From Erythrobacter cryptus (lineage in GTDB: Bacteria; Pseudomonadota; Alphaproteobacteria; Sphingomonadales; Sphingomonadaceae): a stretch of DNA of 64,000 nucleotides. Both the position numbers and the translations under genes were made by a program. The notes beneath the pieces are model-generated. The model saw only the letters and a list, made by a program, of their open reading frames with translations. It made no database searches and was not told where the DNA came from. Below, one piece after another: positions 1-64,000 of this stretch. Within the stretch, counting starts at the first letter, position 1. Each line of letters starts with the position of its first letter. The stretch lies in NCBI GenBank assembly GCA_046297575.1, contig JBKBHR010000015.1, positions 2,664-66,663 on the forward strand, written 5' to 3'.

Positions 1-552
1 GGGCGTGATTGCAGGCCCGATCGCGCGCGCGACCTCCTTGGAGCAGATCGCGTGGACGAGGTTGTGATCGAGCCGCACCGCGTGCAGCCCGCTTGCCGGC
101 CCGCGCGAAAGGATGATCGCCGCATCGAGCGTGTCGCCCACGCGGTCCTCGAGATGCGGGGCGGTGTCGATGTCGATGTGCAGCAGCGGGTGGCGCTTGC
201 GCAATTCGCCAAGGCGCGGGAACAGGCGCTGGCTGCCGAACATCGGCAGCACCCCAAGCCTGAGGCGCAGCAGCGAGATATTGTCCGACTGGCTCTCGAT
301 CGCACGGGCGAGCGCTTCCATGTGCGGATTGACCGCCTCGTAGAAGGCCTGGCCCTCGTCGGTCAGCTGCATCGACTGGCGCGCCCGGGTGAAGAGCTTC
401 TTGCCGACGAACTCCTCGAGATTGCTGATCCGCCGCGACAACGCCGAGGGGGAAAGGCCGATCTCCTCGGCCGCGGCCCGGGCGGAGCCGAGGCGGACAG
501 TGCGCATGAAGGCTTCGAGCGCGCGCAGGGGGGGCAAGCGACGGGCGGGCAT
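1..552 (-). CDS. LysR-family transcriptional regulator (GcvA-like), 3' end truncated by window edge
   Basis: Manual translation from ATG at 552: MPARRLPPLRALEAFMRTVRLGSARAAAEEIGLSPSALSRRISNLEEFVGKKLFTR. This is a typical LysR N-terminal HTH. The frame is open to base 1, so it is missing from the ORF track. Confidence 0.9.
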   Translation of the reverse strand, partial: MPARRLPPLRALEAFMRTVRLGSARAAAEEIGLSPSALSRRISNLEEFVGKKLFTRARQSMQLTDEGQAFYEAVNPHMEALARAIESQSDNISLLRLRLGVLPMFGSQRLFPRLGELRKRHPLLHIDIDTAPHLEDRVGDTLDAAIILSRGPASGLHAVRLDHNLVHAICSKEVARAIGPAITP

Positions 553-644
553 GACGGGTCTCCTTATGCGCGCAGATACGCCCGAGACGCCGAAAGGATG
601 CAAAAAAGGAAAGAAAATTTGTGTGGGCAAGCGTTCCGTTGCGC

Positions 645-1574
645 CTACTGCACCTCTGCCGCGCGTGACGGGGGGTGCAGCCGCAGCCGGGTGACGTGGG
701 TTTCATCCCCCGCGGTCACCTCAATGCGCCAGCCGCTCGGATGTTCCAGCACCGTGCCGACCTGCGGCACCGCCTCGGCCAGCACGAAGGCCAGCCCGCC
801 CAGGGTGTCCACCGCCTCCTCGACTTCAGCCAGGCGCGGGTCGATCTGCTCGGCGATGTCGTCAAGCTCGGCGCGGGCATCGCAGTCCCACATGCCCTCG
901 GGCAGCGGCACGATCAGCGGGCGCGGGGCATCGTCGTGCTCGTCCTCGATGTCGCCGACGATCTCCTCGACCAGATCCTCGATGGTGATGAGGCCATCGG
1001 TGCCGGAAAATTCATCGAGCACGATTGCCAGGTGCACCCGCTGGGTGCGCATGTCGGCCAGCACGTCGAGCGCGCCGCGCGTCTGCGGCACGTAGAGCGG
1101 CTGGCGCATCAGCGTGGTCCAGTCCTCGGGCGGGGCAATGCCCTTGGCCAGAAAGGGAAAAACGTCCTTGATGTGGATCATGCCGATGACATTGTCGAGC
1201 GTCTCGCGATAGACCGGCATGCGCGAATGGCCGTGTTCGGCGAAGGCGGCGACGAGCTCGGCCCAGCTGATCGCGGCATCGACCGCGATGATCTCGCCGC
1301 GCGGCACCGCCACGTCGTCGGCATCGTGCTCGGAAAAGTGCAGAAGGTTGCGCAGCATCTGCCGCTCGACCCGTGAGAGATCGCCGCGGCTGCTGCGGGC
1401 GGCATCGGCACCGGGATCGGAGCTGTCCTCCTCGTGCTCGTCGATCGCCTCTTCAAGCTGTTCGCGCAGCGAGCGGGCGCTGTCGAGCCCGAGCAGCCGG
1501 CGCAGCGCGGACATCAGCCCGCTGCTACTGTCCGCCTCTCCCGCCAGGGGTGCGGACGAATGGGAATCGGCCAT
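645..1574 (-). CDS. corC: CBS-domain hemolysin/CorC (Mg2+/Co2+ transporter-associated) protein
   Basis: HSRMPVY, HLAIVLDEFSGTDGLITIEDLVEEIVGDIEDEHD motifs and a C-terminal CorC_HlyC domain; canonical position after ybeY. Confidence 0.9.
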   Translation of the reverse strand: MADSHSSAPLAGEADSSSGLMSALRRLLGLDSARSLREQLEEAIDEHEEDSSDPGADAARSSRGDLSRVERQMLRNLLHFSEHDADDVAVPRGEIIAVDAAISWAELVAAFAEHGHSRMPVYRETLDNVIGMIHIKDVFPFLAKGIAPPEDWTTLMRQPLYVPQTRGALDVLADMRTQRVHLAIVLDEFSGTDGLITIEDLVEEIVGDIEDEHDDAPRPLIVPLPEGMWDCDARAELDDIAEQIDPRLAEVEEAVDTLGGLAFVLAEAVPQVGTVLEHPSGWRIEVTAGDETHVTRLRLHPPSRAAEVQ

Positions 1575-1600
1575 GGCCTTGTGGGGTGCTCCCTGTTGCC

Positions 1601-2080
1601 TCAGTCGTCATATGGGTCAGCGATGCCCAGTTTGGCAAGTATCCGCCGCTCGAGCGCCTCCATCGCCTCGGCCTCCTCGTCCGAGGCCACATGGTCGTGG
1701 CCAGCCAGGTGCAACAGGCCGTGGACGATCAGATGGGCGGCATGATCGGCAAGCGCGATGCCCTTTTCCGCCGCCTCGCGCGCGCAGGTTTCGTGCGCCA
1801 GCGCGATATCGCCGAGCAGCACCGGCGGGCCATCGGGCGCAAGCGCCGCGAGCTCGCCGCGCGCGCGCATCGGGAAGGAGAGCACATTGGTCGGCTTGTC
1901 GCGCCCGCGCCATTCGCGGTTGAGCGCGTGAACCTCGGCGTCCGAGGTGAACAGCAGGCTCGCCGCAAGCCGCGCATTGGCGAGCAGCGGCTCAAGCGCG
2001 GCCGTTGCGGCGGCAGCGCGCAGCGCCAGTTCCTCCCACGCTCCCTCGGGCCAATCCTCGATGTCGATATCGAGTTCCAC
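1601..2080 (-). CDS. ybeY: rRNA maturation endoribonuclease YbeY
   Basis: LNREWRGRDKPTNVLSFP, LGDIAL and HGLLHLAGHDH Zn motif. Start moved to GTG at 2080. Confidence 0.95.
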   Translation of the reverse strand: MELDIDIEDWPEGAWEELALRAAAATAALEPLLANARLAASLLFTSDAEVHALNREWRGRDKPTNVLSFPMRARGELAALAPDGPPVLLGDIALAHETCAREAAEKGIALADHAAHLIVHGLLHLAGHDHVASDEEAEAMEALERRILAKLGIADPYDD

Positions 2081-2099
2081 GCGGTGCGCTCTAGCGGGG

Positions 2100-2483
2100 T
2101 TAGGCGGACCAGGCCAGCGCGGCCGCGGCCAAGACTGCAAACGGCGCGAACATGCGCAACATTGGCGGCGGGATGCGCCGTGCCCAGAACACGGCATAGC
2201 CATTGTGCCAGCGCAACGGTATCATCAGGAGCACGATGGAACTGGCGACAATAAAGCTGCCTGCAATGGCGAAGAATTCGGGAAAGCGCGAGACCTCGGC
2301 GCGCACCACCATCGCTGCCCCGGCGATCAGGCGGGGCACCTGTTCGATGCCGTTGATGCGATAGGTTGTAGCCGTGCGGCTGAGCAGGTCGAGCGCATCG
2401 AGCGGTCGGAAGGCCATGACCCAGCCGGTCCACGCCAGCCACGCCGCAGCGGCGAGCAGCACGAGCCATGCAAGCGTCAGCAT
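2100..2483 (-). CDS. Small multi-pass membrane protein of unknown function
   Basis: 127 aa with about 4 hydrophobic segments; same strand as, and tightly spaced between, phoH and ybeY. Confidence 0.7.
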   Translation of the reverse strand: MLTLAWLVLLAAAAWLAWTGWVMAFRPLDALDLLSRTATTYRINGIEQVPRLIAGAAMVVRAEVSRFPEFFAIAGSFIVASSIVLLMIPLRWHNGYAVFWARRIPPPMLRMFAPFAVLAAAALAWSA

Positions 2484-2495
2484 GCTTGCCTCGCC

Positions 2496-3539
2496 TTATC
2501 CGCCCAGATCCTCGCCCGTCCCCTCATAGGCTTCGACAATCCGGCCCACGATCGGGTGGCGCACCACGTCGGCGGCGGTGAAGCGGATGGTGCCGAAGCC
2601 TTCGACGCCTTCGAGCCGCCGCACCGCATCATTGAGCCCGCTCATCGCCGGGCCGCCGGGGATGTCCACCTGCCTGGGATCGCCGCAGATCACCATGCGG
2701 CTGTTCTGGCCGAAGCGGGTGAGGAACATCTTCATCTGCTCGCGCGTGGTGTTCTGCGCCTCGTCGAGGATGATGAAGCTGTCGGCGAGCGTGCGCCCGC
2801 GCATGAAGGCGATAGGGGCGATCTCGATCTCGCCGCTGTCGATCCGGCGCTGCACCTGTTCGGGCGGCATGCAGTCATTGAGGGCATCATAGAGCGGGCG
2901 CAGATAGGGATCGACCTTGTCCTTCATGTCGCCGGGCAGAAAGCCCAGCTTCTCCCCCGCCTCGACCGCCGGGCGCGAGAGGATCAGCCGCTGCACCGAG
3001 CCGGTGATGAGCTGGCTCACCGCCTGCGCCACCGCGATATAGGTCTTGCCCGTGCCCGCCGGGCCAAGCGCGAAGATGATATCGTCACGCGCGAGCGCAC
3101 GCATGTATGCGATCTGGGTGGCCGAACGCGGCACGATGGTCTTCTTGCGGGTGCGGATCATCACCGCGGGCGCATCGTGCTCGCCCGAGATGATCCCCTC
3201 GAGCGTCGGCTCGGCTGACATCGCGATCAGCGCCTCGATCGCCCCGGCATCGAGCGCCTCGCCGCGCGCGAGCCGGTCATACATCGAATTGAGCGTGTCG
3301 CGCGCGCGGGCGACATCATCCTCGGCGCCTTCGATCATCACCTGGTGCCCGCGGGCGTGGATGAACACCCCGAGGCGGTTTTCCACCTGCACCAGATTGG
3401 CATCGAACTGGCCGAACAACGGCCCGAGCAGCGCCTGGTTCTCGAAGGTGAGATCGGCCCGCGCCCGCCGGCCTGCGGCGCCTGCGCGCGGATCAGACGA
3501 GAGCGCCGGGTTGCCGGCACGGGAGGGTCTGCGGCCCAT
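2496..3539 (-). CDS. phoH: PhoH-family ATPase (YbeZ-like)
   Basis: GPAGTGKT Walker A, RPAVEAGEKLGFLPG, FMRGRTL, ILDEAQN motifs. Confidence 0.95.
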   Translation of the reverse strand: MGRRPSRAGNPALSSDPRAGAAGRRARADLTFENQALLGPLFGQFDANLVQVENRLGVFIHARGHQVMIEGAEDDVARARDTLNSMYDRLARGEALDAGAIEALIAMSAEPTLEGIISGEHDAPAVMIRTRKKTIVPRSATQIAYMRALARDDIIFALGPAGTGKTYIAVAQAVSQLITGSVQRLILSRPAVEAGEKLGFLPGDMKDKVDPYLRPLYDALNDCMPPEQVQRRIDSGEIEIAPIAFMRGRTLADSFIILDEAQNTTREQMKMFLTRFGQNSRMVICGDPRQVDIPGGPAMSGLNDAVRRLEGVEGFGTIRFTAADVVRHPIVGRIVEAYEGTGEDLGG

Positions 3540-3647
3540 AGGTTCCTTCGGCTGAGGCCGGGGGCGATCCCCGGCCCACGATTCGCAAGCCTAGGCGCGC
3601 ATCGGGCCAAAGCAAGCGCCGCGCGCCCACGCGGCGGTGGAAAGTCA

Positions 3648-4991
3648 TCACACGGCAACCGCGGCGCGCACCCGCCCCGAAAGCGAATTGGGCCCGGCTG
3701 CAGCCAGTTCCACCTCGACGAGATCGCCGATCGCGTGATCGCCCGCGAAGTGCACCGATTGCAGCCAGGGCGATTTGCCGAGCCACTGGCCGCGGTGGCG
3801 CCCGCGGCGTTCGACCAGCACCGTGCAGGTCTTGCCGAGGCTCGCCTCGTTGAAGGCGAGCTGGTGCGCGGCGATGCGGGCCTGCAGCCGCTGGAGCCGC
3901 TCATCCATCACTTCCGCGGCGATCTGGCCCTCCATGGTCGCGGCAGGGGTGCCGGGCCGGGGTGAGAACTTGAAGCTGAAGCAGGCGGCATAGCGCACCT
4001 CGTCCACCAGCTTCAGCGTGTCGGCAAACTCGGCCTCGCTCTCGCCCGGAAAGCCGACGATGAAATCGCCCGAAAGCGCGATATCGGGGCGCGCGGCGCG
4101 CACCTTCTCGATGATCTTCAGATAGCTCTCGGCGCTGTGCTGGCGGTTCATCGCCTTGAGCACGCGGTCATTGCCGCTCTGCACCGGCAGGTGGAGATAG
4201 GGCATGAGCTTGTCCACCTCGCCATGCGCGGCGATGAGGTCATCATCCATGTCCTTGGGGTGGCTGGTGGTGTAGCGGATGCGCGCGAGGCCATCGATCG
4301 CGGCCAGCCGGCGGATGAGGCCGCCAAGCCCGATGCGCCGGCCCCGCTCATCCTCCCCCGCCCAGGCGTTGACGTTCTGGCCGAGCAGGGTGATCTCCTT
4401 GGCGCCCTGCTCCACCAGCCGGTGCGCTTCGGCGATGAGATCATTGAAAGGCCGCGAGATCTCCGCCCCGCGGGTATAGGGCACCACGCAATAGGTGCAG
4501 AACTTGTCGCAGCCCTCCTGCACGGTGAGGAAGGCGCTGGGGCCGCGCTTCGCCCGCTGCGGGAGCGCATCGAACTTGGCGATCGCGGGCATGTCGGTAT
4601 CGGTCGCGCGCCGGCCGCGCGTCGCTTGCGCGATCATCGCGGGCAGGCGGTGATAGGCCTGGGGGCCGACCACGATGCTCACCGCCGGGGCGCGCGCCAT
4701 GATCTCCTCGCCCTCGGCCTGGGCGACGCAGCCGGCGACCGCGATCAGCGGCGCCTTGCCCCTCTCCCTGCCCGCCGCGACCAGCCGGCCGATATCGGAA
4801 TAGACCTTCTCGGCCGCCTTCTCACGGATGTGGCAGGTGTTGAGGATGACAAGATCGGCCTCCTCGCCCTCCGCCGCCGGGGTGATGCCCTGCTCGGCCA
4901 GAAGCTCGCCCATGCGCTCGCCGTCATAGACGTTCATCTGGCAGCCGAAGCTCTTGACCCTGTAGGTCCGGGGGGCAGGGGTGGGTTTCAT
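3648..4991 (-). CDS. miaB: tRNA-2-methylthio-N6-dimethylallyladenosine synthase (radical SAM)
   Basis: [24 protein letters not shown] radical-SAM motif, C-terminal TRAM domain. Start at ATG 4991. Confidence 0.96.
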
Positions 4992-5105
4992 GATCGGCGC
5001 GCTCTTAGCCGCAGGGCGCCGCGCGCACAACCGCGACGCGCCCTCGGGCACATGCCGCGCTGCCCCGCCCTGCCCGCCTGGCCCCGAGACGCGGGGCGCA
5101 GCCGC

Positions 5106-5567
5106 TCAGGCGACGGTCGCCCTTACGATCTTCCCCGGCGCGCGCGGCGGCTCGCCCCGCGGCAGGGCATCGACATGCTCCATCCCGCTTTGGACCTCGC
5201 CCCACACGGTATATTGCCCGTCGAGGAAGGTGGCCTCGTCAAAGCAGATGAAGAACTGCGAATTGGCCGAATGCGGATAGCTGGTGCGCGCCATCGAACA
5301 GGTGCCGCGCTTATGCGGGGCATCGCTGAATTCGGCCCTGAGATCGGGCTTGTCGCTGCCGCCCATTCCGGTGCCGGTGGGATCGCCCCCTTGCGCCATG
5401 AAGCCATCGATCACGCGGTGGAAGATCACCCCGTCGTAAAACCCCTCGCGCGCCAGCTCGGTGATGCGCGCGACATGGCCGGGGGCCAGATCGGGGCGCA
5501 GGCGGATCACCACGTCCTTGGGCACGCCATCGCCAGTATCGAGCGTGAAGGTGAGGGTTTCGGCCAT
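5106..5567 (-). CDS. Cyclophilin-type peptidyl-prolyl cis-trans isomerase
   Basis: FYDGVIFHRVIDGFMAQGGDPTGTG, SANSQFFI motifs. Start at ATG 5567. Confidence 0.95.
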   Translation of the reverse strand: MAETLTFTLDTGDGVPKDVVIRLRPDLAPGHVARITELAREGFYDGVIFHRVIDGFMAQGGDPTGTGMGGSDKPDLRAEFSDAPHKRGTCSMARTSYPHSANSQFFICFDEATFLDGQYTVWGEVQSGMEHVDALPRGEPPRAPGKIVRATVA

Positions 5568-5671
5568 GGCTGCGGTCTCCTTGTGGTGCTGGGCGCGGCT
5601 TTTAGCAGGCAATCGCGCGCTGTCACCCTCCCGCGCTTGCTTTTCGCGCCTCCCCCCGTAAACGCCTCGCC

Positions 5672-7120
5672 ATGGCCGTGGAGCACATCATCGACGAGCC
5701 GGCAGGCATCGCCGATCCGGGCGAGATTGCCGTGCGCCCGGATGACCGGGTCGATGACGAGCGGCTCGACAGCGAGAACCGGCTGAAGGCCGATTACGTC
5801 GCGTCCGTGCGCGCCGCGCTCGAGGCGGGCGACAAGGGCGCGGTCTATGACCTCGTCGAGCCGCTCCACGCCGCCGACATTGCCGACCTCATCGAACTGC
5901 TCGAGCGCTCCGAACGGGCCGAGCTCGCCCGCGCGATCAGCGACCTGATGACGAGCGAGGTGATCGCCGAGCTCAACGATTACGTGCGCGAGGATCTGAT
6001 CGAGGCCCTGCCGCCCGAGGCGGTCGCCACCATTGCCGAACAGCTCGACACCGATGATGCGGTGCAGCTGATCGAGGACCTCGACGCGGCCGATCAGGCC
6101 GCGGTGATCGCCGAACTCGAGCCTGAAACCCGCGCCGCGGTGGCGAGCGCGCTCGCCTATCCCGAGGAGACCGCCGGGCGGCTGATGAGCCGCCACTTCG
6201 TCGCCGTGCCCGAGCACATGAGCGTGGGCGATCTCATCGATTACCTGCGCGAACAGGGCGATATCGAGCACGATTTCTACGAGGTCTTCGTGGTGGACGA
6301 AGGCTTCCACCCGGTCGGCACCTGCGCGCTCTCGTGGATCCTCACCACCCCGCGCAACGTCCGCCTCACCGATGTGATGAAGCGCGACCAGACCCTGATC
6401 CCGGTCACCATGGATCAGGAGGAGGTGGCGCTGATGTTCCAGAAATACGCGCTGATCTCGGCCGCGGTGGTGGACGAGAACGGGCGGCTGGTGGGGCAGA
6501 TGACGGTGGACGATATCGTCCACATCATCTCCGAGGAGGCCGGCGAGGACGCGCTGCTGCTCTCGGGCGCGGGCGATGGCGACATCAACGAGCCGATCAC
6601 CGACAGCTACAAGGCCCGGGTGCGCTGGCTGCTGGCCAACCTGCTCACCGCCTCGGTCGCCTCCTCGGTGATCGCCCAGTTCGAAGAGGTGATCGCCACC
6701 ATGGTCGCGCTCGCCACGCTGATGCCGATCGTCGCCGGGATCGGCGGCAATGCCGGCACCCAGACCCTGGCGGTGACGGTGCGCGCGCTCGCCACCAACC
6801 AGCTCACCGATGCCAACACCTTCCGGGCGATCCGGCGCGAGCTGTCGATCGCCGCGCTCAACGGCAGCACCGTGGCGCTGGTGATCGGCACCATCGTCGC
6901 CCTCCTGTTCAGCAACCCGCTGCTGGGCGCGGTGATCGGCGCGGCGATGCTGTGCAACATCATGATCGCCGGCTTTGCCGGGGTGCTGGTGCCGCTCACC
7001 ATCCAGAAGCTCAAGGGCGACCCGGCGATCGCCTCCTCGATCTTCGTCACCATGACGACCGATTCGATGGGCTTTCTGGTCTTCCTCAGTTTGGCAGTGG
7101 TCAGCGGGCTGGTCGGCTGA
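5672..7120 (+). CDS. mgtE: Magnesium transporter MgtE
   Basis: Acidic N-domain, YPEETAGRLM CBS pair, GGNAGTQ and TTDSMG transmembrane motifs. Confidence 0.95.
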   Translation: MAVEHIIDEPAGIADPGEIAVRPDDRVDDERLDSENRLKADYVASVRAALEAGDKGAVYDLVEPLHAADIADLIELLERSERAELARAISDLMTSEVIAELNDYVREDLIEALPPEAVATIAEQLDTDDAVQLIEDLDAADQAAVIAELEPETRAAVASALAYPEETAGRLMSRHFVAVPEHMSVGDLIDYLREQGDIEHDFYEVFVVDEGFHPVGTCALSWILTTPRNVRLTDVMKRDQTLIPVTMDQEEVALMFQKYALISAAVVDENGRLVGQMTVDDIVHIISEEAGEDALLLSGAGDGDINEPITDSYKARVRWLLANLLTASVASSVIAQFEEVIATMVALATLMPIVAGIGGNAGTQTLAVTVRALATNQLTDANTFRAIRRELSIAALNGSTVALVIGTIVALLFSNPLLGAVIGAAMLCNIMIAGFAGVLVPLTIQKLKGDPAIASSIFVTMTTDSMGFLVFLSLAVVSGLVG

Positions 7121-7157
7121 TAGCCCTCTTTCCCCAAGGAGACGAGGGGAGAGCAGG

Positions 7158-7931
7158 ATGGCAGGGCGCGTGGCCGGCAAGGTGGTGCTGCTGACCGGCG
7201 GGGCGATGGGCCTCGGGAAAGCTGCGGCACGGGCGCTGATCGCCGAGGGCGCGCGCGTCATCATCACCGACATCAATGCCGAGGCCGGCGCGGCGAGCGC
7301 GGCGGCGCTGGGCTGCGACTTCCTCCACCAGGACGTGACCGATTGGCCGCGCTGGCACGAGGTGATCGCCGAGGTCGAGGCGCGCCACGGGCGGCTCGAC
7401 GTGCTCGTCAACAATGCCGCGATCACCGTCTATGGCTCGGTGATGGACATAACGCCGGAAGATTTCCGCCGCTGCTTTCACGTCGATGTCGATTCGATCT
7501 TCATGGGCTGCAAGGCGGCGATCCCGCTGATGGCGCGCCACAAGGACTGGGGGGGCGTGGGCGGCTCGATCATCAATTTCTCCTCCGCCGCGGGCAACAA
7601 GCCCTCCCCCGATCTGGCCGCCTACAATTCGGCCAAGGCCGCCGTGGCGATGCTCACCAAGTCGATCGCGCTCTATTGCGCGCGCGAGAAGAACGGCATC
7701 AGGGTCAATTGCATCCAGCCCGGCACCATCCTCACCCCCAATGTCGAAAGCGTGATCGCCGGCACGCCCGACCCGGAAGCGACCCGCGCGGCCTTCAGCA
7801 TCGCCCAGCCGATCGGGCGGATGGGCGAGGTCGAGGACATTGCCCATCTCGTTGTCTATCTTGCGAGCGATGAAAGCAGGTTCGCCACCGGCGCGCCCTT
7901 CATCGTCGATGGGGGCCTGTCGATCGCATGA
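7158..7931 (+). CDS. Short-chain dehydrogenase/reductase (3beta/17beta-HSD / LinX-like)
   Basis: TGGAMGLG nucleotide-binding motif, NNAA, YNSAK catalytic YxxxK; SD GGGAGAG upstream. Confidence 0.92.
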   Translation: MAGRVAGKVVLLTGGAMGLGKAAARALIAEGARVIITDINAEAGAASAAALGCDFLHQDVTDWPRWHEVIAEVEARHGRLDVLVNNAAITVYGSVMDITPEDFRRCFHVDVDSIFMGCKAAIPLMARHKDWGGVGGSIINFSSAAGNKPSPDLAAYNSAKAAVAMLTKSIALYCAREKNGIRVNCIQPGTILTPNVESVIAGTPDPEATRAAFSIAQPIGRMGEVEDIAHLVVYLASDESRFATGAPFIVDGGLSIA

Positions 7932-8434
7932 GCGCAAGGGCCGATGATCGCTTTGCCCTTGCCGATCTTGCCGCGCTCTACATGCGCGCGCTCGACCGGC
8001 TGGACGAGGCGCTGCTCGCAGCCCAGTTCTGGAGCGATGCGCGCTGCGAATATGGCATATTTTCCGGCGGCCCCAAGGATTTTGCCGCCTTCTGCATGGC
8101 CGCGCTCAAGGATCATGCGCGCAACCATCACCTCATCGGCCAGCACCTTCTCGAGTTTGCGGGGGAGGATGAGGCCTTTGGCGAGGTCTATTACCAGGCC
8201 TGGCACCGCACCTTCGATAGGCAAGGGGCGCCGCGCGATCTGTTCATCGCCGGGCGCTATCTCGATCGCTACGAGCGGCGCGGCGGCATCTGGAAGATCG
8301 CCTGGCGCACCGAACTGGTCGATTGGCTGCGCGACGATCCGGCAAGCGATGCCATGCTCGAGAGCGCGCCCTTCCTCATCGGGCAGCGCAAGCCCGATGA
8401 CCGTCTCTACCAGCGCGAGGCGATGCGCCCGTGA
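7928..8434 (+). CDS. SnoaL/NTF2-like protein (LinA/BaiE-like family)
   Basis: Y..ALDRLD...F..D, HHLIG.H, GRYLDRYERRGGIWKI pattern; ATGA overlap with the SDR gene. Confidence 0.8.
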   Translation: MSARADDRFALADLAALYMRALDRLDEALLAAQFWSDARCEYGIFSGGPKDFAAFCMAALKDHARNHHLIGQHLLEFAGEDEAFGEVYYQAWHRTFDRQGAPRDLFIAGRYLDRYERRGGIWKIAWRTELVDWLRDDPASDAMLESAPFLIGQRKPDDRLYQREAMRP

Positions 8435-9804
8435 GCACGCCCGATCCGGCCGCGCCGCACGCGCCCGCGCTGCCCCCGGGCGCAGCGCGCTGCCCCGGCC
8501 CCTCCTATCAGGACATTCTTGCCACCGATGGCGATAATCCCCCGCCGCCGCTGCGCGAAGAGCGCTATGCCTTCCTCGGCGATGGGGACATTCCCTTTGC
8601 CCGCTACCACGATCCGGCCTTTTACGAGGCGGAGATGGAGCGGCTGTGGCCCAATGTCTGGCAATGGGCCTGCCGCGAGGAGCACATCCCTGCGCCGGGT
8701 GATCGCCATGTCTATGATATCGGGCGCCATTCGGTGCTGGTGGTGCGGGGGGAGGACAGCCGCATCCGCGCCTTCATCAATTCCTGCCCGCACCGGGGGA
8801 TGAAGTTTGCCCGCGAGGGCAGCCGCGGCGGCGTGCGCAGGGCGATCCGCTGCCCCTTCCACGGGATGAGCTGGAACCTCGATGGCTCCTTGCGCGAAAT
8901 GCCGTGCCGCTGGGACTTTCCCCATGTGCGCGAGGCCGATTTCGGGCTGGACGAGATCGCCTGCGAGACCTGGGGCGGTTTCGTCTTCATCCACATGGGG
9001 GCAGCGCCGCCCCCGCTGGCCGAGCAGCTCGAGGTGATCCCCGATCATTTCCGCCACTGGCCGATGGATGATCGCTATGTTGCGCTCCACACCGAAAAGG
9101 TGCTGCCCGCCAATTGGAAGATGGCGATGGAGGCCTTCCTCGAGGCCTGGCACGTGCTCGCCACCCATCCGCAGGCGCTTTACACCGCCGCCGATGCCAA
9201 TGCCCAGTATGACATCTTCGGCCCCCATGTCTCGCGCTTCATCCACGCGATCGGGGTGCCCAGCCCCCACCTGCCGCGCCCGGTGCGCGAGGAGGTGGTG
9301 TTCGCCCGGCTCGGGCGCGATCCGGCGGCGCTGCCCCCCGGCACCAGCGCCCGGGCCGAACATGCCCGGCTGCTGCGCGCCGAGCTGGGCGCGGCCTTCG
9401 GCATCGAACTGTCGCGCGTCTCGACGGCGGAAATGCTCGATTCGATCGAATATTTCCTCTTTCCCAACGCCTTCTTCTTCCCCGGCATCAATATCCGCCT
9501 GTGCTATCGCTTCCGCCCGCTGGGGGTGGAGGAGACCTTGCACGAGATCCTGCTGCTCCAGCCTCTGCCGGCAGGCGGCGCGCGCCCTGCCCCGGCCACC
9601 CCGATCCGCCTCGGGGTGGAGGACAGCTACACCACCATCCCCGGCTTTGCCCTCGCCGAGATCCTCGATCAGGACACCGAGAACCTGCTGCTCCAGCGCG
9701 AGGGCGCCCGGGCCTCGCGCAAGGCGGGGCAGACGCTGGGGAACTACCAGGAAGCACGCATCCGCCAGCTGCACCTGACGCTCGACAAATACCTCGCCGG
9801 TTGA
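8431..9804 (+). CDS. Rieske non-heme iron oxygenase, alpha subunit
   Basis: Rieske ligands CPHRG...CPFHG; NWK..MEAFLEAWHVLATH and a later D (DQD) for mononuclear Fe; GTGA overlap with the upstream gene. Confidence 0.92.
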   Translation: MSTPDPAAPHAPALPPGAARCPGPSYQDILATDGDNPPPPLREERYAFLGDGDIPFARYHDPAFYEAEMERLWPNVWQWACREEHIPAPGDRHVYDIGRHSVLVVRGEDSRIRAFINSCPHRGMKFAREGSRGGVRRAIRCPFHGMSWNLDGSLREMPCRWDFPHVREADFGLDEIACETWGGFVFIHMGAAPPPLAEQLEVIPDHFRHWPMDDRYVALHTEKVLPANWKMAMEAFLEAWHVLATHPQALYTAADANAQYDIFGPHVSRFIHAIGVPSPHLPRPVREEVVFARLGRDPAALPPGTSARAEHARLLRAELGAAFGIELSRVSTAEMLDSIEYFLFPNAFFFPGINIRLCYRFRPLGVEETLHEILLLQPLPAGGARPAPATPIRLGVEDSYTTIPGFALAEILDQDTENLLLQREGARASRKAGQTLGNYQEARIRQLHLTLDKYLAG

Positions 9805-9837
9805 CTTGGCCGCGCGGCCGGGCATGAACCTCGCCCC

Positions 9838-10230
9838 ATGCCTCTCCATCTCACCAAGATCGCCTATGGCGCCAGGAGCTATGCCGAGCTTGAAGGCTGG
9901 TATCAGGGCCGGCGCGAGGTGCGCCTCACCACCCGCAACCGCCCGACGCGCCATGCCGAGTGCATCGGCGGCTCGCTCTACTGGATCGTCAACCACACGC
10001 TGGTGGCGCGCTCGCCAATCCTCGGCTTTTCCGAGACCGCCGATGGCCGCTGGGACATTTGCCTTGCGCCGCGGCTGATCCGCGTCCACCCCCGGCCCAA
10101 GCGCGCGCACCAGGGCTGGCGCTATCTCGCCGCGGCCGATGCCCCGCGCGATCTCACCGAGGGCGAGGCACCGGGCGATGCCCTGCCCGGGCACCTTGCC
10201 ATGAAGCTGGAAAAGCTCGGGCTTATGTAA
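9838..10230 (+). CDS. DUF1489-family protein
   Basis: MPLHLTKIAYG, GGSLYWIV, FQGWRY-like AHQGWRYL motif. Confidence 0.75.
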   Translation: MPLHLTKIAYGARSYAELEGWYQGRREVRLTTRNRPTRHAECIGGSLYWIVNHTLVARSPILGFSETADGRWDICLAPRLIRVHPRPKRAHQGWRYLAAADAPRDLTEGEAPGDALPGHLAMKLEKLGLM

Positions 10231-10933
10231 GCGACCCGCCCACTGCGGTGCGGCGCCTCTCCACCACCCGGCGCAGGGCATTGACATAGGTCTCGGGCGC
10301 CTGCGCTCCGGGGATCAGGAACCTGCCTTCGACGATCATCGCAGGAACCCCGGTGATGTTCATGTCATGGGCCTCGCGCTGTTCGGCGCGCACGCGCGCA
10401 TCGAGCGCCGTATCCGCGAGCGCCGCGCGCGCCGCCAGCCGGTGCAGCCCCACGCTGGCAGCGATCTCGAGCAGCACCTCGGGATCGGCCAGGTTGCGGC
10501 GCTGGTTGAAATGCGCGCGGAACAGCGCGAGCTTGAGCGCGGTCTGCACCGCGGGCCCGGCCTCATCGAGCGCAAAGGCGAGGAGCTTGTGGCAGGCGCG
10601 GGTGTTCCACATCATCGCTGTCGGCGCCGCGCCTTCGCCTTCCCAGGCAAGCGAGACCCCGGCCTCGGCGGCCAACGCCTGCATCTGGCCGCGAATCGCC
10701 GCGCCTTGCGCAGCCGAACGGCCATATTTGCGTTGCAGGTGGGCTTCCTGTTCCTCGCCCTCGGGCGGCATGTCGGGGTTGAGTTCAAACGGGCGCCAGC
10801 GGATGCTTGCGGCGATCTCGCCCTGCAACTGGTCAAGCGCCCGGGACAATTGGCCATAGCCGATCAGGCACCAGGGGCACATGACATCGGAGAAGATGTC
10901 GATGGTGACATGCTCGGGCGCGGCGCTGCTCAT
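10223..10933 (-). CDS. DsbA/FrnE-family thioredoxin-fold oxidoreductase
   Basis: FSDVMCPWCLIG, WRPFELNPDMP, GVP motifs. Start 10933 overlaps the nudC stop (ATGA). Confidence 0.88.
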   Translation of the reverse strand: MSSAAPEHVTIDIFSDVMCPWCLIGYGQLSRALDQLQGEIAASIRWRPFELNPDMPPEGEEQEAHLQRKYGRSAAQGAAIRGQMQALAAEAGVSLAWEGEGAAPTAMMWNTRACHKLLAFALDEAGPAVQTALKLALFRAHFNQRRNLADPEVLLEIAASVGLHRLAARAALADTALDARVRAEQREAHDMNITGVPAMIVEGRFLIPGAQAPETYVNALRRVVERRRTAVGGSLT

Positions 10934-11847
10934 TGGTCGAGCCACCAGCAGATGAGGTGATGGGCAATGGCAAAGGGGCGCGGAAAATAGAGCAGGTCGG
11001 TCCCCGCCTCGCCCGCGGCGCGCGCGGCCTCGAGCTCGGCGCGGGTGAACCAGCGCGCGTCCTCAAGCTCGGTGGTGTCGATATTGAGTGCCGGGTCGTC
11101 AGCCACGCTGGTGCAGCCGATCATCAGCTGGCTGGGGAAGGGCCAGGGCTGGCTGGCGATGTAGCGCACATCGCGCACGGCAACGCCCGCCTCCTCGCGG
11201 ATCTCGCGCACCACGGCTTCCTCGATGGTCTCGCCCGGTTCGACAAAGCCTGCGAGCGCCGAATACATCTTCGGCGGAAAGCGCGGCTGGCGGCCGAGCA
11301 GCAGCTTGCCCTCGTGCTCGACCAGCATGATCGTCACCGGATCGGTGCGGGGGAAGTGATCGGCCCCGCAGGCCGCGCAGTGGCGCTGCCAGCCACCCTT
11401 GGCGAGCCGTGTCGGCGCGCCGCAGCGGGCGCAGAAGCGGTGGCGCGCGTGCCAATCAACCAGGCTGCGCGCGGCGCCATAGATGGCAAGATCAGGCGGT
11501 GAGAGCTGGGTCATCAGCGCCCAGGCGCGCGGCGCGGAAGCGCCCTGGGCATAGGCCGGCCCCTCGGCCCCCCGCGCCGGCACGGGGGCGAAATGGGCCT
11601 TGCCCTCGATGAGGCCGAGGAACACCAGCTCGGCCTCGGGCGCGACATCGGCAAGGCTGCCCCAGACAAGCCCGCCCTGATCGTCCACCCCCGGCAACAG
11701 CCCATCGAGCAGCAGCACCCGCGCGCGCCAGTTCATCAGCCCGGCAAGCGCTTCATCGTCCATGCGGATGTGATCGGCCCGATCGAGCGGCGATCCGGCA
11801 AAGGCGATTGGCGCGGGCGCGGCGGGGGGCATGGCTGCAAGCATCAC
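10930..11847 (-). CDS. nudC: NAD(H) diphosphatase NudC
   Basis: Zn finger CARC...CAAC, Nudix box GFVEPGETIEEAVVREIREEAG, SQPWPFP signature. The start may be ATG 11832. Confidence 0.93.
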   Translation of the reverse strand: MMLAAMPPAAPAPIAFAGSPLDRADHIRMDDEALAGLMNWRARVLLLDGLLPGVDDQGGLVWGSLADVAPEAELVFLGLIEGKAHFAPVPARGAEGPAYAQGASAPRAWALMTQLSPPDLAIYGAARSLVDWHARHRFCARCGAPTRLAKGGWQRHCAACGADHFPRTDPVTIMLVEHEGKLLLGRQPRFPPKMYSALAGFVEPGETIEEAVVREIREEAGVAVRDVRYIASQPWPFPSQLMIGCTSVADDPALNIDTTELEDARWFTRAELEAARAAGEAGTDLLYFPRPFAIAHHLICWWLDQ

Positions 11848-13166
11848 GCCGCCTTGCGCTCGGCCCGCAGCGCGGCCATGTCGGCCTCGATCGCCGCCTG
11901 GAACTCGGCGCGCACCGGATAGGCCTCGGCCGGCATGTATTGGGTGTAAAGGCCGCTGCGCAGCTTGAGATCGAAATCGACCGCGGCGAGCGTGCCCGCC
12001 GCCCCGCCCCAGCCATATTGCGCCCCGCGCACGCGCCCGCCCGCGCCGTGGCCCTCGCCCGCGATCCAGGTGCCCGAAAGATCAACCCCTGGGGGCAAAA
12101 GGTCGGAGGTGCCGGTGCGCACCGCTTCCTCGCTCATCACGAAGCGGCCATCGATGCGGCCATAGCCGAGCAGCATCCGCAAGAAGCGGTCATAGTCCTT
12201 GGGGCTCGAGACCAGCCCGCCGCCGCCTGCGGGCACCTCGGGCGGATCGAGATAGACCGAACTCGCCCCCGGATCGATCGGGAAGGGGGTGCCGCCGACG
12301 ATTCCGTAATTGTCGGTGAGGCGGTGCGCCTCGCTGCGCGGCACGGTCATGAAGGTGCTGGTCATGCCGCAGGGTTCGAAGAGGCGTTTCTGCAGGAAAG
12401 CCTCGAAGGGCATCCCGCTGGCCACCTCGATCACCCGGCCGAGCAGATCGATGCTGCAGGAATAGCTCCAGCGCGTGCCGGGCTGATACATCAGCGGCAA
12501 TTGCGCCAGCCGGTCGGCCCAGGCGGCAAGCCCCGGCGCCGGGGTGACGGGCGGAAAGCCCGGCAGCGGCATGCGGCTGACCCGCCCGCCGACGATCCCC
12601 TGCGCATTGAAGGCATCGCGCAGCGGCCCCTTGCTGACGATCTGGTAGCCAAGCCCGGCGGTGTGGGTGAGCAGGTGGCGGATGGTGATCGGGCGGATCG
12701 CCGGCACGGTGTTGTCGAGCGGGCCTTCGGGATCAACCAGCACCTGCATGTCGCGAAAGGCGGGCAGGATTTCATAGAGCGGCTGGTCAAGAGCGAGCCT
12801 GCCCTCATCGATCAGGATCATCGTCGCCATGCCGGTGATGGGCTTTGACATCGAATAGATGCGGTAGAGCGAGTTCTCGTCCACCGGCTCGGCCTTGCCG
12901 AGCGCGAGCGTGCCACCGCCCACCGTGTGGGCATGGGGCGCGTCCCCCCAGCCGAAGGTCATCAGCATGTTGGCAACCTTGCCGGTCTCGACATAGCGGC
13001 GCGCGAGGGCCGCGACATTGGGCCAGCTTTCCGAGGCATCGTGCAGCGCCAGGGCCGCCCGGCCAAAGGGGAGGGTCGAAAGCATCGCCCCGCCGCTCAT
13101 CAGCACGCTGGCACGGATCAGCGCGCGGCGGGAGAACATGGGGGCGGCAGCGGGGTGGATGGACAT
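11844..13166 (-). CDS. Serine hydrolase, beta-lactamase/esterase family, probable Tat export
   Basis: SxxK motif YSMSKP, LLTHTAG, PGTRWSYS; N-terminal SRRALI twin-arginine signal. Start at ATG 13166. Confidence 0.88.
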   Translation of the reverse strand: MSIHPAAAPMFSRRALIRASVLMSGGAMLSTLPFGRAALALHDASESWPNVAALARRYVETGKVANMLMTFGWGDAPHAHTVGGGTLALGKAEPVDENSLYRIYSMSKPITGMATMILIDEGRLALDQPLYEILPAFRDMQVLVDPEGPLDNTVPAIRPITIRHLLTHTAGLGYQIVSKGPLRDAFNAQGIVGGRVSRMPLPGFPPVTPAPGLAAWADRLAQLPLMYQPGTRWSYSCSIDLLGRVIEVASGMPFEAFLQKRLFEPCGMTSTFMTVPRSEAHRLTDNYGIVGGTPFPIDPGASSVYLDPPEVPAGGGGLVSSPKDYDRFLRMLLGYGRIDGRFVMSEEAVRTGTSDLLPPGVDLSGTWIAGEGHGAGGRVRGAQYGWGGAAGTLAAVDFDLKLRSGLYTQYMPAEAYPVRAEFQAAIEADMAALRAERKAA

Positions 13167-13298
13167 GGGGCAAGAATCTCCGGCTGGGATGCGCGCCCCT
13201 TCCTGCGGCAGGGCGCCGGGCTGGTCAATCGCCGCGCAGCAAGCGCCGCGGCGCGCAGGGCGCTTGCACGCGGGCAGTGTCTTATCTATATAAGACAC

Positions 13299-13520
13299 AT
13301 GCTCAACGCGCTTGCCTATCTCGTCGGCCTGGTGAGCCTGGTGATCGTGATCCCGGCGCAGATCCCGCTGCTGGGCTGGGCCAATTGGCTGGCCCTGCCG
13401 CTGATCGTGGTCGGGATCGTTCTGGGGGCGCTGTCGGACCGTGATGGCGGGCGCAATTTCTGCCTGATCGTGCTGCTGATCGCGGCCATCCGCCTGACGC
13501 TGGGCGGCGGGGTGATCTAG
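13299..13520 (+). CDS. Small (73 aa) membrane protein of unknown function
   Basis: MLNALAYLVGLVSLVIVIPAQIPLLGWANW...; three hydrophobic stretches; the only plausible coding frame in the gap. Confidence 0.7.
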   Translation: MLNALAYLVGLVSLVIVIPAQIPLLGWANWLALPLIVVGIVLGALSDRDGGRNFCLIVLLIAAIRLTLGGGVI

Positions 13521-14578
13521 CCGCCCGCCGCGCGCGCCAGCCTGGCTGCCTTGAGGAACAGGCTGGCAAGCCCGGCCCGCTCGATCGTGCCCACCGGCCA
13601 CCATGCCCCCTCCCCTGGCGGATCGGCACTGGCTTCAAGCGCCTCGACGGCAAGGGTGAGCCGCGCATGGGTAAAGCCGTGGCGCACCGCGCCGAGCATC
13701 CGGCGCGGGCCCGCGATCGGGGCGCGGCCCGTGCCATCGGCGCGCGCGCTCCAGCCATCATCGGGCAGCGCGCGCATCCCGCCCAGCATCCCGCGCGGCG
13801 GGCGGGTGACGAGCCACACCTCGGCGCCGCCAGGTGCCGCGGGATTGGCGCGGGCGATCCAGAAGGCGGTGCCGCGCCGCTCGGGCACGGCGCGCTTGGG
13901 CAGGCGCCGGGGCAGCGATTCAGCATCGCCAGCGGCGCGCGCGGCGCAATCCTCGGCGAGCGGGCACAGCGGGCAGCGCGGCGCGCGGGGGGTGCAGACC
14001 TGGCTGCCCAGATCCATCATTGCCTGCGCAAAGTCCCCGGCGCGCGCCGCGGGGGTGATGGTCTCGGCCGCGGCGCGGATATGCGGCCGCGCCACCGGCA
14101 GCGGCGTGGTGATGGCAAAGAGCCGCGCCACCACCCGCTCGACATTGGCATCGACCACCACCGCGCGCGCGCCAAAGGCAATCGCGGCGATCGCCGCGGC
14201 GGTATAGGGCCCAAGCCCGGGAAGCCGGCGCAGCTCGGCCTCGCTGCGGGGAAATCCGCCGCGCGCCGCCACCTCGCGGGCGCAGCGCAACAGGTTGCGC
14301 GCGCGCGAATAATAGCCAAGGCCCGCCCAGGCCGCCATCACCGCGGCCTCATCGGCGCGGGCAAGCGCAGCGATGCTCGGCCAGGTGGCGATGAAGCGGG
14401 CGAAATAGGGCTTGGCCGCGGCCACCGTGGTCTGTTGCAGCATGATCTCGGACAGCCACACGCGATAGGCAAAGCCGGGATCGTCGGGCCGCGGCGCCCC
14501 GGGGGGCAGGCGCCAGGGCAGATCGCGGGCATGGCGATCATACCAGGCAAGCAGTTTGTCGGAGATGCTGGCACCCAC
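13517..14578 (-). CDS. mutY: A/G-specific adenine glycosylase
   Basis: VWLSEIMLQQT, WAGLGYYSRARNL, HhH LPGLGPYTA, FeS loop C..R.P.C..CPL..C. Confidence 0.95.
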   Translation of the reverse strand: MGASISDKLLAWYDRHARDLPWRLPPGAPRPDDPGFAYRVWLSEIMLQQTTVAAAKPYFARFIATWPSIAALARADEAAVMAAWAGLGYYSRARNLLRCAREVAARGGFPRSEAELRRLPGLGPYTAAAIAAIAFGARAVVVDANVERVVARLFAITTPLPVARPHIRAAAETITPAARAGDFAQAMMDLGSQVCTPRAPRCPLCPLAEDCAARAAGDAESLPRRLPKRAVPERRGTAFWIARANPAAPGGAEVWLVTRPPRGMLGGMRALPDDGWSARADGTGRAPIAGPRRMLGAVRHGFTHARLTLAVEALEASADPPGEGAWWPVGTIERAGLASLFLKAARLARAAGG

Positions 14579-14592
14579 GCCGCGCCTATGGC

Positions 14593-15183
14593 ATGGCAGG
14601 CGCCATGACGCAAAGCGGCCCGCGCCATCCCGCCAAACCCGGCAAAGCCAAGCCCGGCAAGCCCCAGCCCTATGTCCGCCCGCGCGGGCAGGGGGTGCGC
14701 GCGATCGGCGAGCTGACGCCCGAGATCGGCCGGGCGGCCTTTCGCCGCTTCGGCTTCGTGCAAAGCTCGGTGGTCACCCGCTGGAGCGAGATCGTCGGGC
14801 CCGAGCACGCCCGGGTGTGCCGGCCCGAGGCGATCCGCTTTCCCCCGGGCGAGAAGGCCGAAGGGATTCTCGATCTGGTGGTGGTCCCGGCCCATGCCCC
14901 GCTGATCCAGCAGCTTGGCGAGGAGATCATCACGCGGGTCAACCGCTTCTTCGGCTATCGCGCTCTGGCGCGCATCAAGCTGCGCCAGGGCCGGGTATCC
15001 CCCCCGCCCGAAAGCCGCCCGCCCCCGCCTGCGCCTTCGCTCAAGCCGATCCCCATGGAACTGGGCGACAGCCTGCGCGATATCGGCGATCCGGAACTGC
15101 GCGCCGTGCTCGAATCGCTGGCGCGCAGCCTCACCGAGAGCGAGGCCGCAAGCCCCCCCACCAAGGACGAATACCCCCGATGA
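14593..15183 (+). CDS. DUF721 / DciA-like helicase-loading protein
   Basis: FGF....VVTRWSEIVG...A....PEAIRFP...INRFFGY.A.ARIKL.QG pattern; conserved position divergent from mutY and upstream of DsbA-smc. Confidence 0.8.
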   Translation: MAGAMTQSGPRHPAKPGKAKPGKPQPYVRPRGQGVRAIGELTPEIGRAAFRRFGFVQSSVVTRWSEIVGPEHARVCRPEAIRFPPGEKAEGILDLVVVPAHAPLIQQLGEEIITRVNRFFGYRALARIKLRQGRVSPPPESRPPPPAPSLKPIPMELGDSLRDIGDPELRAVLESLARSLTESEAASPPTKDEYPR

Positions 15184-15932
15184 TGAAGCCGCTTGTTCTT
15201 GCCGCTGCCGCCGCCGCGGGCGCGCTGGCGCTTGCCGGGGCCGCCCCGCTCGCCGGGCAGCCGAGCCTTGCCAGCGCCCAAGGCAGCCTTGCCCCCAAGC
15301 CCAAGGCCAAGGCCTGGCAGGCGACCATCACCCGCACGCCGCGCGGCCACCTCATCGGCAATCCCGAGGCGGAAGCGCGGCTGATCGAGTTCATCAGCTA
15401 CACCTGCCCGCATTGCGCGCAGTTTGCGATCGAGGGCGAACCGGCGATCGAGCTGGCGCTGCTTGGCCCGGGCAAGCTCGCGCTCGAGGTGCGCCCGGTG
15501 ATCCGCAACGCCATCGACCTTACCGTGTCGCTGCTCGCCCAGTGCGGCGATCCCGCCGGGTTCAAGACCCGCCACCAGGTGCTGATGCTCTCGCAGAACG
15601 ACTGGCTGGCGCGCGCCGAGAACGCGCCGCAAAGCCAGCAGCAGATCTGGGCGCGGGGCGACAAGGCGGCGCGGATGAACATGGCCAGCGCGCTCGGGCT
15701 TTCGGCGATGCTGGCAAAGCGCGGGCAGAGCCAGGCCGAGATCGATGCCTGTCTCATGGATGATGCCGCCGCCAAGGCGCTGATCCGCAATGCCAGGGAT
15801 GATTACGCCGAGTTTGCGGTGCCCGGCACGCCGAGCTTTGCGCTCGATGGCAAGCTGCTTGCCGATGTCCACAGCTGGAAGGCGCTCTATCCGGTGCTCT
15901 CGGCCCGCTTTGCCCCGCAAGCTCCCGGCTGA
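15180..15932 (+). CDS. DsbA-family thioredoxin-fold protein (exported)
   Basis: Signal peptide, GNPEA, SYTCPHC, GTPSF; ATGA overlap with the upstream gene. Confidence 0.88.
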   Translation: MMKPLVLAAAAAAGALALAGAAPLAGQPSLASAQGSLAPKPKAKAWQATITRTPRGHLIGNPEAEARLIEFISYTCPHCAQFAIEGEPAIELALLGPGKLALEVRPVIRNAIDLTVSLLAQCGDPAGFKTRHQVLMLSQNDWLARAENAPQSQQQIWARGDKAARMNMASALGLSAMLAKRGQSQAEIDACLMDDAAAKALIRNARDDYAEFAVPGTPSFALDGKLLADVHSWKALYPVLSARFAPQAPG

Positions 15933-16029
15933 TCCCGGCTGTTCACAGCCGAGCGGGCGCCCCTTGCTGCGCGGGCGCGCGCGCGGCTATCACCTCAACC
16001 CAAGACCCTTGCTCAAGGATCCCGTGCCG

Positions 16030-16785
16030 ATGCGAAAGTCCCGCCTGCGCCTGCCCCTCCTTCTCGCGCTTGCCCCGCTCGCGCTTGCCGCCTGCTCCGA
16101 TGCCACGGATGCCACCGGCGCGGGTGGGGCGGCCAATGGCGAGCCGATCCCGGCGATCGCCCCGCCGCCGGGCACCAAATGGGCCGATGTCGTCGCGGTG
16201 ACGGACGAGGGCGGCTATCGCATCGGCAATCCGCAAGCGCCGATCAAGCTCGTCGAATATGCCTCGCACACCTGTTCCCACTGCGCCGAGTTTGCCCAGA
16301 CCGGCAAGCCGGTGCTCAAGGACAAGTATGTCGCGAGCGGCGTGGTCAGCTTCGAACAGCGCGAGACCTTTCTCAACAGCTTCGATCTCGTGATTGCCCT
16401 GCTCGCCCGGTGCGGGGCCAAGGAACAGTATCAGCCGCTGTCCGATCAGGTGTGGCAGAACCTGCCAGCCGTGTTCCAGGGCCTGCAGGGCAATCCGCAG
16501 GCGGTCGAGGCCGCGGGCCGCTTGCCGATCGATCAGCGCTTCTTCGCGATCGCTGAGGCGACAGGGCTGATCGCATTCTTCTCCGCCCGCGGCATCAGCG
16601 CCGATCAGGCGCGCGTCTGCCTCTCCGACAGCGCCAGGATCGACGCCCTCGTCAAACAGGTCGAAGCCAACAATGCCCGCGACAAGGTGACCGGCACCCC
16701 GACCTTCCTGCTCAACGGCAGCAAGCTCGACGTGACCCAGTGGCAGCAGCTCGAACCGCTGCTGCAACGCGCCGGGGCGCGCTGA
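16030..16785 (+). CDS. DsbA-family thioredoxin-fold lipoprotein
   Basis: Lipobox LAAC, GNPQAPIKLVEYASHTCSHC, GTPTF. Confidence 0.88.
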   Translation: MRKSRLRLPLLLALAPLALAACSDATDATGAGGAANGEPIPAIAPPPGTKWADVVAVTDEGGYRIGNPQAPIKLVEYASHTCSHCAEFAQTGKPVLKDKYVASGVVSFEQRETFLNSFDLVIALLARCGAKEQYQPLSDQVWQNLPAVFQGLQGNPQAVEAAGRLPIDQRFFAIAEATGLIAFFSARGISADQARVCLSDSARIDALVKQVEANNARDKVTGTPTFLLNGSKLDVTQWQQLEPLLQRAGAR

Positions 16786-16818
16786 GGGCGCCGGCAGCGG
16801 GGGGCAGGCGCGCAGCCG

Positions 16819-20241
<3,423 letters not shown>

Positions 20242-20244
20242 ACC

Positions 20245-20682
20245 TCACGCCTCGAGCGCGGCGGCGAGGCGGGCGCGGATGGCCTTGAGCGCGGCGATCG
20301 TCTCGGCGAGGTCTTCGCCCCCCTCGTCCACCAGCAGCCGCACCCCGGGCGCGCCATCGGCATCGGGCGCGGTGGCGCGGCGCTCGCCGCTGCGCCGCTC
20401 GGCGGTGCGCCGATCATGCGGCGCGCGCGCGGCGGCGCGCAGCACCGCCTCGGCGCCCTTGAGGGTATAGCCCTCGCGGTTGACCAGCCGATCGATCTCG
20501 GCGATCAGCGCCACGTCCTCGGGCCGGTAGTAGCGCCGCCCGCCGCTGCGCTTCAAAGGCCTGAGCAGCGGGAACTGCGCTTCCCAGTAACGCAGCACAT
20601 GGGGCTTGATCCCGAGCCTGTCGCTCACCTCGCCGATGGTGCGCAGCGCGCCCTCGTCCTTGCGCTCGTCAAACCCGGGCAT
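20245..20682 (-). CDS. MerR-family HTH regulator (ihfA-linked)
   Basis: RTIGEVS..LGIKPHVLRYWEAQFP.LRPLKRSGGRRYY; conserved position after ihfA. Confidence 0.9.
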   Translation of the reverse strand: MPGFDERKDEGALRTIGEVSDRLGIKPHVLRYWEAQFPLLRPLKRSGGRRYYRPEDVALIAEIDRLVNREGYTLKGAEAVLRAAARAPHDRRTAERRSGERRATAPDADGAPGVRLLVDEGGEDLAETIAALKAIRARLAAALEA

Positions 20683-20703
20683 CGTGCCTCACATGCCTTG
20701 CGA

Positions 20704-21003
20704 TCACCCCTTGGCGATCCGCTCCTTGAGCAGCTGGCTGGCGCGGAAGGTGAGCACCCGGCGCGGGGTGATCGGCACTTCCACGCCGGTCTTGGGGTTG
20801 CGCCCGATGCGCTCGTTCTTGTCGCGCAGCACGAAGCTGCCGAACCCCGAGATCTTGACGTTCTCGCCCCGGGCCAGGGCATCGCTCATCTTGGTGAGGA
20901 TGGCTTCGACCAGATCGAGCGACTCGGCCCGGCTGAAGCCCATCTTGCGGTTGATCACTTCAGCCAGATCGGCCCGGGTCAAGGTGCCCACCGAACGCAT
21001 CAT
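20704..21003 (-). CDS. ihfA: Integration host factor subunit alpha
   Basis: [47 protein letters not shown]. Confidence 0.96.
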
Positions 21004-21043
21004 GCGAACTCTCCCTCGCGGCGCGACCCGAAAGATGGCGTGC

Positions 21044-21072
21044 TGCTTACAGATTTTTCGCCGCTTTTGCAA
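21044..21072 (-). promoter_or_regulatory. Putative sigma70 promoter for ihfA
   Basis: Minus strand reads TTGCAA-N17-TAAGCA in the fabH-ihfA gap. Confidence 0.5.
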
Positions 21073-21143
21073 CGCGATGCCCGAAAATGGCGGGGACAGC
21101 GCAAGGCTCCTGTCAGCCGCTGGGAGACAAGCGGCCGGCAGCG

Positions 21144-22121
21144 CTACATGCGGATCAGGCTTGCCCCCCAGGTAAAGCCCCCGCCCATCGCCTCGAGCAT
21201 GACCAGATCGCCCGCGTGGATGCGCCCGTCCCGGCGCGCGACATCGAGCGCCAGCGGCACCGAGGCGGCCGAGGTGTTGGCGTGATCCTGCACCGTCATC
21301 ACCACCTTTTCAGGCGCGATGCCGAGCTTCCTGGCGGTGGCATCGAGGATGCGGGCATTGGCCTGGTGCGGCACCACCCAATCGATCTCATCGACAGAAA
21401 CCTGAGCTTCCTCAAGCACTTCCTTGAGCACATCGGCAAGGTTGACAACCGCGTGGCGGAACACCTCCTGCCCGCGCATGCGCACGTGGCCCACGCTCCT
21501 GGTGGTCGAAGGCCCGCCATCGACATAGAGCAGATCGTGGCAGGTGCCATCGGCATGGAGCCGGGTGGCGATGATCCCCGGGGCCTGCGGATCGCCCGCC
21601 GCTGCAGCCGTGGGCGCCTCGAGCACCACCGCCCCTGCCCCATCGCCAAAGAGCACGCAGGTGGTGCGATCCTCCCAATCGAGAATGCGGCTGAAGGTCT
21701 CCGCACCGATCACGAGCGCGCGCCGGGCCATGCCGGTCTTGAGCAGCGAATCGGCAACGCCAAGCGCATAGAGAAAGCCCGAGCACACCGCCGCGACATC
21801 GAAGGCGATGCCCCCGGTGCAGCCGAGCGCCGCCTGCACCCTGGTGGCGGTGGCGGGAAAGGTGTTGTCGGGCGTGGCGGTGGCGAGCACGATGAGACCG
21901 ATGCTCGACGCATCCACCCCCGCATCGGCCAAGGCCGCGCGGGCCGCGGCGATCGCGAGCGTCGCGGTGGTCTCGCCCTCGCCGGCGATATGGCGCTGGC
22001 GGATGCCGGTGCGCGCGGTGATCCATTCGTCCGAGGTATCGACCCGGCTGGCAAGCTCGGCATTGGTGACGATCCGGCGCGGCAGGGCCGAGCCGGTGCC
22101 GAGCAGGCGCGATCCGCTCAC
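21144..22121 (-). CDS. fabH: Beta-ketoacyl-ACP synthase III
   Basis: DVAAVCSGF catalytic Cys, [14 protein letters not shown]. Confidence 0.96.
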
Positions 22122-23230
22122 GCCGCGCCCCCGTCGGCGCTGCCGCTCTCGCCGCTGCGCGCCGCCGCCGCGGATGCCTTTCGGGCGGGCCGGTGCAGCG
22201 CGGATTCGCCCAGCTGGGCGAGATCCTGCGCGATGCGCTCGGTCAGCTTGTTCTCGAGCAGCCGCGCGGCCACCGCCACGGCATTGGCCACGCCCTTGGC
22301 GGTGGCGCTGCCGTGGCTTTTGACCACCACGCCGTTGAGGCCAAGGAACACCGCGCCATTGTGGTTGTTGGGATCGAGGTGGTGTTTGAGCAGCTCGGTC
22401 GCCGGGCGCGAGACCAGAAAGCCGATCTTCGAGCGCAGCGAGGAAGTGAAGGCCTGGCGCAGGAGATCGGTGACGAAGCGGGCCGAGCCTTCGATCGCCT
22501 TCAAGGCAATATTGCCGGAAAAGCCGTCGGTGACGACAACGTGGGTCTCGCCGCGGTTGATCTTGTCGCTCTCGACAAAGCCGTCGAAGGTGAGCGCGAG
22601 GCCCTCGGCGCGGGTGGCCTCGGCCAGCGTGGCGGCGGCCTCGCGCAGTTCCTCGGTGCCCTTGATCTCCTCGGTGCCGATGTTGAGCAGCCGCACCACC
22701 GGCTTTTCAAAGCCGTTGACGATGCGCGAATAGGCCGCGCCCATCACCGCGAACTGCACGAGGTTGCGGGCATCGGCCTCGGTGTTGGCGCCCAGATCGA
22801 GCATCACCACGTCATGGGCCTGCAAGGTCGGCATGATCGCAGCGAGCGCCGGGCGATCGATCCCCGGCAAGGTGCGCAGCGCCAGCTTGCTCATCGCCAT
22901 CAGCGCGCCGGTGTTGCCCGCGCTCACCGCAGCGCCGGCAGCGCCGGTCTTCACCGCGTTGACCGCCAGGCCCATGCTGGTGGTCTTGGCCCGGCGGATC
23001 GCCTTGCTCGGCAGCTCGTCGCCCGCCACCACATCATCGGCATGGAGGATCTCGGCAGCGGCGCGCAAGTTTGGGTGGTGCTCGAGCGCCGCCGCGATCC
23101 GCTCGCTGTCCCCCACCAGCAGGAACTTGAAATCGCTATGGCGGCGCCGGGCCAGCGCCGCGCCCTCGACCATCACGCGCACGCCTTCATCCCCGCCCAT
23201 CGCGTCAACGGCGATACGCGGCAAGGTCAT
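22118..23230 (-). CDS. plsX: Phosphate acyltransferase PlsX
   Basis: [44 protein letters not shown]. Confidence 0.96.
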
Positions 23231-23269
23231 GATGCGTGTCTCCGGCCCGATGTGAGGTGTCAGCGGCGC

Positions 23270-23446
23270 TTAGCCGACAGCCACCACCTGACGCCCGTTG
23301 TAAAAGCCGCAATGGCCGCAGATGTTGTGCGGGCGCTTCAATTCCCCGCAATTGGGGCATTCGTGGAAGGCCTCGACCTTCAGCGCATCGTGCGAACGCC
23401 GCATCCCGCGGCGCGAGGGCGTTACTTTTCTCTTGGGGACAGCCAT
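23270..23446 (-). CDS. rpmF: 50S ribosomal protein L32 (Zn-binding form)
   Basis: [19 protein letters not shown]...CPNC...[10 protein letters not shown]. Confidence 0.96.
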
Positions 23447-23591
23447 GGCGGCACCAATTCCTCGAACAAACAGGTCAATCTGCGCCACCGGCGCGGGATT
23501 CGTGCGCCGCCCTTACGGCAAGGCGGCGGCGCGCACAAGCAGGCAAGCCGGCGCGCGCGAAGCCTTGGCCAGAGGCGGCAGGAAGGCGCGC

Positions 23592-23642
23592 GCTATAGCG
23601 AAAAAATCGCGCGTTGCAAGCGGGCGCGCCGCGTCCTAGCAG
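23592..23642. promoter_or_regulatory. Back-to-back putative sigma70 promoters sharing a palindromic -35 (TTGCAA 23614-23619)
   Basis: Minus strand: TTGCAA-N16-TATAGC, towards rpmF. Plus strand: TTGCAA-N17-TAGCAG, towards the MAPEG gene. Confidence 0.45.
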
Positions 23643-23674
23643 CACGGATAGCAACACAAGGGGTCTCATCACCA

Positions 23675-24070
23675 ATGATCATGCTTCCGGTTACGCTTGC
23701 CGCTGCGGCCGCAGCGGCGGTGCTCAACATCTGGCTGGGCCTGCGCATCGCGGCGCTGCGCAATGCGCTTCAGGTGAGCGTCGGCGATGGCGGCAAGGAA
23801 AGCCTCCAGCGGCGGATGCGCGCGCAATTGAACTATGTCGAGAACACGGCCTTCGTGCTGGTGCTGGTTGCGGGAATCGAGCTGGCCGGGCGCGGCGGGG
23901 GCTGGCTCGCCTATGTCGCGGCGGCCTATTTTCTGGGCCGGGTGGCGCATGGCTTCGGCATGGACGGGGGCAAGGCGCAGGTCGGCCGGATGGTCGGCAC
24001 GCTGGTGACGATGCTGGTGCAGCTTGGCCTTGCGGCGGTGGCGGTGCTGACGGTGATGGGCGTGATGTAG
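23675..24070 (+). CDS. MAPEG-family membrane protein (YecN-like)
   Basis: VSVGDGG...LQRRMRAQLNYVEN; R.AH.FGM; four TM segments. Confidence 0.8.
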   Translation: MIMLPVTLAAAAAAAVLNIWLGLRIAALRNALQVSVGDGGKESLQRRMRAQLNYVENTAFVLVLVAGIELAGRGGGWLAYVAAAYFLGRVAHGFGMDGGKAQVGRMVGTLVTMLVQLGLAAVAVLTVMGVM

Positions 24071-24153
24071 CCCCCCGCCCTCGCCCGCGGCACGGCCCGC
24101 CAGAGGGGTGCGGGGCGCAAGGGACGCGTCAGCCCGCGGCGCACCGGCGGCCT

Positions 24154-24825
24154 TCAGGAGAGCGCGTAATCGCTCACGAAGGCATTGGTCTTGCGCTCCT
24201 GGCCGAAGGTGCTGGTGGGGCCGTGGCCAGGGACGAACAGCACATCCTCGCCCAGGGGCCAGAGGCGCTGGGTGATCGAATTGATGAGGTCCTGGTGGTT
24301 GCCGCGCGGGAAATCGGTGCGGCCGATGCTCCCCTGGAAGAGCACGTCGCCGACGATGGCAAAGCGGCTGGGCGCGTGGAAGAACACCACGTGGCCCGGG
24401 GTGTGGCCGGGGCAATGGATCACGTCCAAGGTGAGTTCGCCCACGCTCACCGTATCACCATGCTTGAGCCAGCGGGTGGGCGTGAAGCTCCTCGCCACCA
24501 TCCCCCAGCGCGCCCCGTCCTCATCGAGCCGCTCGATCCAGAAGCGATCATCCTCGTGCGGGCCTTCGATGGGCAGGCCCAGTTCGTCGGCCAGCATCCC
24601 GGCCTGCCCGCAATGGTCGAGGTGCCCGTGGGTGACAAGCAGCTTCTCGAGCGTCACGCCCGCCTTGGCGACCGCCTCCTTGAGCCTGCCCAGATCCCCG
24701 CCCGGATCGACCAGCGCGCCCTTCATGGTCTTGGTGCACCAGATCAGCGAGCAGTTCTGCTGCAAGGGCGTTACCGGGATGATCGCGGCGCGCATGGGGG
24801 GGAGGGGCTTGGGAGTGTCGGTCAT
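24154..24825 (-). CDS. Metallo-beta-lactamase-fold hydrolase (YcbL/GloC-like)
   Basis: THGHLDH, PGHTPGH, GDVLFQGSIGRTD, PGHG. Confidence 0.92.
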   Translation of the reverse strand: MTDTPKPLPPMRAAIIPVTPLQQNCSLIWCTKTMKGALVDPGGDLGRLKEAVAKAGVTLEKLLVTHGHLDHCGQAGMLADELGLPIEGPHEDDRFWIERLDEDGARWGMVARSFTPTRWLKHGDTVSVGELTLDVIHCPGHTPGHVVFFHAPSRFAIVGDVLFQGSIGRTDFPRGNHQDLINSITQRLWPLGEDVLFVPGHGPTSTFGQERKTNAFVSDYALS

Positions 24826-24862
24826 GTGCGGGATGTGGCGGCTTGATCGTCTCTGCGCAAGT

Positions 24863-25630
24863 TCACAGCTTCGCGATCAGGTCTGTTCGAGCTTTCAAAG
24901 TGTCGATCGCGGCATCGCCATGCTGCAACACGACCTGCCGCACCTTGATCGCATGAGCTTCCAGACTGTGGACCAGCCTTTCGCAGAGCGCCAAGTGCTG
25001 GATTCGGCTGAGCGCTTGCGTTTCCTCGAGCGACGCCTCGCAATGGCTGAGCCACACCGTGATATTGCTCGCGACATCACGAAAAGCCGCATCCATCGGA
25101 TCGGCGCCGCGGCCCCACATCTCGACGATTGCCTTTTCCGAGAAGACTATGCTCTCGCGTTGCTCAGGCAGAGCCGTCCGCAAATAGGCGGTGACATGCA
25201 GAAATCGGTCCCGCTCGCGCAGATCTGCACGTCGCCACGGTCGCTGCTTCTTCATGGGCAATCGACGAAAGGGCGCTGAAGGCTTCAGAAGCGGCGGCTC
25301 GCCTTGGCACTCGTCGCGCAACCGCGCCTCGGTGGCGCGGTCAATCTTGCCCGACCAGTTGTCTGCAAACCATCTGCGAGCGGTCATGTAAGCTGCAATG
25401 AAAGCGGCGATGGAAAGGGCCAAACCCGCCAACGCAGCGTCATCGGCTGCCAGCAATGATCCAAAAACAACCGCCCCGCCGATCAGCGCAACGAGGGCTG
25501 CTACAAGCGCAACCAGAAAAGGTCCGACTTTCCGCCAAATTTGGCGGATGATCCCATCAACCAGCGTGATGATCCTGATCAAGATCCATCCGGCAACTGC
25601 AAGCAGGGCAAGCGCGATGATGATCTGCAT
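24863..25630 (-). CDS. Low-GC orphan membrane protein (about 3 N-terminal TM helices + helical C-domain)
   Basis: 255-aa ORF; visibly lower GC with many A/T-ending codons compared with the flanks; no recognisable motif. Confidence 0.7.
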   Translation of the reverse strand: MQIIIALALLAVAGWILIRIITLVDGIIRQIWRKVGPFLVALVAALVALIGGAVVFGSLLAADDAALAGLALSIAAFIAAYMTARRWFADNWSGKIDRATEARLRDECQGEPPLLKPSAPFRRLPMKKQRPWRRADLRERDRFLHVTAYLRTALPEQRESIVFSEKAIVEMWGRGADPMDAAFRDVASNITVWLSHCEASLEETQALSRIQHLALCERLVHSLEAHAIKVRQVVLQHGDAAIDTLKARTDLIAKL

Positions 25631-25636
25631 TACAAC

Positions 25637-25664
25637 AGGTTAGTTCAAATGCATTGTTTGGCAA
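25637..25664 (-). promoter_or_regulatory. Putative sigma70 promoter giving a leaderless mRNA for the 255-aa orphan
   Basis: Minus strand reads TTGCCA-N16-TAACCT-N6-ATG; no SD upstream of the ATG. Confidence 0.4.
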
Positions 25665-25676
25665 GACATATCCCAT

Positions 25677-26357
25677 TCACACCCGCCCTCCCTTCCACAC
25701 AACCCGGCCAATAATGGCCACCTCCTCGGCCGCGACTTCCACCGGCGGGTAGGCGAGGTTCTGCGAGAGCAGCGCGATGCGCCCCGGCCCGGCGCTGGCG
25801 AGGCGCTTGACCATCAGCGTGTCGCCCAAGCGCACCACGTGGATGCCATCGCGCAAGGGCCGCGGGGTGCAATCGACGAGAATCTCATCGCCATCATTGA
25901 GCAGCGGCTCCATCGAATCGCCCTCGACCCTGAGCGCGGCGAGGCGCGCACGATCGAGCCCCTGTTCAGCGAGCCAGCGGCGCGAGAAGCGGAAGGTATC
26001 GAAAGCGGCCTCATCGCGCGCCACCCGCCCCGGCCCGGCCGAGGCGCCGAGATCGAGCCGGGGGACTTCGACCCACTCGGCGACGCTCTGCCCTCCAGGG
26101 ACTTCCACGTAGGAATTTTCCTGCACCTCGCGCAATTCCGCCTCGTCCACACCGAAGAAGCGGGCGAGGCGGGCGCGGTCCTGCTCCTCGAGCTTGCGGG
26201 GGCTGCCCTTGCGGATGAACTGCTGGAGATAGGAAGGGTTGCGCCCGATCATGTCGGACAGCGCGGCGAGGCTCACGCGGCGCTCATGCGCCAGTTCCAG
26301 CAGCCGCGCGCGCGGGCCGGGAGGGATTGCGCGGCTGGCTGCGGGCGAAGGAAGCAT
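25677..26357 (-). CDS. CI/LexA-like repressor: HTH + S24 peptidase
   Basis: HTH SLAALSDMIGRNPSYLQQFIRKG; Ala-Gly cleavage site (GASAG); catalytic Ser (VEGDSMEP) and Lys (MVKRL). Confidence 0.92.
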   Translation of the reverse strand: MLPSPAASRAIPPGPRARLLELAHERRVSLAALSDMIGRNPSYLQQFIRKGSPRKLEEQDRARLARFFGVDEAELREVQENSYVEVPGGQSVAEWVEVPRLDLGASAGPGRVARDEAAFDTFRFSRRWLAEQGLDRARLAALRVEGDSMEPLLNDGDEILVDCTPRPLRDGIHVVRLGDTLMVKRLASAGPGRIALLSQNLAYPPVEVAAEEVAIIGRVVWKGGRV

Positions 26358-26363
26358 GAAAAC

Positions 26364-26400
26364 ATCCTACACGAAGGATTTTTCCTAGACAAGTAGGAAA
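26364..26400. promoter_or_regulatory. Chain of inverted TCCT/AGGA half-sites: putative operators
   Basis: ATCCT-N6-AGGAT (26364-26379), AGGA-N4-TCCT (26375-26386) and TTTCCTA-N6-TAGGAAA (26381-26400) in the AT-rich gap between the divergent regulators. Confidence 0.6.
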
Positions 26401-26482
26401 TCAGGTGAAACAAAACAGGAACATCGGGCGAATCGCCCGGTGCAGCGCCTTCGATCCGGCAACCAACAGGGACGCAAGAACC

Positions 26483-26686
26483 ATGCTGCTTCGATCCATC
26501 GAAACCTTCCTGCGCGAGCACAAGCTGCCCGCCACCAAGTTCGGGCGCCTCGCCGCCCACGATCCGCGCTTCGTGCTTGACCTCAGGATGGGCCGCACCC
26601 CCCGCCCCGAGACCGAGCTGCGCACCCGCGCCTGGATGCAGGGCTATGCCGACCGCGTCGCCGCCGAGAAGAAGGAGCGCGCCTGA
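26483..26686 (+). CDS. Small Cro-like HTH protein (67 aa)
   Basis: MLLRSIETFLREHKLPATKFGRLAAHDPRFVLDLRMGRTPRPET; divergent from the CI-like gene; SD-like AGGGA upstream. Confidence 0.75.
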   Translation: MLLRSIETFLREHKLPATKFGRLAAHDPRFVLDLRMGRTPRPETELRTRAWMQGYADRVAAEKKERA

Positions 26687-27093
26687 TGCTGACCCAGTCG
26701 CTGCGCGATCCCTTCGCCGATCGCTGGCCCGGCCCGGCGCCGCTCGAGGCCAAGTCGCGCGGGCGGGCCTTGCGCCCCCGCCCGAGCCTTGCCGACCGCC
26801 TGCGCCGCAGCCTGATGCAGCTCACCGCCGGGCACGGCGCCGTGCTCTGCCACGAGGAGCGGGCCTGGGCCTCGATCACCTTTTCGGGCACCCGCCACGA
26901 GATCGTGCTCGAGTTCAGCGGGCCCGAGGCGGTGGCCGCCGGCGAGGAGCTCATCGAGCGCCTGCCCGAGCACGAATTTGCCATTCCCGGCCAATTGGTC
27001 GCCGATGCCAGCATCACCAAGGTCGATCACCGCTTCGGGGCGATCGAGCGGCTCGAGGTGACCTGCGTGCTGCTGCTGCTCGAAGAGGGGTGA
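26686..27093 (+). CDS. Hypothetical protein (WASITF motif)
   Basis: 135-aa ORF whose start overlaps the stop of the Cro-like gene (TGATG); host-like codon usage. Confidence 0.75.
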   Translation: MLTQSLRDPFADRWPGPAPLEAKSRGRALRPRPSLADRLRRSLMQLTAGHGAVLCHEERAWASITFSGTRHEIVLEFSGPEAVAAGEELIERLPEHEFAIPGQLVADASITKVDHRFGAIERLEVTCVLLLLEEG

Positions 27094-27206
27094 GCCTTGC
27101 GAGCAGCCCGGCGGCGCGCTGCCCCCGCGCCGCCAGCGGCCCGCACGCGTGAAGGCGCGCGCCCGCAGGTGCCCTTTGGCAAAGCGGAAGCCTCAGCACC
27201 CGAGGA

Positions 27207-27229
27207 CAAGGCCCCACAAGCGGGCCTTG
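27207..27229. terminator. Hairpin between convergent genes, possible terminator
   Basis: CAAGGCCC-cacaagc-GGGCCTTG; no clear U-tract. Confidence 0.35.
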
Positions 27230-27232
27230 CCA

Positions 27233-28672
27233 TCAGGACATGCGCCGGATCACCAGATTGCGGATCTCGCTCATGTCCTCCATGGCAAAGCGCACGCCCT
27301 CGCGCCCGAGGCCTGAATCCTTGACCCCGCCATAGGGCATGGAGTCCACCCGGTAGCTCGGCACGTCGTTGATGAGGATGCCGCCAACCTCGAGCCGGTC
27401 CCAGGCATCGAACATCTGGAAGAGGTCGCGGGTGAAGATCCCGGCCTGAAGCCCGAATTTGGAGTTGTTGACCTCTTCCAAGGCTTCGTCGAAGCGCTCG
27501 AAGCGCTGCAGGATCGCCAGCGGCCCGAAGGCTTCCTCGTTGCGCGCCTTGGCATCGGCAGGGACATTCTCGAGCAGCGTCGCCTCGAGCATGTTGCCGC
27601 GGCTGAGGCCCCCGCCGCACAGCAGCGTCGCGCCCGCCGCGATCGCCTCGTCGATCCAGCCCTTCAGGCGCCGCGCCTCGCCTTGCGAGATCATCGGGCC
27701 GATGAAGGTTGCCCGGTCCTTGGGATCGCCCGCCACCAGCGTCCTGGTTCTGGCGACCAGCATCGCCTTGAAGGCCTCGTAAACCTCGGCATGGATGAGG
27801 ATGCGCTGCACCCCGATGCACGACTGGCCCGATTGGTAGAAGGCGCCGAAGATCACCCGTTCGAGCGCGTCGGCAAGATCGGCATCCCTGTCGATGATCA
27901 CCGCGGCATTGCCGCCGAGTTCGAGCACCACCTTCTTCTTGCCAGCCTTGGCCTTCAGCTCCCAGCCGACGGCGGGCGAGCCGGTGAAGGAGAGGAGCTT
28001 CAAGCGCGCGTCCTCGGTGAACAGGTCGGCCCCGTCGCGGCTGGCTGGCAGGATCGAGAAGGCGCCTTCGGGCAGCACCGCGCATTCGGCCAGCACCTCG
28101 CCCATGATGAGCGCGCCGAGCGGCGTCTTGGAAGCCGGCTTCATCACGAAGGGGCAGCCCACCGCGATCGCGGGCGCGATCTTGTGCGCGGCCAGGTTCA
28201 AGGGGAAGTTGAAGGGGCTGATGAAGCTGCACGGGCCGATCGGCACGCGCTTCCACATCCCCTGATAGCCGCGTGCGCGCGGGGAGATGTCGAGCGGCTG
28301 CACCTCGCCATAATTGCGCACCGCCTCCTCGGCGGCGATGCGGAAGGTGTCGATGAGGCGGGTGACCTCGCCCTCGGCATCCTTGATCGGCTTGCCCGCC
28401 TCGACGCACAGCGCATGGGCAAGCTCGTCAAAGCGCGCGCGGAAACGGGCAACGCAGTGCATCAGCACGTCCTGCCGCTCGTAGGCGGCCAGCCGCGCCA
28501 TCGGCTCGGCCGCGCGCACCGCCCCGGCGATCGCCTCATCGATGATGTCGGGCGTCGCCAGCGCGGTGCGAAAGGCGATCGCGCCGGTATATTTGTCGGT
28601 GACGGCAAGATCGGTGTTGGGCTGCACCGGCCTGTTGTTGAGATAGAGCGGGTAGGTGTCTTTCAGTCTCAT
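27233..28672 (-). CDS. NAD(P)-dependent aldehyde dehydrogenase
   Basis: ISPFNFP, FTGS, LELGGN, GQSC (catalytic Cys), EEAFGP, PYGGVKDSGLGREG. Confidence 0.95.
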   Translation of the reverse strand: MRLKDTYPLYLNNRPVQPNTDLAVTDKYTGAIAFRTALATPDIIDEAIAGAVRAAEPMARLAAYERQDVLMHCVARFRARFDELAHALCVEAGKPIKDAEGEVTRLIDTFRIAAEEAVRNYGEVQPLDISPRARGYQGMWKRVPIGPCSFISPFNFPLNLAAHKIAPAIAVGCPFVMKPASKTPLGALIMGEVLAECAVLPEGAFSILPASRDGADLFTEDARLKLLSFTGSPAVGWELKAKAGKKKVVLELGGNAAVIIDRDADLADALERVIFGAFYQSGQSCIGVQRILIHAEVYEAFKAMLVARTRTLVAGDPKDRATFIGPMISQGEARRLKGWIDEAIAAGATLLCGGGLSRGNMLEATLLENVPADAKARNEEAFGPLAILQRFERFDEALEEVNNSKFGLQAGIFTRDLFQMFDAWDRLEVGGILINDVPSYRVDSMPYGGVKDSGLGREGVRFAMEDMSEIRNLVIRRMS

Positions 28673-28715
28673 CGGGCATCCTTCCCCCTCGCGCCTGCGG
28701 GAGCGATCCGCGCGC

Positions 28716-30398
28716 TCACAGCTCCTTGCTCAGCCGCTTGATGTCGCGGTTGAGGATCTGGTCGTTCTCGCTGTAATCGACCGGGCAGTCGATGAGGTGC
28801 ACCCCCGGTTCGGCAAGGCAGTGGCGCAACAGATCGGCAAGGTGCTCGGCGCTGGTCACGCGGTGCCCGTTCGCGCCATAACTCTGGGCATATTGCACGA
28901 AATCGGGGTTGCCATAGGTGAGGCCGAAATCCTTGAAGCCCATGTTGGCCTGCTTCCAGCGGATCATGCCATAGGCATCATCGCGCAGGATGAGGATGGT
29001 GAGATTGAGGCCGAGGCGCACCGCGGTCTCCATCTCCTGGCTGTTCATCATGAACCCGCCATCGCCGCAGATCGCCATCACCTTGCGCGAAGGATAGAGC
29101 ATCGCGCTCATCATCGCGCTCGGCAGGCCCGCCCCCATGGTGGCCAGCGCATTGTCGAGCAGCACGGTGTTGGGAAGATAGGCGGCATAGCCGCGCGCGA
29201 ACCAGATCTTGTACACCCCGTTGTCAAGGCAGATGATCCCGTCTTCCGGCATGGCCGCGCGCACCTGCGCCACCAGGTGCGGGGGGAATATGGGAAAGCG
29301 GGCATCACCCGCCAGCGCCTCGGTGTGCGCCAGTTCGGCGGCGCGATATTCGAGCATCCGGCGGAAATCCCACTTGCCCTGGGGGACGATGTCCTCCTTG
29401 ATCTGGTAGATCGCATTGGCGATGTCGCCGATCACCTCGATCTGGGGGAAATAGACCGGATCGACCTCGGCGGTGCGGGTCGAGACGTGGATCACCGTGG
29501 GCGGGCTGTCCGATCCCACCGCGCCCTCGCCATCATTGCGCATGAAGAAGGGCGGCTTTTCGATCACATCGTGGCCGATGTTGACGATGCAATCGGCATC
29601 CTCGATCGCGCGGTGGACGAAATCGCCCGCCGACAGCGCCGCGCAGCCCAAGAACAGCCGGTGGCGTTCATCGACCACGCCCTTGCCCATCTGGGTGGTG
29701 ATGAAAGGGATCCCGGTCTTGTCGATGAACTGGCGCAGCATCCGCCCGCACATCTTGCGGTTGGCCCCGGCGCCGATCACCAGCAGCGGGCGCTGCGCGG
29801 CCTCGATCGCCAGCACCGCCTGGCGCACCGCCTTTTCCTCGGCCGAAGGACGCCGGGCGAGGCTCGCGGCGATCGGGCGGCTGGCGGTGTGCTCCTCGGC
29901 GATGTCCTCGGGAAACTCGAGATGCACCGCCCCGGGCTTTTCCTCCTCGGCCAGGCGGATCGCCTCGCGCACCCGGCTGGGGATGTTGTCGGCGCTCGCC
30001 AGCTGGTGGGTGAACTTGGTGATCGGGGTCATCATCCCCACCACATCGAGGATCTGGAAGCGCCCCTGCTTCGATTTCTTGATCGGCTTTTGCCCGGTGA
30101 TCATCAGCATCGGCATGCCGCCAAGCTGGGCATAGGCCGCGGCGGTGACGAAATTGGTTGCCCCCGGCCCCAGCGTGGCGATGCACACCCCGGTCTTGCC
30201 GGTGTGGCGGCCATAGGTCGCCGCCATGAACCCTGCGCCCTGTTCGTGGCGGGTGAGGATCAGCTTGATCTTGGTGGAATTGGAAAGGCTCTCGAGGAAA
30301 TCGAGGTTTTCTTCCCCCGGCACCCCGAAGATATATTCCACCCCCTCGGCCTCGAGACACGCGATGAACAGGTCCGATGCCTTCTGCAACTTGCTCAT
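28716..30398 (-). CDS. ThDP-dependent acetolactate-synthase-like enzyme
   Basis: IFGVPGEE, TRHEQGAGFMA, GDGGFMMN...N-type ThDP motif. Start at ATG 30398; no ilvH/ilvC nearby. Confidence 0.9.
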   Translation of the reverse strand: MSKLQKASDLFIACLEAEGVEYIFGVPGEENLDFLESLSNSTKIKLILTRHEQGAGFMAATYGRHTGKTGVCIATLGPGATNFVTAAAYAQLGGMPMLMITGQKPIKKSKQGRFQILDVVGMMTPITKFTHQLASADNIPSRVREAIRLAEEEKPGAVHLEFPEDIAEEHTASRPIAASLARRPSAEEKAVRQAVLAIEAAQRPLLVIGAGANRKMCGRMLRQFIDKTGIPFITTQMGKGVVDERHRLFLGCAALSAGDFVHRAIEDADCIVNIGHDVIEKPPFFMRNDGEGAVGSDSPPTVIHVSTRTAEVDPVYFPQIEVIGDIANAIYQIKEDIVPQGKWDFRRMLEYRAAELAHTEALAGDARFPIFPPHLVAQVRAAMPEDGIICLDNGVYKIWFARGYAAYLPNTVLLDNALATMGAGLPSAMMSAMLYPSRKVMAICGDGGFMMNSQEMETAVRLGLNLTILILRDDAYGMIRWKQANMGFKDFGLTYGNPDFVQYAQSYGANGHRVTSAEHLADLLRHCLAEPGVHLIDCPVDYSENDQILNRDIKRLSKEL

Positions 30399-30500
30399 GC
30401 CTTCCCCCCCTTGCCGGCCGAGCCTGAAGTTGCGGCCCGGCGCGCCCCCCCGGCGCTGCCCGGCCGCGCCCACGTGATGGCGCATCACGCGCGGCGAGTA

Positions 30501-30524
30501 TTGCAGAAAAGCGCCAAGCTGCAA
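30501..30524. promoter_or_regulatory. Inverted repeat TTGCAG-N12-CTGCAA overlapping a putative promoter of the ThDP enzyme/ALDH pair
   Basis: Perfect 6-bp inverted repeat; the minus strand also reads TTGCAG-N18-TACTCG. Confidence 0.35.
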
Positions 30525-30546
30525 AACGCCGCGGCGAAAGGCCTAC

Positions 30547-31497
30547 TCAATAGCCCTTGCGCGGGTCGAACAGCGGGGCGAGCGGCTCTCCGGCGAGATA
30601 CTTGCCGAGATTGTCGAGGAAGCGCTCGGCCGAGCGGACGAACATCTTGTCCTGCGCCCGGCCGGAAAGGTGCATGGTGATGTGCGCGTTCTCGAGCGTC
30701 CAGAGCGGGTGATCGGCGGGCAGCGGCTCAGGCGTGGTGACATCGAGAAAGGCGCCGGCAATCGCCTTGGCTTCGAGGGCCTTGACGAGCGCCTCCTGAT
30801 CGATGACGCTGCCCCGGGCGATGTTGACGATCACGCAGTCGCGCTTCATCGCCGCGAGTTCCTCGGCCCCGATCATGCCCTCGGTTTCTGGCGTTGCGGG
30901 CACGGCGAGGATCACCCAGTCGAATTCGCCAAGCCGCGCGCGCCATTCATCGGGGCCGAGCGTGCCCGGCCCGCCCGAACGGCGCACCACGCTCACCGCC
31001 ACGTCGAAGGCCTCGAGCCGCGGCTTGATCAGCCGCCCGATCGCGCCATAGCCTAGGAGCAGCGCCTTCGATCCTGCCAGTTCGCGCTTGCCGGGCGAAT
31101 CGGTCAGCCATTCGCGGGCGTCCTGCGCGCGCACCACCTCGCGATAGCCCTTGGCGATGGTGAGCATCCCCATCACCACATATTCGGCGATGGTAATGGC
31201 GTTGATCCCGGCGCCGTTGGTGACGGTGATGCCGCGCGCGATCAGCACCTCCATGGGCAGGAAATCGAGCCCGGCATAGATCGAATTGAGCCATTTGAGC
31301 CTTGTGGCCGCGCGCAGGGTTTCGGCCATGGCGGCCTGATCGTTCATGTCGAACCAGCCGATCTCGGCATCGGCCACCGCCGCGAGCGCTTCTTCCTTGG
31401 TCATGAACCAGCGCACCTCGAGGCCCTCCGGCAAGCGCGGCTCGAGCAGCGGACGGATGAGGCCGGAAATGGCCAGGATCACCGGGCGCGTGGTCAT
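30547..31497 (-). CDS. D-isomer-specific 2-hydroxyacid dehydrogenase
   Basis: LLGYGAIG, NIARG, AFLDVT.PEPLP, TMHLSG. Confidence 0.92.
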   Translation of the reverse strand: MTTRPVILAISGLIRPLLEPRLPEGLEVRWFMTKEEALAAVADAEIGWFDMNDQAAMAETLRAATRLKWLNSIYAGLDFLPMEVLIARGITVTNGAGINAITIAEYVVMGMLTIAKGYREVVRAQDAREWLTDSPGKRELAGSKALLLGYGAIGRLIKPRLEAFDVAVSVVRRSGGPGTLGPDEWRARLGEFDWVILAVPATPETEGMIGAEELAAMKRDCVIVNIARGSVIDQEALVKALEAKAIAGAFLDVTTPEPLPADHPLWTLENAHITMHLSGRAQDKMFVRSAERFLDNLGKYLAGEPLAPLFDPRKGY

Positions 31498-31533
31498 GGC
31501 TTTGTCCCCTTCATCGCATCCCCCCTTTGGGCC

Positions 31534-33009
31534 TCACCCCAATTTCCATTCCCAGCCCAGGGGATCGCCGTCCATCACCTCGACGCCTGCGGCGGCAAGC
31601 TCGGCGCGGATGGCATCGGCAGCGGCGAAATCCCTGGCGGCGCGGGCCTCGTTGCGACGGGCGAGCGCGGCGGCGATCTCATCCTCGGTGACGGCGGCGT
31701 CCTTGGGGCGGATGCGCAAATCCGCGCGGGTGAGGCTGAGAAGATCAAGGCCGAGCACGCTGTCGATCTCGGCGATGGCCGCGCGCTTGGCAGCGGGATC
31801 GACCTTCTTCATACCCAGCACCTCCTCGAGCGCGGTCAGGGCCACCGGGGTGTTGAGATCATCGCTGATCGCCTCGGCAAACCGTGCCATGGCCGGCGCG
31901 AGTTTGGGATGGGTTGCGCCCGCCTGCGGCGCCACATCGGCGAGCGGGGCGGCGGCCATCACCATGCGCTTGAGGCGCGTGAGCGCGGCGCCGAGGCCCT
32001 CCCAGGAAAACTCGAGTTCCGAGCGATAATGCGCAGCAAGGCACATCAGCCGATAGGCAAGCGGGTGATAGCCCCGGTCGATCAGCAATTTGAGGCGCAG
32101 GAACTCGCCTGAGGACTTGCTCATCTTGCCCGCGCGTTCGACGAGGAAATTGTTGTGCATCCAGAACCTTGCGCCCGAATTCGTTGGCTCATCGAGGCCG
32201 TTGGTGCAGCAATGGGCCTGGTTCTGGGCGATCTCGTTGGGGTGGTGGATCTCGCGGTGGTCGATCCCGCCGGTGTGGATGTCGAAGGGAAAGCCCAGCA
32301 CCGCCCCGCTCATCACGCTGCATTCGAGGTGCCAGCCCGGGGCGCCGCGGCCCCAGGGGCTGTCCCACTCCATCTGGCGTTTCTCGCCCGGCGGGGTCTT
32401 GCGCCAGATGGCAAAATCAGCCGGGTTGCGCTTGCCCGCCACCGGCTCGATCCGGCTTTCGCCCTCATTGGTCTGCGCCCGGGCAAGCCGGCCATAATCG
32501 GCCACGGTCGAAACGTCGAAATAAAGCCCGCTCTCAAGCTCGTAGCAGTGCTTGGCGGCAATGGTTTGCGCAAAGGCGATCATCTGCGGGACATAATCGG
32601 TCGCCACCGTCCAATACGAAGGCTCGCTCCGGCCTTCCTTCATCGGCCCGCGGATGTTGAGCGCGCGCACATCGGCCCAATAGGCCTGTTTGTAATGTTC
32701 GGCGATGTCCCAGATCGATTGGGCCTTCTCGGCCGCCATCTTCTCCATCTTGTCCTCACCCGCATCGGCATCATCGGTAAGGTGGCCGACATCGGTGATG
32801 TTGATCACATGGGTGAGGCGGTAGCCCTTCCAGCTCAGCGTGCGCCCCAGCACATCGGCAAAGACGTAAGCGCGCATGTTGCCGATGTGGGGGTAGTTAT
32901 AGACCGTCGGCCCGCAGGTATAGACCCGCGCCTCGCCCGGGTGCACGGGCGCGAACACCTCCAGCCTGCGGGTGAGCGAGTTGTAGAGCGTGAGCGGCGC
33001 GTCGGTCAT
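31534..33009 (-). CDS. cysS: Cysteine--tRNA ligase
   Basis: CGPTVY, HIGN, PGWHLECS, KMSKS. Start at ATG 33009. Confidence 0.96.
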   Translation of the reverse strand: MTDAPLTLYNSLTRRLEVFAPVHPGEARVYTCGPTVYNYPHIGNMRAYVFADVLGRTLSWKGYRLTHVINITDVGHLTDDADAGEDKMEKMAAEKAQSIWDIAEHYKQAYWADVRALNIRGPMKEGRSEPSYWTVATDYVPQMIAFAQTIAAKHCYELESGLYFDVSTVADYGRLARAQTNEGESRIEPVAGKRNPADFAIWRKTPPGEKRQMEWDSPWGRGAPGWHLECSVMSGAVLGFPFDIHTGGIDHREIHHPNEIAQNQAHCCTNGLDEPTNSGARFWMHNNFLVERAGKMSKSSGEFLRLKLLIDRGYHPLAYRLMCLAAHYRSELEFSWEGLGAALTRLKRMVMAAAPLADVAPQAGATHPKLAPAMARFAEAISDDLNTPVALTALEEVLGMKKVDPAAKRAAIAEIDSVLGLDLLSLTRADLRIRPKDAAVTEDEIAAALARRNEARAARDFAAADAIRAELAAAGVEVMDGDPLGWEWKLG

Positions 33010-33046
33010 GGCGGGAGTGCGCCTTTGCTTGCGCCGGCGCGCCGCG

Positions 33047-33709
33047 TCAATCCCAGCCGAGGAAGCGCACCTGCTCTTCCAGCGGCACCCGTTCGCGTTC
33101 AAAATTGTTCACCGGGGCATCCGGATCGCGGTAGCCGATCGCCATGCCGCAGAAGAACATCGTGCTTTGCGGATCGAGGCCGAGGAACGCGCGGATCTGC
33201 TTGGCATAGAAGGCCATGAATTCCTGGAAGCACGAATCCAGCCCCTCCTCGCGCAGCAGGAGGGCGATGGTCTGGAGCCACATGCCGGTGTCCGACCATT
33301 GCGGCTCGAGCATGAAGCGCGGGAAATAGCACAGGAGCAGCACCGGCGCGTCGAAATTGGTGGCGTTGCGCGCCATCGCCGCCATGCGCCCGGCGGCATC
33401 GTCGCGGGCGATGCCGAGCGCTTCGAACATCCTCGCCGAAACCCCGCCGAGCCGGGCCTTGTATTGCTCGTGCGCGGCGGGCGCATCCCAGCTGTATTCG
33501 AGCTCGCCGAGCGGCTGGCCGGCGATCATCGCGCGCAGATCGGCCAGCGGCTGGCCGGTGAGGATGGTGGCCTGCCAGGGCTGGTAGTTGCAGCCCGAAG
33601 GCGCCCAGCGGGCCTTGTCCATCACCCGGTGGATGACCTCGTAGGGCACCGGCCTGTCAAGAAACTGGCGGACGGAACGGCGGGTGGTGACGGCTTCGGT
33701 AACGGTCAT
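33047..33709 (-). CDS. Nitroreductase-family protein
   Basis: RRSVRQF, APSGCNYQPW, GMAIGY. Confidence 0.92.
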   Translation of the reverse strand: MTVTEAVTTRRSVRQFLDRPVPYEVIHRVMDKARWAPSGCNYQPWQATILTGQPLADLRAMIAGQPLGELEYSWDAPAAHEQYKARLGGVSARMFEALGIARDDAAGRMAAMARNATNFDAPVLLLCYFPRFMLEPQWSDTGMWLQTIALLLREEGLDSCFQEFMAFYAKQIRAFLGLDPQSTMFFCGMAIGYRDPDAPVNNFERERVPLEEQVRFLGWD

Positions 33710-34491
33710 TTCTTCTCGCTCTTGTCGTTGTCAAAAAGGGCAACAAGCCAGGCACGCGCCTGTCGCGAAGTCTCGCTCAGCCATCGGCCCGACTCGTTCC
33801 CCGCTGTCTGGATTGCTGCGCTCACTGCCTCGCCATATTCACCAGCAATGGTCGCGCCCGAAACTATCGAAGCCCCGATTGTCGTGGCAGCGTCTCTGGC
33901 CATGACAGATGCCTGTTGTGCAACAAGGATTGCTTTGTCGCTCACGGATTTTGTGATGTCGGCGATCGATCGGCCGAACATCGTCGCATATTCCGTGACC
34001 AGTGCCTTGAGCGAGCGCATCGTTTCGCTGTCAAGCAATCGTGTCAGACTGGATTCAACGTAGGAAATCAGGGATTTGATTAACTCGACGCCGACCTGTA
34101 GCCCATCCCGCAATTTCGCGAAGAAGCGCTCCCGCTCGTCTTCGCTCAGCGCGTGATAGCCGTAGAACAATGCGCCGATGGCCGCACAGGTGGCTGCGGT
34201 GGGATTGGTAAAGACAGCAGCAGTGCCGACCGTGACCGCTGCATCGAGAGAATTGCCCAGCATCAGCTGGCCCGCCGCAATGACTGCCGTAGATGCCATA
34301 TACCCGATGCCGAATCCGGCAGTCACTCCATCAAGCACTTGGCCGGTCTGCGCGATAATCGCCACATCGGAGGACTTCAGATGCGCGATATGCTCAGCAA
34401 AGAACATATTCAGGCTTGCAGGACCAAGCGCGGTTGCGCCGTATGATTTGGCAAGACTGATCACCATTGGCGCGACTTGGGATGCCAGCAT
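33706..34491 (-). CDS. Low-GC orphan protein with central hydrophobic hairpin
   Basis: 261-aa ORF, visibly lower GC; starts 3 nt after the cobT stop with GGAGG upstream; its TGA overlaps the nitroreductase ATG. Confidence 0.75.
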   Translation of the reverse strand: MLASQVAPMVISLAKSYGATALGPASLNMFFAEHIAHLKSSDVAIIAQTGQVLDGVTAGFGIGYMASTAVIAAGQLMLGNSLDAAVTVGTAAVFTNPTAATCAAIGALFYGYHALSEDERERFFAKLRDGLQVGVELIKSLISYVESSLTRLLDSETMRSLKALVTEYATMFGRSIADITKSVSDKAILVAQQASVMARDAATTIGASIVSGATIAGEYGEAVSAAIQTAGNESGRWLSETSRQARAWLVALFDNDKSEKK

Positions 34492-34494
34492 AGC

Positions 34495-36333
34495 TTATCT
34501 TGTCCTCCCACCCTTCTCATCCTCGAACAGCTCCGCCAGCTGCTCGATGATCGTGCCGCCGAGCTGTTCCACGTCCATGATCGTCACCGCGCGGCGATAA
34601 TAACGGGTGACATCGTGGCCGATGCCGATCGCCACCAATTCAACCGGCGAATGGCGCTCGATCCATGCGATCACGCTGCGCAGATGCGCCTCGAGATAGC
34701 CCGCGCTGTTCACCGACAGGGTTGAATCGTCCACCGGCGCGCCGTCGGAGATCACCATCAGGATGCGCCGCTCCTCGGGCCGGGCGAGCAGGCGGGCATG
34801 GGCCCACATCAGCGCCTCGCCGTCGATGTTCTCTTTCAGCAGCCCCTCGCGCATCATCAGCCCGAGATTGCGCCGCGCCCGGCGCCAGGGCTCGTCGGCC
34901 TGCTTGTAGATGATGTGGCGAAGATCATTGAGGCGCCCGGGGTTGGGCGGCTTGCCATCGGCGAGCCAGGCCTCGCGGCTCTGCCCGCCCTTCCACGCGC
35001 GGGTGGTAAAGCCGAGGATCTCGGTCTTGACCCCGCAGCGCTCGAGCGTGCGCGCCAGAATGTCGGCGCTGATCGCGGCGATGCTGATGGGCCGCCCGCG
35101 CATCGAGCCCGAATTGTCGATCAGCAGGGTGACGATGGTGTCCTTGAACTCCACGTCGCGCTCGACCTTGTAGGAAAGCGCGGTGCCGGGCGAGACGATC
35201 ACCCGGGCGAGGCGCGCGGCATCGAGCACGCCTTCCTCCTGATCGAAATCCCAGCTGCGGCTTTGCTGCGCCATCAACCGGCGCTGCAGGCGGTTGGCAA
35301 GCCGCGTCACCACGCTCTGCAGGCCGGTGAGCTGGCTGTCGAGATAGGCGCGCAGGCGATCAAGCTCATCCGGATCGCACAAGTCGCTCGCCGCCACCTC
35401 CTCGTCGAAGCGGGTGGTGTAGGCGCGGTAGTCCAGCCCCGCCGGGATCTCGCCCTGCGGCCGGTTGGGGCGCAGCGGGGCCTTGGCGCCATCGCCATCC
35501 TCGCCCGGATCGCCCTCGGCCAGCTCGCTGGTCGCCTCGGCCTCGGCGCTCTGCTCGCCATCGCCCTCGCCTTCGGCCATCTCGCCGGCCATCTCGGCGG
35601 CCTGGGGATCGCCGGCGCCCTCGCTCTCGTCCTCGCCCGCGCTCTCGTCGCTCGGCGCGTCCGCGTCATCGGGGGTGTCGTTCTCACCGGCATCGGGGGC
35701 ATCGGCGGGCCGGGTCAGCTCAAGCTCGCGCAGCATGTCGAGCGCGAGCTGCTGGAAGGCCGCCTGATCGCCCATGCGCTCGGCCAGGCCGGCAAGATCG
35801 CCCCCGACCTTCTCCTCGAGATAATCGCGCACCAGCGCGATCCCGCCGCGCGCCTTTTCGGGCACGGCCTCGCCGGTCAGCGCCTCGCGCACCAGCAGCG
35901 CGAGCGCGGTCTGCAGCGGCACCTCGGCAGAGTTCTGCGCCCGCACGATCTTGTCGGAAGCGGTGCGCAGTTCGGTCGCGGCATCGAGATTGGCCTTGAT
36001 CCCGCCGAAGCGGTTGGCCCCCAGCGCCTCGTAACGCACCTGCTCGATCGCGTCATAGCAGGCCCTTGCGATCGGCTCGGGCGGGGCGGCGCGGGCGTGG
36101 AGCGCGGGATCGTGGTGGCGCAGCTTGAGGGCAAAGCTGTCGGCAAAGCCGCGCGCCTCGCGCACCTGCTCTGCCGGCAGGTCACGCCCGGGCAGCGGCA
36201 CGCGGAAGCGGTTGCCCGTGCTTCCCGGGGCATCGGCGCTCCAGGCGATCTCGACCTCGCCATCGCGCGCGATTGCGCGGCTCGCGCCGGTGAGCGCCTG
36301 CTTGAAGCGATCGAGCGGGGATTGTTCGGCCAT
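34495..36333 (-). CDS. cobT: Cobaltochelatase subunit CobT (VWA domain)
   Basis: CobT N-domain, acidic linker, [30 protein letters not shown]. Start at ATG 36333. Confidence 0.92.
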
Positions 36334-36347
36334 GGGCTTGGGGCGCG

Positions 36348-37001
36348 CTAGAGGATGCTCTGGCCGGTCCTGGCCCAATCGGCAAGGAAGCCCTCGATCC
36401 CCTTGTCGGTGAGCACGTGGCGGAACAGCGCGTGGATCACCGCCGGCGGCGCGGTCATCACGTCGGCGCCGATGCGCGCGGCCTCGAGCACATGGTTGGT
36501 GTGGCGCACGCTTGCCACCAAGATCTCGGTGGCAAAGGCGTAATTGTCATAGATGAGGCGGATGTCGCGGATCAGCTCCATCCCGTCAAAGCCATTGTCG
36601 TCATGCCGACCGACGAAGGGCGAGACGAAAGTCGCCCCGGCCTTGGCCGCCAGCAGCGCCTGGTTGGCCGAAAAGCACAGCGTGACATTGACCATGGTGC
36701 CATCGCCGGTGAGCGCCTTGCAGGTCTTGAGGCCATCGACGGTGAGCGGCACCTTGATGCAGACATTGTCGGCGATCTTGCGCAGCACCTCGGCCTCTTT
36801 CATCATCGTGGCGTGATCGAGCGCCACCACCTCGGCGCTCACCGGGCCATCGACGATGCGGCAGATCTCGGCGGTCACTTCCTTGAAATCGCGGCCCGAC
36901 TTGGCGATCAGCGAGGGGTTGGTCGTCACCCCGTCGAGCAGCCCGGTGGCGGCCAGGTCACGGATCGCCTCGATCTCGGCAGTGTCGACGAAGAATTTCA
37001 T
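36348..37001 (-). CDS. tal: Transaldolase / fructose-6-phosphate aldolase (class 3)
   Basis: [22 protein letters not shown] (Schiff-base Lys), SPFVGR, ASVRH. Start at ATG 37001. Confidence 0.92.
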
Positions 37002-37061
37002 GCAAGCTCTCTTTTCGGATTCCTGTGGCGGGCGCAGCGCGCGGCGGCTAAGCGCCGCGGC

Positions 37062-37718
37062 GTGACTCAGCCCGCCGCGCGATGCCTGCTCCTGCTTGCC
37101 GCCAGCTTTGCCGCTTGGCAACCATCCAAAGCGCGCGCCGCGGATGAGGATGTGCAGCTGTGGCTCTATGCGGTTGCCGTTACCGACCTCGACGATGATA
37201 CCAGGCTGACCTTCGATGCCTCGGCGCGCTGGCGCGAACAGCGCCGCGGCGACGAACAGCAGACCATCCGCTTCAATCTCGAACAGACCATCGCCAAGGG
37301 CACCCGCATCGGCGGCGGCGTGGCGCTGTTCGATGCCGGCGGGCAGACCGAGATCCGCCCGCACCAGGAGATCACCTTCACCACCGGGCGCCTGGCGCTG
37401 CGCACCCGGTTGGAGGAGCGCTTCTTCGACGGCGCCGAGCGCGTGGAGCTGCGCTTGCGCCAGCGCGCGCGCTACACCCTGCCGCTGACCGAGAGGCTCG
37501 ATGCGCGCTTCGATGCGGAATATTTCAACCTCCTCCGGACCCAGTCGCGCCGCCCCGGCCTTGCCCGCGATCAGTGGCGCGGGCGGGTGGAACTGGGCTG
37601 GCGGGCAAGCAGGGCGCTGCGCCTCTCGCTCGCCTATCTCGGCATCTACACCCCCACCCCGACGGGGCGCGACATCTACAACCACGTGCCGCAGGTGTGG
37701 GTGGAATACCGCTTCTGA
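37062..37718 (+). CDS. DUF2490-like outer-membrane beta-barrel protein
   Basis: Signal peptide, alternating beta pattern, EIRPHQE, R.RLEERF, RLRQR.R, C-terminal aromatic YRF. GTG start inferred. Confidence 0.7.
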
Positions 37719-37721
37719 CCG

Positions 37722-38447
37722 CTAGAGCCGCCGGCCCACGCCGAACACGCCGATCAGCAACGGATCGCGGGTGGCCGCGGGGTCGGCGCGGATCGCGGCT
37801 TCCTCGCGGGCGATCGCAGCCCAGATCGCATCCTCGATGGCGCGGCCGAAGCGTTCGGCCATCCCCGCAACCTCGGGCCCGGCGAGCAGCGCGACCACAT
37901 CACCGATCAGCGGATCGCGGCTGAGGCGGAGCGCCTCGCCCAGCTCGGGCAGCATCGCATCGATCAGCGCGCTGCCCATCTCGGCGCGCAGGTAAGCGCT
38001 CGCCGCATCGGGCCCGCCGCGGATGATGGCCAGCGCGTTCCGCACCCCGATCACCCGCACCGCATCGGCCACCACCGGGGCGGCGCGAGAGGAAGCATCG
38101 ATGGCCAGATCGGCAAGCCGCGCCTCGAGCTCGGTGCGGATGCGCGCGGAGCCGAGGATGCGCGCCAGCACCTCGCCGCGCCCGCCCAGGAGCGCGGGCA
38201 GATCGAGCCGGGCGATCTGCTCGTCCCACAGGCCCCCCGGCGCGGTCAGCCGGGCAAAGGCGTTTTCGCTCGCCACCAGCAGCAACCGGCGCACCGCTTC
38301 CTCAAGGCTCAAGGGCGCAGCCGTGCTGGCGCAGCCGGGCAGCAGCGCCAGGCCCCCAAGCGCCGCGGCCCCGGCGATGAGCTGGCGGCGGGTGGACAGC
38401 GGCGCGCTGCCGGGCCGGGCGAGGGGCAGGGCAATGGGCATGGTCAT
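37722..38447 (-). CDS. DUF4197-like lipoprotein (Tat-type signal)
   Basis: STRRQLIAG...LPGC lipobox; C-terminal IAREEAAIRADP...DPLL pattern. Confidence 0.7.
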   Translation of the reverse strand: MTMPIALPLARPGSAPLSTRRQLIAGAAALGGLALLPGCASTAAPLSLEEAVRRLLLVASENAFARLTAPGGLWDEQIARLDLPALLGGRGEVLARILGSARIRTELEARLADLAIDASSRAAPVVADAVRVIGVRNALAIIRGGPDAASAYLRAEMGSALIDAMLPELGEALRLSRDPLIGDVVALLAGPEVAGMAERFGRAIEDAIWAAIAREEAAIRADPAATRDPLLIGVFGVGRRL

Positions 38448-38502
38448 AAGTCGGGCATCCCTCCTTGCCTCACCGCTTTGCCCCGCCCCATATGGCGCCA
38501 GG

Positions 38503-40671
38503 ATGAACCGCGTGCGCCTCCTTGTCCTCAATGCCGCGCTCGGCCCGCTCGATTATCGCCTGCCCGAGGGCATGGAGGCGCCGGCCGGCAGCGTGGTGGT
38601 GGCCCCGCTCGGGCCGCGCAAGGTGACGGGGATCGTGTGGGACGAGGGCGCCCTGCCCGGCGATCCGGTGGCGCCGGAGCGGCTGCGCCCGATCCTCGAG
38701 GTGCTCGCCGTCCCCCCGCTCGCCGCGCCCCTGCGGCGCCTGATCGAATGGACCGCGGATTATTATTGCGCGCCCCTCGCCAGCGTCGCGCGCATGGCGC
38801 TGGCGAGCGGCGGCGCTTTGGCCGGGCCGCACCGTATCACCGAATACCGGCTCGCCGCCGCCCCGGCGCCCGCACGCCTCACGCCGAAGCGCAAGGCGGC
38901 GATGGAACGGCTGGCGGGCGCGCAGGGCAGCCTGCGCGAGCTTGCCGCCCTTGCCGGGGTGTCCGAGGGCGTGCTGCGCGGCATGATCAGCGCCGGGCTG
39001 ATCGAGCCGGTCAGCGTCGCGATCGACCGGCCCTTCCCCCGGCTCGATCCCGATCACGCGCCGAGCGCGCTTTCGGCCGAGCAGGCCGCGGTCGCCGCGC
39101 GGCTCACCGCCGCGGTCAGGGCCGCGGACTTTGCCCCCTTCCTTCTCGATGGCGTCACCGGATCGGGCAAGACCGAGACCTATTTCGAACCCATCGCCGC
39201 CGCGCTCGCCATGGGCCGGCAGGTGCTGGTGCTGCTGCCCGAGATCGCGCTCACCGAAAACGTGCTCACCCGCTTTGCCGCGCGCTTCGGCGCCGTGCCG
39301 GTGCTGTGGCATTCCTCGCTGAAAGCGAGCCAGCGCCGCCGCGCCTGGCGCGCGATTGCCGATGGAACCGCGCAGGTGATCGTCGGCGCGCGCTCGGCGC
39401 TGTTCCTGCCCTATGCCCGGCTCGGGCTGATCGTGGTGGACGAGGCCCATGAGGTCAGCTTCAAGCAGGATGACGGGGTGCGCTACAACGCCCGCGACGT
39501 GGCGGTGATGCGCGCCCGGTTCGAGCGCGTGCCGGTGATCCTCGCCAGCGCCACCCCGGCGCTCGAAAGCCTGCACATGGCCGCGATCGGGGTCTATCAG
39601 CGCTGCGAACTGCCGCGCCGCTTTGGCGGGGCGAGCCTGCCGCGCGTGCGCCTCATCGATCTCACCCGCGATCAGCCGGGGCGCCAGCGCTGGCTGGCTG
39701 CGCCGCTGGTCGAGGCCCTGAGCGCGCGGCTCGAGCGGGGCGAACAGGCGCTGCTGTTCCTCAATCGCCGCGGCTATGCCCCGCTCACCCTGTGCCGCAA
39801 TTGCGGGCACCGCTTCAAATGCCCGGCGTGCAGCGCCTGGCTGGTCGAGCACCGCCTCTCGGCCCGGCTGGCCTGCCACCATTGCGGCTTCGAGGCGCGC
39901 GTGCCCGGCGCCTGCCCCGAATGTGGCGAGGCCGATTGCCTGGTTGCCTGCGGCCCCGGGGTCGAGCGCATCGCCGAGGAGGTGCGCGGCCTGTTCCCCG
40001 AGGCGCGCCTGGCCATCGCCACCTCGGACACGCTCGGCAGCCCCGAGCGCGCCGCGCGGTTCATCGCCGAGGCCGAGAACAAGGCGATCGACATCATCAT
40101 CGGCACCCAGCTGGTCACCAAGGGCTTCCACTTTCCCGAGCTGACGCTGGTCGGCGTCGTCGATGCGGACTTGGGCCTCGAAGGCGGGGATCTGCGCGCG
40201 GCCGAGCGCACCTATGCCCAGATCGCCCAGGTCGCCGGGCGCGCCGGGCGCGCGGCCAAGCCGGGCGAGGTGCTGATCCAGACCCGCCACCCGGACGCGC
40301 CGGTGATCGCGGCGCTGGCGAGCGGGGATCGCGATGCCTTCTACGCCGCCGAGACCGAGGACCGCCGCGCCGCCGGCGCCCCGCCCTTCGGACGCTGGGC
40401 GGCGATCATCCTCTCATCGCAAGACGAGAAGGAGGCGCGCGAGGCCGCCGCGCGCCTTAGCGAGGTGCGCCCGCAGCTGGGCGATATCGCCATCCTCGGC
40501 CCCGCCCCGGCACCGCTGGCGCTGCTGCGCGGGCGCTATCGCTTCCGCTTCCTCGTCAACGCGCGGCGCAGCGCCCCGCTGCAAGAGGTGCTGCGCACCT
40601 GGATCGCGCGCGTCCCCTTCGCCCCCGGGGTGCGGGTGGGGATCGATATCGATCCCTACAGCTTCGTCTGA
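38503..40671 (+). CDS. priA: Primosomal protein N' helicase
   Basis: GVTGSGKT, DEAH, two CxxC Zn knuckles, GTQLVTKG, QVAGRAGR. Start at ATG 38503. Confidence 0.96.
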   Translation: MNRVRLLVLNAALGPLDYRLPEGMEAPAGSVVVAPLGPRKVTGIVWDEGALPGDPVAPERLRPILEVLAVPPLAAPLRRLIEWTADYYCAPLASVARMALASGGALAGPHRITEYRLAAAPAPARLTPKRKAAMERLAGAQGSLRELAALAGVSEGVLRGMISAGLIEPVSVAIDRPFPRLDPDHAPSALSAEQAAVAARLTAAVRAADFAPFLLDGVTGSGKTETYFEPIAAALAMGRQVLVLLPEIALTENVLTRFAARFGAVPVLWHSSLKASQRRRAWRAIADGTAQVIVGARSALFLPYARLGLIVVDEAHEVSFKQDDGVRYNARDVAVMRARFERVPVILASATPALESLHMAAIGVYQRCELPRRFGGASLPRVRLIDLTRDQPGRQRWLAAPLVEALSARLERGEQALLFLNRRGYAPLTLCRNCGHRFKCPACSAWLVEHRLSARLACHHCGFEARVPGACPECGEADCLVACGPGVERIAEEVRGLFPEARLAIATSDTLGSPERAARFIAEAENKAIDIIIGTQLVTKGFHFPELTLVGVVDADLGLEGGDLRAAERTYAQIAQVAGRAGRAAKPGEVLIQTRHPDAPVIAALASGDRDAFYAAETEDRRAAGAPPFGRWAAIILSSQDEKEAREAAARLSEVRPQLGDIAILGPAPAPLALLRGRYRFRFLVNARRSAPLQEVLRTWIARVPFAPGVRVGIDIDPYSFV

Positions 40672-40713
40672 CCCCGCCTGAAACCGCGCCCGGCCCCCAA
40701 GCGTATCGCCGCC

Positions 40714-42273
40714 ATGCCCAGCCCCATTCTTGTCCCCATCCTCGGCGACCAGCTTTCGCATGGTCTGCCGAGCCTCGAGGGCCTCAGCCCCGCCGATGCC
40801 CGCATCCTGATGATGGAGGTGTGGGACGAGGCGACCTATGTGAAGCACCACAAGCAGAAGCTCGTGCTGATCTTCTCGGCCATGCGCCACTTTGCCCAAG
40901 AATTGCGCACGAAGGGCTTTGCGGTCGATTACGTCACGCTCGAGGATCCCGATAACAGCGGCAGCCTCACCGGCGAGGTTGCCCGCGCCGTCGAACGCCA
41001 TGCCCCGCGGGAAATCCGTGTCACCGAAAGCGGCGAGTGGCGCGTGGAACAGGCGCTGCACGAATGGCAGGGCCGCTTTGCCTGCCCCGTCACCATCCTG
41101 CCCGACACCCGCTTCATCGCCAGGCGCGCCGAGTTTGCCCGCTTTGCCGAAGGGCGCCGGCACCTCACCATGGAGCATTTCTACCGCGCCATGCGGCGCA
41201 AGACCGGCCTGCTGATGGAGGGCGCGCGCCCCGTGGGCGGGCAGTGGAACTATGATGCCGAAAACCGCGCGCCGCCGCGCGCGGGCCTCAAGCCCCCGCC
41301 CGCCCCCAAATTCGCCCCCGATGCCATCACCCGCGAGGTGATCGGCCTCGTGGCCAGGCGCTTTGCCGATCATTTCGGCGAGCTTGAACCCTTCGCCTGG
41401 CCGGTGACGCGCGCGCAAGCGCTCGCGGCCGCCGAGGCCTTCTTCACCGAGCGCCTTGCCCTGTTCGGCCCCTATCAGGACGCGATGATCGCAGGCGAGG
41501 ACGACCTTTATCATTCGCTGCTCTCGACCAGCCTCAATATCGGGCTGCTCGATCCGCTCGAGCTGTGCCGCCGGGCCGAGGCTGCCTATTTCGCGGGCAC
41601 GGCTCCGCTCAATTCCGTAGAGGGCTTCATCCGCCAGATCATCGGCTGGCGCGAGTATGTGCGCGGCTTCTACTGGCACCTGATGCCGGGCCTGGCCGAG
41701 GCCAATGAACTCAATGCCCACCGCCCCCTGCCCGAATTCTTCTGGACGGGCGAGACGGCGATGCGCTGCCTTGCCGATTGCCTGCGCACCACCCGCGAAG
41801 ATGCCCATGCCCACCACATCCAGCGGCTGATGGTGCTCGGCAATTTCTGCCTCATCGCCGGGATCAGCCCGCAGGCAGTGGCCGACTGGTATCTGGCCGT
41901 CTATGCCGATGCCTTCGAATGGGTGGAGCTGCCCAATGTCGCAGGGATGGTGCTCTATGCCGATGGCGGGCGCCTTGCGACCAAGCCCTATGCGGCCAGC
42001 GGGAATTACATCAACAAGATGAGCAATTACTGCTCTGCCTGCCGCTACAAGGTGGCGCACAAGACCGGCCCCGATGCCTGCCCCTTCAACGCGCTCTACT
42101 GGCATTTCATGGCGCGCAACCGTGCACGGCTTGAAAGTAACCACCGCATCGGGCGGATCTATGCCACCTGGGACCGGATGGGCCAAGGCAAGCAGGCGGA
42201 ATATCTGGAAACGGCCGAGAAATTTCTCGACTCGCTTGTGCCGGCGCGCAAAGGCTGGGCCAGAAACGCCTGA
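40714..42273 (+). CDS. FeS-cluster bacterial cryptochrome/(6-4) photolyase (PhrB/CryB class)
   Basis: ILGDQL, HKQK, WNYDAENR, HHIQRLMV, KPYAASGNYINKMSNYC; four Cys (LCRR, YCSAC, ACPFN). Confidence 0.9.
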   Translation: MPSPILVPILGDQLSHGLPSLEGLSPADARILMMEVWDEATYVKHHKQKLVLIFSAMRHFAQELRTKGFAVDYVTLEDPDNSGSLTGEVARAVERHAPREIRVTESGEWRVEQALHEWQGRFACPVTILPDTRFIARRAEFARFAEGRRHLTMEHFYRAMRRKTGLLMEGARPVGGQWNYDAENRAPPRAGLKPPPAPKFAPDAITREVIGLVARRFADHFGELEPFAWPVTRAQALAAAEAFFTERLALFGPYQDAMIAGEDDLYHSLLSTSLNIGLLDPLELCRRAEAAYFAGTAPLNSVEGFIRQIIGWREYVRGFYWHLMPGLAEANELNAHRPLPEFFWTGETAMRCLADCLRTTREDAHAHHIQRLMVLGNFCLIAGISPQAVADWYLAVYADAFEWVELPNVAGMVLYADGGRLATKPYAASGNYINKMSNYCSACRYKVAHKTGPDACPFNALYWHFMARNRARLESNHRIGRIYATWDRMGQGKQAEYLETAEKFLDSLVPARKGWARNA

Positions 42274-42296
42274 AGCAATGGACGAGGGAGAGAGCC

Positions 42297-42932
42297 GTGC
42301 TCACCATCCACCACCTGCGCCTGTCGCAATCCGAACGCATCGTCTGGCTCGCCGAGGAGCTGGGGCTGGACTACGAAGTGAAGCTCTACACCCGCCGCGC
42401 GGACAATCGCCTTGCGCCCGATGACTACAAGGCGCTGCACCCGATGGGGATTGCCCCCGTCATCACCGATGGCGATCTGGTGCTGGGCGAAAGCGGGGCG
42501 ATCATCGACTATATCGTGGCCAGATATGCCCCCGATACGCCGCTCGTGCCGCGCAGCGACCACCCCGATTTTGCCGATCACCTGTTCTTCTATCACTGGG
42601 CCAATGCCACCTTCATGACCAATGGCATGATGGCGCTGGTGGCGCAGGCGCTGGGCGCGCGCGAGCTGCCCCCCTTCGTCGCCGAGCGGATGGCCAAGGG
42701 CTGGCAGATCGTCGAGGAGCGGCTCGGCAAGGCTGCCTATTTCGGCGGCAGCCAGCTCACCACGGCCGACATCATGATGGGCTTCCAGCTCACCACCGCG
42801 CGGGCAATGAGCGCGATGAGCATCGACCATCTGCCCAACCTCAAGGCCTACCTCAAGCGCATCGGGGAGCGCCCCGCCTACCAGCGCGCCATGGCCAGGT
42901 GCGAGCCCGGCATGCCGCCCAAGCTCGACTGA
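42297..42932 (+). CDS. Glutathione S-transferase
   Basis: SQSERI.WL.EELGL.Y, HPMG.AP, ESGAI, TADIMM. Confidence 0.9.
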   Translation: MLTIHHLRLSQSERIVWLAEELGLDYEVKLYTRRADNRLAPDDYKALHPMGIAPVITDGDLVLGESGAIIDYIVARYAPDTPLVPRSDHPDFADHLFFYHWANATFMTNGMMALVAQALGARELPPFVAERMAKGWQIVEERLGKAAYFGGSQLTTADIMMGFQLTTARAMSAMSIDHLPNLKAYLKRIGERPAYQRAMARCEPGMPPKLD

Positions 42933-43016
42933 CCACCCGTCACCGCGGACTTGATCCGGGGCCCGGCTGCCTCGACGCCGCGGCGCTGAGGTCGGGCGCG
43001 GGGGTGATGCCCAGCC

Positions 43017-44042
43017 TCACGGCCGCGCCGCGCGTTCGCGCCGCAGCAGTTCGGCCTTGATCTTGCGTCCCCAGGCATAGCCGCCGAGCGTGCCATCGGC
43101 GGCGATCACCCGGTGGCAGGGGGTGAGCACCGCGACCGGGTTGGCGGCATTGGCCCCGCCCACCGCGCGCGCCGCGCCGGGCTGGCCGAGCGCGGCGGCA
43201 AGCTGGCCATAGCTGCGCGTCTCTCCGCAAGGGATGCGGCGCAGTTCCTGCCACACCCGCTGCTGGAAGGCGGTGCCCGCGACATCGAGCGGGATCGCGG
43301 CGCTGTGCGGCCCGGGTTGCTCGACCGCCGCCAGCACTTCGGCGAACAGCGCTTCGAACTCCGCGCCCGCTGCGACCAGCTCGGCCTTGGGGAACCTTGC
43401 CCGCAACTGCGCCTCGCCCGCGCCAAAGGCCAGGCAGCACACCCCTTTGTCGGTCGCGGCGACCAGCATCTGCCCGAGCGAGGTCGCCAGCACCGCCCAG
43501 TGCATGCGCTTGCCCGCGCCGCCGCGGCGCCAATCGCTCGGGCTCATCCCTTCCCTCCCCTTCCTTTCGGCATAGAAGTGATCGGGCTTGGCATAGCCTG
43601 CCGCGGCAATCGCTTCGCCCACGCTTTGCCCCGCGATCAACGCCGCTTCGGCGCGGCTTTGCCGCAGTGCCCGCGCATAGGCGGCGGGCGAAAGCCCGGT
43701 GCTGCGGGTGAAGATGCGTTGAAAATGCGTCGCACTATAACCTGTGAGCCGCGCCAGCTCGGCAAGGCTCATGCGCCCCTGCGCCGCGATCGCCGCGATC
43801 GCCGCGCGCACGCAGGCTTCGGCAGCGCTCTGGCGATCGGGCGCGCAGCGCTTGCACGGCCGCAGCCCCGCCGCTGCGGCCGCGGCGGGGGTGGCGTAGA
43901 AGCGCACGTTGCGGCGATGCGGCAGGCGCGCCGGGCACGAGGGGCGGCAATAGATCCCGGTCGAATGGACGCCGGTGACAAAGGCCCCGTCGAACCGCCG
44001 GTCCCTGGCCCTGACCGCCTGCCAGCGCGCCTCGTCATCCAT
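43017..44042 (-). CDS. ada: Bifunctional Ada regulator / O6-methylguanine methyltransferase
   Basis: Ada Zn-binding CRPSC...RPCKRC, AraC HTH, PCHRV active site. Start ATG 44042 preferred; the upstream MFHVEH start lies inside parS. Confidence 0.93.
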   Translation of the reverse strand: MDDEARWQAVRARDRRFDGAFVTGVHSTGIYCRPSCPARLPHRRNVRFYATPAAAAAAGLRPCKRCAPDRQSAAEACVRAAIAAIAAQGRMSLAELARLTGYSATHFQRIFTRSTGLSPAAYARALRQSRAEAALIAGQSVGEAIAAAGYAKPDHFYAERKGREGMSPSDWRRGGAGKRMHWAVLATSLGQMLVAATDKGVCCLAFGAGEAQLRARFPKAELVAAGAEFEALFAEVLAAVEQPGPHSAAIPLDVAGTAFQQRVWQELRRIPCGETRSYGQLAAALGQPGAARAVGGANAANPVAVLTPCHRVIAADGTLGGYAWGRKIKAELLRRERAARP

Positions 44043-44052
44043 GTTCGTAAAA

Positions 44053-44068
44053 TGTTCCACGTGAAACA
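44053..44068. other. parS: parS centromere site
   Basis: TGTTCCACGTGAAACA, an exact match to the widespread parS consensus TGTTNCACGTGAAACA. Confidence 0.85.
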
Positions 44069-44152
44069 TTGTGCCAGCTTGCGCGCCGCGGCGCACCCCC
44101 CGGCCTTGCGTTCAATCTCGCGCGCGGCGAAATTGCCGCTATAAGCACCGCC

Positions 44153-45745
44153 ATGCTGCCGCTGCTGCGCGCCCTTGCGGCGCTCCTTGTCTGCCTTGTC
44201 TGCCTTGCCGTGCCCGCCGCGGCCGATCCGGGCGATCTTGCCGCGGCGGCGCGCGGGGTGGTGCGGGTGGTGATCATCGGCGAGGAGGGCGGCGCGCCCG
44301 CGCCGGTGAGCCACGGCACCGGCTTTGCCGTCAGCCCCACCCGGATCGTCACCAATGCCCATGTGGTGCGCGAGGCGGTGCAGGATGACACGCTGCGCAT
44401 CGGCATCGTCCCGCCCGAGGGCGCCGGCGGGGCCTTTGCCCGGGTGGTGGCGGTGAGCCCGCGCAACGATCTTGCCCTGCTCGAGATCACCGGGGGCAGG
44501 CTCGCCCTGCCGCCGCTGGCGCTTGCCGGCGGGGCCGGGGCGGCGGGCAGAGGCGCGGGCGGCGCCGGCCTCGCGGAAGTTGCGGCGGTGGGCTATCCGA
44601 TGACCGTCGATCTTGCCCAGGGCCTTGATATGTCTGACATATTCCGCGCCCAGCCGCCAGTGACCTCGCGCGGCTTCGTCTCCGGCGAGCGGCCCGCGCG
44701 GCAGTTCGACACGATCCTCCACACCGCCCCCATCGCCCGCGGCAATTCGGGCGGGCCGCTGCTCGATCCCTGCGGCAGGGTCGTCGGGGTCAATTCCTTC
44801 AGCACCGATTCGGGCAATGGCGATGGCGAGTTCTACTTTGCCGTCTCGCTGCGCGAGCTGGTGCCCTTCCTCAAGGCCAACGGGGTCGAGCCGGTGACGA
44901 ACACCCTGCCCTGCCGCTCGCTCGACGAGCTTGACGCGGCCGAGCGCCAGCGACTCGAGGCCGAGCAGGCCGCCGCCCGTGCCCGCCTGGCCGAGCGGGC
45001 CGAGCGGCAGCGCGCGCTGCGCGAGAAGGCGCAGCTTGCCGCACAGATGGAGGTGCTCGCCGCGCGCGAGAACCGCATGGCCATGGCGCTCCTCGCGCTG
45101 CTCATCGGCCTCGGCGCGGCAGCCGCAGCGCTGCGCTGGCGCGGCGCAGAGGAGGGGGACGCGGCGGGCGCCAGGCGGCGCGCCGCGATCGCCGCCACCC
45201 TGGCGGGCCTTGGCTTCATCGCCGCGGCGGTGCTGTGGCTCACCCGCCCGGGCCTTGCCGCGATCGAGGACAAGGTTGCCGCCGCGTTGGCCGAGGCGGA
45301 GGCCGCGCCCGCCCCCGCCCCCAGCGCCAGCGCCGCCGCCGAGGGCGCGCTCATCTGCACCTTCGTGCCCGAGCGCAGCCGGGTGACGAGCGCGCGCACC
45401 GATGATGTCGCCTTTGAATGGTCGGCCGATGGCTGCGTCAACGGGCGCACCCAATATGGGCTTGGCCCCGGCGGCGCCTGGCAGCGGGTGTTTGCCGCGC
45501 GCGAGGATGCGGCGGTGGCGGTCAACACCTTCGACCCGGCCACCCGCACCCTGCGCACCGACCGCTATCTCCTGAGCCAGGAGGCGCTCGAACAGGCGCG
45601 CGCCGCCCGCGCCGCCTATACCCCGCCGGCCTGCGGGGTGAGCGACGGGGCGCGCACCTTGGGCGAACAGCAATCGGCGCTGATCGCGCTGCTGCCGGAG
45701 CGCCCCAACGAAAGGCTGGTCTATTCCTGCGCGCCGCGCGGCTGA
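44153..45745 (+). CDS. Membrane-anchored trypsin-like serine protease
   Basis: Signal peptide; triad VTNAHVV / NDLALL / GNSGGPL; coiled coil, 2 TM segments and a C-terminal domain. Start at ATG 44153. Confidence 0.85.
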   Translation: MLPLLRALAALLVCLVCLAVPAAADPGDLAAAARGVVRVVIIGEEGGAPAPVSHGTGFAVSPTRIVTNAHVVREAVQDDTLRIGIVPPEGAGGAFARVVAVSPRNDLALLEITGGRLALPPLALAGGAGAAGRGAGGAGLAEVAAVGYPMTVDLAQGLDMSDIFRAQPPVTSRGFVSGERPARQFDTILHTAPIARGNSGGPLLDPCGRVVGVNSFSTDSGNGDGEFYFAVSLRELVPFLKANGVEPVTNTLPCRSLDELDAAERQRLEAEQAAARARLAERAERQRALREKAQLAAQMEVLAARENRMAMALLALLIGLGAAAAALRWRGAEEGDAAGARRRAAIAATLAGLGFIAAAVLWLTRPGLAAIEDKVAAALAEAEAAPAPAPSASAAAEGALICTFVPERSRVTSARTDDVAFEWSADGCVNGRTQYGLGPGGAWQRVFAAREDAAVAVNTFDPATRTLRTDRYLLSQEALEQARAARAAYTPPACGVSDGARTLGEQQSALIALLPERPNERLVYSCAPRG

Positions 45746-45789
45746 GCACACGTTCACCCGGGGTTCAGCCGCGCGAAGGACGATATTGA

Positions 45790-46767
45790 TTGGTGATGCT
45801 TTCCCAAGCCCTCTGGACGCGCGCCACGCGCCTCTGGCCGGTTCTGGCCGCGGCGCTTCTGGCCGCTCCCGGCGCGGCGCAGGATCATGCCGGCGCGGTG
45901 CCCGATCCCGCCGGGGAAAGCCCCGCCGCGAGCGGCCCGCGCGAGATCGTCGTGCCCGGCAACCGCGTGCTTGCCCCCCGCGCCATCACCACCGATCTGC
46001 GCCGGCTGACCGTCCGCGAGAAGTTCACCGCGCGTCCGGCGCGCTTCTTCGATCCGCTCTGCCCGGTGGTCGTCGGGCTCGATCCGCCGCTGGCCGACAG
46101 CATCGCCGCACGCATCCGCGCCAACGGCGCGATCGCCAAGCTGCCCCCGGCCAAGCCCGATTGCCGCGCCAATGCCATCGTCATCGTGCTCGATGAGCCC
46201 GCCAAGACTTTCGAGCAATTGCGCAAGAAGCGCCCCGCGCTGCTGGGCACCCATGAGTTTCGTGACCGCCCGCTCGGCACCATCCGCGCCGAACTGGCTG
46301 CCGGGCAGCCCGCGGTCTCGTGGAGCCAGCTGACCCAGCGCCCCACCAATGGGGTGCTGCTCGGCAATCTCGATGGCAACGAGCTGCGCACCAATTCCAT
46401 CCCCCGGCTGCGCCCCACGGTGATGATGCAGAAGGACACCGCGGTGGTGCTGTTCGACCGGCGCCAGCTGGTCGATGTCGAGGTGGGTCAGCTGGCCGAT
46501 TTCGCCACGCTCCACCTGCTCGGCGGGCCGCGCTCGGGGGCCGACCTCGAGGGCATCGGCGTGCCGACGCTGATGACCCTGTTCCGCGACGGGCCCAAGG
46601 CCGCGCCCGATGGCCTCACCGAGTTCGACCGCGCCTATCTCGCCGCGCTCCATTCGCTCGATGGTGAGGCGCTGGGCAAGCCGCTGGCGGCCAAGGTCCT
46701 CGCGTTCTTCGAGGAGGAATGCGCGCTTGAGGGTGGCACCTGCGAGGTCACCGGGCCTGCCCCCTGA
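45790..46767 (+). CDS. Secreted hypothetical protein
   Basis: Signal peptide, EIVVPG motif, two Cys, host-like codon usage. Confidence 0.7.
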
Positions 46768-46843
46768 CGTCCCCGGCGCCGGGCGGGGCGCACCTCGGCC
46801 CCAGGCTTTTTCTCGCAGCTGCAACAAAATCCCCGGCGCTTTC

Positions 46844-46872
46844 TTGCACTCTGGCAGAGCCGGTGCTAGGCG
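46844..46872 (+). promoter_or_regulatory. Putative sigma70 promoter of the atpHAGDC operon
   Basis: TTGCAC-N17-TAGGCG, with GC immediately before the -10 element. Confidence 0.5.
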
Positions 46873-46961
46873 CGCGCCAGCCTTGCCGGGGGCCAGCCTT
46901 CCCGCGGGCCACACATCGCACCCCTTGTTGCCTTTTCACGATCCGAGAGGATGAAGCGCGC

Positions 46962-47516
46962 GTGGATATTTCCGCCGGAATCAAGGCCAGCCTCGAAGGG
47001 CGCTATGCCGCGGCCCTGTTCGATCTTGCCAGCGAAAGCGGCGTGGTCGGGCCGGTCGAAAGCGATCTTGATGCCCTCGCCAAGGCGCTTGGCGAATCGG
47101 CCGAGCTTGCCGGGCTGATCGCCAATCCCGAGCTGTCGCGCGCCGCGCAGGGCAAGGCGATCGCCGCGGTGGCCGAGGCCATGGGCCTTGCCCCGCTGGT
47201 CGGCAAGTTCCTCGGCGTGCTCGCCGCCAACCGCCGCCTTGCCAAGCTGCCCGGCATCATCAGCGCCTTCAAGGCGATTGCCGCGGCCCAGCGCGGCGAG
47301 ATCGCCGCCACCGTCACCAGCGCCCACCCCTTGAGCGCGGAGCAGCTCGCCGCGCTCAAGGCCAAGCTCACCCAGCGTGAAGGGCGCACCGTCATGCTCA
47401 CCGCCAAGGTCGATCCCGAGCTTCTCGGCGGCCTTGTCGTCACCATCGGATCGCAGCGCATCGACGGCTCGATCCGCACCCGCCTCAACGCGCTCGCTCA
47501 GGCAATGCGGGCATGA
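46962..47516 (+). CDS. atpH: F1 ATP synthase subunit delta
   Basis: [33 protein letters not shown] start at 46962. Confidence 0.95.
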
Positions 47517-49130
<1,614 letters not shown>

Positions 49131-49143
49131 GGGAGCAGGCCCG

Positions 49144-50013
49144 GTGCCCTCGCTCAAGGAACTCAAAGGCCGGATCAACTCGGTCAAGTCGACCCAGAAG
49201 ATCACCAAGGCCAAGCAGATGGTCTCGGCGGCCAAGCTGCGCCGTGCCCAGGCCGCGGCTGAGGCGGCGCGCCCCTATGCCGCGCGGCTGGCCGCGGTGA
49301 TGGCGAGCCTTGCGGGCAAGGTGGCTGGCGACAGCGCGCCCCGGCTGCTGGCCGGCACCGGCGCGGACCAGCGCCACCTGCTGGTGGTGGTCAACACCGA
49401 CAAGGGCCTGTGCGGCGGGCTCAATTCCAACCTCGTCAAGGCCGCCAAGGCCAAGGCGCAGGAATTGCAGGCCGCCGGCAAGCAGGTCGCCTTCTTCCTC
49501 GTCGGCAAGAAGGGCCGCGCCCCGCTCAGCCGCGAATTTCCCGGCCTCATCACCGGCGGCTTTGATACCAGCACGGTCAAGACCCCGGGCTTTGCCGAAG
49601 CCGAGGCGATCGCGAACGAGCTCATCAGCCTGTTCGAGGCGGGCCGCTTCGATGTCGCCCACCTCGTCTTTCCCACCTTCAAGTCGGCCCTCGCCCAGGA
49701 GCCGACCGTCACCCAGCTGATCCCCGTCCCCGCCCCGGCCGAGGCCGGCAAGGGCGATGCCGTGGTCGAATACGAGCCGGGCGAGGAGGAAATCCTTGCC
49801 GAACTGCTGCCGCGCTATTTGCGCACCCGGCTGTTCGGCGCGCTGCTCGAGCGCGAGGCCTCCGAACAGGGCGCCTCGATGACCGCGATGGACAACGCCA
49901 CGCGCAACGCGGGCGAGCTGATCAACAAGCTCACCATCCAGTACAACCGCAGCCGCCAGGCCGCGATCACCACCGAACTCATCGAAATCATTGCTGGCGC
50001 CGAGGCGCTGTAA
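49144..50013 (+). CDS. atpG: F1 ATP synthase subunit gamma
   Basis: [36 protein letters not shown] start. Confidence 0.97.
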
Positions 50014-51492
<1,479 letters not shown>

Positions 51493-51498
51493 GCGGCG

Positions 51499-51756
51499 AT
51501 GGCGCTCCACTTCGAACTCGTCACCCCGGCACGGCTGGTGCGCTCGGAGGATGTCCACATGGTGGTCGTCCCCGGCACCGAGGGCGAATTCGGCGTGCTC
51601 GAGGGCCATGCGCCCTTCATGAGCACGATCCGCGACGGCGCGGTGCAGGTCTATGCCAAGGAAGGCGCGGCACCCGAGGTGATCGAAGTGCGCGGCGGCT
51701 TTGCCGAGGTGAGCGAAGCAGGCCTCACCATCCTTGCCGAGCACGTCGAGGGCTGA
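51499..51756 (+). CDS. atpC: F1 ATP synthase subunit epsilon (short form)
   Basis: [26 protein letters not shown]; ends at 85 aa. Confidence 0.93.
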
Positions 51757-51787
51757 GCCCCTGCGACCGATCGACGAATGACCAACG

Positions 51788-51814
51788 AGGGCGGGCCGCT
51801 GGCTCGCCCTTTGT
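51788..51814 (+). terminator. Probable intrinsic terminator of the atp operon
   Basis: AGGGCGGGCC-gct-GGCTCGCCCT followed by TTGT. Confidence 0.55.
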
Positions 51815-51885
51815 GCTTGGGCCCCTTTCCAAGCGCGCGCGCGGCGGGCACAAGGGCGGCCTGCCAATCCCGACGGAGAGGACGC

Positions 51886-54027
51886 TTGAAACTTGTCTCC
51901 ACTTTTGCACTGGCGCTTGCCATGAGCCTTTCTGCCACACCCGCCGCTGCCGAAGACCCCGCCACCCCCGGCGTTCCCGGCCCCGAGCAGGACCCTTACA
52001 TCTTCCTCGAACAGGCCCGCAGCCCCGAAGCGCTCGAATGGGTCGCCAAGGAAAACGAGCGCACCCTTGCGGTGCTCGCCAAGGATCCGCGCTATGAGCA
52101 GCTCGCGGCCGAGGCTCTGGCGATCTTCGATGCCGAAGACCGCATCCCCTTCGTCTCCTTCCGCCCCGATGGCCTCTACAATTTCTGGCAGGACAAGGCC
52201 AACCCGCGCGGGGTGCTGCGCCGCACCAGCCTTGAAAGCTATCGCAGCGCAAACCCGCAATGGGAGATCGTGCTCGATATCGACGCGCTCGCCAGGGCCG
52301 AGGGGCGCGAATGGGTCTATCAGGGCTCGACCTGCCTGCCGCCCAGGCTCACGCGCTGCATGATCGCGCTTTCGGATGGCGGCGAGGATGCCACGATCCT
52401 GCGCGAATTCGACACCACCACCAGGCAATTCGTCGCAGGCGGCTTCGTGCTCGATAGCAAGAGCCAGGGCGGGGTGCAGTGGATCGACGAGGACACCCTG
52501 CTGGTCGGCCGTTCCTTTGGCGAAGGCACGCTCACCGAAAGCGCCTATCCCTTCACCAGCCGGGTGTGGAAGCGCGGCACGCGAATCGCGGATGCGCCCG
52601 AAATCTTCCGCGGCGCGCCCAGCGATGTCTGGGCCGGGGCCAGCCTGCTGCGCGATGCCAAGGGCACGATCCACGCCCGCACCGCCTTTCGCGGCATCAG
52701 CTTTCACGAGAGCCTCCATTTCGTCGAGAAGGACGGGGCCTGGCTCCGGCTCGACATTCCCACCAAGGCCGCGCCCTATGGCATCGTCGATGGGCACCTG
52801 TTGTTTTCCACCGATGTCGATTGGCAGGTCGATGGCCAGACCTTCCCGGCCGACAGCCTGATCGCGGTCGATCTCGAGGAATGGAAGCGCGATCCCAACG
52901 GCGCGCGCAAGACCCTCGTCTGGGCGCCGGGGGAGCGCCAGACCAAGCAGGGCGGCGCGATCACCGCCAATGGCCTTTACGTGGCGCTGCTCGACAATGT
53001 CGTGGGCCGGGTGCTGCGCTTCAATTTCGAGAATGGCGCGTGGGTCAGCCGCCCGGTGCCCCTGCCCGACAACGCCACCATCGGGATCGCCGCCGCCTCG
53101 GACGAGACCGACGAGGTGATGTTCACGGTCAGCGATTTTCTCAATCCCACCACGCTCTACTATTCCGATGGCAGCGCCGATCCGCAGGTGATCAAGACCA
53201 GCCCGGCCTATTTCGACCCCACGGGCATGAGCGTCGAACAGCACCAGGCCAAGAGCAAGGACGGCACGCTGATCCCCTACTTCATCGTCAAGCCCAGGGG
53301 CATGGCGCAGGACGGCACCACGCCGACGCTGCTCACCGGCTATGGCGGGTTCCAGGTGCCGCGCCTGCCCGCCTATCTCGGCACCACCGGCAAGTTGTGG
53401 CTGGAAAAGGGCGGCGCCTATGTGCTCGCCAACCTGCGCGGCGGGGGCGAGTTCGGCCCCCAGTGGCACCAGAGCGCGATCCGCGAGCACAAGCAGCGCA
53501 CCTGGGATGATTTCATCGCCGTGGCCGAGGATCTGGTGAAGCGCGGCTTCACGCGGCCCGAACGCCTCGGCATCATCGGCGGCTCGCAGGGCGGCCTGCT
53601 GGTGGGCACCGCCTTCACCCAGCGGCCCGACCTCTTCGGCGCAGCGATCGTGCAGATCCCGCTGTTCGACATGCTGCGCTATCACCTGATCGGGCGCGGG
53701 GCCTCGTGGATCGGAGAATATGGCGATCCGCGCATTCCCGAGGAGCGCGCCTGGATCGAGGCCTATTCGCCCTATCAGAAGATCGTTCCCGGCGTGCGCT
53801 ACCCGGCGCCCTTCCTCTGGGCCTCGACCGCCGATGACCGCACCCACCCTGCCCATGCGCGCAAGGCCGCCGCGCGGCTGAAGGCACAGGGCCACCCCTA
53901 TCTCTATTTCGAGGACACCACCGGGGGCCATTCGGGCGGGGTGGACAATGCCCAGCGCGCCAAGCTCCAGGCGCTGCAATTCGTCTATCTGATGCAGCGG
54001 CTGATGGATCCACAGCCGGCGAAATAG
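51886..54027 (+). CDS. Prolyl oligopeptidase (S9A), exported
   Basis: EDPYIFLE, GYGGF, NLRGGGEFG, GGSQGG catalytic Ser, DDRTHP, GGH. TTG start after GGAGAG. Confidence 0.93.
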   Translation: MKLVSTFALALAMSLSATPAAAEDPATPGVPGPEQDPYIFLEQARSPEALEWVAKENERTLAVLAKDPRYEQLAAEALAIFDAEDRIPFVSFRPDGLYNFWQDKANPRGVLRRTSLESYRSANPQWEIVLDIDALARAEGREWVYQGSTCLPPRLTRCMIALSDGGEDATILREFDTTTRQFVAGGFVLDSKSQGGVQWIDEDTLLVGRSFGEGTLTESAYPFTSRVWKRGTRIADAPEIFRGAPSDVWAGASLLRDAKGTIHARTAFRGISFHESLHFVEKDGAWLRLDIPTKAAPYGIVDGHLLFSTDVDWQVDGQTFPADSLIAVDLEEWKRDPNGARKTLVWAPGERQTKQGGAITANGLYVALLDNVVGRVLRFNFENGAWVSRPVPLPDNATIGIAAASDETDEVMFTVSDFLNPTTLYYSDGSADPQVIKTSPAYFDPTGMSVEQHQAKSKDGTLIPYFIVKPRGMAQDGTTPTLLTGYGGFQVPRLPAYLGTTGKLWLEKGGAYVLANLRGGGEFGPQWHQSAIREHKQRTWDDFIAVAEDLVKRGFTRPERLGIIGGSQGGLLVGTAFTQRPDLFGAAIVQIPLFDMLRYHLIGRGASWIGEYGDPRIPEERAWIEAYSPYQKIVPGVRYPAPFLWASTADDRTHPAHARKAAARLKAQGHPYLYFEDTTGGHSGGVDNAQRAKLQALQFVYLMQRLMDPQPAK

Positions 54028-54150
54028 GGGCCTTGCGCAAGCGCCCCGCCCGCCGCGGTGGGGTGCGCGTGGCTGCCCCATCGGGGCCAGGTGTAAACCT
54101 GCCCGACACCCGTGCCTCGGCTCATCGCAGGTGCGGCACGGAGTAAGTGC

Positions 54151-54189
54151 TCAACCCGAGCTTAACCCTGTCCGGCAGGGCCTCGTTAA
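54151..54189 (+). promoter_or_regulatory. Putative CtrA box(es) upstream of the SciP-like gene
   Basis: TCAA-N7-TTAA (54151-54165; 1 mismatch to TTAA-N7-TTAA), including TTAACC, plus a second TTAA at 54186-54189. Confidence 0.55.
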
Positions 54190-54247
54190 GCCTTTGGCCC
54201 AATCCTCGAAAGCTGTCGGGGGCGACATGCGACGAGGAGCACCAGCA

Positions 54248-54496
54248 ATGGCCTACCCGAAGGACATCTCGATCGCCGAGGCGATCAAGCGCTACCGCCA
54301 CCTGCCCAAGAGCCACCGGGTCCACTGGTCCAAGGCGCGCAAGGACGAAGTGGTGCGCGCCGTGCACGACGGGCTGATCAGCTTTCACGAGGCCCGGGCG
54401 CGCTATCTGCTCAGCCGCGATGAATTTGCCGCCTGGGAGGCCGATTACATCGCCACCGGCGGCGGCGAAGCGCAGGGGCGGCTGGAGGAGGCCTGA
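54248..54496 (+). CDS. DUF1153 / SciP-like small HTH protein
   Basis: HWSKARKDEVVRAVHDGLISFHEARARYLLSRDEFAAW resembles the SciP core (RW..RRKAEVV.AV..GL.S.EEA..RY.L..EEF..W). Start at ATG 54248. Confidence 0.78.
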   Translation: MAYPKDISIAEAIKRYRHLPKSHRVHWSKARKDEVVRAVHDGLISFHEARARYLLSRDEFAAWEADYIATGGGEAQGRLEEA

Positions 54497-54512
54497 GCCC
54501 ACCGTGCGCGCC

Positions 54513-54815
54513 CTAGCGCGTGGGCGCATCGAAATCAGCGGGCTTGCTTGCGATCCAGGCGATGAAGCGCGCCATCGGCGGATGGCTGCGGATCGCCTCG
54601 GGATCGTTGCCGATGCGCGCCAGTTCGCTGTTGGTGAAATTGGCGTGGATGGTCTTGTGGCAGATCGGGTGGACCGGCACCTTGATCTTGCCCTTCTTCG
54701 ACTTGGGCACGGGGTGATGCCACTGCACGATCCGCCCCAGCGGGCGGGCGCAGAGCCAGCAGACCAGCGGCGCCAGCGCCCGCGCCTCCTGCGCGCCCTC
54801 GGGCGGCGCGCTCAC
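54513..54815 (-). CDS. Small stand-alone HNH endonuclease-like protein
   Basis: CWLC...WHHPVP...VHPICHKTIH; overlaps the glmU stop. Confidence 0.8.
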   Translation of the reverse strand: MSAPPEGAQEARALAPLVCWLCARPLGRIVQWHHPVPKSKKGKIKVPVHPICHKTIHANFTNSELARIGNDPEAIRSHPPMARFIAWIASKPADFDAPTR

Positions 54816-56185
54816 CCCTTCTTCTCCGCCGCCTTTTTCTTCTTCATGGTGTCATGGAAGCGATCGGCCCAGCCGGGCTTGACCAGCTGCTCGGCACGCA
54901 CCATGCGCAGCTCGCCCGGCGCCACGTCGCGGCTCACCGTGCTGCCCGCCGCCACGATCGCATCGGCCCCGATCGTCACCGGCGCCACCAGCGCCGAATT
55001 GGAGCCGATGAAGGCGCGCTCGCCGATCACCGTGCGATATTTGAAATAGCCATCGTAATTGCAGGTGATCGTGCCCGCGCCGATATTGGCCTTGGCCCCG
55101 ATCGTGGCATCGCCGAGATAGGTGAGGTGGCTGGCCTTGGCCCCGGGGTGGAGCACGGCGTTCTTGACCTCGACGAAATTGCCGATGAAGCTGCCTTCCT
55201 CGAGCACCGTGCCGGGGCGCAGCCGGGCAAAGGGGCCGACCTTGACCCCGCGTTCAAGCCGCGCGCCCTCGATATGGCAATGGGCGCGGATCAACACCCC
55301 ATCTCCCACCACCACGCCGGGGCCGAAGAACACGTTGGGCTCGATCGTGACATCGCGCCCCAGCACCGTGTCATGGGCGAAGAACACCGTCTCGGGCGCG
55401 ATCAGGGTGGCGCCCTCGTCCATCGCCCGCCGGCGCCGCGCCGCCTGCCAGCGGCCTTCCGCCGCGGCGAGTTCTGCGCGCGAATTGATCCCCGCCACCT
55501 CGTCCGCGCTCGCGGCGATGATCACCGCGCAGGGCCGGCCATCGGCAATCGCGATGTTGACGATATCGGGCAGGTAATATTCGCCCTGGGCATTGGCATT
55601 GCCGACCCGCCCGAGAAGCGCAAACAGATCGCCCGCGCGCGCCGCCAGCAGGCCCGAATTGCACAGGCGGCAGGCGCGCTCGCCCGCGTCGGCATCCTTG
55701 TATTCGACCATGCGCACGATGCGCCCGTCATCATCGGCGATGATGCGGCCATAGTGGCCCGGATCTTCCGGCTCGAAGCCCAGCACCACCGCAGCGGGCG
55801 CATCGGGCCCATGCAGGCGCTCGAGCATGGCGCGCATGGTGTCCGGCCGGACGAAGGGCACATCGCCATAAAGCACCAGCACATCGCCGGCAAAATCGGC
55901 AAGCGCGCCCTCGGCCTGCTGCACCGCGTGGCCGGTGCCAAGCTGGGGCTCCTGCACACAGATCGCCGCGCGCGTCCCCACCGCCGCCTCGATCTGTTCG
56001 CGCCCGGCGCCCACCACCACGGCCAGGCGCTCGGGGCCAAGCGCAGCGACGCTCTCGAGCAGGTGCGCGAGCATCGGCCGCCCGGCGATCGGGTGGAGCA
56101 CCTTGTGGAGCGCGCTGTTCATGCGGGTGCCCTTGCCCGCGGCAAGGATGATCGCGGCGAAAGGATGGGTGGCTGTGGTGGTCAT
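54812..56185 (-). CDS. glmU: Bifunctional UDP-GlcNAc pyrophosphorylase / glucosamine-1-P acetyltransferase
   Basis: ILAAGKGTRM, QLGTGHAV, GEYYLPD, hexapeptide repeats, GTITCNYDG. Start at ATG 56185. Confidence 0.96.
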   Translation of the reverse strand: MTTTATHPFAAIILAAGKGTRMNSALHKVLHPIAGRPMLAHLLESVAALGPERLAVVVGAGREQIEAAVGTRAAICVQEPQLGTGHAVQQAEGALADFAGDVLVLYGDVPFVRPDTMRAMLERLHGPDAPAAVVLGFEPEDPGHYGRIIADDDGRIVRMVEYKDADAGERACRLCNSGLLAARAGDLFALLGRVGNANAQGEYYLPDIVNIAIADGRPCAVIIAASADEVAGINSRAELAAAEGRWQAARRRRAMDEGATLIAPETVFFAHDTVLGRDVTIEPNVFFGPGVVVGDGVLIRAHCHIEGARLERGVKVGPFARLRPGTVLEEGSFIGNFVEVKNAVLHPGAKASHLTYLGDATIGAKANIGAGTITCNYDGYFKYRTVIGERAFIGSNSALVAPVTIGADAIVAAGSTVSRDVAPGELRMVRAEQLVKPGWADRFHDTMKKKKAAEKKG

Positions 56186-56263
56186 GCGGCTCTCTCTAGG
56201 CAAAGCCGCGCCTGCCAGCAAATGCTTGCGGTTTTGTGATCGCTGCGCCACGGCCTCGGGGCC

Positions 56264-56959
56264 ATGAACGCCATCCCCTTCGATGCCATCGGCTTTGACC
56301 TTGACGGCACCCTCATCGACAGCTTCCGCGATCTCGGCGCGGCGGTGAACCATGCCCTGCGGCTTGGCGGCTTTGCCGAGGTGTCGGTGGAAAGCAGCAA
56401 GGACCTCATCGGCGGCGGGGCCAAGATCATGCTCGCCCGCGCGGTGGAGGCGCAAGGCGGCCTGCCCGAGGCCGAGTTCCGGGCGCTCTACAAGGCGATG
56501 CTCGCCTATTACGAGGATCATTGCGCGGTCCACACCGCGCCCTATCCGGGGGTGCGCGAGACCCTCGCAGAGCTGGCCGCGCGCGGCGTCCGCCTCGGGG
56601 TGGTCACCAACAAGTTTGCAGGCTTTGCCCGGCGCATCCTCACCGCGCTTGACCTTGCCGGCTTCTTCCAGACCGTGATCGGGGGCGACAGCCTCGGCCG
56701 AGGGCCAGACGGGCAGTTCCTCGCCAAGCCCCACCCCGCCCCGATCCATGCCGCCTGCGCGGGGCTGGGGGGCGGTCGCTTCGTCTTCGTGGGCGATTCG
56801 AGCTATGACGTGCGCGCCGCAAAGGCCGCGAGCGTGGCGGTGGTGGCGGTGAGCTATGGCTATGGCGATGGGCCGCCGCAGGAGCTGGGCGCCGATGCGG
56901 TGATCGATTCGTTTCCGGCGCTCATCCCCGCGCTCGAAGGGCTCTCCCGGCGCCCCTGA
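56264..56959 (+). CDS. gph: HAD-family hydrolase (phosphoglycolate phosphatase-like)
   Basis: FDLDGTLIDS, VTNK, AKPHP, VGDS..D. Confidence 0.85.
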   Translation: MNAIPFDAIGFDLDGTLIDSFRDLGAAVNHALRLGGFAEVSVESSKDLIGGGAKIMLARAVEAQGGLPEAEFRALYKAMLAYYEDHCAVHTAPYPGVRETLAELAARGVRLGVVTNKFAGFARRILTALDLAGFFQTVIGGDSLGRGPDGQFLAKPHPAPIHAACAGLGGGRFVFVGDSSYDVRAAKAASVAVVAVSYGYGDGPPQELGADAVIDSFPALIPALEGLSRRP

Positions 56960-57088
56960 CCCTACGGCATCGGCCCTGTGTCAGTATGGCGGTTGCAAGC
57001 GGCTCATGAAAGTGCCACGCAGCGCCGCGCAACAGCATTGACGCGCGCGTAAAGCGCGCGCCGCATAGCCACAGACAGGAGAACAGCC

Positions 57089-58018
57089 ATGACCATCAGC
57101 TTCAAGGACAAGGTCGCGATCGTCACCGGTGCGGGCGGGGGGCTGGGCAAGGCCTATGCGCTCGAACTCGCGCGCCGCGGCGCCAAGGTCGTTGTCAACG
57201 ATCTGGGCGGCGCGCGCGATGGCACCGGCACCTCCGATGCCGCCGCGCAGGTCGTCGCCGAGATCGAGGCGATGGGCGGTGAGGCCATGGCCAATGGCGC
57301 ATCGGTCACCGAGTTCGAGCAGATGGAAAAGATGGTCGCCGATGCCAAGCAGAGGTGGGGCGGCGTCCACATCCTCATCAACAATGCCGGGGTGCTGCGC
57401 GACAAGACCTTCGCCAAGATGGACCCTGCAGATTTCGAATTCGTGCTCAAGGTGCATCTCACCGGCTCGGCCTTTGCCACCAAGGCCTGCTGGGAAACCT
57501 TCCGCGAGCAGGGCTATGGCCGGGTGCTGATGACCGCTTCCTCGACCGGGCTGTTCGGCAATTTCGGCCAGGCCAATTACGGCGCGGCCAAGCTCGGGCT
57601 TGCGGGCCTGACCAAGACCCTCGCGCTCGAAGGGGCGAAATACAACGTGCGGGTGAACACCCTCTCGCCGGTGGCGGGCACGCGCATGACCGAGGATCTC
57701 TTCCCCGAGGAAGCCTTCAAGCTCTTCGCGCCCGAAAACGTGGTGCCCGCCGCGCTGTTCCTCGTCTCCGAGGATGCGCCCACCAACGCCATCGTCGGCG
57801 CCGGGGCGGGCGGCTTCCACTCGGCCTGGACGGTGATGAACGAGGCGGTGTGGCTGCCCGAAGAGGAACGCACGGTCGAAGGCTTCGCCGCGCATTGGGA
57901 CAAGATCAGCGCCTTTACCAACCTCATCGCCCCGCAATCGGGCTCCGAGCAATCGGCCAATATCCTGAAGGCGATGCAGAAGGTGACCGGCACCGGCCCC
58001 TCGAGCGCGCGGGGCTGA
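57089..58018 (+). CDS. SDR-family oxidoreductase (3-hydroxyacyl-CoA dehydrogenase / MFE-2-like)
   Basis: [35 protein letters not shown]. Confidence 0.92.
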
Positions 58019-58048
58019 GCAAACCCACTCCAGGCCCTTGCAAAAGAC

Positions 58049-58079
58049 AAACCCCGCGTCACACTGGCGCGGGGTTTTT
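58049..58079 (+). terminator. Intrinsic (possibly bidirectional) terminator
   Basis: AAACCCCGCGTC-acact-GGCGCGGGGTTTTT. Confidence 0.8.
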
Positions 58080-58094
58080 CATGGGGGTGCGCGC

Positions 58095-58967
58095 GTGTCC
58101 GCTGACTTGCCCAAGTATCACGAATTCATGCTGCCGACCCTGCGGGCGCTTGACAAGCTCGGCGGATCGGGATCGGTTGACGAGATCGAGGATGCGATCA
58201 TCGCCGAAACTGGCCTTACCGACGCGCAACTTCAGCTAACCTATCCGACCAGCGGCGCCGCCATCGCTTCGGATCGCATGTCATGGGCGCGCAGCTACCT
58301 CAAGCACGGCGGCTTCATCGAGAGCGCCGGGCGCGGCATCTGGCTGCTGACCGATCTGGGCCGCGAAGCACTCGGTTGGCCGCAGATGCAAATCCGCGAA
58401 AGCTGCAATGCCGAACTCAAGGCCAAGCAGGCGCTCAAGGCCACAACCCAGGCAGAGGCCGAACCTGGCGTCGATGGTGATGCCCAAGAGGCCGAAGGCG
58501 CCAAGGATTGGAATGATATTCTGCTCGCGCAGCTCAAGGCCATGGAGCCGGCTGCCTTTGAGCGTCTGGCGCAGCGCATCCTGCGCGAAAGCGGCTTCGT
58601 CAAGGTCGAGGTTACCGGCAAATCGGGCGACGGCGGGATCGACGGCACCGGCGTCCTCAGGATGAACCTCATATCCTTCCAGGTGCTGTTCCAGTGCAAG
58701 CGCTATGCCGGTTCGGTGGGCGCCGGCGTGGTGCGCGATTTTCGCGGCGCGATGCAGGGCCGGGCCGACAAGGGCCTGATCATCACCACCGGCACCTTCA
58801 CCCCCGATGCGCGCAAGGAGGCCACGCGCGACGGCGCGCCTGCGATTGATCTTATCGATGGCGATGCCCTGTGCGAGCTGCTCAAGTCCTTGCGGCTGGG
58901 GGTGGCGGTGAAGGAAGTCCGCAGCGAGGAAATCACCATCGATCCGGCGTTCTTCGAGAAGATCTGA
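58095..58967 (+). CDS. mrr: Mrr-family (type IV) restriction endonuclease
   Basis: Mrr_N winged helix (PKYHEFMLPTLRAL...WARSYLK..G.I....RG.W.LT) and Mrr_cat (FERL...L..SGF...TGKSGDGGIDG...QCKRY...IDG). GTG start inferred. Confidence 0.9.
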   Translation: MSADLPKYHEFMLPTLRALDKLGGSGSVDEIEDAIIAETGLTDAQLQLTYPTSGAAIASDRMSWARSYLKHGGFIESAGRGIWLLTDLGREALGWPQMQIRESCNAELKAKQALKATTQAEAEPGVDGDAQEAEGAKDWNDILLAQLKAMEPAAFERLAQRILRESGFVKVEVTGKSGDGGIDGTGVLRMNLISFQVLFQCKRYAGSVGAGVVRDFRGAMQGRADKGLIITTGTFTPDARKEATRDGAPAIDLIDGDALCELLKSLRLGVAVKEVRSEEITIDPAFFEKI

Positions 58968-58968
58968 G

Positions 58969-59337
58969 CTACTCCTCCACCACCTTCAGCAGCCGCCGCT
59001 CCACCGGCGCGAGCACGTTCGCGAGGTCATGCCCGCGCTTCAGGACCTGGCCGTGCTCGCCATAGAGCGTCCACATGCCCTGCTTGGCCCTGAGCGCGGG
59101 GCGCTTTTCGAGGCGCGCCTGGGGCCTTTCCGCGCTGCGGCGGAAGGCGGCGAAGGTGGCGGCGTGGCGGGTGAAATCCATCGCGTAGTCGCGCCACTCG
59201 CCGGCGGCGACCATGCGGCCATAAAGATCGAGGATCCGCATCAGCTCGGCCCGTTCAAACCCGACCTGATCGGCGCCCCGGCGGGGAAAGGTCACCACCT
59301 GGCAGGTGGCATCGGGGCCGTGGGCAGCGCGCGTCAA
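58969..59337 (-). CDS. DUF2794-family protein
   Basis: FERAELMRILDLYGRMVAAGEWRDYA...VLKRGHDL. TTG start overlapping the cysE stop is inferred. Confidence 0.8.
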   Translation of the reverse strand: MTRAAHGPDATCQVVTFPRRGADQVGFERAELMRILDLYGRMVAAGEWRDYAMDFTRHAATFAAFRRSAERPQARLEKRPALRAKQGMWTLYGEHGQVLKRGHDLANVLAPVERRLLKVVEE

Positions 59338-60065
59338 TCCTCGGTCCCGCTCTTGCGGCGCCGGGCCACGCCCACCGGCGCTTCGCGCTCGGCCATAGCC
59401 GCGCGCAGCGCCGCCAGTTCCTCGCGCAGCGCGGCGACCTCGGCCTCGAGCTTCTCGACGCAATCGCGCCGCGGCCGGCCCTGTTCATCGCAGGGCGGAT
59501 CGTCGCAGGGCGTGCCATAGGGAATGAACTCCCTGAGCCACTCCTCGGCCGGCACCAGGGTGGAGCGGGCCTTGATCCCGATCATCGTCGCGCCCGCGGG
59601 CACATCATCGGTCACCACTGCATTGGCCCCCACCCGGGCGCGCTCCCCCACCACGATCGGGCCGATGATCTGCGCGCCCGAACCGATGATGACATTGTCG
59701 CGGATGGTGGGATGGCGCTTGCCGCCCTTGCCATTGGCAGGGTTGGTGCCGCCCAGCGTGACGCATTGGTAGATCGTCACATTATCACCGATCTCCGCCG
59801 TCTCCCCGATCACGGTAAAGCCATGGTCGATGAAGAAGTTCTTCCCGATGGTCGCGCCGGGGTGGATGTCGATCGCGGTCAAGAGGCGCGAAATGTGGTT
59901 GACCAGCCGCGCAAGGAAATAGAGCCGCGCCTCGAACAGCCAATGGGCGATGCGGTGAAACCCGAGCGCCCAGACGCCCGGATAGAGCAGGATTTCCCAG
60001 CGCGAGCGCGGCGCCGGATCGCGGGCGCGCACCGAGTCCAGATAATTGATCAGCCGCTCGAACAT
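59334..60065 (-). CDS. cysE: Serine O-acetyltransferase
   Basis: ARDPA, IDIHPGA, FIDHG, GVTLGG, KRHPT. Start at ATG 60065. Confidence 0.93.
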   Translation of the reverse strand: MFERLINYLDSVRARDPAPRSRWEILLYPGVWALGFHRIAHWLFEARLYFLARLVNHISRLLTAIDIHPGATIGKNFFIDHGFTVIGETAEIGDNVTIYQCVTLGGTNPANGKGGKRHPTIRDNVIIGSGAQIIGPIVVGERARVGANAVVTDDVPAGATMIGIKARSTLVPAEEWLREFIPYGTPCDDPPCDEQGRPRRDCVEKLEAEVAALREELAALRAAMAEREAPVGVARRRKSGTED

Positions 60066-60114
60066 CGCCCTCTCATTCCCATCAAAACGCGCCCGATGCA
60101 ATCGCGGTCGCGCG

Positions 60115-60774
60115 TCAAAGCAGGCGCTGCTGTTCGGGGCCGTGCAGGGCTTCGAGCGCGGCGCGCCAGACAGACATGGTGGCGGGGCTCTGGCGTTCAA
60201 GGGAGATGCGATCGATCGCCGCGACCAGCGCCTCGATCGCGGCAAAGCTGCGGGTGGTGCGCGGCACCAGATATTCCGCCGCGCCCTCGGGCAGGGAAAG
60301 CCCGCGCGCCTCGGCATGGGCGCGGATGAGATCGGCGGCCATGGCATCATCGAGCGGGCCGATGGCAAGCTGGAGCGAGCCGCCGAGCCGCGAGGCGAGA
60401 TCGGGCAAGGCGATGCGCCAGCCCCCCTGATCGGGATCGGCATTGGCGATCACCAGCAGCGATGCGCCCGCGCGGCTGCCGCCCTGCTGCACCGCGTTCC
60501 AGCGGTGGAACAGCGCCGCCTCCTCGATCCTTTCGGCATCGTCGATCACCTCGAGCCGCTCGGGCCCGTGCCGCGCCAGCGCCCAGCGCCCGAGCAGGCT
60601 CTTGCCCGAGCGCGGCGGGCCGGTGAGCACCGCGACACGGAAGGGCCAGCTCTCGGGCTTCTCGAGCGCGGCCACCACGGCCGCATTGGCCGCACCCGTC
60701 ACGATCCGCTGCACCCCTGCCGGGGCGCGGGGGGCAAGCGGCAGGGCGATCTGGCTGGGGCCATGATCGGGCAT
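60115..60774 (-). CDS. hda: DnaA regulatory inactivator Hda-like protein
   Basis: N-terminal clamp-binding-like SQIALPL, GPPRSGKS, DLASRL; conserved position near purM. Start at ATG 60774. Confidence 0.8.
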   Translation of the reverse strand: MPDHGPSQIALPLAPRAPAGVQRIVTGAANAAVVAALEKPESWPFRVAVLTGPPRSGKSLLGRWALARHGPERLEVIDDAERIEEAALFHRWNAVQQGGSRAGASLLVIANADPDQGGWRIALPDLASRLGGSLQLAIGPLDDAMAADLIRAHAEARGLSLPEGAAEYLVPRTTRSFAAIEALVAAIDRISLERQSPATMSVWRAALEALHGPEQQRLL

Positions 60775-60790
60775 TACCGGCCTTGATCCC

Positions 60791-62086
60791 CTAGCGGCTG
60801 ATGGCGAGCGCGTTGGCCCCACGCCGCACCGCAAAGCCGCGCGCCTCGAGCGCTGCGGCAAGCTCCTCGAGCGTGCCGGCAAAGGCGACGCTCATCACCG
60901 AGGTGCCGCCGATCGCGGTGCTGGTGACGCTGGCGGAGCGCACCCCGGCCGCGGCGCGCACCCCGCCGAGCGCCGCATCGAAGGCGGCGGCATCGGGGGT
61001 GGCAAACTGCACGGTGAAGCTGCGCACCGCCACCTCGCCCGGCTCGATCCCGGTGACCGGCTGGGCCTCGATCCGCGGCGCTGCCGCTGCCGCTGCCGCC
61101 GCCGCGGCCTCGGCCGCGCGGCGCGCCTCGGCAGCACGGCCAATCTCGATCAACCGCTGGATCGCCGGGTCGATCTCGCCCATCATGCCGAGCCGCAGGC
61201 TAGGATCGGGCGTGAGCTTGCCCGCGGCGAGCGCGGCGGTGAAGATCGCATCCATGCGCTCGACCGCCTGGGCGAGCATCGCCGGCAATTGCTCCGGGCT
61301 CTCGGCGGTGAGGGTGAAGCTTTCGAGCAGGCGATCATCCGGGCCATAGCGCGCGGTGAAGGTGCCGCGCACCGGCCCGCCGGGGAACTGGTGATCGAGC
61401 CGAGCGAAGGCCATCAGCACATCGGTGGCGCCATATTGATCGAGCATGGTGCGCCACCAGGCGCGGCTGCGGCGCGTGGTCTGGCCGAAATTGACCAGCA
61501 GCGAATCGCCCCCCGCCCCCGAGAGGCGGACATAGTCGATCCGGCTGGTGCCGGGGTTGAACTCGGCCCAGGCGCGCTGCCAGGGATTGCGCTGCTCAAA
61601 GGTGATATAGGCGCCCGCGCTTTCCATCACCGGGATGAGCAGCAGCGGGGCTGAGCGCGAGGCCTGAGCCGGCCCGCCGAGATAGGCCGAGGCGCGCTGG
61701 CGATCGAAGATCACCCCGAGCGTGGCGATATAGCGCCGCGGCCCCAATTGTTCGCGCTCGATCACGATCGCCGAGACCAGCCCGTCAAGCTGGCTGTCCG
61801 ACAGCTTGGGCCCGCCGAGCTTGGCCCAGGCCTGGCGCTGGGCCTCGCGCCAGCCGTTGCTGCGCGCCTCCTCGGCGCTCTTGCCATGGACATCGACGCG
61901 CAGCCCCTTGACCTCGATATCCGCGCTCGCCGCGGTGGGGGCTATGCCGCGCTCGCCCGCAACCTGGGCGTAGAGGCCATAGGCGCCGCCCACAAGGCCC
62001 AGCGCCAGGGCCGCGGCGCCAGCGGCGCGTCGCAGCGCTGGTGGCAGGGCCATGCGGGGAACGGGGGGAGACAGCGGCGCGCTCAT
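60791..62086 (-). CDS. Exported DUF2066-like protein with C-terminal HMA/ferredoxin-like domain
   Basis: N-terminal signal/[25 protein letters not shown]; divergent from purM. Confidence 0.65.
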
Positions 62087-62155
62087 GGGGAAAATCGCCC
62101 CCCCTTTGCCCAATGGCGAGTGGAATTCCAAGCGCGAACCGCTAAAGCACCGGGC

Positions 62156-63277
62156 ATGACTGCGGGGACAGACGCCACCGACCGGCCCGAGGATGGCCGC
62201 TACACCTATGCCAGGGCCGGGGTTTCGATCGCGGCGGGCAATGCGCTGGTCAAGGCGATCGCCCCGCTCGCCCGCGCCACCGCGCGCCCCGGGGCCACGA
62301 GCGAGCTGGGCGGCTTTGGCGGCTTCTTCGATCCCCGCGCCGCCGGCTACAAGGATCCGCTGCTGGTTGCGGCCAATGACGGGGTGGGCACCAAGCTCAA
62401 GCTCGCCATCGAACATGACCGGCACGACACCGTGGGCATTGATCTTGTTGCCATGTGCGTCAACGATCTCATCGTCCAGGGCGCCGAGCCCTTGTTCTTC
62501 CTCGACTATTTCGCCACCGGAAAGCTCGACAACGCCGTTGCCGAAAGGGTCATCGCCGGGATTGCCGAGGGCTGCCGGATCGCCGGCTGCGCGCTCATCG
62601 GCGGCGAGACCGCGGAAATGCCGGGGATGTATGCGCCCGGCGATTATGATCTTGCCGGCTTTTGCGTCGGCGCGGTCGAGCGAGGCGAGGAGCTTACGGG
62701 CGACAAGGTGGCGCCGGGCGATGTGCTGCTCGGCCTTGCTTCCTCGGGCGTCCATTCCAACGGCTATTCGCTGGTGCGGCGCCTCGCGGCAGACAAGGGC
62801 TGGAAGCTCAATCGCCCCGCCCTGTTCGATCAGGAGCGCCTGCTGATCGATGCGCTCATCGCCCCCACCCGCATCTATGTGGCAAGCCTGCTGCCGCTGA
62901 TCCGCGCCGGGCTGATCCACGGCCTTGCCCATATCACCGGGGGCGGGCTGCTCGAGAATGTCCCGCGCATCCTGCCCGCGGGCGCCCATGCCCGGATCGA
63001 TGCCGATCTGTGGCCCCAGCCGCGGCTGATGGCCTTCCTCCAGGCGCAAGGGAACATCGAGCCGGAGGAGATGGCGCGCACCTTCAATTGCGGCATCGGC
63101 ATGGTGCTGGCCGTGAGCGAGGCGAAGGTGGACGAGGTCACCGCGCGGCTCGCAGCGGCGGGGGAGAGCGTGTGGCGCATCGGCGCGATCGAGGCGGGCG
63201 CAAAGGGCTGCACCGTGCGCGGATCGATCGAGACCTGGGCGGCCAGGAGCGATTGGAGCGCGACCCATCTTGGCTGA
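62156..63277 (+). CDS. purM: Phosphoribosylformylglycinamidine cyclo-ligase (AIR synthase)
   Basis: [48 protein letters not shown]. Confidence 0.97.
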
Positions 63278-64000
63278 AAGGGCGCGCATCGCCGTGTTCA
63301 TTTCCGGCGCGGGCACCAACATGGCCGCGCTCCTCTATGCCAGCCGGATGCCGGAATGCCCCTATGAGCTGGTGCTGGTGGCGAGCAACGATCCCGCCGC
63401 GCCGGGCCTTGCCTTGGCCGAGGCCGAGGGCATCGCCACCTTTGCCCTGCCCCACAGGGGCATGACGCGCGAGGCCCATGATGCGGCGATGGAGGCCGCC
63501 GCGCGAGAGGCGGGCGCCGAATATATCGCGCTGGCTGGCTATATGCGCATCCTTTCGGGCGGGTTCGTGTCGCGCTGGGCCGGGCGGATGCTCAACATCC
63601 ACCCCTCGCTCCTGCCCAGATACAAGGGGCTTGATACCCACGCACGCGCCATTGCCGCGGGAGAGAGCCACGGCGGGGCGAGCGTCCATCTGGTGACTGC
63701 CGAGCTCGATGCCGGCGAGGTGCTGGCGCAGATCGCCGTGCCGATTGTGTCGGGCGAGAGCGCACAGAGCCTTGCCGCGCGGGTCAAGCTGGCCGAACAT
63801 CAGCTCTATCCCCGCGCGCTCGCCGATTACGTCAGCCGCTGGCGCAACCCTGCCTGGCTGCTGGCGCAGGTGCGCAGCCTCGCGCTGGCCCTGCCCGAAA
63901 CCAGCGAGCAGGAAAGTTTCGGCGCTGCCGGTTTTCGCGTCGGCGCGGGCAAGGCGGGCAAGTATTTCGCCTATTTCGCCGATCGCCACCACGGCCACCG
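63270..64000 (+). CDS. purN: Phosphoribosylglycinamide formyltransferase with in-frame C-terminal MmcQ/YjbR-like domain (truncated at window edge)
   Basis: Manual translation from TTG 63270: [37 protein letters not shown]. There is no stop; the frame continues [47 protein letters not shown]. Confidence 0.92.

Follow-up and report, generated by a model that had tools for sequence, protein, structure and literature searches.

An orphan, predicted three-transmembrane protein as cargo of a single-gene turnover slot behind a core S24 regulator in Porphyrobacter/Erythrobacter-like bacteria

Comparison of relatives shows that a core gene for an S24 (LexA/cI-like) regulator and a core gene for an MBL-fold hydrolase enclose a precise turnover hotspot for single genes, which holds no mobile-element genes. 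The gene content of this interval shows ORF255, the gene analysed here, to be one of numerous single genes that take each other's place as cargo of a variable slot in the chromosome. Its product represents an unannotated protein family, for which the searches described below detect no relatives beyond one slot of one bacterial lineage. The phenomenon itself, i.e., cargo of a hotspot flanked by core genes, is already known; it is the protein family that is new. We hold the structural and evolutionary statements made below (on the gene, its constraint, the lack of a prophage, the hotspot, the confinement of the family and the recombination of its alleles) with high confidence. The window, by which we mean the whole stretch of DNA that was analysed, is 64 kb long, and the closest named genome is that of E. 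cryptus DSM 12079 (Erythrobacter/Porphyrobacter; 93.5% nucleotide identity over 11 kb). The features of the locus are as follows:

24154..24825, minus strand: MBL-fold hydrolase, core gene, right anchor of the slot (profile match, synteny)
24826..24862, minus strand: 37-bp spacer before MBL (motif inspection)
24863..25630, stop codon included, minus strand: ORF255, a predicted 255-aa orphan inner-membrane protein (ATG start, conservation, dN/dS)
24866..25225, minus strand: ORF255 residues 136-255, predicted cytoplasmic up-down four-helix bundle (AlphaFold2, alignment)
25226..25354, minus strand: ORF255 residues 93-135, variable Pro-/Arg-rich linker with low model confidence (alignment, AlphaFold2)
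25355..25630, minus strand: ORF255 residues 1-92, three predicted Ala/Gly-rich TM helices, N-out/C-in (hydropathy, charges, AlphaFold2)
25631..25676, minus strand: 46-bp AT-rich spacer before ORF255, with the same layout before every family member (motif inspection)
25677..26357, minus strand: HTH and peptidase S24 (LexA/cI-like) regulator, core gene, left anchor of the slot (profile matches, synteny)
26383..26398, no strand assigned: perfect palindrome TCCTA-N6-TAGGA (TCCTAGACAAGTAGGA), candidate operator in the gap between S24 and ORF93

The frame of ORF255 is intact in the window, with 255 aa and an ATG start. As had been noted in the original prediction, the gene lies on the same strand as the 'repressor' and 46 bp behind it (25631-25676, the S24 stop codon being at 25677-25679), and its GC content is lower than that of the flanks. 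The GC of ORF255 is 0.59, compared with 0.67-0.69 in the adjoining genes and 0.686 in the whole window, and local GC drops to 0.59-0.61 along the gene from 0.67-0.70 on either side. GC3 is 0.68 in ORF255 vs. 0.83-0.91 in 11 of the 12 neighbours, the exception being L32 (0.71), and in the other family members measured (E. cryptus, L031, and L034) it is also far below that of the adjacent MBL gene (e.g., 0.52 vs. 0.86). The view that ORF255 is rare cargo of foreign composition is supported at the level of base composition and distribution; no paralogue was found elsewhere in its own genome.

Comparison among the three closest DNA sequences (three pairwise comparisons, Nei-Gojobori) gave a dN/dS of 0.11-0.37 for ORF255, which is the range of the housekeeping neighbours (0.11-0.27). 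Relatives with 21-86% identity keep both the frame and the motifs, and an unbroken frame of 250-264 aa is present in all seven full-length family members read from DNA. Codon-level comparison thus shows ORF255 to be a functional accessory gene under purifying selection, and its absence from 209 of the 212 genus genomes makes it dispensable. A spurious or decaying, functionless ORF might be suspected, given that ORF255 is an orphan, that the NCBI product for the E. cryptus orthologue (P0004) has just 119 aa and that the similarity of P0003 (L036) is gone past ~nt 620. However, the seven intact frames, the dN/dS values, the motifs that are kept at 21% identity and the confident fold prediction leave this explanation with next to no probability, and it was ruled out by the selection and conservation data.

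The regulator next to ORF255 is a protein of 226 aa with a Peptidase_S24 match (E 3.6e-20) and a weak N-terminal HTH match. It is present in 179 of the 212 genus genomes, nearly always as a single copy and with 64-93% identity among the matches listed, and the order ALDH, ORF135, ORF93, divergent S24, MBL, MAPEG, and L32 is fixed across relatives. The S24 regulator, ORF93, ORF135, and MBL are syntenic core genes throughout the genus, and a canonical lexA (above the curated cut-off) is located on another contig. Beyond the genus, regulators with 33-41% identity are encoded in six genera of the same order. In three of the six, the regulator adjoins a match to ORF93 or ORF135, and in none of them is an MBL gene near it. 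The core status and fixed synteny indicate that the 'repressor' is an old chromosomal LexA/cI-like paralogue rather than a prophage gene. One flank (~8 kb) encodes SMC, MerR, IHF/HU, FabH, PlsX, L32, MAPEG, and the MBL-fold hydrolase, while the other (~8 kb) holds two small ORFs and genes for an aldehyde dehydrogenase, a TPP enzyme, a 2-hydroxyacid dehydrogenase, and CysRS. Phage genes are lacking within ~8 kb of ORF255 on either side, as are tRNA genes in the 64-kb window.

The 'rexAB position' originally assigned to ORF255 therefore holds for its placement behind a cI-like S24 gene, but not for the prophage setting, which the housekeeping flanks and the core regulator contradict. If ORF255 were a lysogeny-expressed gene of the rexAB type, or a moron, behind the phage repressor of a prophage, both its low GC and its location directly 3' of a cI-like HTH-S24 gene with a divergent small Cro-like gene would be explained. 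Nevertheless, besides the gene content and the genus-wide synteny described above, the missing RexA partner, the lack of any PADLOC match and the absence of relatives from 50,697 phage records (tblastn) and from IMG/VR (exact-peptide scan for close relatives) render this explanation very improbable, and it was rejected. ORF255 is thus shown by its genomic setting not to be part of a prophage, and because the regulator is a core gene of the whole genus, the analogy to lambda cI-rexAB is positional only. The presence of a membrane gene behind a cI-like one need not mean a prophage, and a tempting misreading is corrected here.

The slot extends from the S24 stop codon to the MBL start codon (24826-25676, 851 bp in the window, with no second cargo gene; the same interval in L006-L087), and this distance was measured in 59 relatives. 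The slot is empty (3-16 bp, e.g., ...GGGCGGGTTTAA-GTCCCTTCGC-ATGACC) in 18 of the 59, comprises 64-165 bp in five and 343-1679 bp in 34, and MBL was not reached in two, one with a larger rearrangement (G016) and one in which the locus ended (G012). Across the occupied slots, at least 17 cargo types that are unrelated to each other occur, encoded on one strand or the other. These include a GNAT acetyltransferase, a DUF305 membrane protein, a PhyH dioxygenase, a class-3 lipase (Lipase_3), an oxidoreductase of the old-yellow-enzyme (OYE) type (assigned by sequence inspection, without a profile scan), recurrent orphans of 97, 147, and 191 aa, and several small membrane proteins. When the family HMM was compared with all other slot cargoes, ORF255 proved unrelated to any of them. 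The earlier proposal that ORF255 is cargo in a hotspot, together with its suggested check for different genes at this position in relatives, is therefore borne out. Indeed, the interval combines conserved flanks with emptiness in some relatives and unrelated genes in others, as expected for a flexible slot. Because the cargoes are not known defence genes and none of the 17 cargo proteins of relatives that were tested gave a PADLOC match, the hotspot is a generic one and no recognised defence island. No integrase or repeats were seen at the slot junctions. It should be noted that the GNAT cargo is convergent to S24 in L015, L023, L028, L075, L077, and L083 and that, at the junctions of L015 and L023, the GNAT and S24 stop codons overlap in one shared CTAG, which implies an extremely tight insertion.

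Both ends of the cargo are marked by promoter-like elements. The spacer before ORF255 contains CTTGCC (25665-25660), followed by 15 nt, ACTAACCT (25644-25637), 6 nt and the ATG. This layout is family-wide, i.e., (C/G)TTGCC/G, 11-17 nt, a GCTAnAnC-like box, 5-7 nt and the start codon; there is no Shine-Dalgarno sequence before ORF255, and a properly spaced one is absent before every family member. In the spacer before MBL, CTTGCG (24861-24856) is followed by 16 nt, GCCACATC (24839-24832), 6 nt and the MBL ATG. Both layouts look like the sigma-70 consensus of alphaproteobacteria combined with a leaderless start (cf. Caulobacter promoters). From motif inspection, we infer that the 46-bp spacer holds a promoter of the sigma-70 type that belongs to ORF255 itself and yields a leaderless mRNA; the gene is possibly also transcribed by read-through from S24. 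A scan with a consensus of the E. coli type found no promoter of that type at ORF255, and a terminator scan yielded one terminator-like site, inside ORF255, which is within chance expectation. Most occupied slots (L008-L040 among them) have a near CTTGCA-N16-GCCAYMTC-N6-ATG element before MBL, the -35 box of which abuts the stop codon of the cargo, whereas empty slots do not have it, and MBL may thus switch between read-through from S24 and its own leaderless promoter. The palindrome TCCTAGACAAGTAGGA at 26383-26398 is the sole zero-mismatch copy in the 64-kb window, and no copy of this candidate S24 operator was found upstream of ORF255.

An exhaustive phmmer search of 1.84 billion cluster representatives returned eight representatives related to ORF255, with 23-86% identity in full-length alignments. 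The family profile was positive in three of the 212 genus genomes, namely the source genome, G465 (which matches E. cryptus), and G568, and in one of 401 genomes sampled over 112 genera of the bacterial family. As with the phage collection, tblastn detected no relative of ORF255 in the plasmid collection, and exact-peptide scans of IMG/VR and of JGI metagenome contigs found no close relatives of the window copy. Among the members whose flanking DNA could be read through to MBL, the gene is directly upstream of MBL in all eight contexts (the window, E. cryptus, G568, L025, L026, L031, L034/L035, and L041). Seven of the eight are directly 3' of the S24 stop codon; only a ~20-nt vestige of the S24 3' end is left in L031. 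A ninth copy (L036) adjoins the S24 stop codon on a contig that stops short of MBL. These contexts show that, in the collections searched, the family does not leave this single slot of Porphyrobacter/Erythrobacter-like bacteria. The slot of L034/L035 has gained a lipase gene as well as another copy of S24, and the duplicated S24 3' fragment ahead of the family member P0010 is 80% identical to the window regulator, compared with 60% for the resident full-length S24; this arrangement looks like the footprint of recombination inside the S24 gene. The gene order along the two contigs (L034 3-2701, L035 60-2905) is S24, Lipase_3, a 112-aa S24 C-terminal duplicate, P0010, and MBL.

Despite its narrow distribution, the family comprises at least seven allele classes with pairwise identities of 20-46%. 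Between the window and E. cryptus, dS is 0.02-0.20 in the flanking genes and 0.66 over the whole of ORF255; within the gene, it is 0.215 for codons 1-92 and 1.19 for codons 93-255, and the dN/dS of the latter is 0.13. The part encoding residues 1-92 has the history of the flanks in common with E. cryptus, and that encoding residues 136-255 (dS about 1.1-1.2) is a divergent allele segment. In a 60-nt sliding comparison, nt 99-218 of the window gene are 95-98% identical to E. cryptus, whereas nt 279-578 are 65-73% identical to E. cryptus and 83-95% identical to the metagenomic allele L041. The window gene is, by this comparison, a recombinant mosaic in which the partner switches between E. cryptus and L041. 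Since dS is raised and dN/dS is not, the high divergence of ORF255 stems from old alleles that were swapped by way of the conserved flanks. Evolution in place, whether fast or relaxed, does not account for it; relaxed or positive selection acting in place was rejected as its cause on the same ground, and dN/dS gives no sign of positive selection on ORF255.

Allele replacement is also seen elsewhere in the family. For example, the flanks of L025 and the window are ~92% identical at the nucleotide level, and the family proteins are 40% identical. Similarly, P0002 and P0007, which are 34% identical, both occupy the slot and both come from sample SRR24908177; divergent allele classes are thus shown by these sequences to live side by side in one community. 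Recombination tracts extend into the S24 3' end. The alignments thus show that homologous recombination via the conserved flanks moves the old allele classes between strains and turns them into mosaics.

Hydropathy, charges, and AlphaFold2 agree with the earlier description of a 255-aa ORF with about three N-terminal TM helices and a helical C-domain. Every family member has three hydrophobic segments within residues 1-92; loop 1 and the segment after TM3 carry charges of +3 to +5, and loop 2 is acidic. This positive-inside pattern predicts an external N-terminus and a cytoplasmic C-terminal domain, a topology that is consistent across family members. In the AlphaFold2 model of ORF255 (7-sequence alignment, pLDDT 72.9), helices at residues 2-59 and 62-92 are followed by a linker of low confidence and, at 136-254, by a four-helix bundle, and the C-domain modelled alone reached a pLDDT of 84.2 and a pTM of 0.72. 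The linker carries a conserved PF..L....R.WRR motif. Ten residues are invariant in all seven context-verified members (A5: R142, H145, Y149, A167, W193, E198, L223, A227, R248, and L255), and F143, L150, S160, F163, S164, E165, W172, L201, and C216 are invariant when the most divergent member, P0010, is set aside (A4). Prediction thus shows ORF255 to be an inner-membrane protein with three TM helices and, at its C-terminus, a four-helix bundle on the cytoplasmic side.

Searches of ORF255 and all family members against Pfam, NCBIfam, PADLOC, and PHROGs returned only noise in the TM region. There were no PADLOC-DB 2.0 matches at E <= 0.1 for ORF255 and its neighbours and no consistent PHROGs match for the family. 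The likeness of the C-terminus to XpaC-type proteins, which had been suspected earlier, was not recovered, as none of the 10 members scanned gave an XpaC/Halogen_Hydrol-type Pfam match at E <= 10. A profile search of PDB sequences found only a TM-region match to a TRIC channel (E 0.018), and Foldseek, with either the full-length model or that of the C-domain as query, found only generic helical bundles in PDB and BFVD (best E 0.63). As modelled, the C-domain is a plain up-down four-helix bundle that offers no lead to a known family or fold.

Oliveira, Touchon, Cury, and Rocha reportedly described, in 2017, HGT hotspots in chromosomes that lie between core genes and contain no mobile-element genes. 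The slot of ORF255 resembles such hotspots in its unrelated cargoes at one interval, its turnover by homologous recombination in the flanks and the lack of an integrase. However, it is a tight single-gene slot (3-16 bp when empty) with an exact start at a stop codon and an end at a promoter-like box, and one cargo family with deep allelic classes is confined to it. Class I holins have three TM helices that are Ala/Gly-rich, an N-out/C-in topology, and a charged cytoplasmic C-terminus. ORF255 is like them in all of these traits, but it is two to three times larger than these proteins (<=~150 aa, encoded next to an endolysin), contains a predicted folded bundle and has no endolysin neighbour, and its Pfam/PHROG matches were at noise level (E 4.8-7.3). 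Lambda RexB is a 4-TM channel encoded by the cI-rexA-rexB operon, without a helical-bundle domain. The likeness of ORF255 to RexB/RexAB-type systems (PMC12894663) lies in a membrane protein encoded directly 3' of a cI-like S24 repressor gene on the same strand. Unlike in those systems, there is no RexA partner, no RexB profile match, no PADLOC match and no prophage immunity region, and ORF255 probably has its own promoter. The 434 Hex protein (PMC3564112) is similarly encoded at or after a repressor gene and could act on the repressor; yet Hex is a soluble second product of the repressor mRNA, made from the PRM transcript, and its coding sequence overlaps that of the repressor (PMC3564112), whereas ORF255 is predicted to be membrane-anchored.

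P22 SieA is a 3-TM inner-membrane exclusion protein whose types, <30% identical, are found at one locus (PMC10883804). Both proteins are predicted to be 3-TM inner-membrane proteins without a recognised enzymatic domain, with highly diverged types at one locus, and SieA, too, works as a single gene. SieA has 162-164 aa, is prophage-encoded and lacks a large soluble domain (PMC10883804), whereas ORF255, with the ~3 TM helices of a small inner-membrane protein of this type according to hydropathy, charges, and AlphaFold2, has an additional cytoplasmic linker and bundle of ~160 aa and lies in the core chromosome. It has no sequence or profile similarity to SieA, no consistent PHROG and no tblastn match in phages.

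Within this context, the pattern of a dispensable and rare membrane protein of foreign composition with coexisting old alleles, as is typically seen at loci under pressure from parasites or competitors, hints at a role in conflict. We tentatively propose that ORF255 is a strain-variable inner-membrane conflict factor involved in exclusion, abortive infection, or toxin immunity, a reading that we regard as possible, though short of probable. Recognition of an incoming phage or toxin component would fall to the variable bundle and linker in the cytoplasm, whereupon the Ala/Gly-rich 3-TM module would oligomerise and block passage through the membrane (SieA-like exclusion or toxin immunity); alternatively, the oligomer might breach the membrane (abortive infection). 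The many ORF255 alleles would persist through negative frequency-dependent selection. However, PADLOC, PHROGs, Pfam, and NCBIfam yielded no matches and Foldseek only generic bundles (E > 0.6), the other cargoes (GNAT, OYE, PhyH, Lipase_3, DUF305, and orphans) are not known defence genes, dN/dS carries no sign of positive selection, and the allele diversity could simply be long-lived neutral polymorphism in a recombination hotspot. Mostly metabolic or miscellaneous cargo without a known defence gene, a dN/dS like that of neighbouring housekeeping genes and the lack of a mobile-element association would fit an ordinary accessory membrane protein, concerned with envelope, ion, or stress homeostasis, whose rarity and alleles are by-products of the hotspot. 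This explanation, which we consider only slightly less likely than the conflict role, has to account for at least seven classes with 20-46% identity in one orthologous slot, for classes that coexist in one sample and for a persistently low GC3, all of which would be unusual for simple physiology, as well as for the dispensability implied by absence from 209/212 genomes.

The constant vicinity of the regulator raises a further, unlikely explanation, by analogy with 434 Hex or anti-repressors: ORF255 might be a membrane-tethered partner of S24, the bundle of which binds the regulator or RecA* and modulates autocleavage or availability. The location directly 3' of S24 in seven of the eight members (with the vestige of ~20 nt in the eighth), the S24 3' fragment that travels with the member in L034/L035 and is closer to the window regulator (80%) than is the resident S24 (60%), the entry of recombination tracts into the S24 3' end and the precedent of 434 Hex (PMC3564112) are in line with such a partnership. 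Nonetheless, ~98% of the regulator-bearing genomes of the genus do without ORF255, all eight copies adjoin MBL just as closely, and no candidate operator precedes ORF255. Moreover, the slot often holds unrelated cargo that is encoded on the other strand, and the adjacency of ORF255 and S24 is therefore explained by the slot itself. With regard to the proposed conflict role, its most specific form, i.e., a new single-gene membrane phage-exclusion/Abi factor with deep allele classes maintained by balancing selection in a prophage-independent chromosomal 'moron slot' directly behind an anciently domesticated cI/Cro-like switch, is in our opinion improbable.

If ORF255 is indeed a conflict factor, it would represent an unrecognised defence or immunity family of simple architecture (3 TM helices and a four-helix bundle), and the locus, with one slot, many alleles, and conserved flanks, would be a clean natural experiment suited to allele-swap tests of specificity. 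If the domesticated-switch reading is true, a core regulator locus would serve as a platform into which strain-specific immunity genes are swapped. Function aside, the locus is a compact case of gene turnover at an exact chromosomal position without mobile-element genes.

Several minor observations concern individual gene models. In E. cryptus DSM 12079, the full 255-aa frame of the orthologue is intact (L030 6001-6768), and the sole NCBI-sourced product on record has 119 aa (P0004); this call is probably an annotation error caused by atypical composition. The allele P0003, of the E. cryptus type, is 100% identical to E. cryptus until ~nt 620, beyond which (L036 ~2400-2511) similarity is lost and the frame ends early, at 230 aa, so that P0003 represents a disrupted allele or else a chimera of the assembly. 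In ORF93 (26405-26686 of the window, plus strand; L030 4949-5226), the N-terminal 25-29 codons are in another frame in E. cryptus and L036, and residues 26-93 are 100% identical between the window and E. cryptus/L036. The true start of ORF93, judged from these alignments, is probably the internal Met at ~26483, which would give a Cro-like protein of ~67 aa.

Follow-up and report, generated by a model that had tools for sequence, protein, structure and literature searches.

Regulators of the WYL/WCX type co-localise with defence systems (PMC9122601), and the BrxR/CapW-type cassettes described there are the first point of reference for the gene dealt with in this article: its relatives also adjoin an HTH-WYL-WCX regulator, either divergently or in the same operon, within defence islands and mobile elements. 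In two respects the resemblance is limited. The family of the presumed effector is unnamed and is not contained in PADLOC v2, and the copy found in the window (the whole 64,000-nt stretch of an Erythrobacter cryptus contig that was analysed) is wired into a housekeeping operon of a genome where tblastn searches of the whole genome with three WYL orthologues detected no WYL regulator; thus this copy is not itself a cassette of that kind.

The membrane-disrupting abortive infection (Abi) effectors, such as CBASS Cap15, the Pycsar TM effectors, the 2TM effector of retron Ec48 and RexB, form the second group to be compared. Similarly to the present family, these are small products of defence-island genes in which a pair of hydrophobic helices is present and an enzymatic domain is lacking, and the loss of inner-membrane integrity is the proposed action in both cases. 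The present protein differs from them in the absence of a PADLOC match, of a recognisable sensor or signal-generating partner, and in its hairpin, which is less hydrophobic than a classical transmembrane pair. The 'inside-out' bundles of colicins and Bcl-2 proteins are alike in layout: a signal peptide is lacking, and an Ala/Gly-rich uncharged hairpin is embedded among amphipathic helices, the whole domain measuring about 180 aa; in our protein, however, the hairpin is central and not C-terminal.

The genomic position recalls integration and defence hotspots, where the accessory content (TIR, toxin-antitoxin and unknown genes) varies at a fixed site between conserved genes. Unlike these hotspots, the site considered here lies inside a translationally coupled operon, takes up single genes of 0.35-1.8 kb that are often fitted to the downstream gene through an ATGA, and is devoid of integrase, att repeats and tRNA. 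Literature specific to a cobT hotspot or to a WYL-hairpin system was not found.

A compositionally foreign gene in the cobT operon

The features of the locus are collected in Table 1. The interpretation made from the nucleotide sequence alone (hereafter the sequence-only reading) had described a foreign, low-GC gene of 261 codons starting 3 nt past the cobT stop and ending with its TGA over the nitroreductase ATG, and both the coordinates and the composition agree with this description. The GC content of the ORF is 0.569 and its GC3 is 0.634, as compared to GC3 values of 0.871 in cobT, 0.864 in the nitroreductase gene and 0.828 in cysS; in the genome as a whole the GC content is 0.686, and merely 0.1% of the 786-nt segments are as GC-poor as the ORF. 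The dN/dS ratios of 0.05-0.07 against the two closest homologues, together with an E value of 1.9e-142 for the best homologue, demonstrate that this is a real gene. About 120 clusters (50% identity) match at E < 1e-3, and no paralogue is present anywhere in the genome. We regard the ORF as an accessory gene that is functional, was obtained by horizontal transfer and belongs to an undescribed protein family.

Table 1. Features of the cobT-nitroreductase region, with positions counted from the first nucleotide of the window
Feature	Coordinates	Strand	Evidence or remark
cysS, cysteinyl-tRNA synthetase, 3' of the nitroreductase gene, conserved synteny anchor	31534..33009	(-)	PF01406 E = 9.3e-75
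Nitroreductase-family gene, downstream flank of the slot	33047..33709	(-)	PF00881 E = 4.7e-26
261-aa ORF (P0001), member of an unnamed protein family	33706..34491	(-)	coordinates include the TGA stop
ATGA overlap: ORF TGA (33708-33706) and nitroreductase ATG (33709-33707)	33706..33709	(-)	
C-terminal tail, residues 183-261: variable, weakly apolipophorin-III-like, amphipathic helices modelled at low confidence	33709..33945	(-)	pLDDT 34-48
Helical core domain at the N-terminus (residues 1-182), conserved, with all family-invariant residues	33946..34491	(-)	family alignments
Uncharged Gly/Ala/Thr-rich helical hairpin (residues 55-113)	34153..34329	(-)	composition; most conserved stretch of the family
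3-nt spacer from the cobT stop (TAA, 34495-34497) to the ORF ATG (34491-34489)	34492..34494	(-)	
Putative Shine-Dalgarno-like motif GGAGG in the last cobT codons, 12 nt 5' of the ORF ATG	34504..34508	(-)	read from the sequence
cobT, cobaltochelatase subunit CobT, flanking the slot upstream; start probably at 36333 (MAEQSPL)	34495..36333	(-)	TIGR01651 E = 4.5e-251; PF06213, PF11775
Transaldolase/FSA-like gene directly 5' of cobT	36348..37001	(-)	PF00923 in syntenic locus L001

The operon is tightly packed and probably begins with the transaldolase/FSA-like gene. Promoter-like sites were not detected inside the operon, and the two terminator-like sites (3.9 expected) were not convincing. The slot copy is probably expressed through read-through and translational coupling in the order tal-cobT-[slot]-nitroreductase. 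Because the 3-nt spacer and the ATGA overlap leave no room for a partner, the gene is not part of a type II toxin-antitoxin pair. The downstream gene is not BluB (38 bits, cut-off 150).

Architecture of the protein

All of the family-invariant residues (G50, G59, G63, G74, G79, T101, A103, G106, A107, G111, L115, G134 and A169) fall into the N-terminal core, for which AlphaFold gives pLDDT values of 86-95 over residues 10-80 and 100-170. The hairpin within this core has zero Lys or Arg, one Asp and about 54% Gly, Ala, Ser and Thr, and carries the small-xxx-small motifs GFGIGY, AAGQLMLGN and NPTAATCAAIGALFYGY. It is followed by the amphipathic helices 117-171, the hydrophobic moment of which reaches up to 0.52. 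The two Gly/Ala-rich hydrophobic segments with subsequent amphipathic helices noticed in the sequence-only reading were therefore recovered, and its remark on the lack of a signal peptide also held, as judged by eye from the N-terminus of the ORF product, which is not signal-peptide-like. The Kyte-Doolittle maxima of the hairpin (over 19 residues) are 1.35-1.43, that is, moderately hydrophobic and below the usual transmembrane cut-off of 1.6 on this scale. Since the hairpin stays below this threshold and AlphaFold packs it into a compact bundle, it may never enter the membrane.

The tail differs both in length and in sequence among the family members. When the family profile was compared with PDB sequences, 1aep (E = 0.004) and 1ls4 were obtained at E = 0.004-0.008 over residues 162-255 only, a poorly conserved and low-confidence region; ApoLp-III and REF scored sub-threshold in the Pfam scans. 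These matches, and the compact bundle mentioned above, fit a non-toxic structural or stress protein of membrane or lipid surfaces (apolipophorin-, phasin- or PspA-like), which would stabilise or remodel the inner membrane and be kept as niche-useful cargo, and such a benign product would easily be tolerated under constitutive co-expression with housekeeping genes. Nevertheless we consider this explanation quite improbable: the apolipoprotein-like matches are marginal (E = 0.004-0.1) and lie in the least conserved region, while the conserved part is the hairpin core, and neither the linkage to WYL regulators and defence islands nor two deep alleles swapping in one slot would be expected of a protein of this type.

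In the scan of the ORF against Pfam (E <= 1) only KIF21A_2nd (E = 0.081) and REF (E = 0.12) appeared, and the NCBIfam and PHROG scans gave nothing meaningful. Foldseek searches of the PDB with the full AlphaFold model yielded a best E of 0.37 and with the core alone a best E of 2.8, and the full model had no significant fold match in BFVD either, leaving the confidently modelled part (residues 10-170) without a structural counterpart in either database. The sequence-only reading had attributed to the protein the layout of alpha-helical pore formers. This has to be reduced to an analogy, since colicin, Bcl-2 and ClyA-type proteins were matched neither in sequence nor in fold: Pfam Colicin (PF01024) and Bcl-2 were absent at E <= 1, and in the Foldseek search of the PDB, in which colicin, Bcl-xL and AhlB were included, Bcl-xL and AhlB were at E = 8.4 and 5.9, respectively. 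PADLOC-DB v2 had zero families matching P0001 at E <= 10; among the relatives the sole match was a compositional one to a ZorA tail (P0028, E = 5e-5). The extra domains of the longer members (P0063, P0086, P0099, P0106 and others) were not informative.

Phage tape-measure proteins also pair Gly-rich hydrophobic segments with long helices, and some relatives weakly match tape-measure entries of PHROG and BFVD; these matches are mostly on the repetitive tail, and P0001 has no such PHROG match (E <= 0.1), thus this assignment was discarded. Another low-GC gene of the window, encoding a 255-aa membrane protein (24863-25630), is unrelated to the ORF (hhalign probability 0.1%).

Relatives in mobile elements and defence islands

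Outside the slot, relatives occur in Burkholderiales, Rhodocyclaceae and Geobacterales, where a module is made up of the family gene, a regulator of the WYL/WCX type and a short peptide (about 55 aa) with two transmembrane segments (two-TM peptide). Of the 26 GTDB loci outside the slot, 11 have the regulator adjoining the family gene, and so do all four metagenomic contexts. These adjacent regulators are orthologous, being 46-71% identical among themselves, and the closest solved relative is PafBC-like. The two-TM peptide is adjacent in most of the WYL-bearing loci, and it is absent from the window genome.

As for the wider neighbourhood, the relatives were found on small integrative elements, together with integrase, VapE/DUF3631 primase-like genes, ArdA anti-restriction genes and TniB/TniQ, as well as in defence islands beside the WYL regulators, which lends indirect support to the proposed role in defence or as a membrane effector. 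In one locus (L063, Variovorax) the module stands between Eleos (LeoB/LeoA) and Gabija (GajB/GajA); in others the family gene is near a methyltransferase (MTase) and a DpdF-like helicase (L060), near a type I restriction-modification system (L066), or in a Tn7-like element with Wadjet JetA (L082). The association with defence islands, counted on 18 loci with no formal background control, is to be read as guilt by association. Phage (50,697 records) and IMG/VR viral contig collections contained zero family matches.

Several relatives lie near ArdA genes, so a role in anti-defence or in the establishment of the element fits equally. From this direction the family might be regarded as a maintenance or establishment factor of mobile elements instead of an anti-phage one: the hairpin protein under WYL control and the two-TM peptide would arrest division, exclude sibling elements or form an addiction pair, and in the slot a single component would persist, domesticated or as a relict. 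Among the WYL factors, DriD and PafBC are sensors of single-stranded DNA or DNA damage, and small membrane proteins can inhibit division, as exemplified by DriD-didA in Caulobacter. The occurrence on small integrative elements, the PafBC-like relationship of the regulator, and a tiny two-TM peptide travelling with the gene, reminiscent of type I toxins and of small membrane proteins that inhibit division, are all in line with this explanation, just like the ParDE-like pair found in the same slot in L058. On the other hand, many family loci contain defence systems while no mobile-element gene can be recognised within a distance of 5 kb, the slot copies are still under strong purifying selection although the peptide and the regulator are missing, and the family is absent from the plasmid collection (zero matches among 72,556 records). 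Taking both sides into account we find the maintenance role unlikely.

Possible function as a membrane effector of a conflict system

The reading we prefer, with a probability of roughly 40%, is that the family provides conflict or defence systems with an effector that inserts into the membrane, and that in the window this effector is expressed from a housekeeping operon without its regulator. Since its distant relatives are carried by mobile elements and anti-phage islands, with a WYL regulator next to them, the ORF is a credible candidate for a new membrane-acting conflict or defence gene. In the ancestral setting proposed here, which is that of the integrative elements and defence islands of Beta- and Deltaproteobacteria, the family would act with the WYL/WCX factor and the two-TM peptide, and one lineage would have lodged in the cobT/nitroreductase cargo slot of Sphingomonadales, losing the regulator and the peptide there. 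The helical domain of about 180 aa, predicted to hold in its centre the 59-residue Gly/Ala-zipper hairpin between amphipathic helices, may insert this hairpin into the cytoplasmic membrane from the inside. Oligomerisation might then be driven by the conserved small-xxx-small faces, and the assembly could perturb or permeabilise the membrane. By such a perturbation the presumably toxic protein would act as an effector in abortive infection, in phage defence or in the exclusion of incoming elements.

As far as can be judged from sequence, the effector reading is favoured by the long uncharged hairpin with its amphipathic helices, by the weak similarity of the tail to the lipid-binding apolipophorin III, and by the apparently conflict-type cargo of the slot (TIR and the ParDE-like pair). 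Against it stand the lack of sequence or fold similarity to known pore formers and defence effectors, and the circumstance that the copy of the window has neither WYL regulator nor two-TM peptide nor paralogue: a toxic effector produced constitutively fits poorly with this, except in a latent state. If the hairpin protein did prove to be a membrane effector, a compact defence or conflict module of new fold, consisting of WYL regulator, two-TM peptide and effector, would be at hand, and the slot copy would offer a natural case of an effector running without its regulator.

The cobT/nitroreductase junction as a cargo slot

The junction between cobT and the nitroreductase gene is a hypervariable slot in the host genus. 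It is empty in about nine genomes, and in G018, the genome most similar at the nitroreductase (83% identity), cobT abuts the nitroreductase gene with an 11-nt gap. In other members of the genus the slot is filled by unrelated cargo such as DUF7684, a TIR-domain protein (G005), GNAT and a MASE8-like membrane protein. In L058, a related MAG, a ParD/ParE-like pair (identified by reading the sequences) accompanies the family gene in the slot. Of the 25 genomes of the genus, two have the ORF family and 23 do not; in the order it was detected in 3 of 401 genomes. Direct or inverted repeats flanking the insert were not observed, nor was any tRNA in the window. By eye, the ORF tail LFDNDKSEKK resembled a duplication of the cobT tail (LFEDEKG...; about 64% nt identity over 33 nt), and this idea was dropped because neither the other cargo genes nor the repeat search gave support to it.

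The sequence-only reading had regarded the tight coupling as unusual for a foreign gene, a view that could not be maintained. In empty slots cobT itself overlaps the nitroreductase gene through an ATGA, an arrangement repeated at the 3' end of several unrelated cargo genes, consequently the coupling belongs to the slot. Nor is the gene a single recent insertion: the family has occupied this position in at least four lineages of Sphingomonadales, in the form of two old alleles.

This bears on the suggestion that the operon position reflects a shared pathway, in which the protein would serve the CobT complex (the VWA/AAA+ partner) or the nitroreductase, for example as an accessory subunit or membrane anchor. 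Such a function would be in line with the perfect coupling that the ORF shows at either end, and with the cobT/nitroreductase position shared by at least six Sphingomonadales genomes. But 398 of the 401 genomes of the order manage without the family, most family members are in Betaproteobacteria with no cobT or nitroreductase gene nearby, at least eight unrelated cargo genes in the slot show the same ATGA coupling, and no Rfam family, including the cobalamin riboswitch, was found in the window, so that a function linked to the neighbours is highly improbable.

The slot copies represent two deeply diverged alleles, incongruent with the relatedness of the hosts. Between L059 and L077 cobT is 95% identical and the family proteins just 43%; between the window and G322 the corresponding values are 80% and 36%. 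Such incongruence is a pattern that would be expected under diversifying or balancing selection. The synonymous sites of the ORF are saturated (pS = 0.74, flanks 0.38-0.50), a difference confounded by the extreme GC3 bias of the flanks; it could reflect an older allele, but in view of the confounding we do not rely on it.

A more far-reaching form of the effector reading, which we regard as doubtful, would unite these features: a single-protein membrane immune effector with an unseen helical fold, ancestrally gated by a WYL sensor-repressor and the two-TM peptide, the two ancient Sphingomonadales alleles of which would be kept by balancing selection or swapped via the flanks in an operon-embedded 'micro defence hotspot' forcing its cargo into coupling. 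Whatever the function of the ORF, this junction deserves study as a single-gene cargo slot in a translationally coupled housekeeping operon, which accommodates TIR, toxin-antitoxin-like and orphan genes without integrase or repeats and holds two deep alleles of one family in close hosts, thus providing a tractable system for the capture, exchange and expression of small accessory genes in alphaproteobacterial core genomes. In the family tree the slot lineages are placed on long branches, and the slot copies may have changed their function.

The gene and its junctions

The composition of the 261-aa gene between cobT and the nitroreductase-family gene is foreign: its GC and GC3 are 0.569 and 0.634, against 0.696 and 0.871 in cobT, 0.661 and 0.864 in the nitroreductase gene, 0.654 and 0.828 in cysS, and a GC of 0.686 in the whole genome, where 0.1% of 786-nt windows have a GC as low. 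In this respect the sequence-only reading, which had taken the gene for a low-GC foreign one, was borne out. The operon is tightly packed (12 nt separate the end of the transaldolase-like gene from cobT), and a search inside it yielded no convincing promoter or terminator. This transaldolase-like gene, and not cobalamin genes, is the operon partner of cobT. No Rfam family was detected in the window (1-64000), thus there is no cobalamin riboswitch in it, and no tRNA was found over the same range. A GGAGG motif lies within the final cobT codons, 12 nt 5' of the ATG, and is provided by the GGR codons of the CobT tail, which reads ...EDEKGGRTR here and ...EDEKGTKRK in genomes where the junction is empty; to judge from these sequences, the cobT tail may have been adapted as a ribosome-binding site for the inserted gene.

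Positions of the features discussed (window coordinates, or coordinates in extracted loci where an L number is given)
Feature	Position	Strand	Remark
Gene under study	33706-34491	-	261 aa
Stop codon (TAA) of cobT	34497-34495	-	cobT by TIGR01651, E = 4.5e-251
ATG of the gene	begins 34491	-	3 bases after the cobT stop
ATGA overlap	33706-33709	-	TGA of the gene with ATG of the nitroreductase-family gene (PF00881)
3' end of cobT	34498-34520		CobT tail
Second low-GC membrane protein	24863-25630	-	255 aa, behind a CI-like repressor
Two-TM peptide	L006:5737-5898		
Two-TM peptide	L050:6739-6903		
Two-TM peptide	L054:7996-8202		
Defence locus, Variovorax sp. MAG	L063:1633-12596		Eleos (LeoB, LeoA), two-TM peptide, family gene, WYL regulator, Gabija (GajB, GajA)
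ParD-like RHH antitoxin and ParE/RelE-like toxin	L058:6805-7430		Sphingomonadaceae MAG; between family gene and nitroreductase gene
MASE8-like protein	L049:8687-9037		G322

A hypervariable slot

The junction was surveyed across the genus with the nitroreductase gene as anchor (loci L013-L037 and L088). The family gene occurs in 2 of 25 genomes of the genus, the window's and one other (77% identity), and in 3 of 401 across the order. In about nine genomes of the genus the slot is empty and cobT and the nitroreductase gene abut or overlap as ATGA; one of these nine, with an 11-nt gap, is the genome closest at the nitroreductase (G018, 83% identity). The filled slots of the genus carry 0.35-1.8 kb of unrelated cargo, mostly of lower GC and of at least eight types, among them a DUF7684 protein (three genomes), a MASE8-like 4-TM protein (G001, G322), orphans of 139 aa (G011) and, on the opposite strand, 149 aa (G012), a 115-aa protein (G020; with a GNAT in G022), two secreted proteins (G003, G006) and a TIR-domain membrane protein (G005). 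Repeats, an integrase or a tRNA marking the slot were not found.

For several of these unrelated cargo genes, too, the stop codon overlaps the nitroreductase start as ATGA. The "perfect coupling", previously thought unusual for a foreign gene, therefore belongs to the site and not to the gene, and is presumably kept because the translation of the nitroreductase depends on it. The gene is cargo in a hypervariable, operon-embedded slot, which also gathers conflict-type genes. Its place in the operon might suggest that its function is linked to that of CobT or of the nitroreductase, which we regard as very improbable, since the distribution of the family speaks against it.

Two alleles in one slot

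At least six genomes of Sphingomonadales carry the family gene at this junction, as two old, deeply diverged alleles, and the maximum-likelihood tree of these copies consists of two long-stemmed, strongly supported clades: clade A (support 100/100) contains the window's genome and MAGs of Erythrobacter (L057), Sphingomonadaceae (L058) and Sphingomonadales (L059, G272), clade B (100/99) a Sphingorhabdus MAG (L077) and G322 (L049), from the genus of the window. The allele carried is not predicted by host relatedness. L059 and L077 share 95% identity in cobT, 84% in the nitroreductase and 43% in the family protein; the corresponding values for the window and G322 are 80%, 75% and 36%. Within each clade the identity of the family protein follows that of cobT (clade A: 77% at cobT 87%, 71% at 74%, 51% at 67%; clade B: 49% at 68%), and GC3 remains low in every copy, at 0.56-0.63 within clade A and 0.75 for G322. 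It is possible that both alleles are ancient residents which suffered massive loss, or that sphingomonads swap them by recombination through the conserved flanks.

The MASE8-like protein (116-118 aa, host-like GC3 of 0.88) follows the clade B gene in G322 and stands alone in the slot of G001 (L029); it could be a partner, an immunity protein or independent cargo. The ParD/ParE-like pair of L058 was assigned from its sequences by eye rather than by scanning against Pfam.

Relatives outside the slot

Family members outside the slot belong mostly to Burkholderiales, Rhodocyclaceae and Geobacterales, with one Sphingomonas, and lie in chromosomal islands. An orthologous HTH-WYL-WCX regulator (46-71% mutual identity) adjoins the family gene in all four of the metagenomic contexts inspected and in 11 of 26 non-slot GTDB loci, and a 53-68-aa two-TM peptide of the pattern MFW..L...KLGA.S...W+KL, itself with no database match, stands beside it in most WYL-linked loci. 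Divergent, upstream and downstream orientations all occur. Association with defence systems is known for this type of WYL regulator (PMC9122601). PADLOC scans identified defence neighbours of some relatives: besides the Eleos and Gabija systems of L063, a type I restriction system (L066), Wadjet JetA (L082) and an MTase with a DpdF-like helicase (L060) are found near the family gene. In relatives the gene belongs to a WYL-linked module that is situated in defence islands and carried by mobile elements. The carriers comprise integrase/VapE/ArdA, DUF3631/ArdA and Tn7-like (TniB/TniQ) elements and IS21-flanked islands, and such carriage would suit a factor for maintenance, exclusion or addiction of mobile elements, an explanation we consider unlikely though worth weighing; the phage, plasmid and IMG/VR collections gave no match to the family. 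Neither a WYL orthologue nor a two-TM peptide nor a second family copy is present in the window's genome.

The protein and its possible function

This is a genuine gene on which selection acts, with a dN/dS of 0.05-0.07 against its two closest copies, and its family is undescribed: Pfam, NCBIfam, PADLOC and PHROGs gave no match to the window's protein, and some relatives have weak tape-measure matches in PHROGs, chiefly on the repetitive tail. A word-indexed search gave 45 homologues (the closest 92% and 89% identical, the Erythrobacter MAG copy 77%), and exhaustive phmmer against 1.84 billion cluster representatives 122 with E <= 1e-3, 45 of them with E <= 1e-30. Residues 17-185 are conserved, the invariant positions being almost all Gly/Ala (motifs GFGIGY, AAGQLxLGN and NPxAxTCAAxGAxxYG(W/Y)); the C-terminal third differs between members in both length and sequence. 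The second low-GC membrane protein of the window was rejected as a relative (hhalign probability 0.1%).

Both hydrophobic segments described earlier are present; residues 55-113 contain no Lys or Arg and one Asp, and are followed, as described, by amphipathic helices (117-171). The Kyte-Doolittle maxima of 1.35-1.43 characterise the stretch as moderately hydrophobic, not as a textbook transmembrane pair. AlphaFold2 with the family alignment predicted an all-helical protein (pLDDT 86-95 across most of residues 10-170, low confidence in loop 81-96 and tail 183-261), and a core-only model agreed with it. Foldseek revealed no significant relative in the PDB, where the full model reached E = 0.37 at best and the core E = 2.8, nor in BFVD (best E = 0.06), and the sole match of the family profile to PDB sequences was a marginal one to apolipophorin III (E = 0.004), within the tail; on these models the fold therefore appears new. 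The suggested likeness to pore formers stood as far as the layout, which resembles colicin and Bcl-2, and did not extend to a significant structural match. The apolipophorin hit might point to an apolipoprotein-like protein with a benign membrane or stress role, which seems rather doubtful to us, less probable still than the mobile-element role; the hit is confined to the variable tail.

We favour, with a probability of about 0.4, a membrane-perturbing conflict or defence effector. The conserved Gly/Ala-zipper hairpin would enter the inner membrane and oligomerise, and thereby perturb it. In the slot lineage the effector would operate without its regulator, its expression being set by the coupling to cobT and perhaps damped by the atypical codon usage.

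A giant phmmer match of 4261 aa (P0057) contains 25 stretches that match residues 156-195 of the query, so the amphipathic stretch which follows the core domain is a repeat unit elsewhere too.
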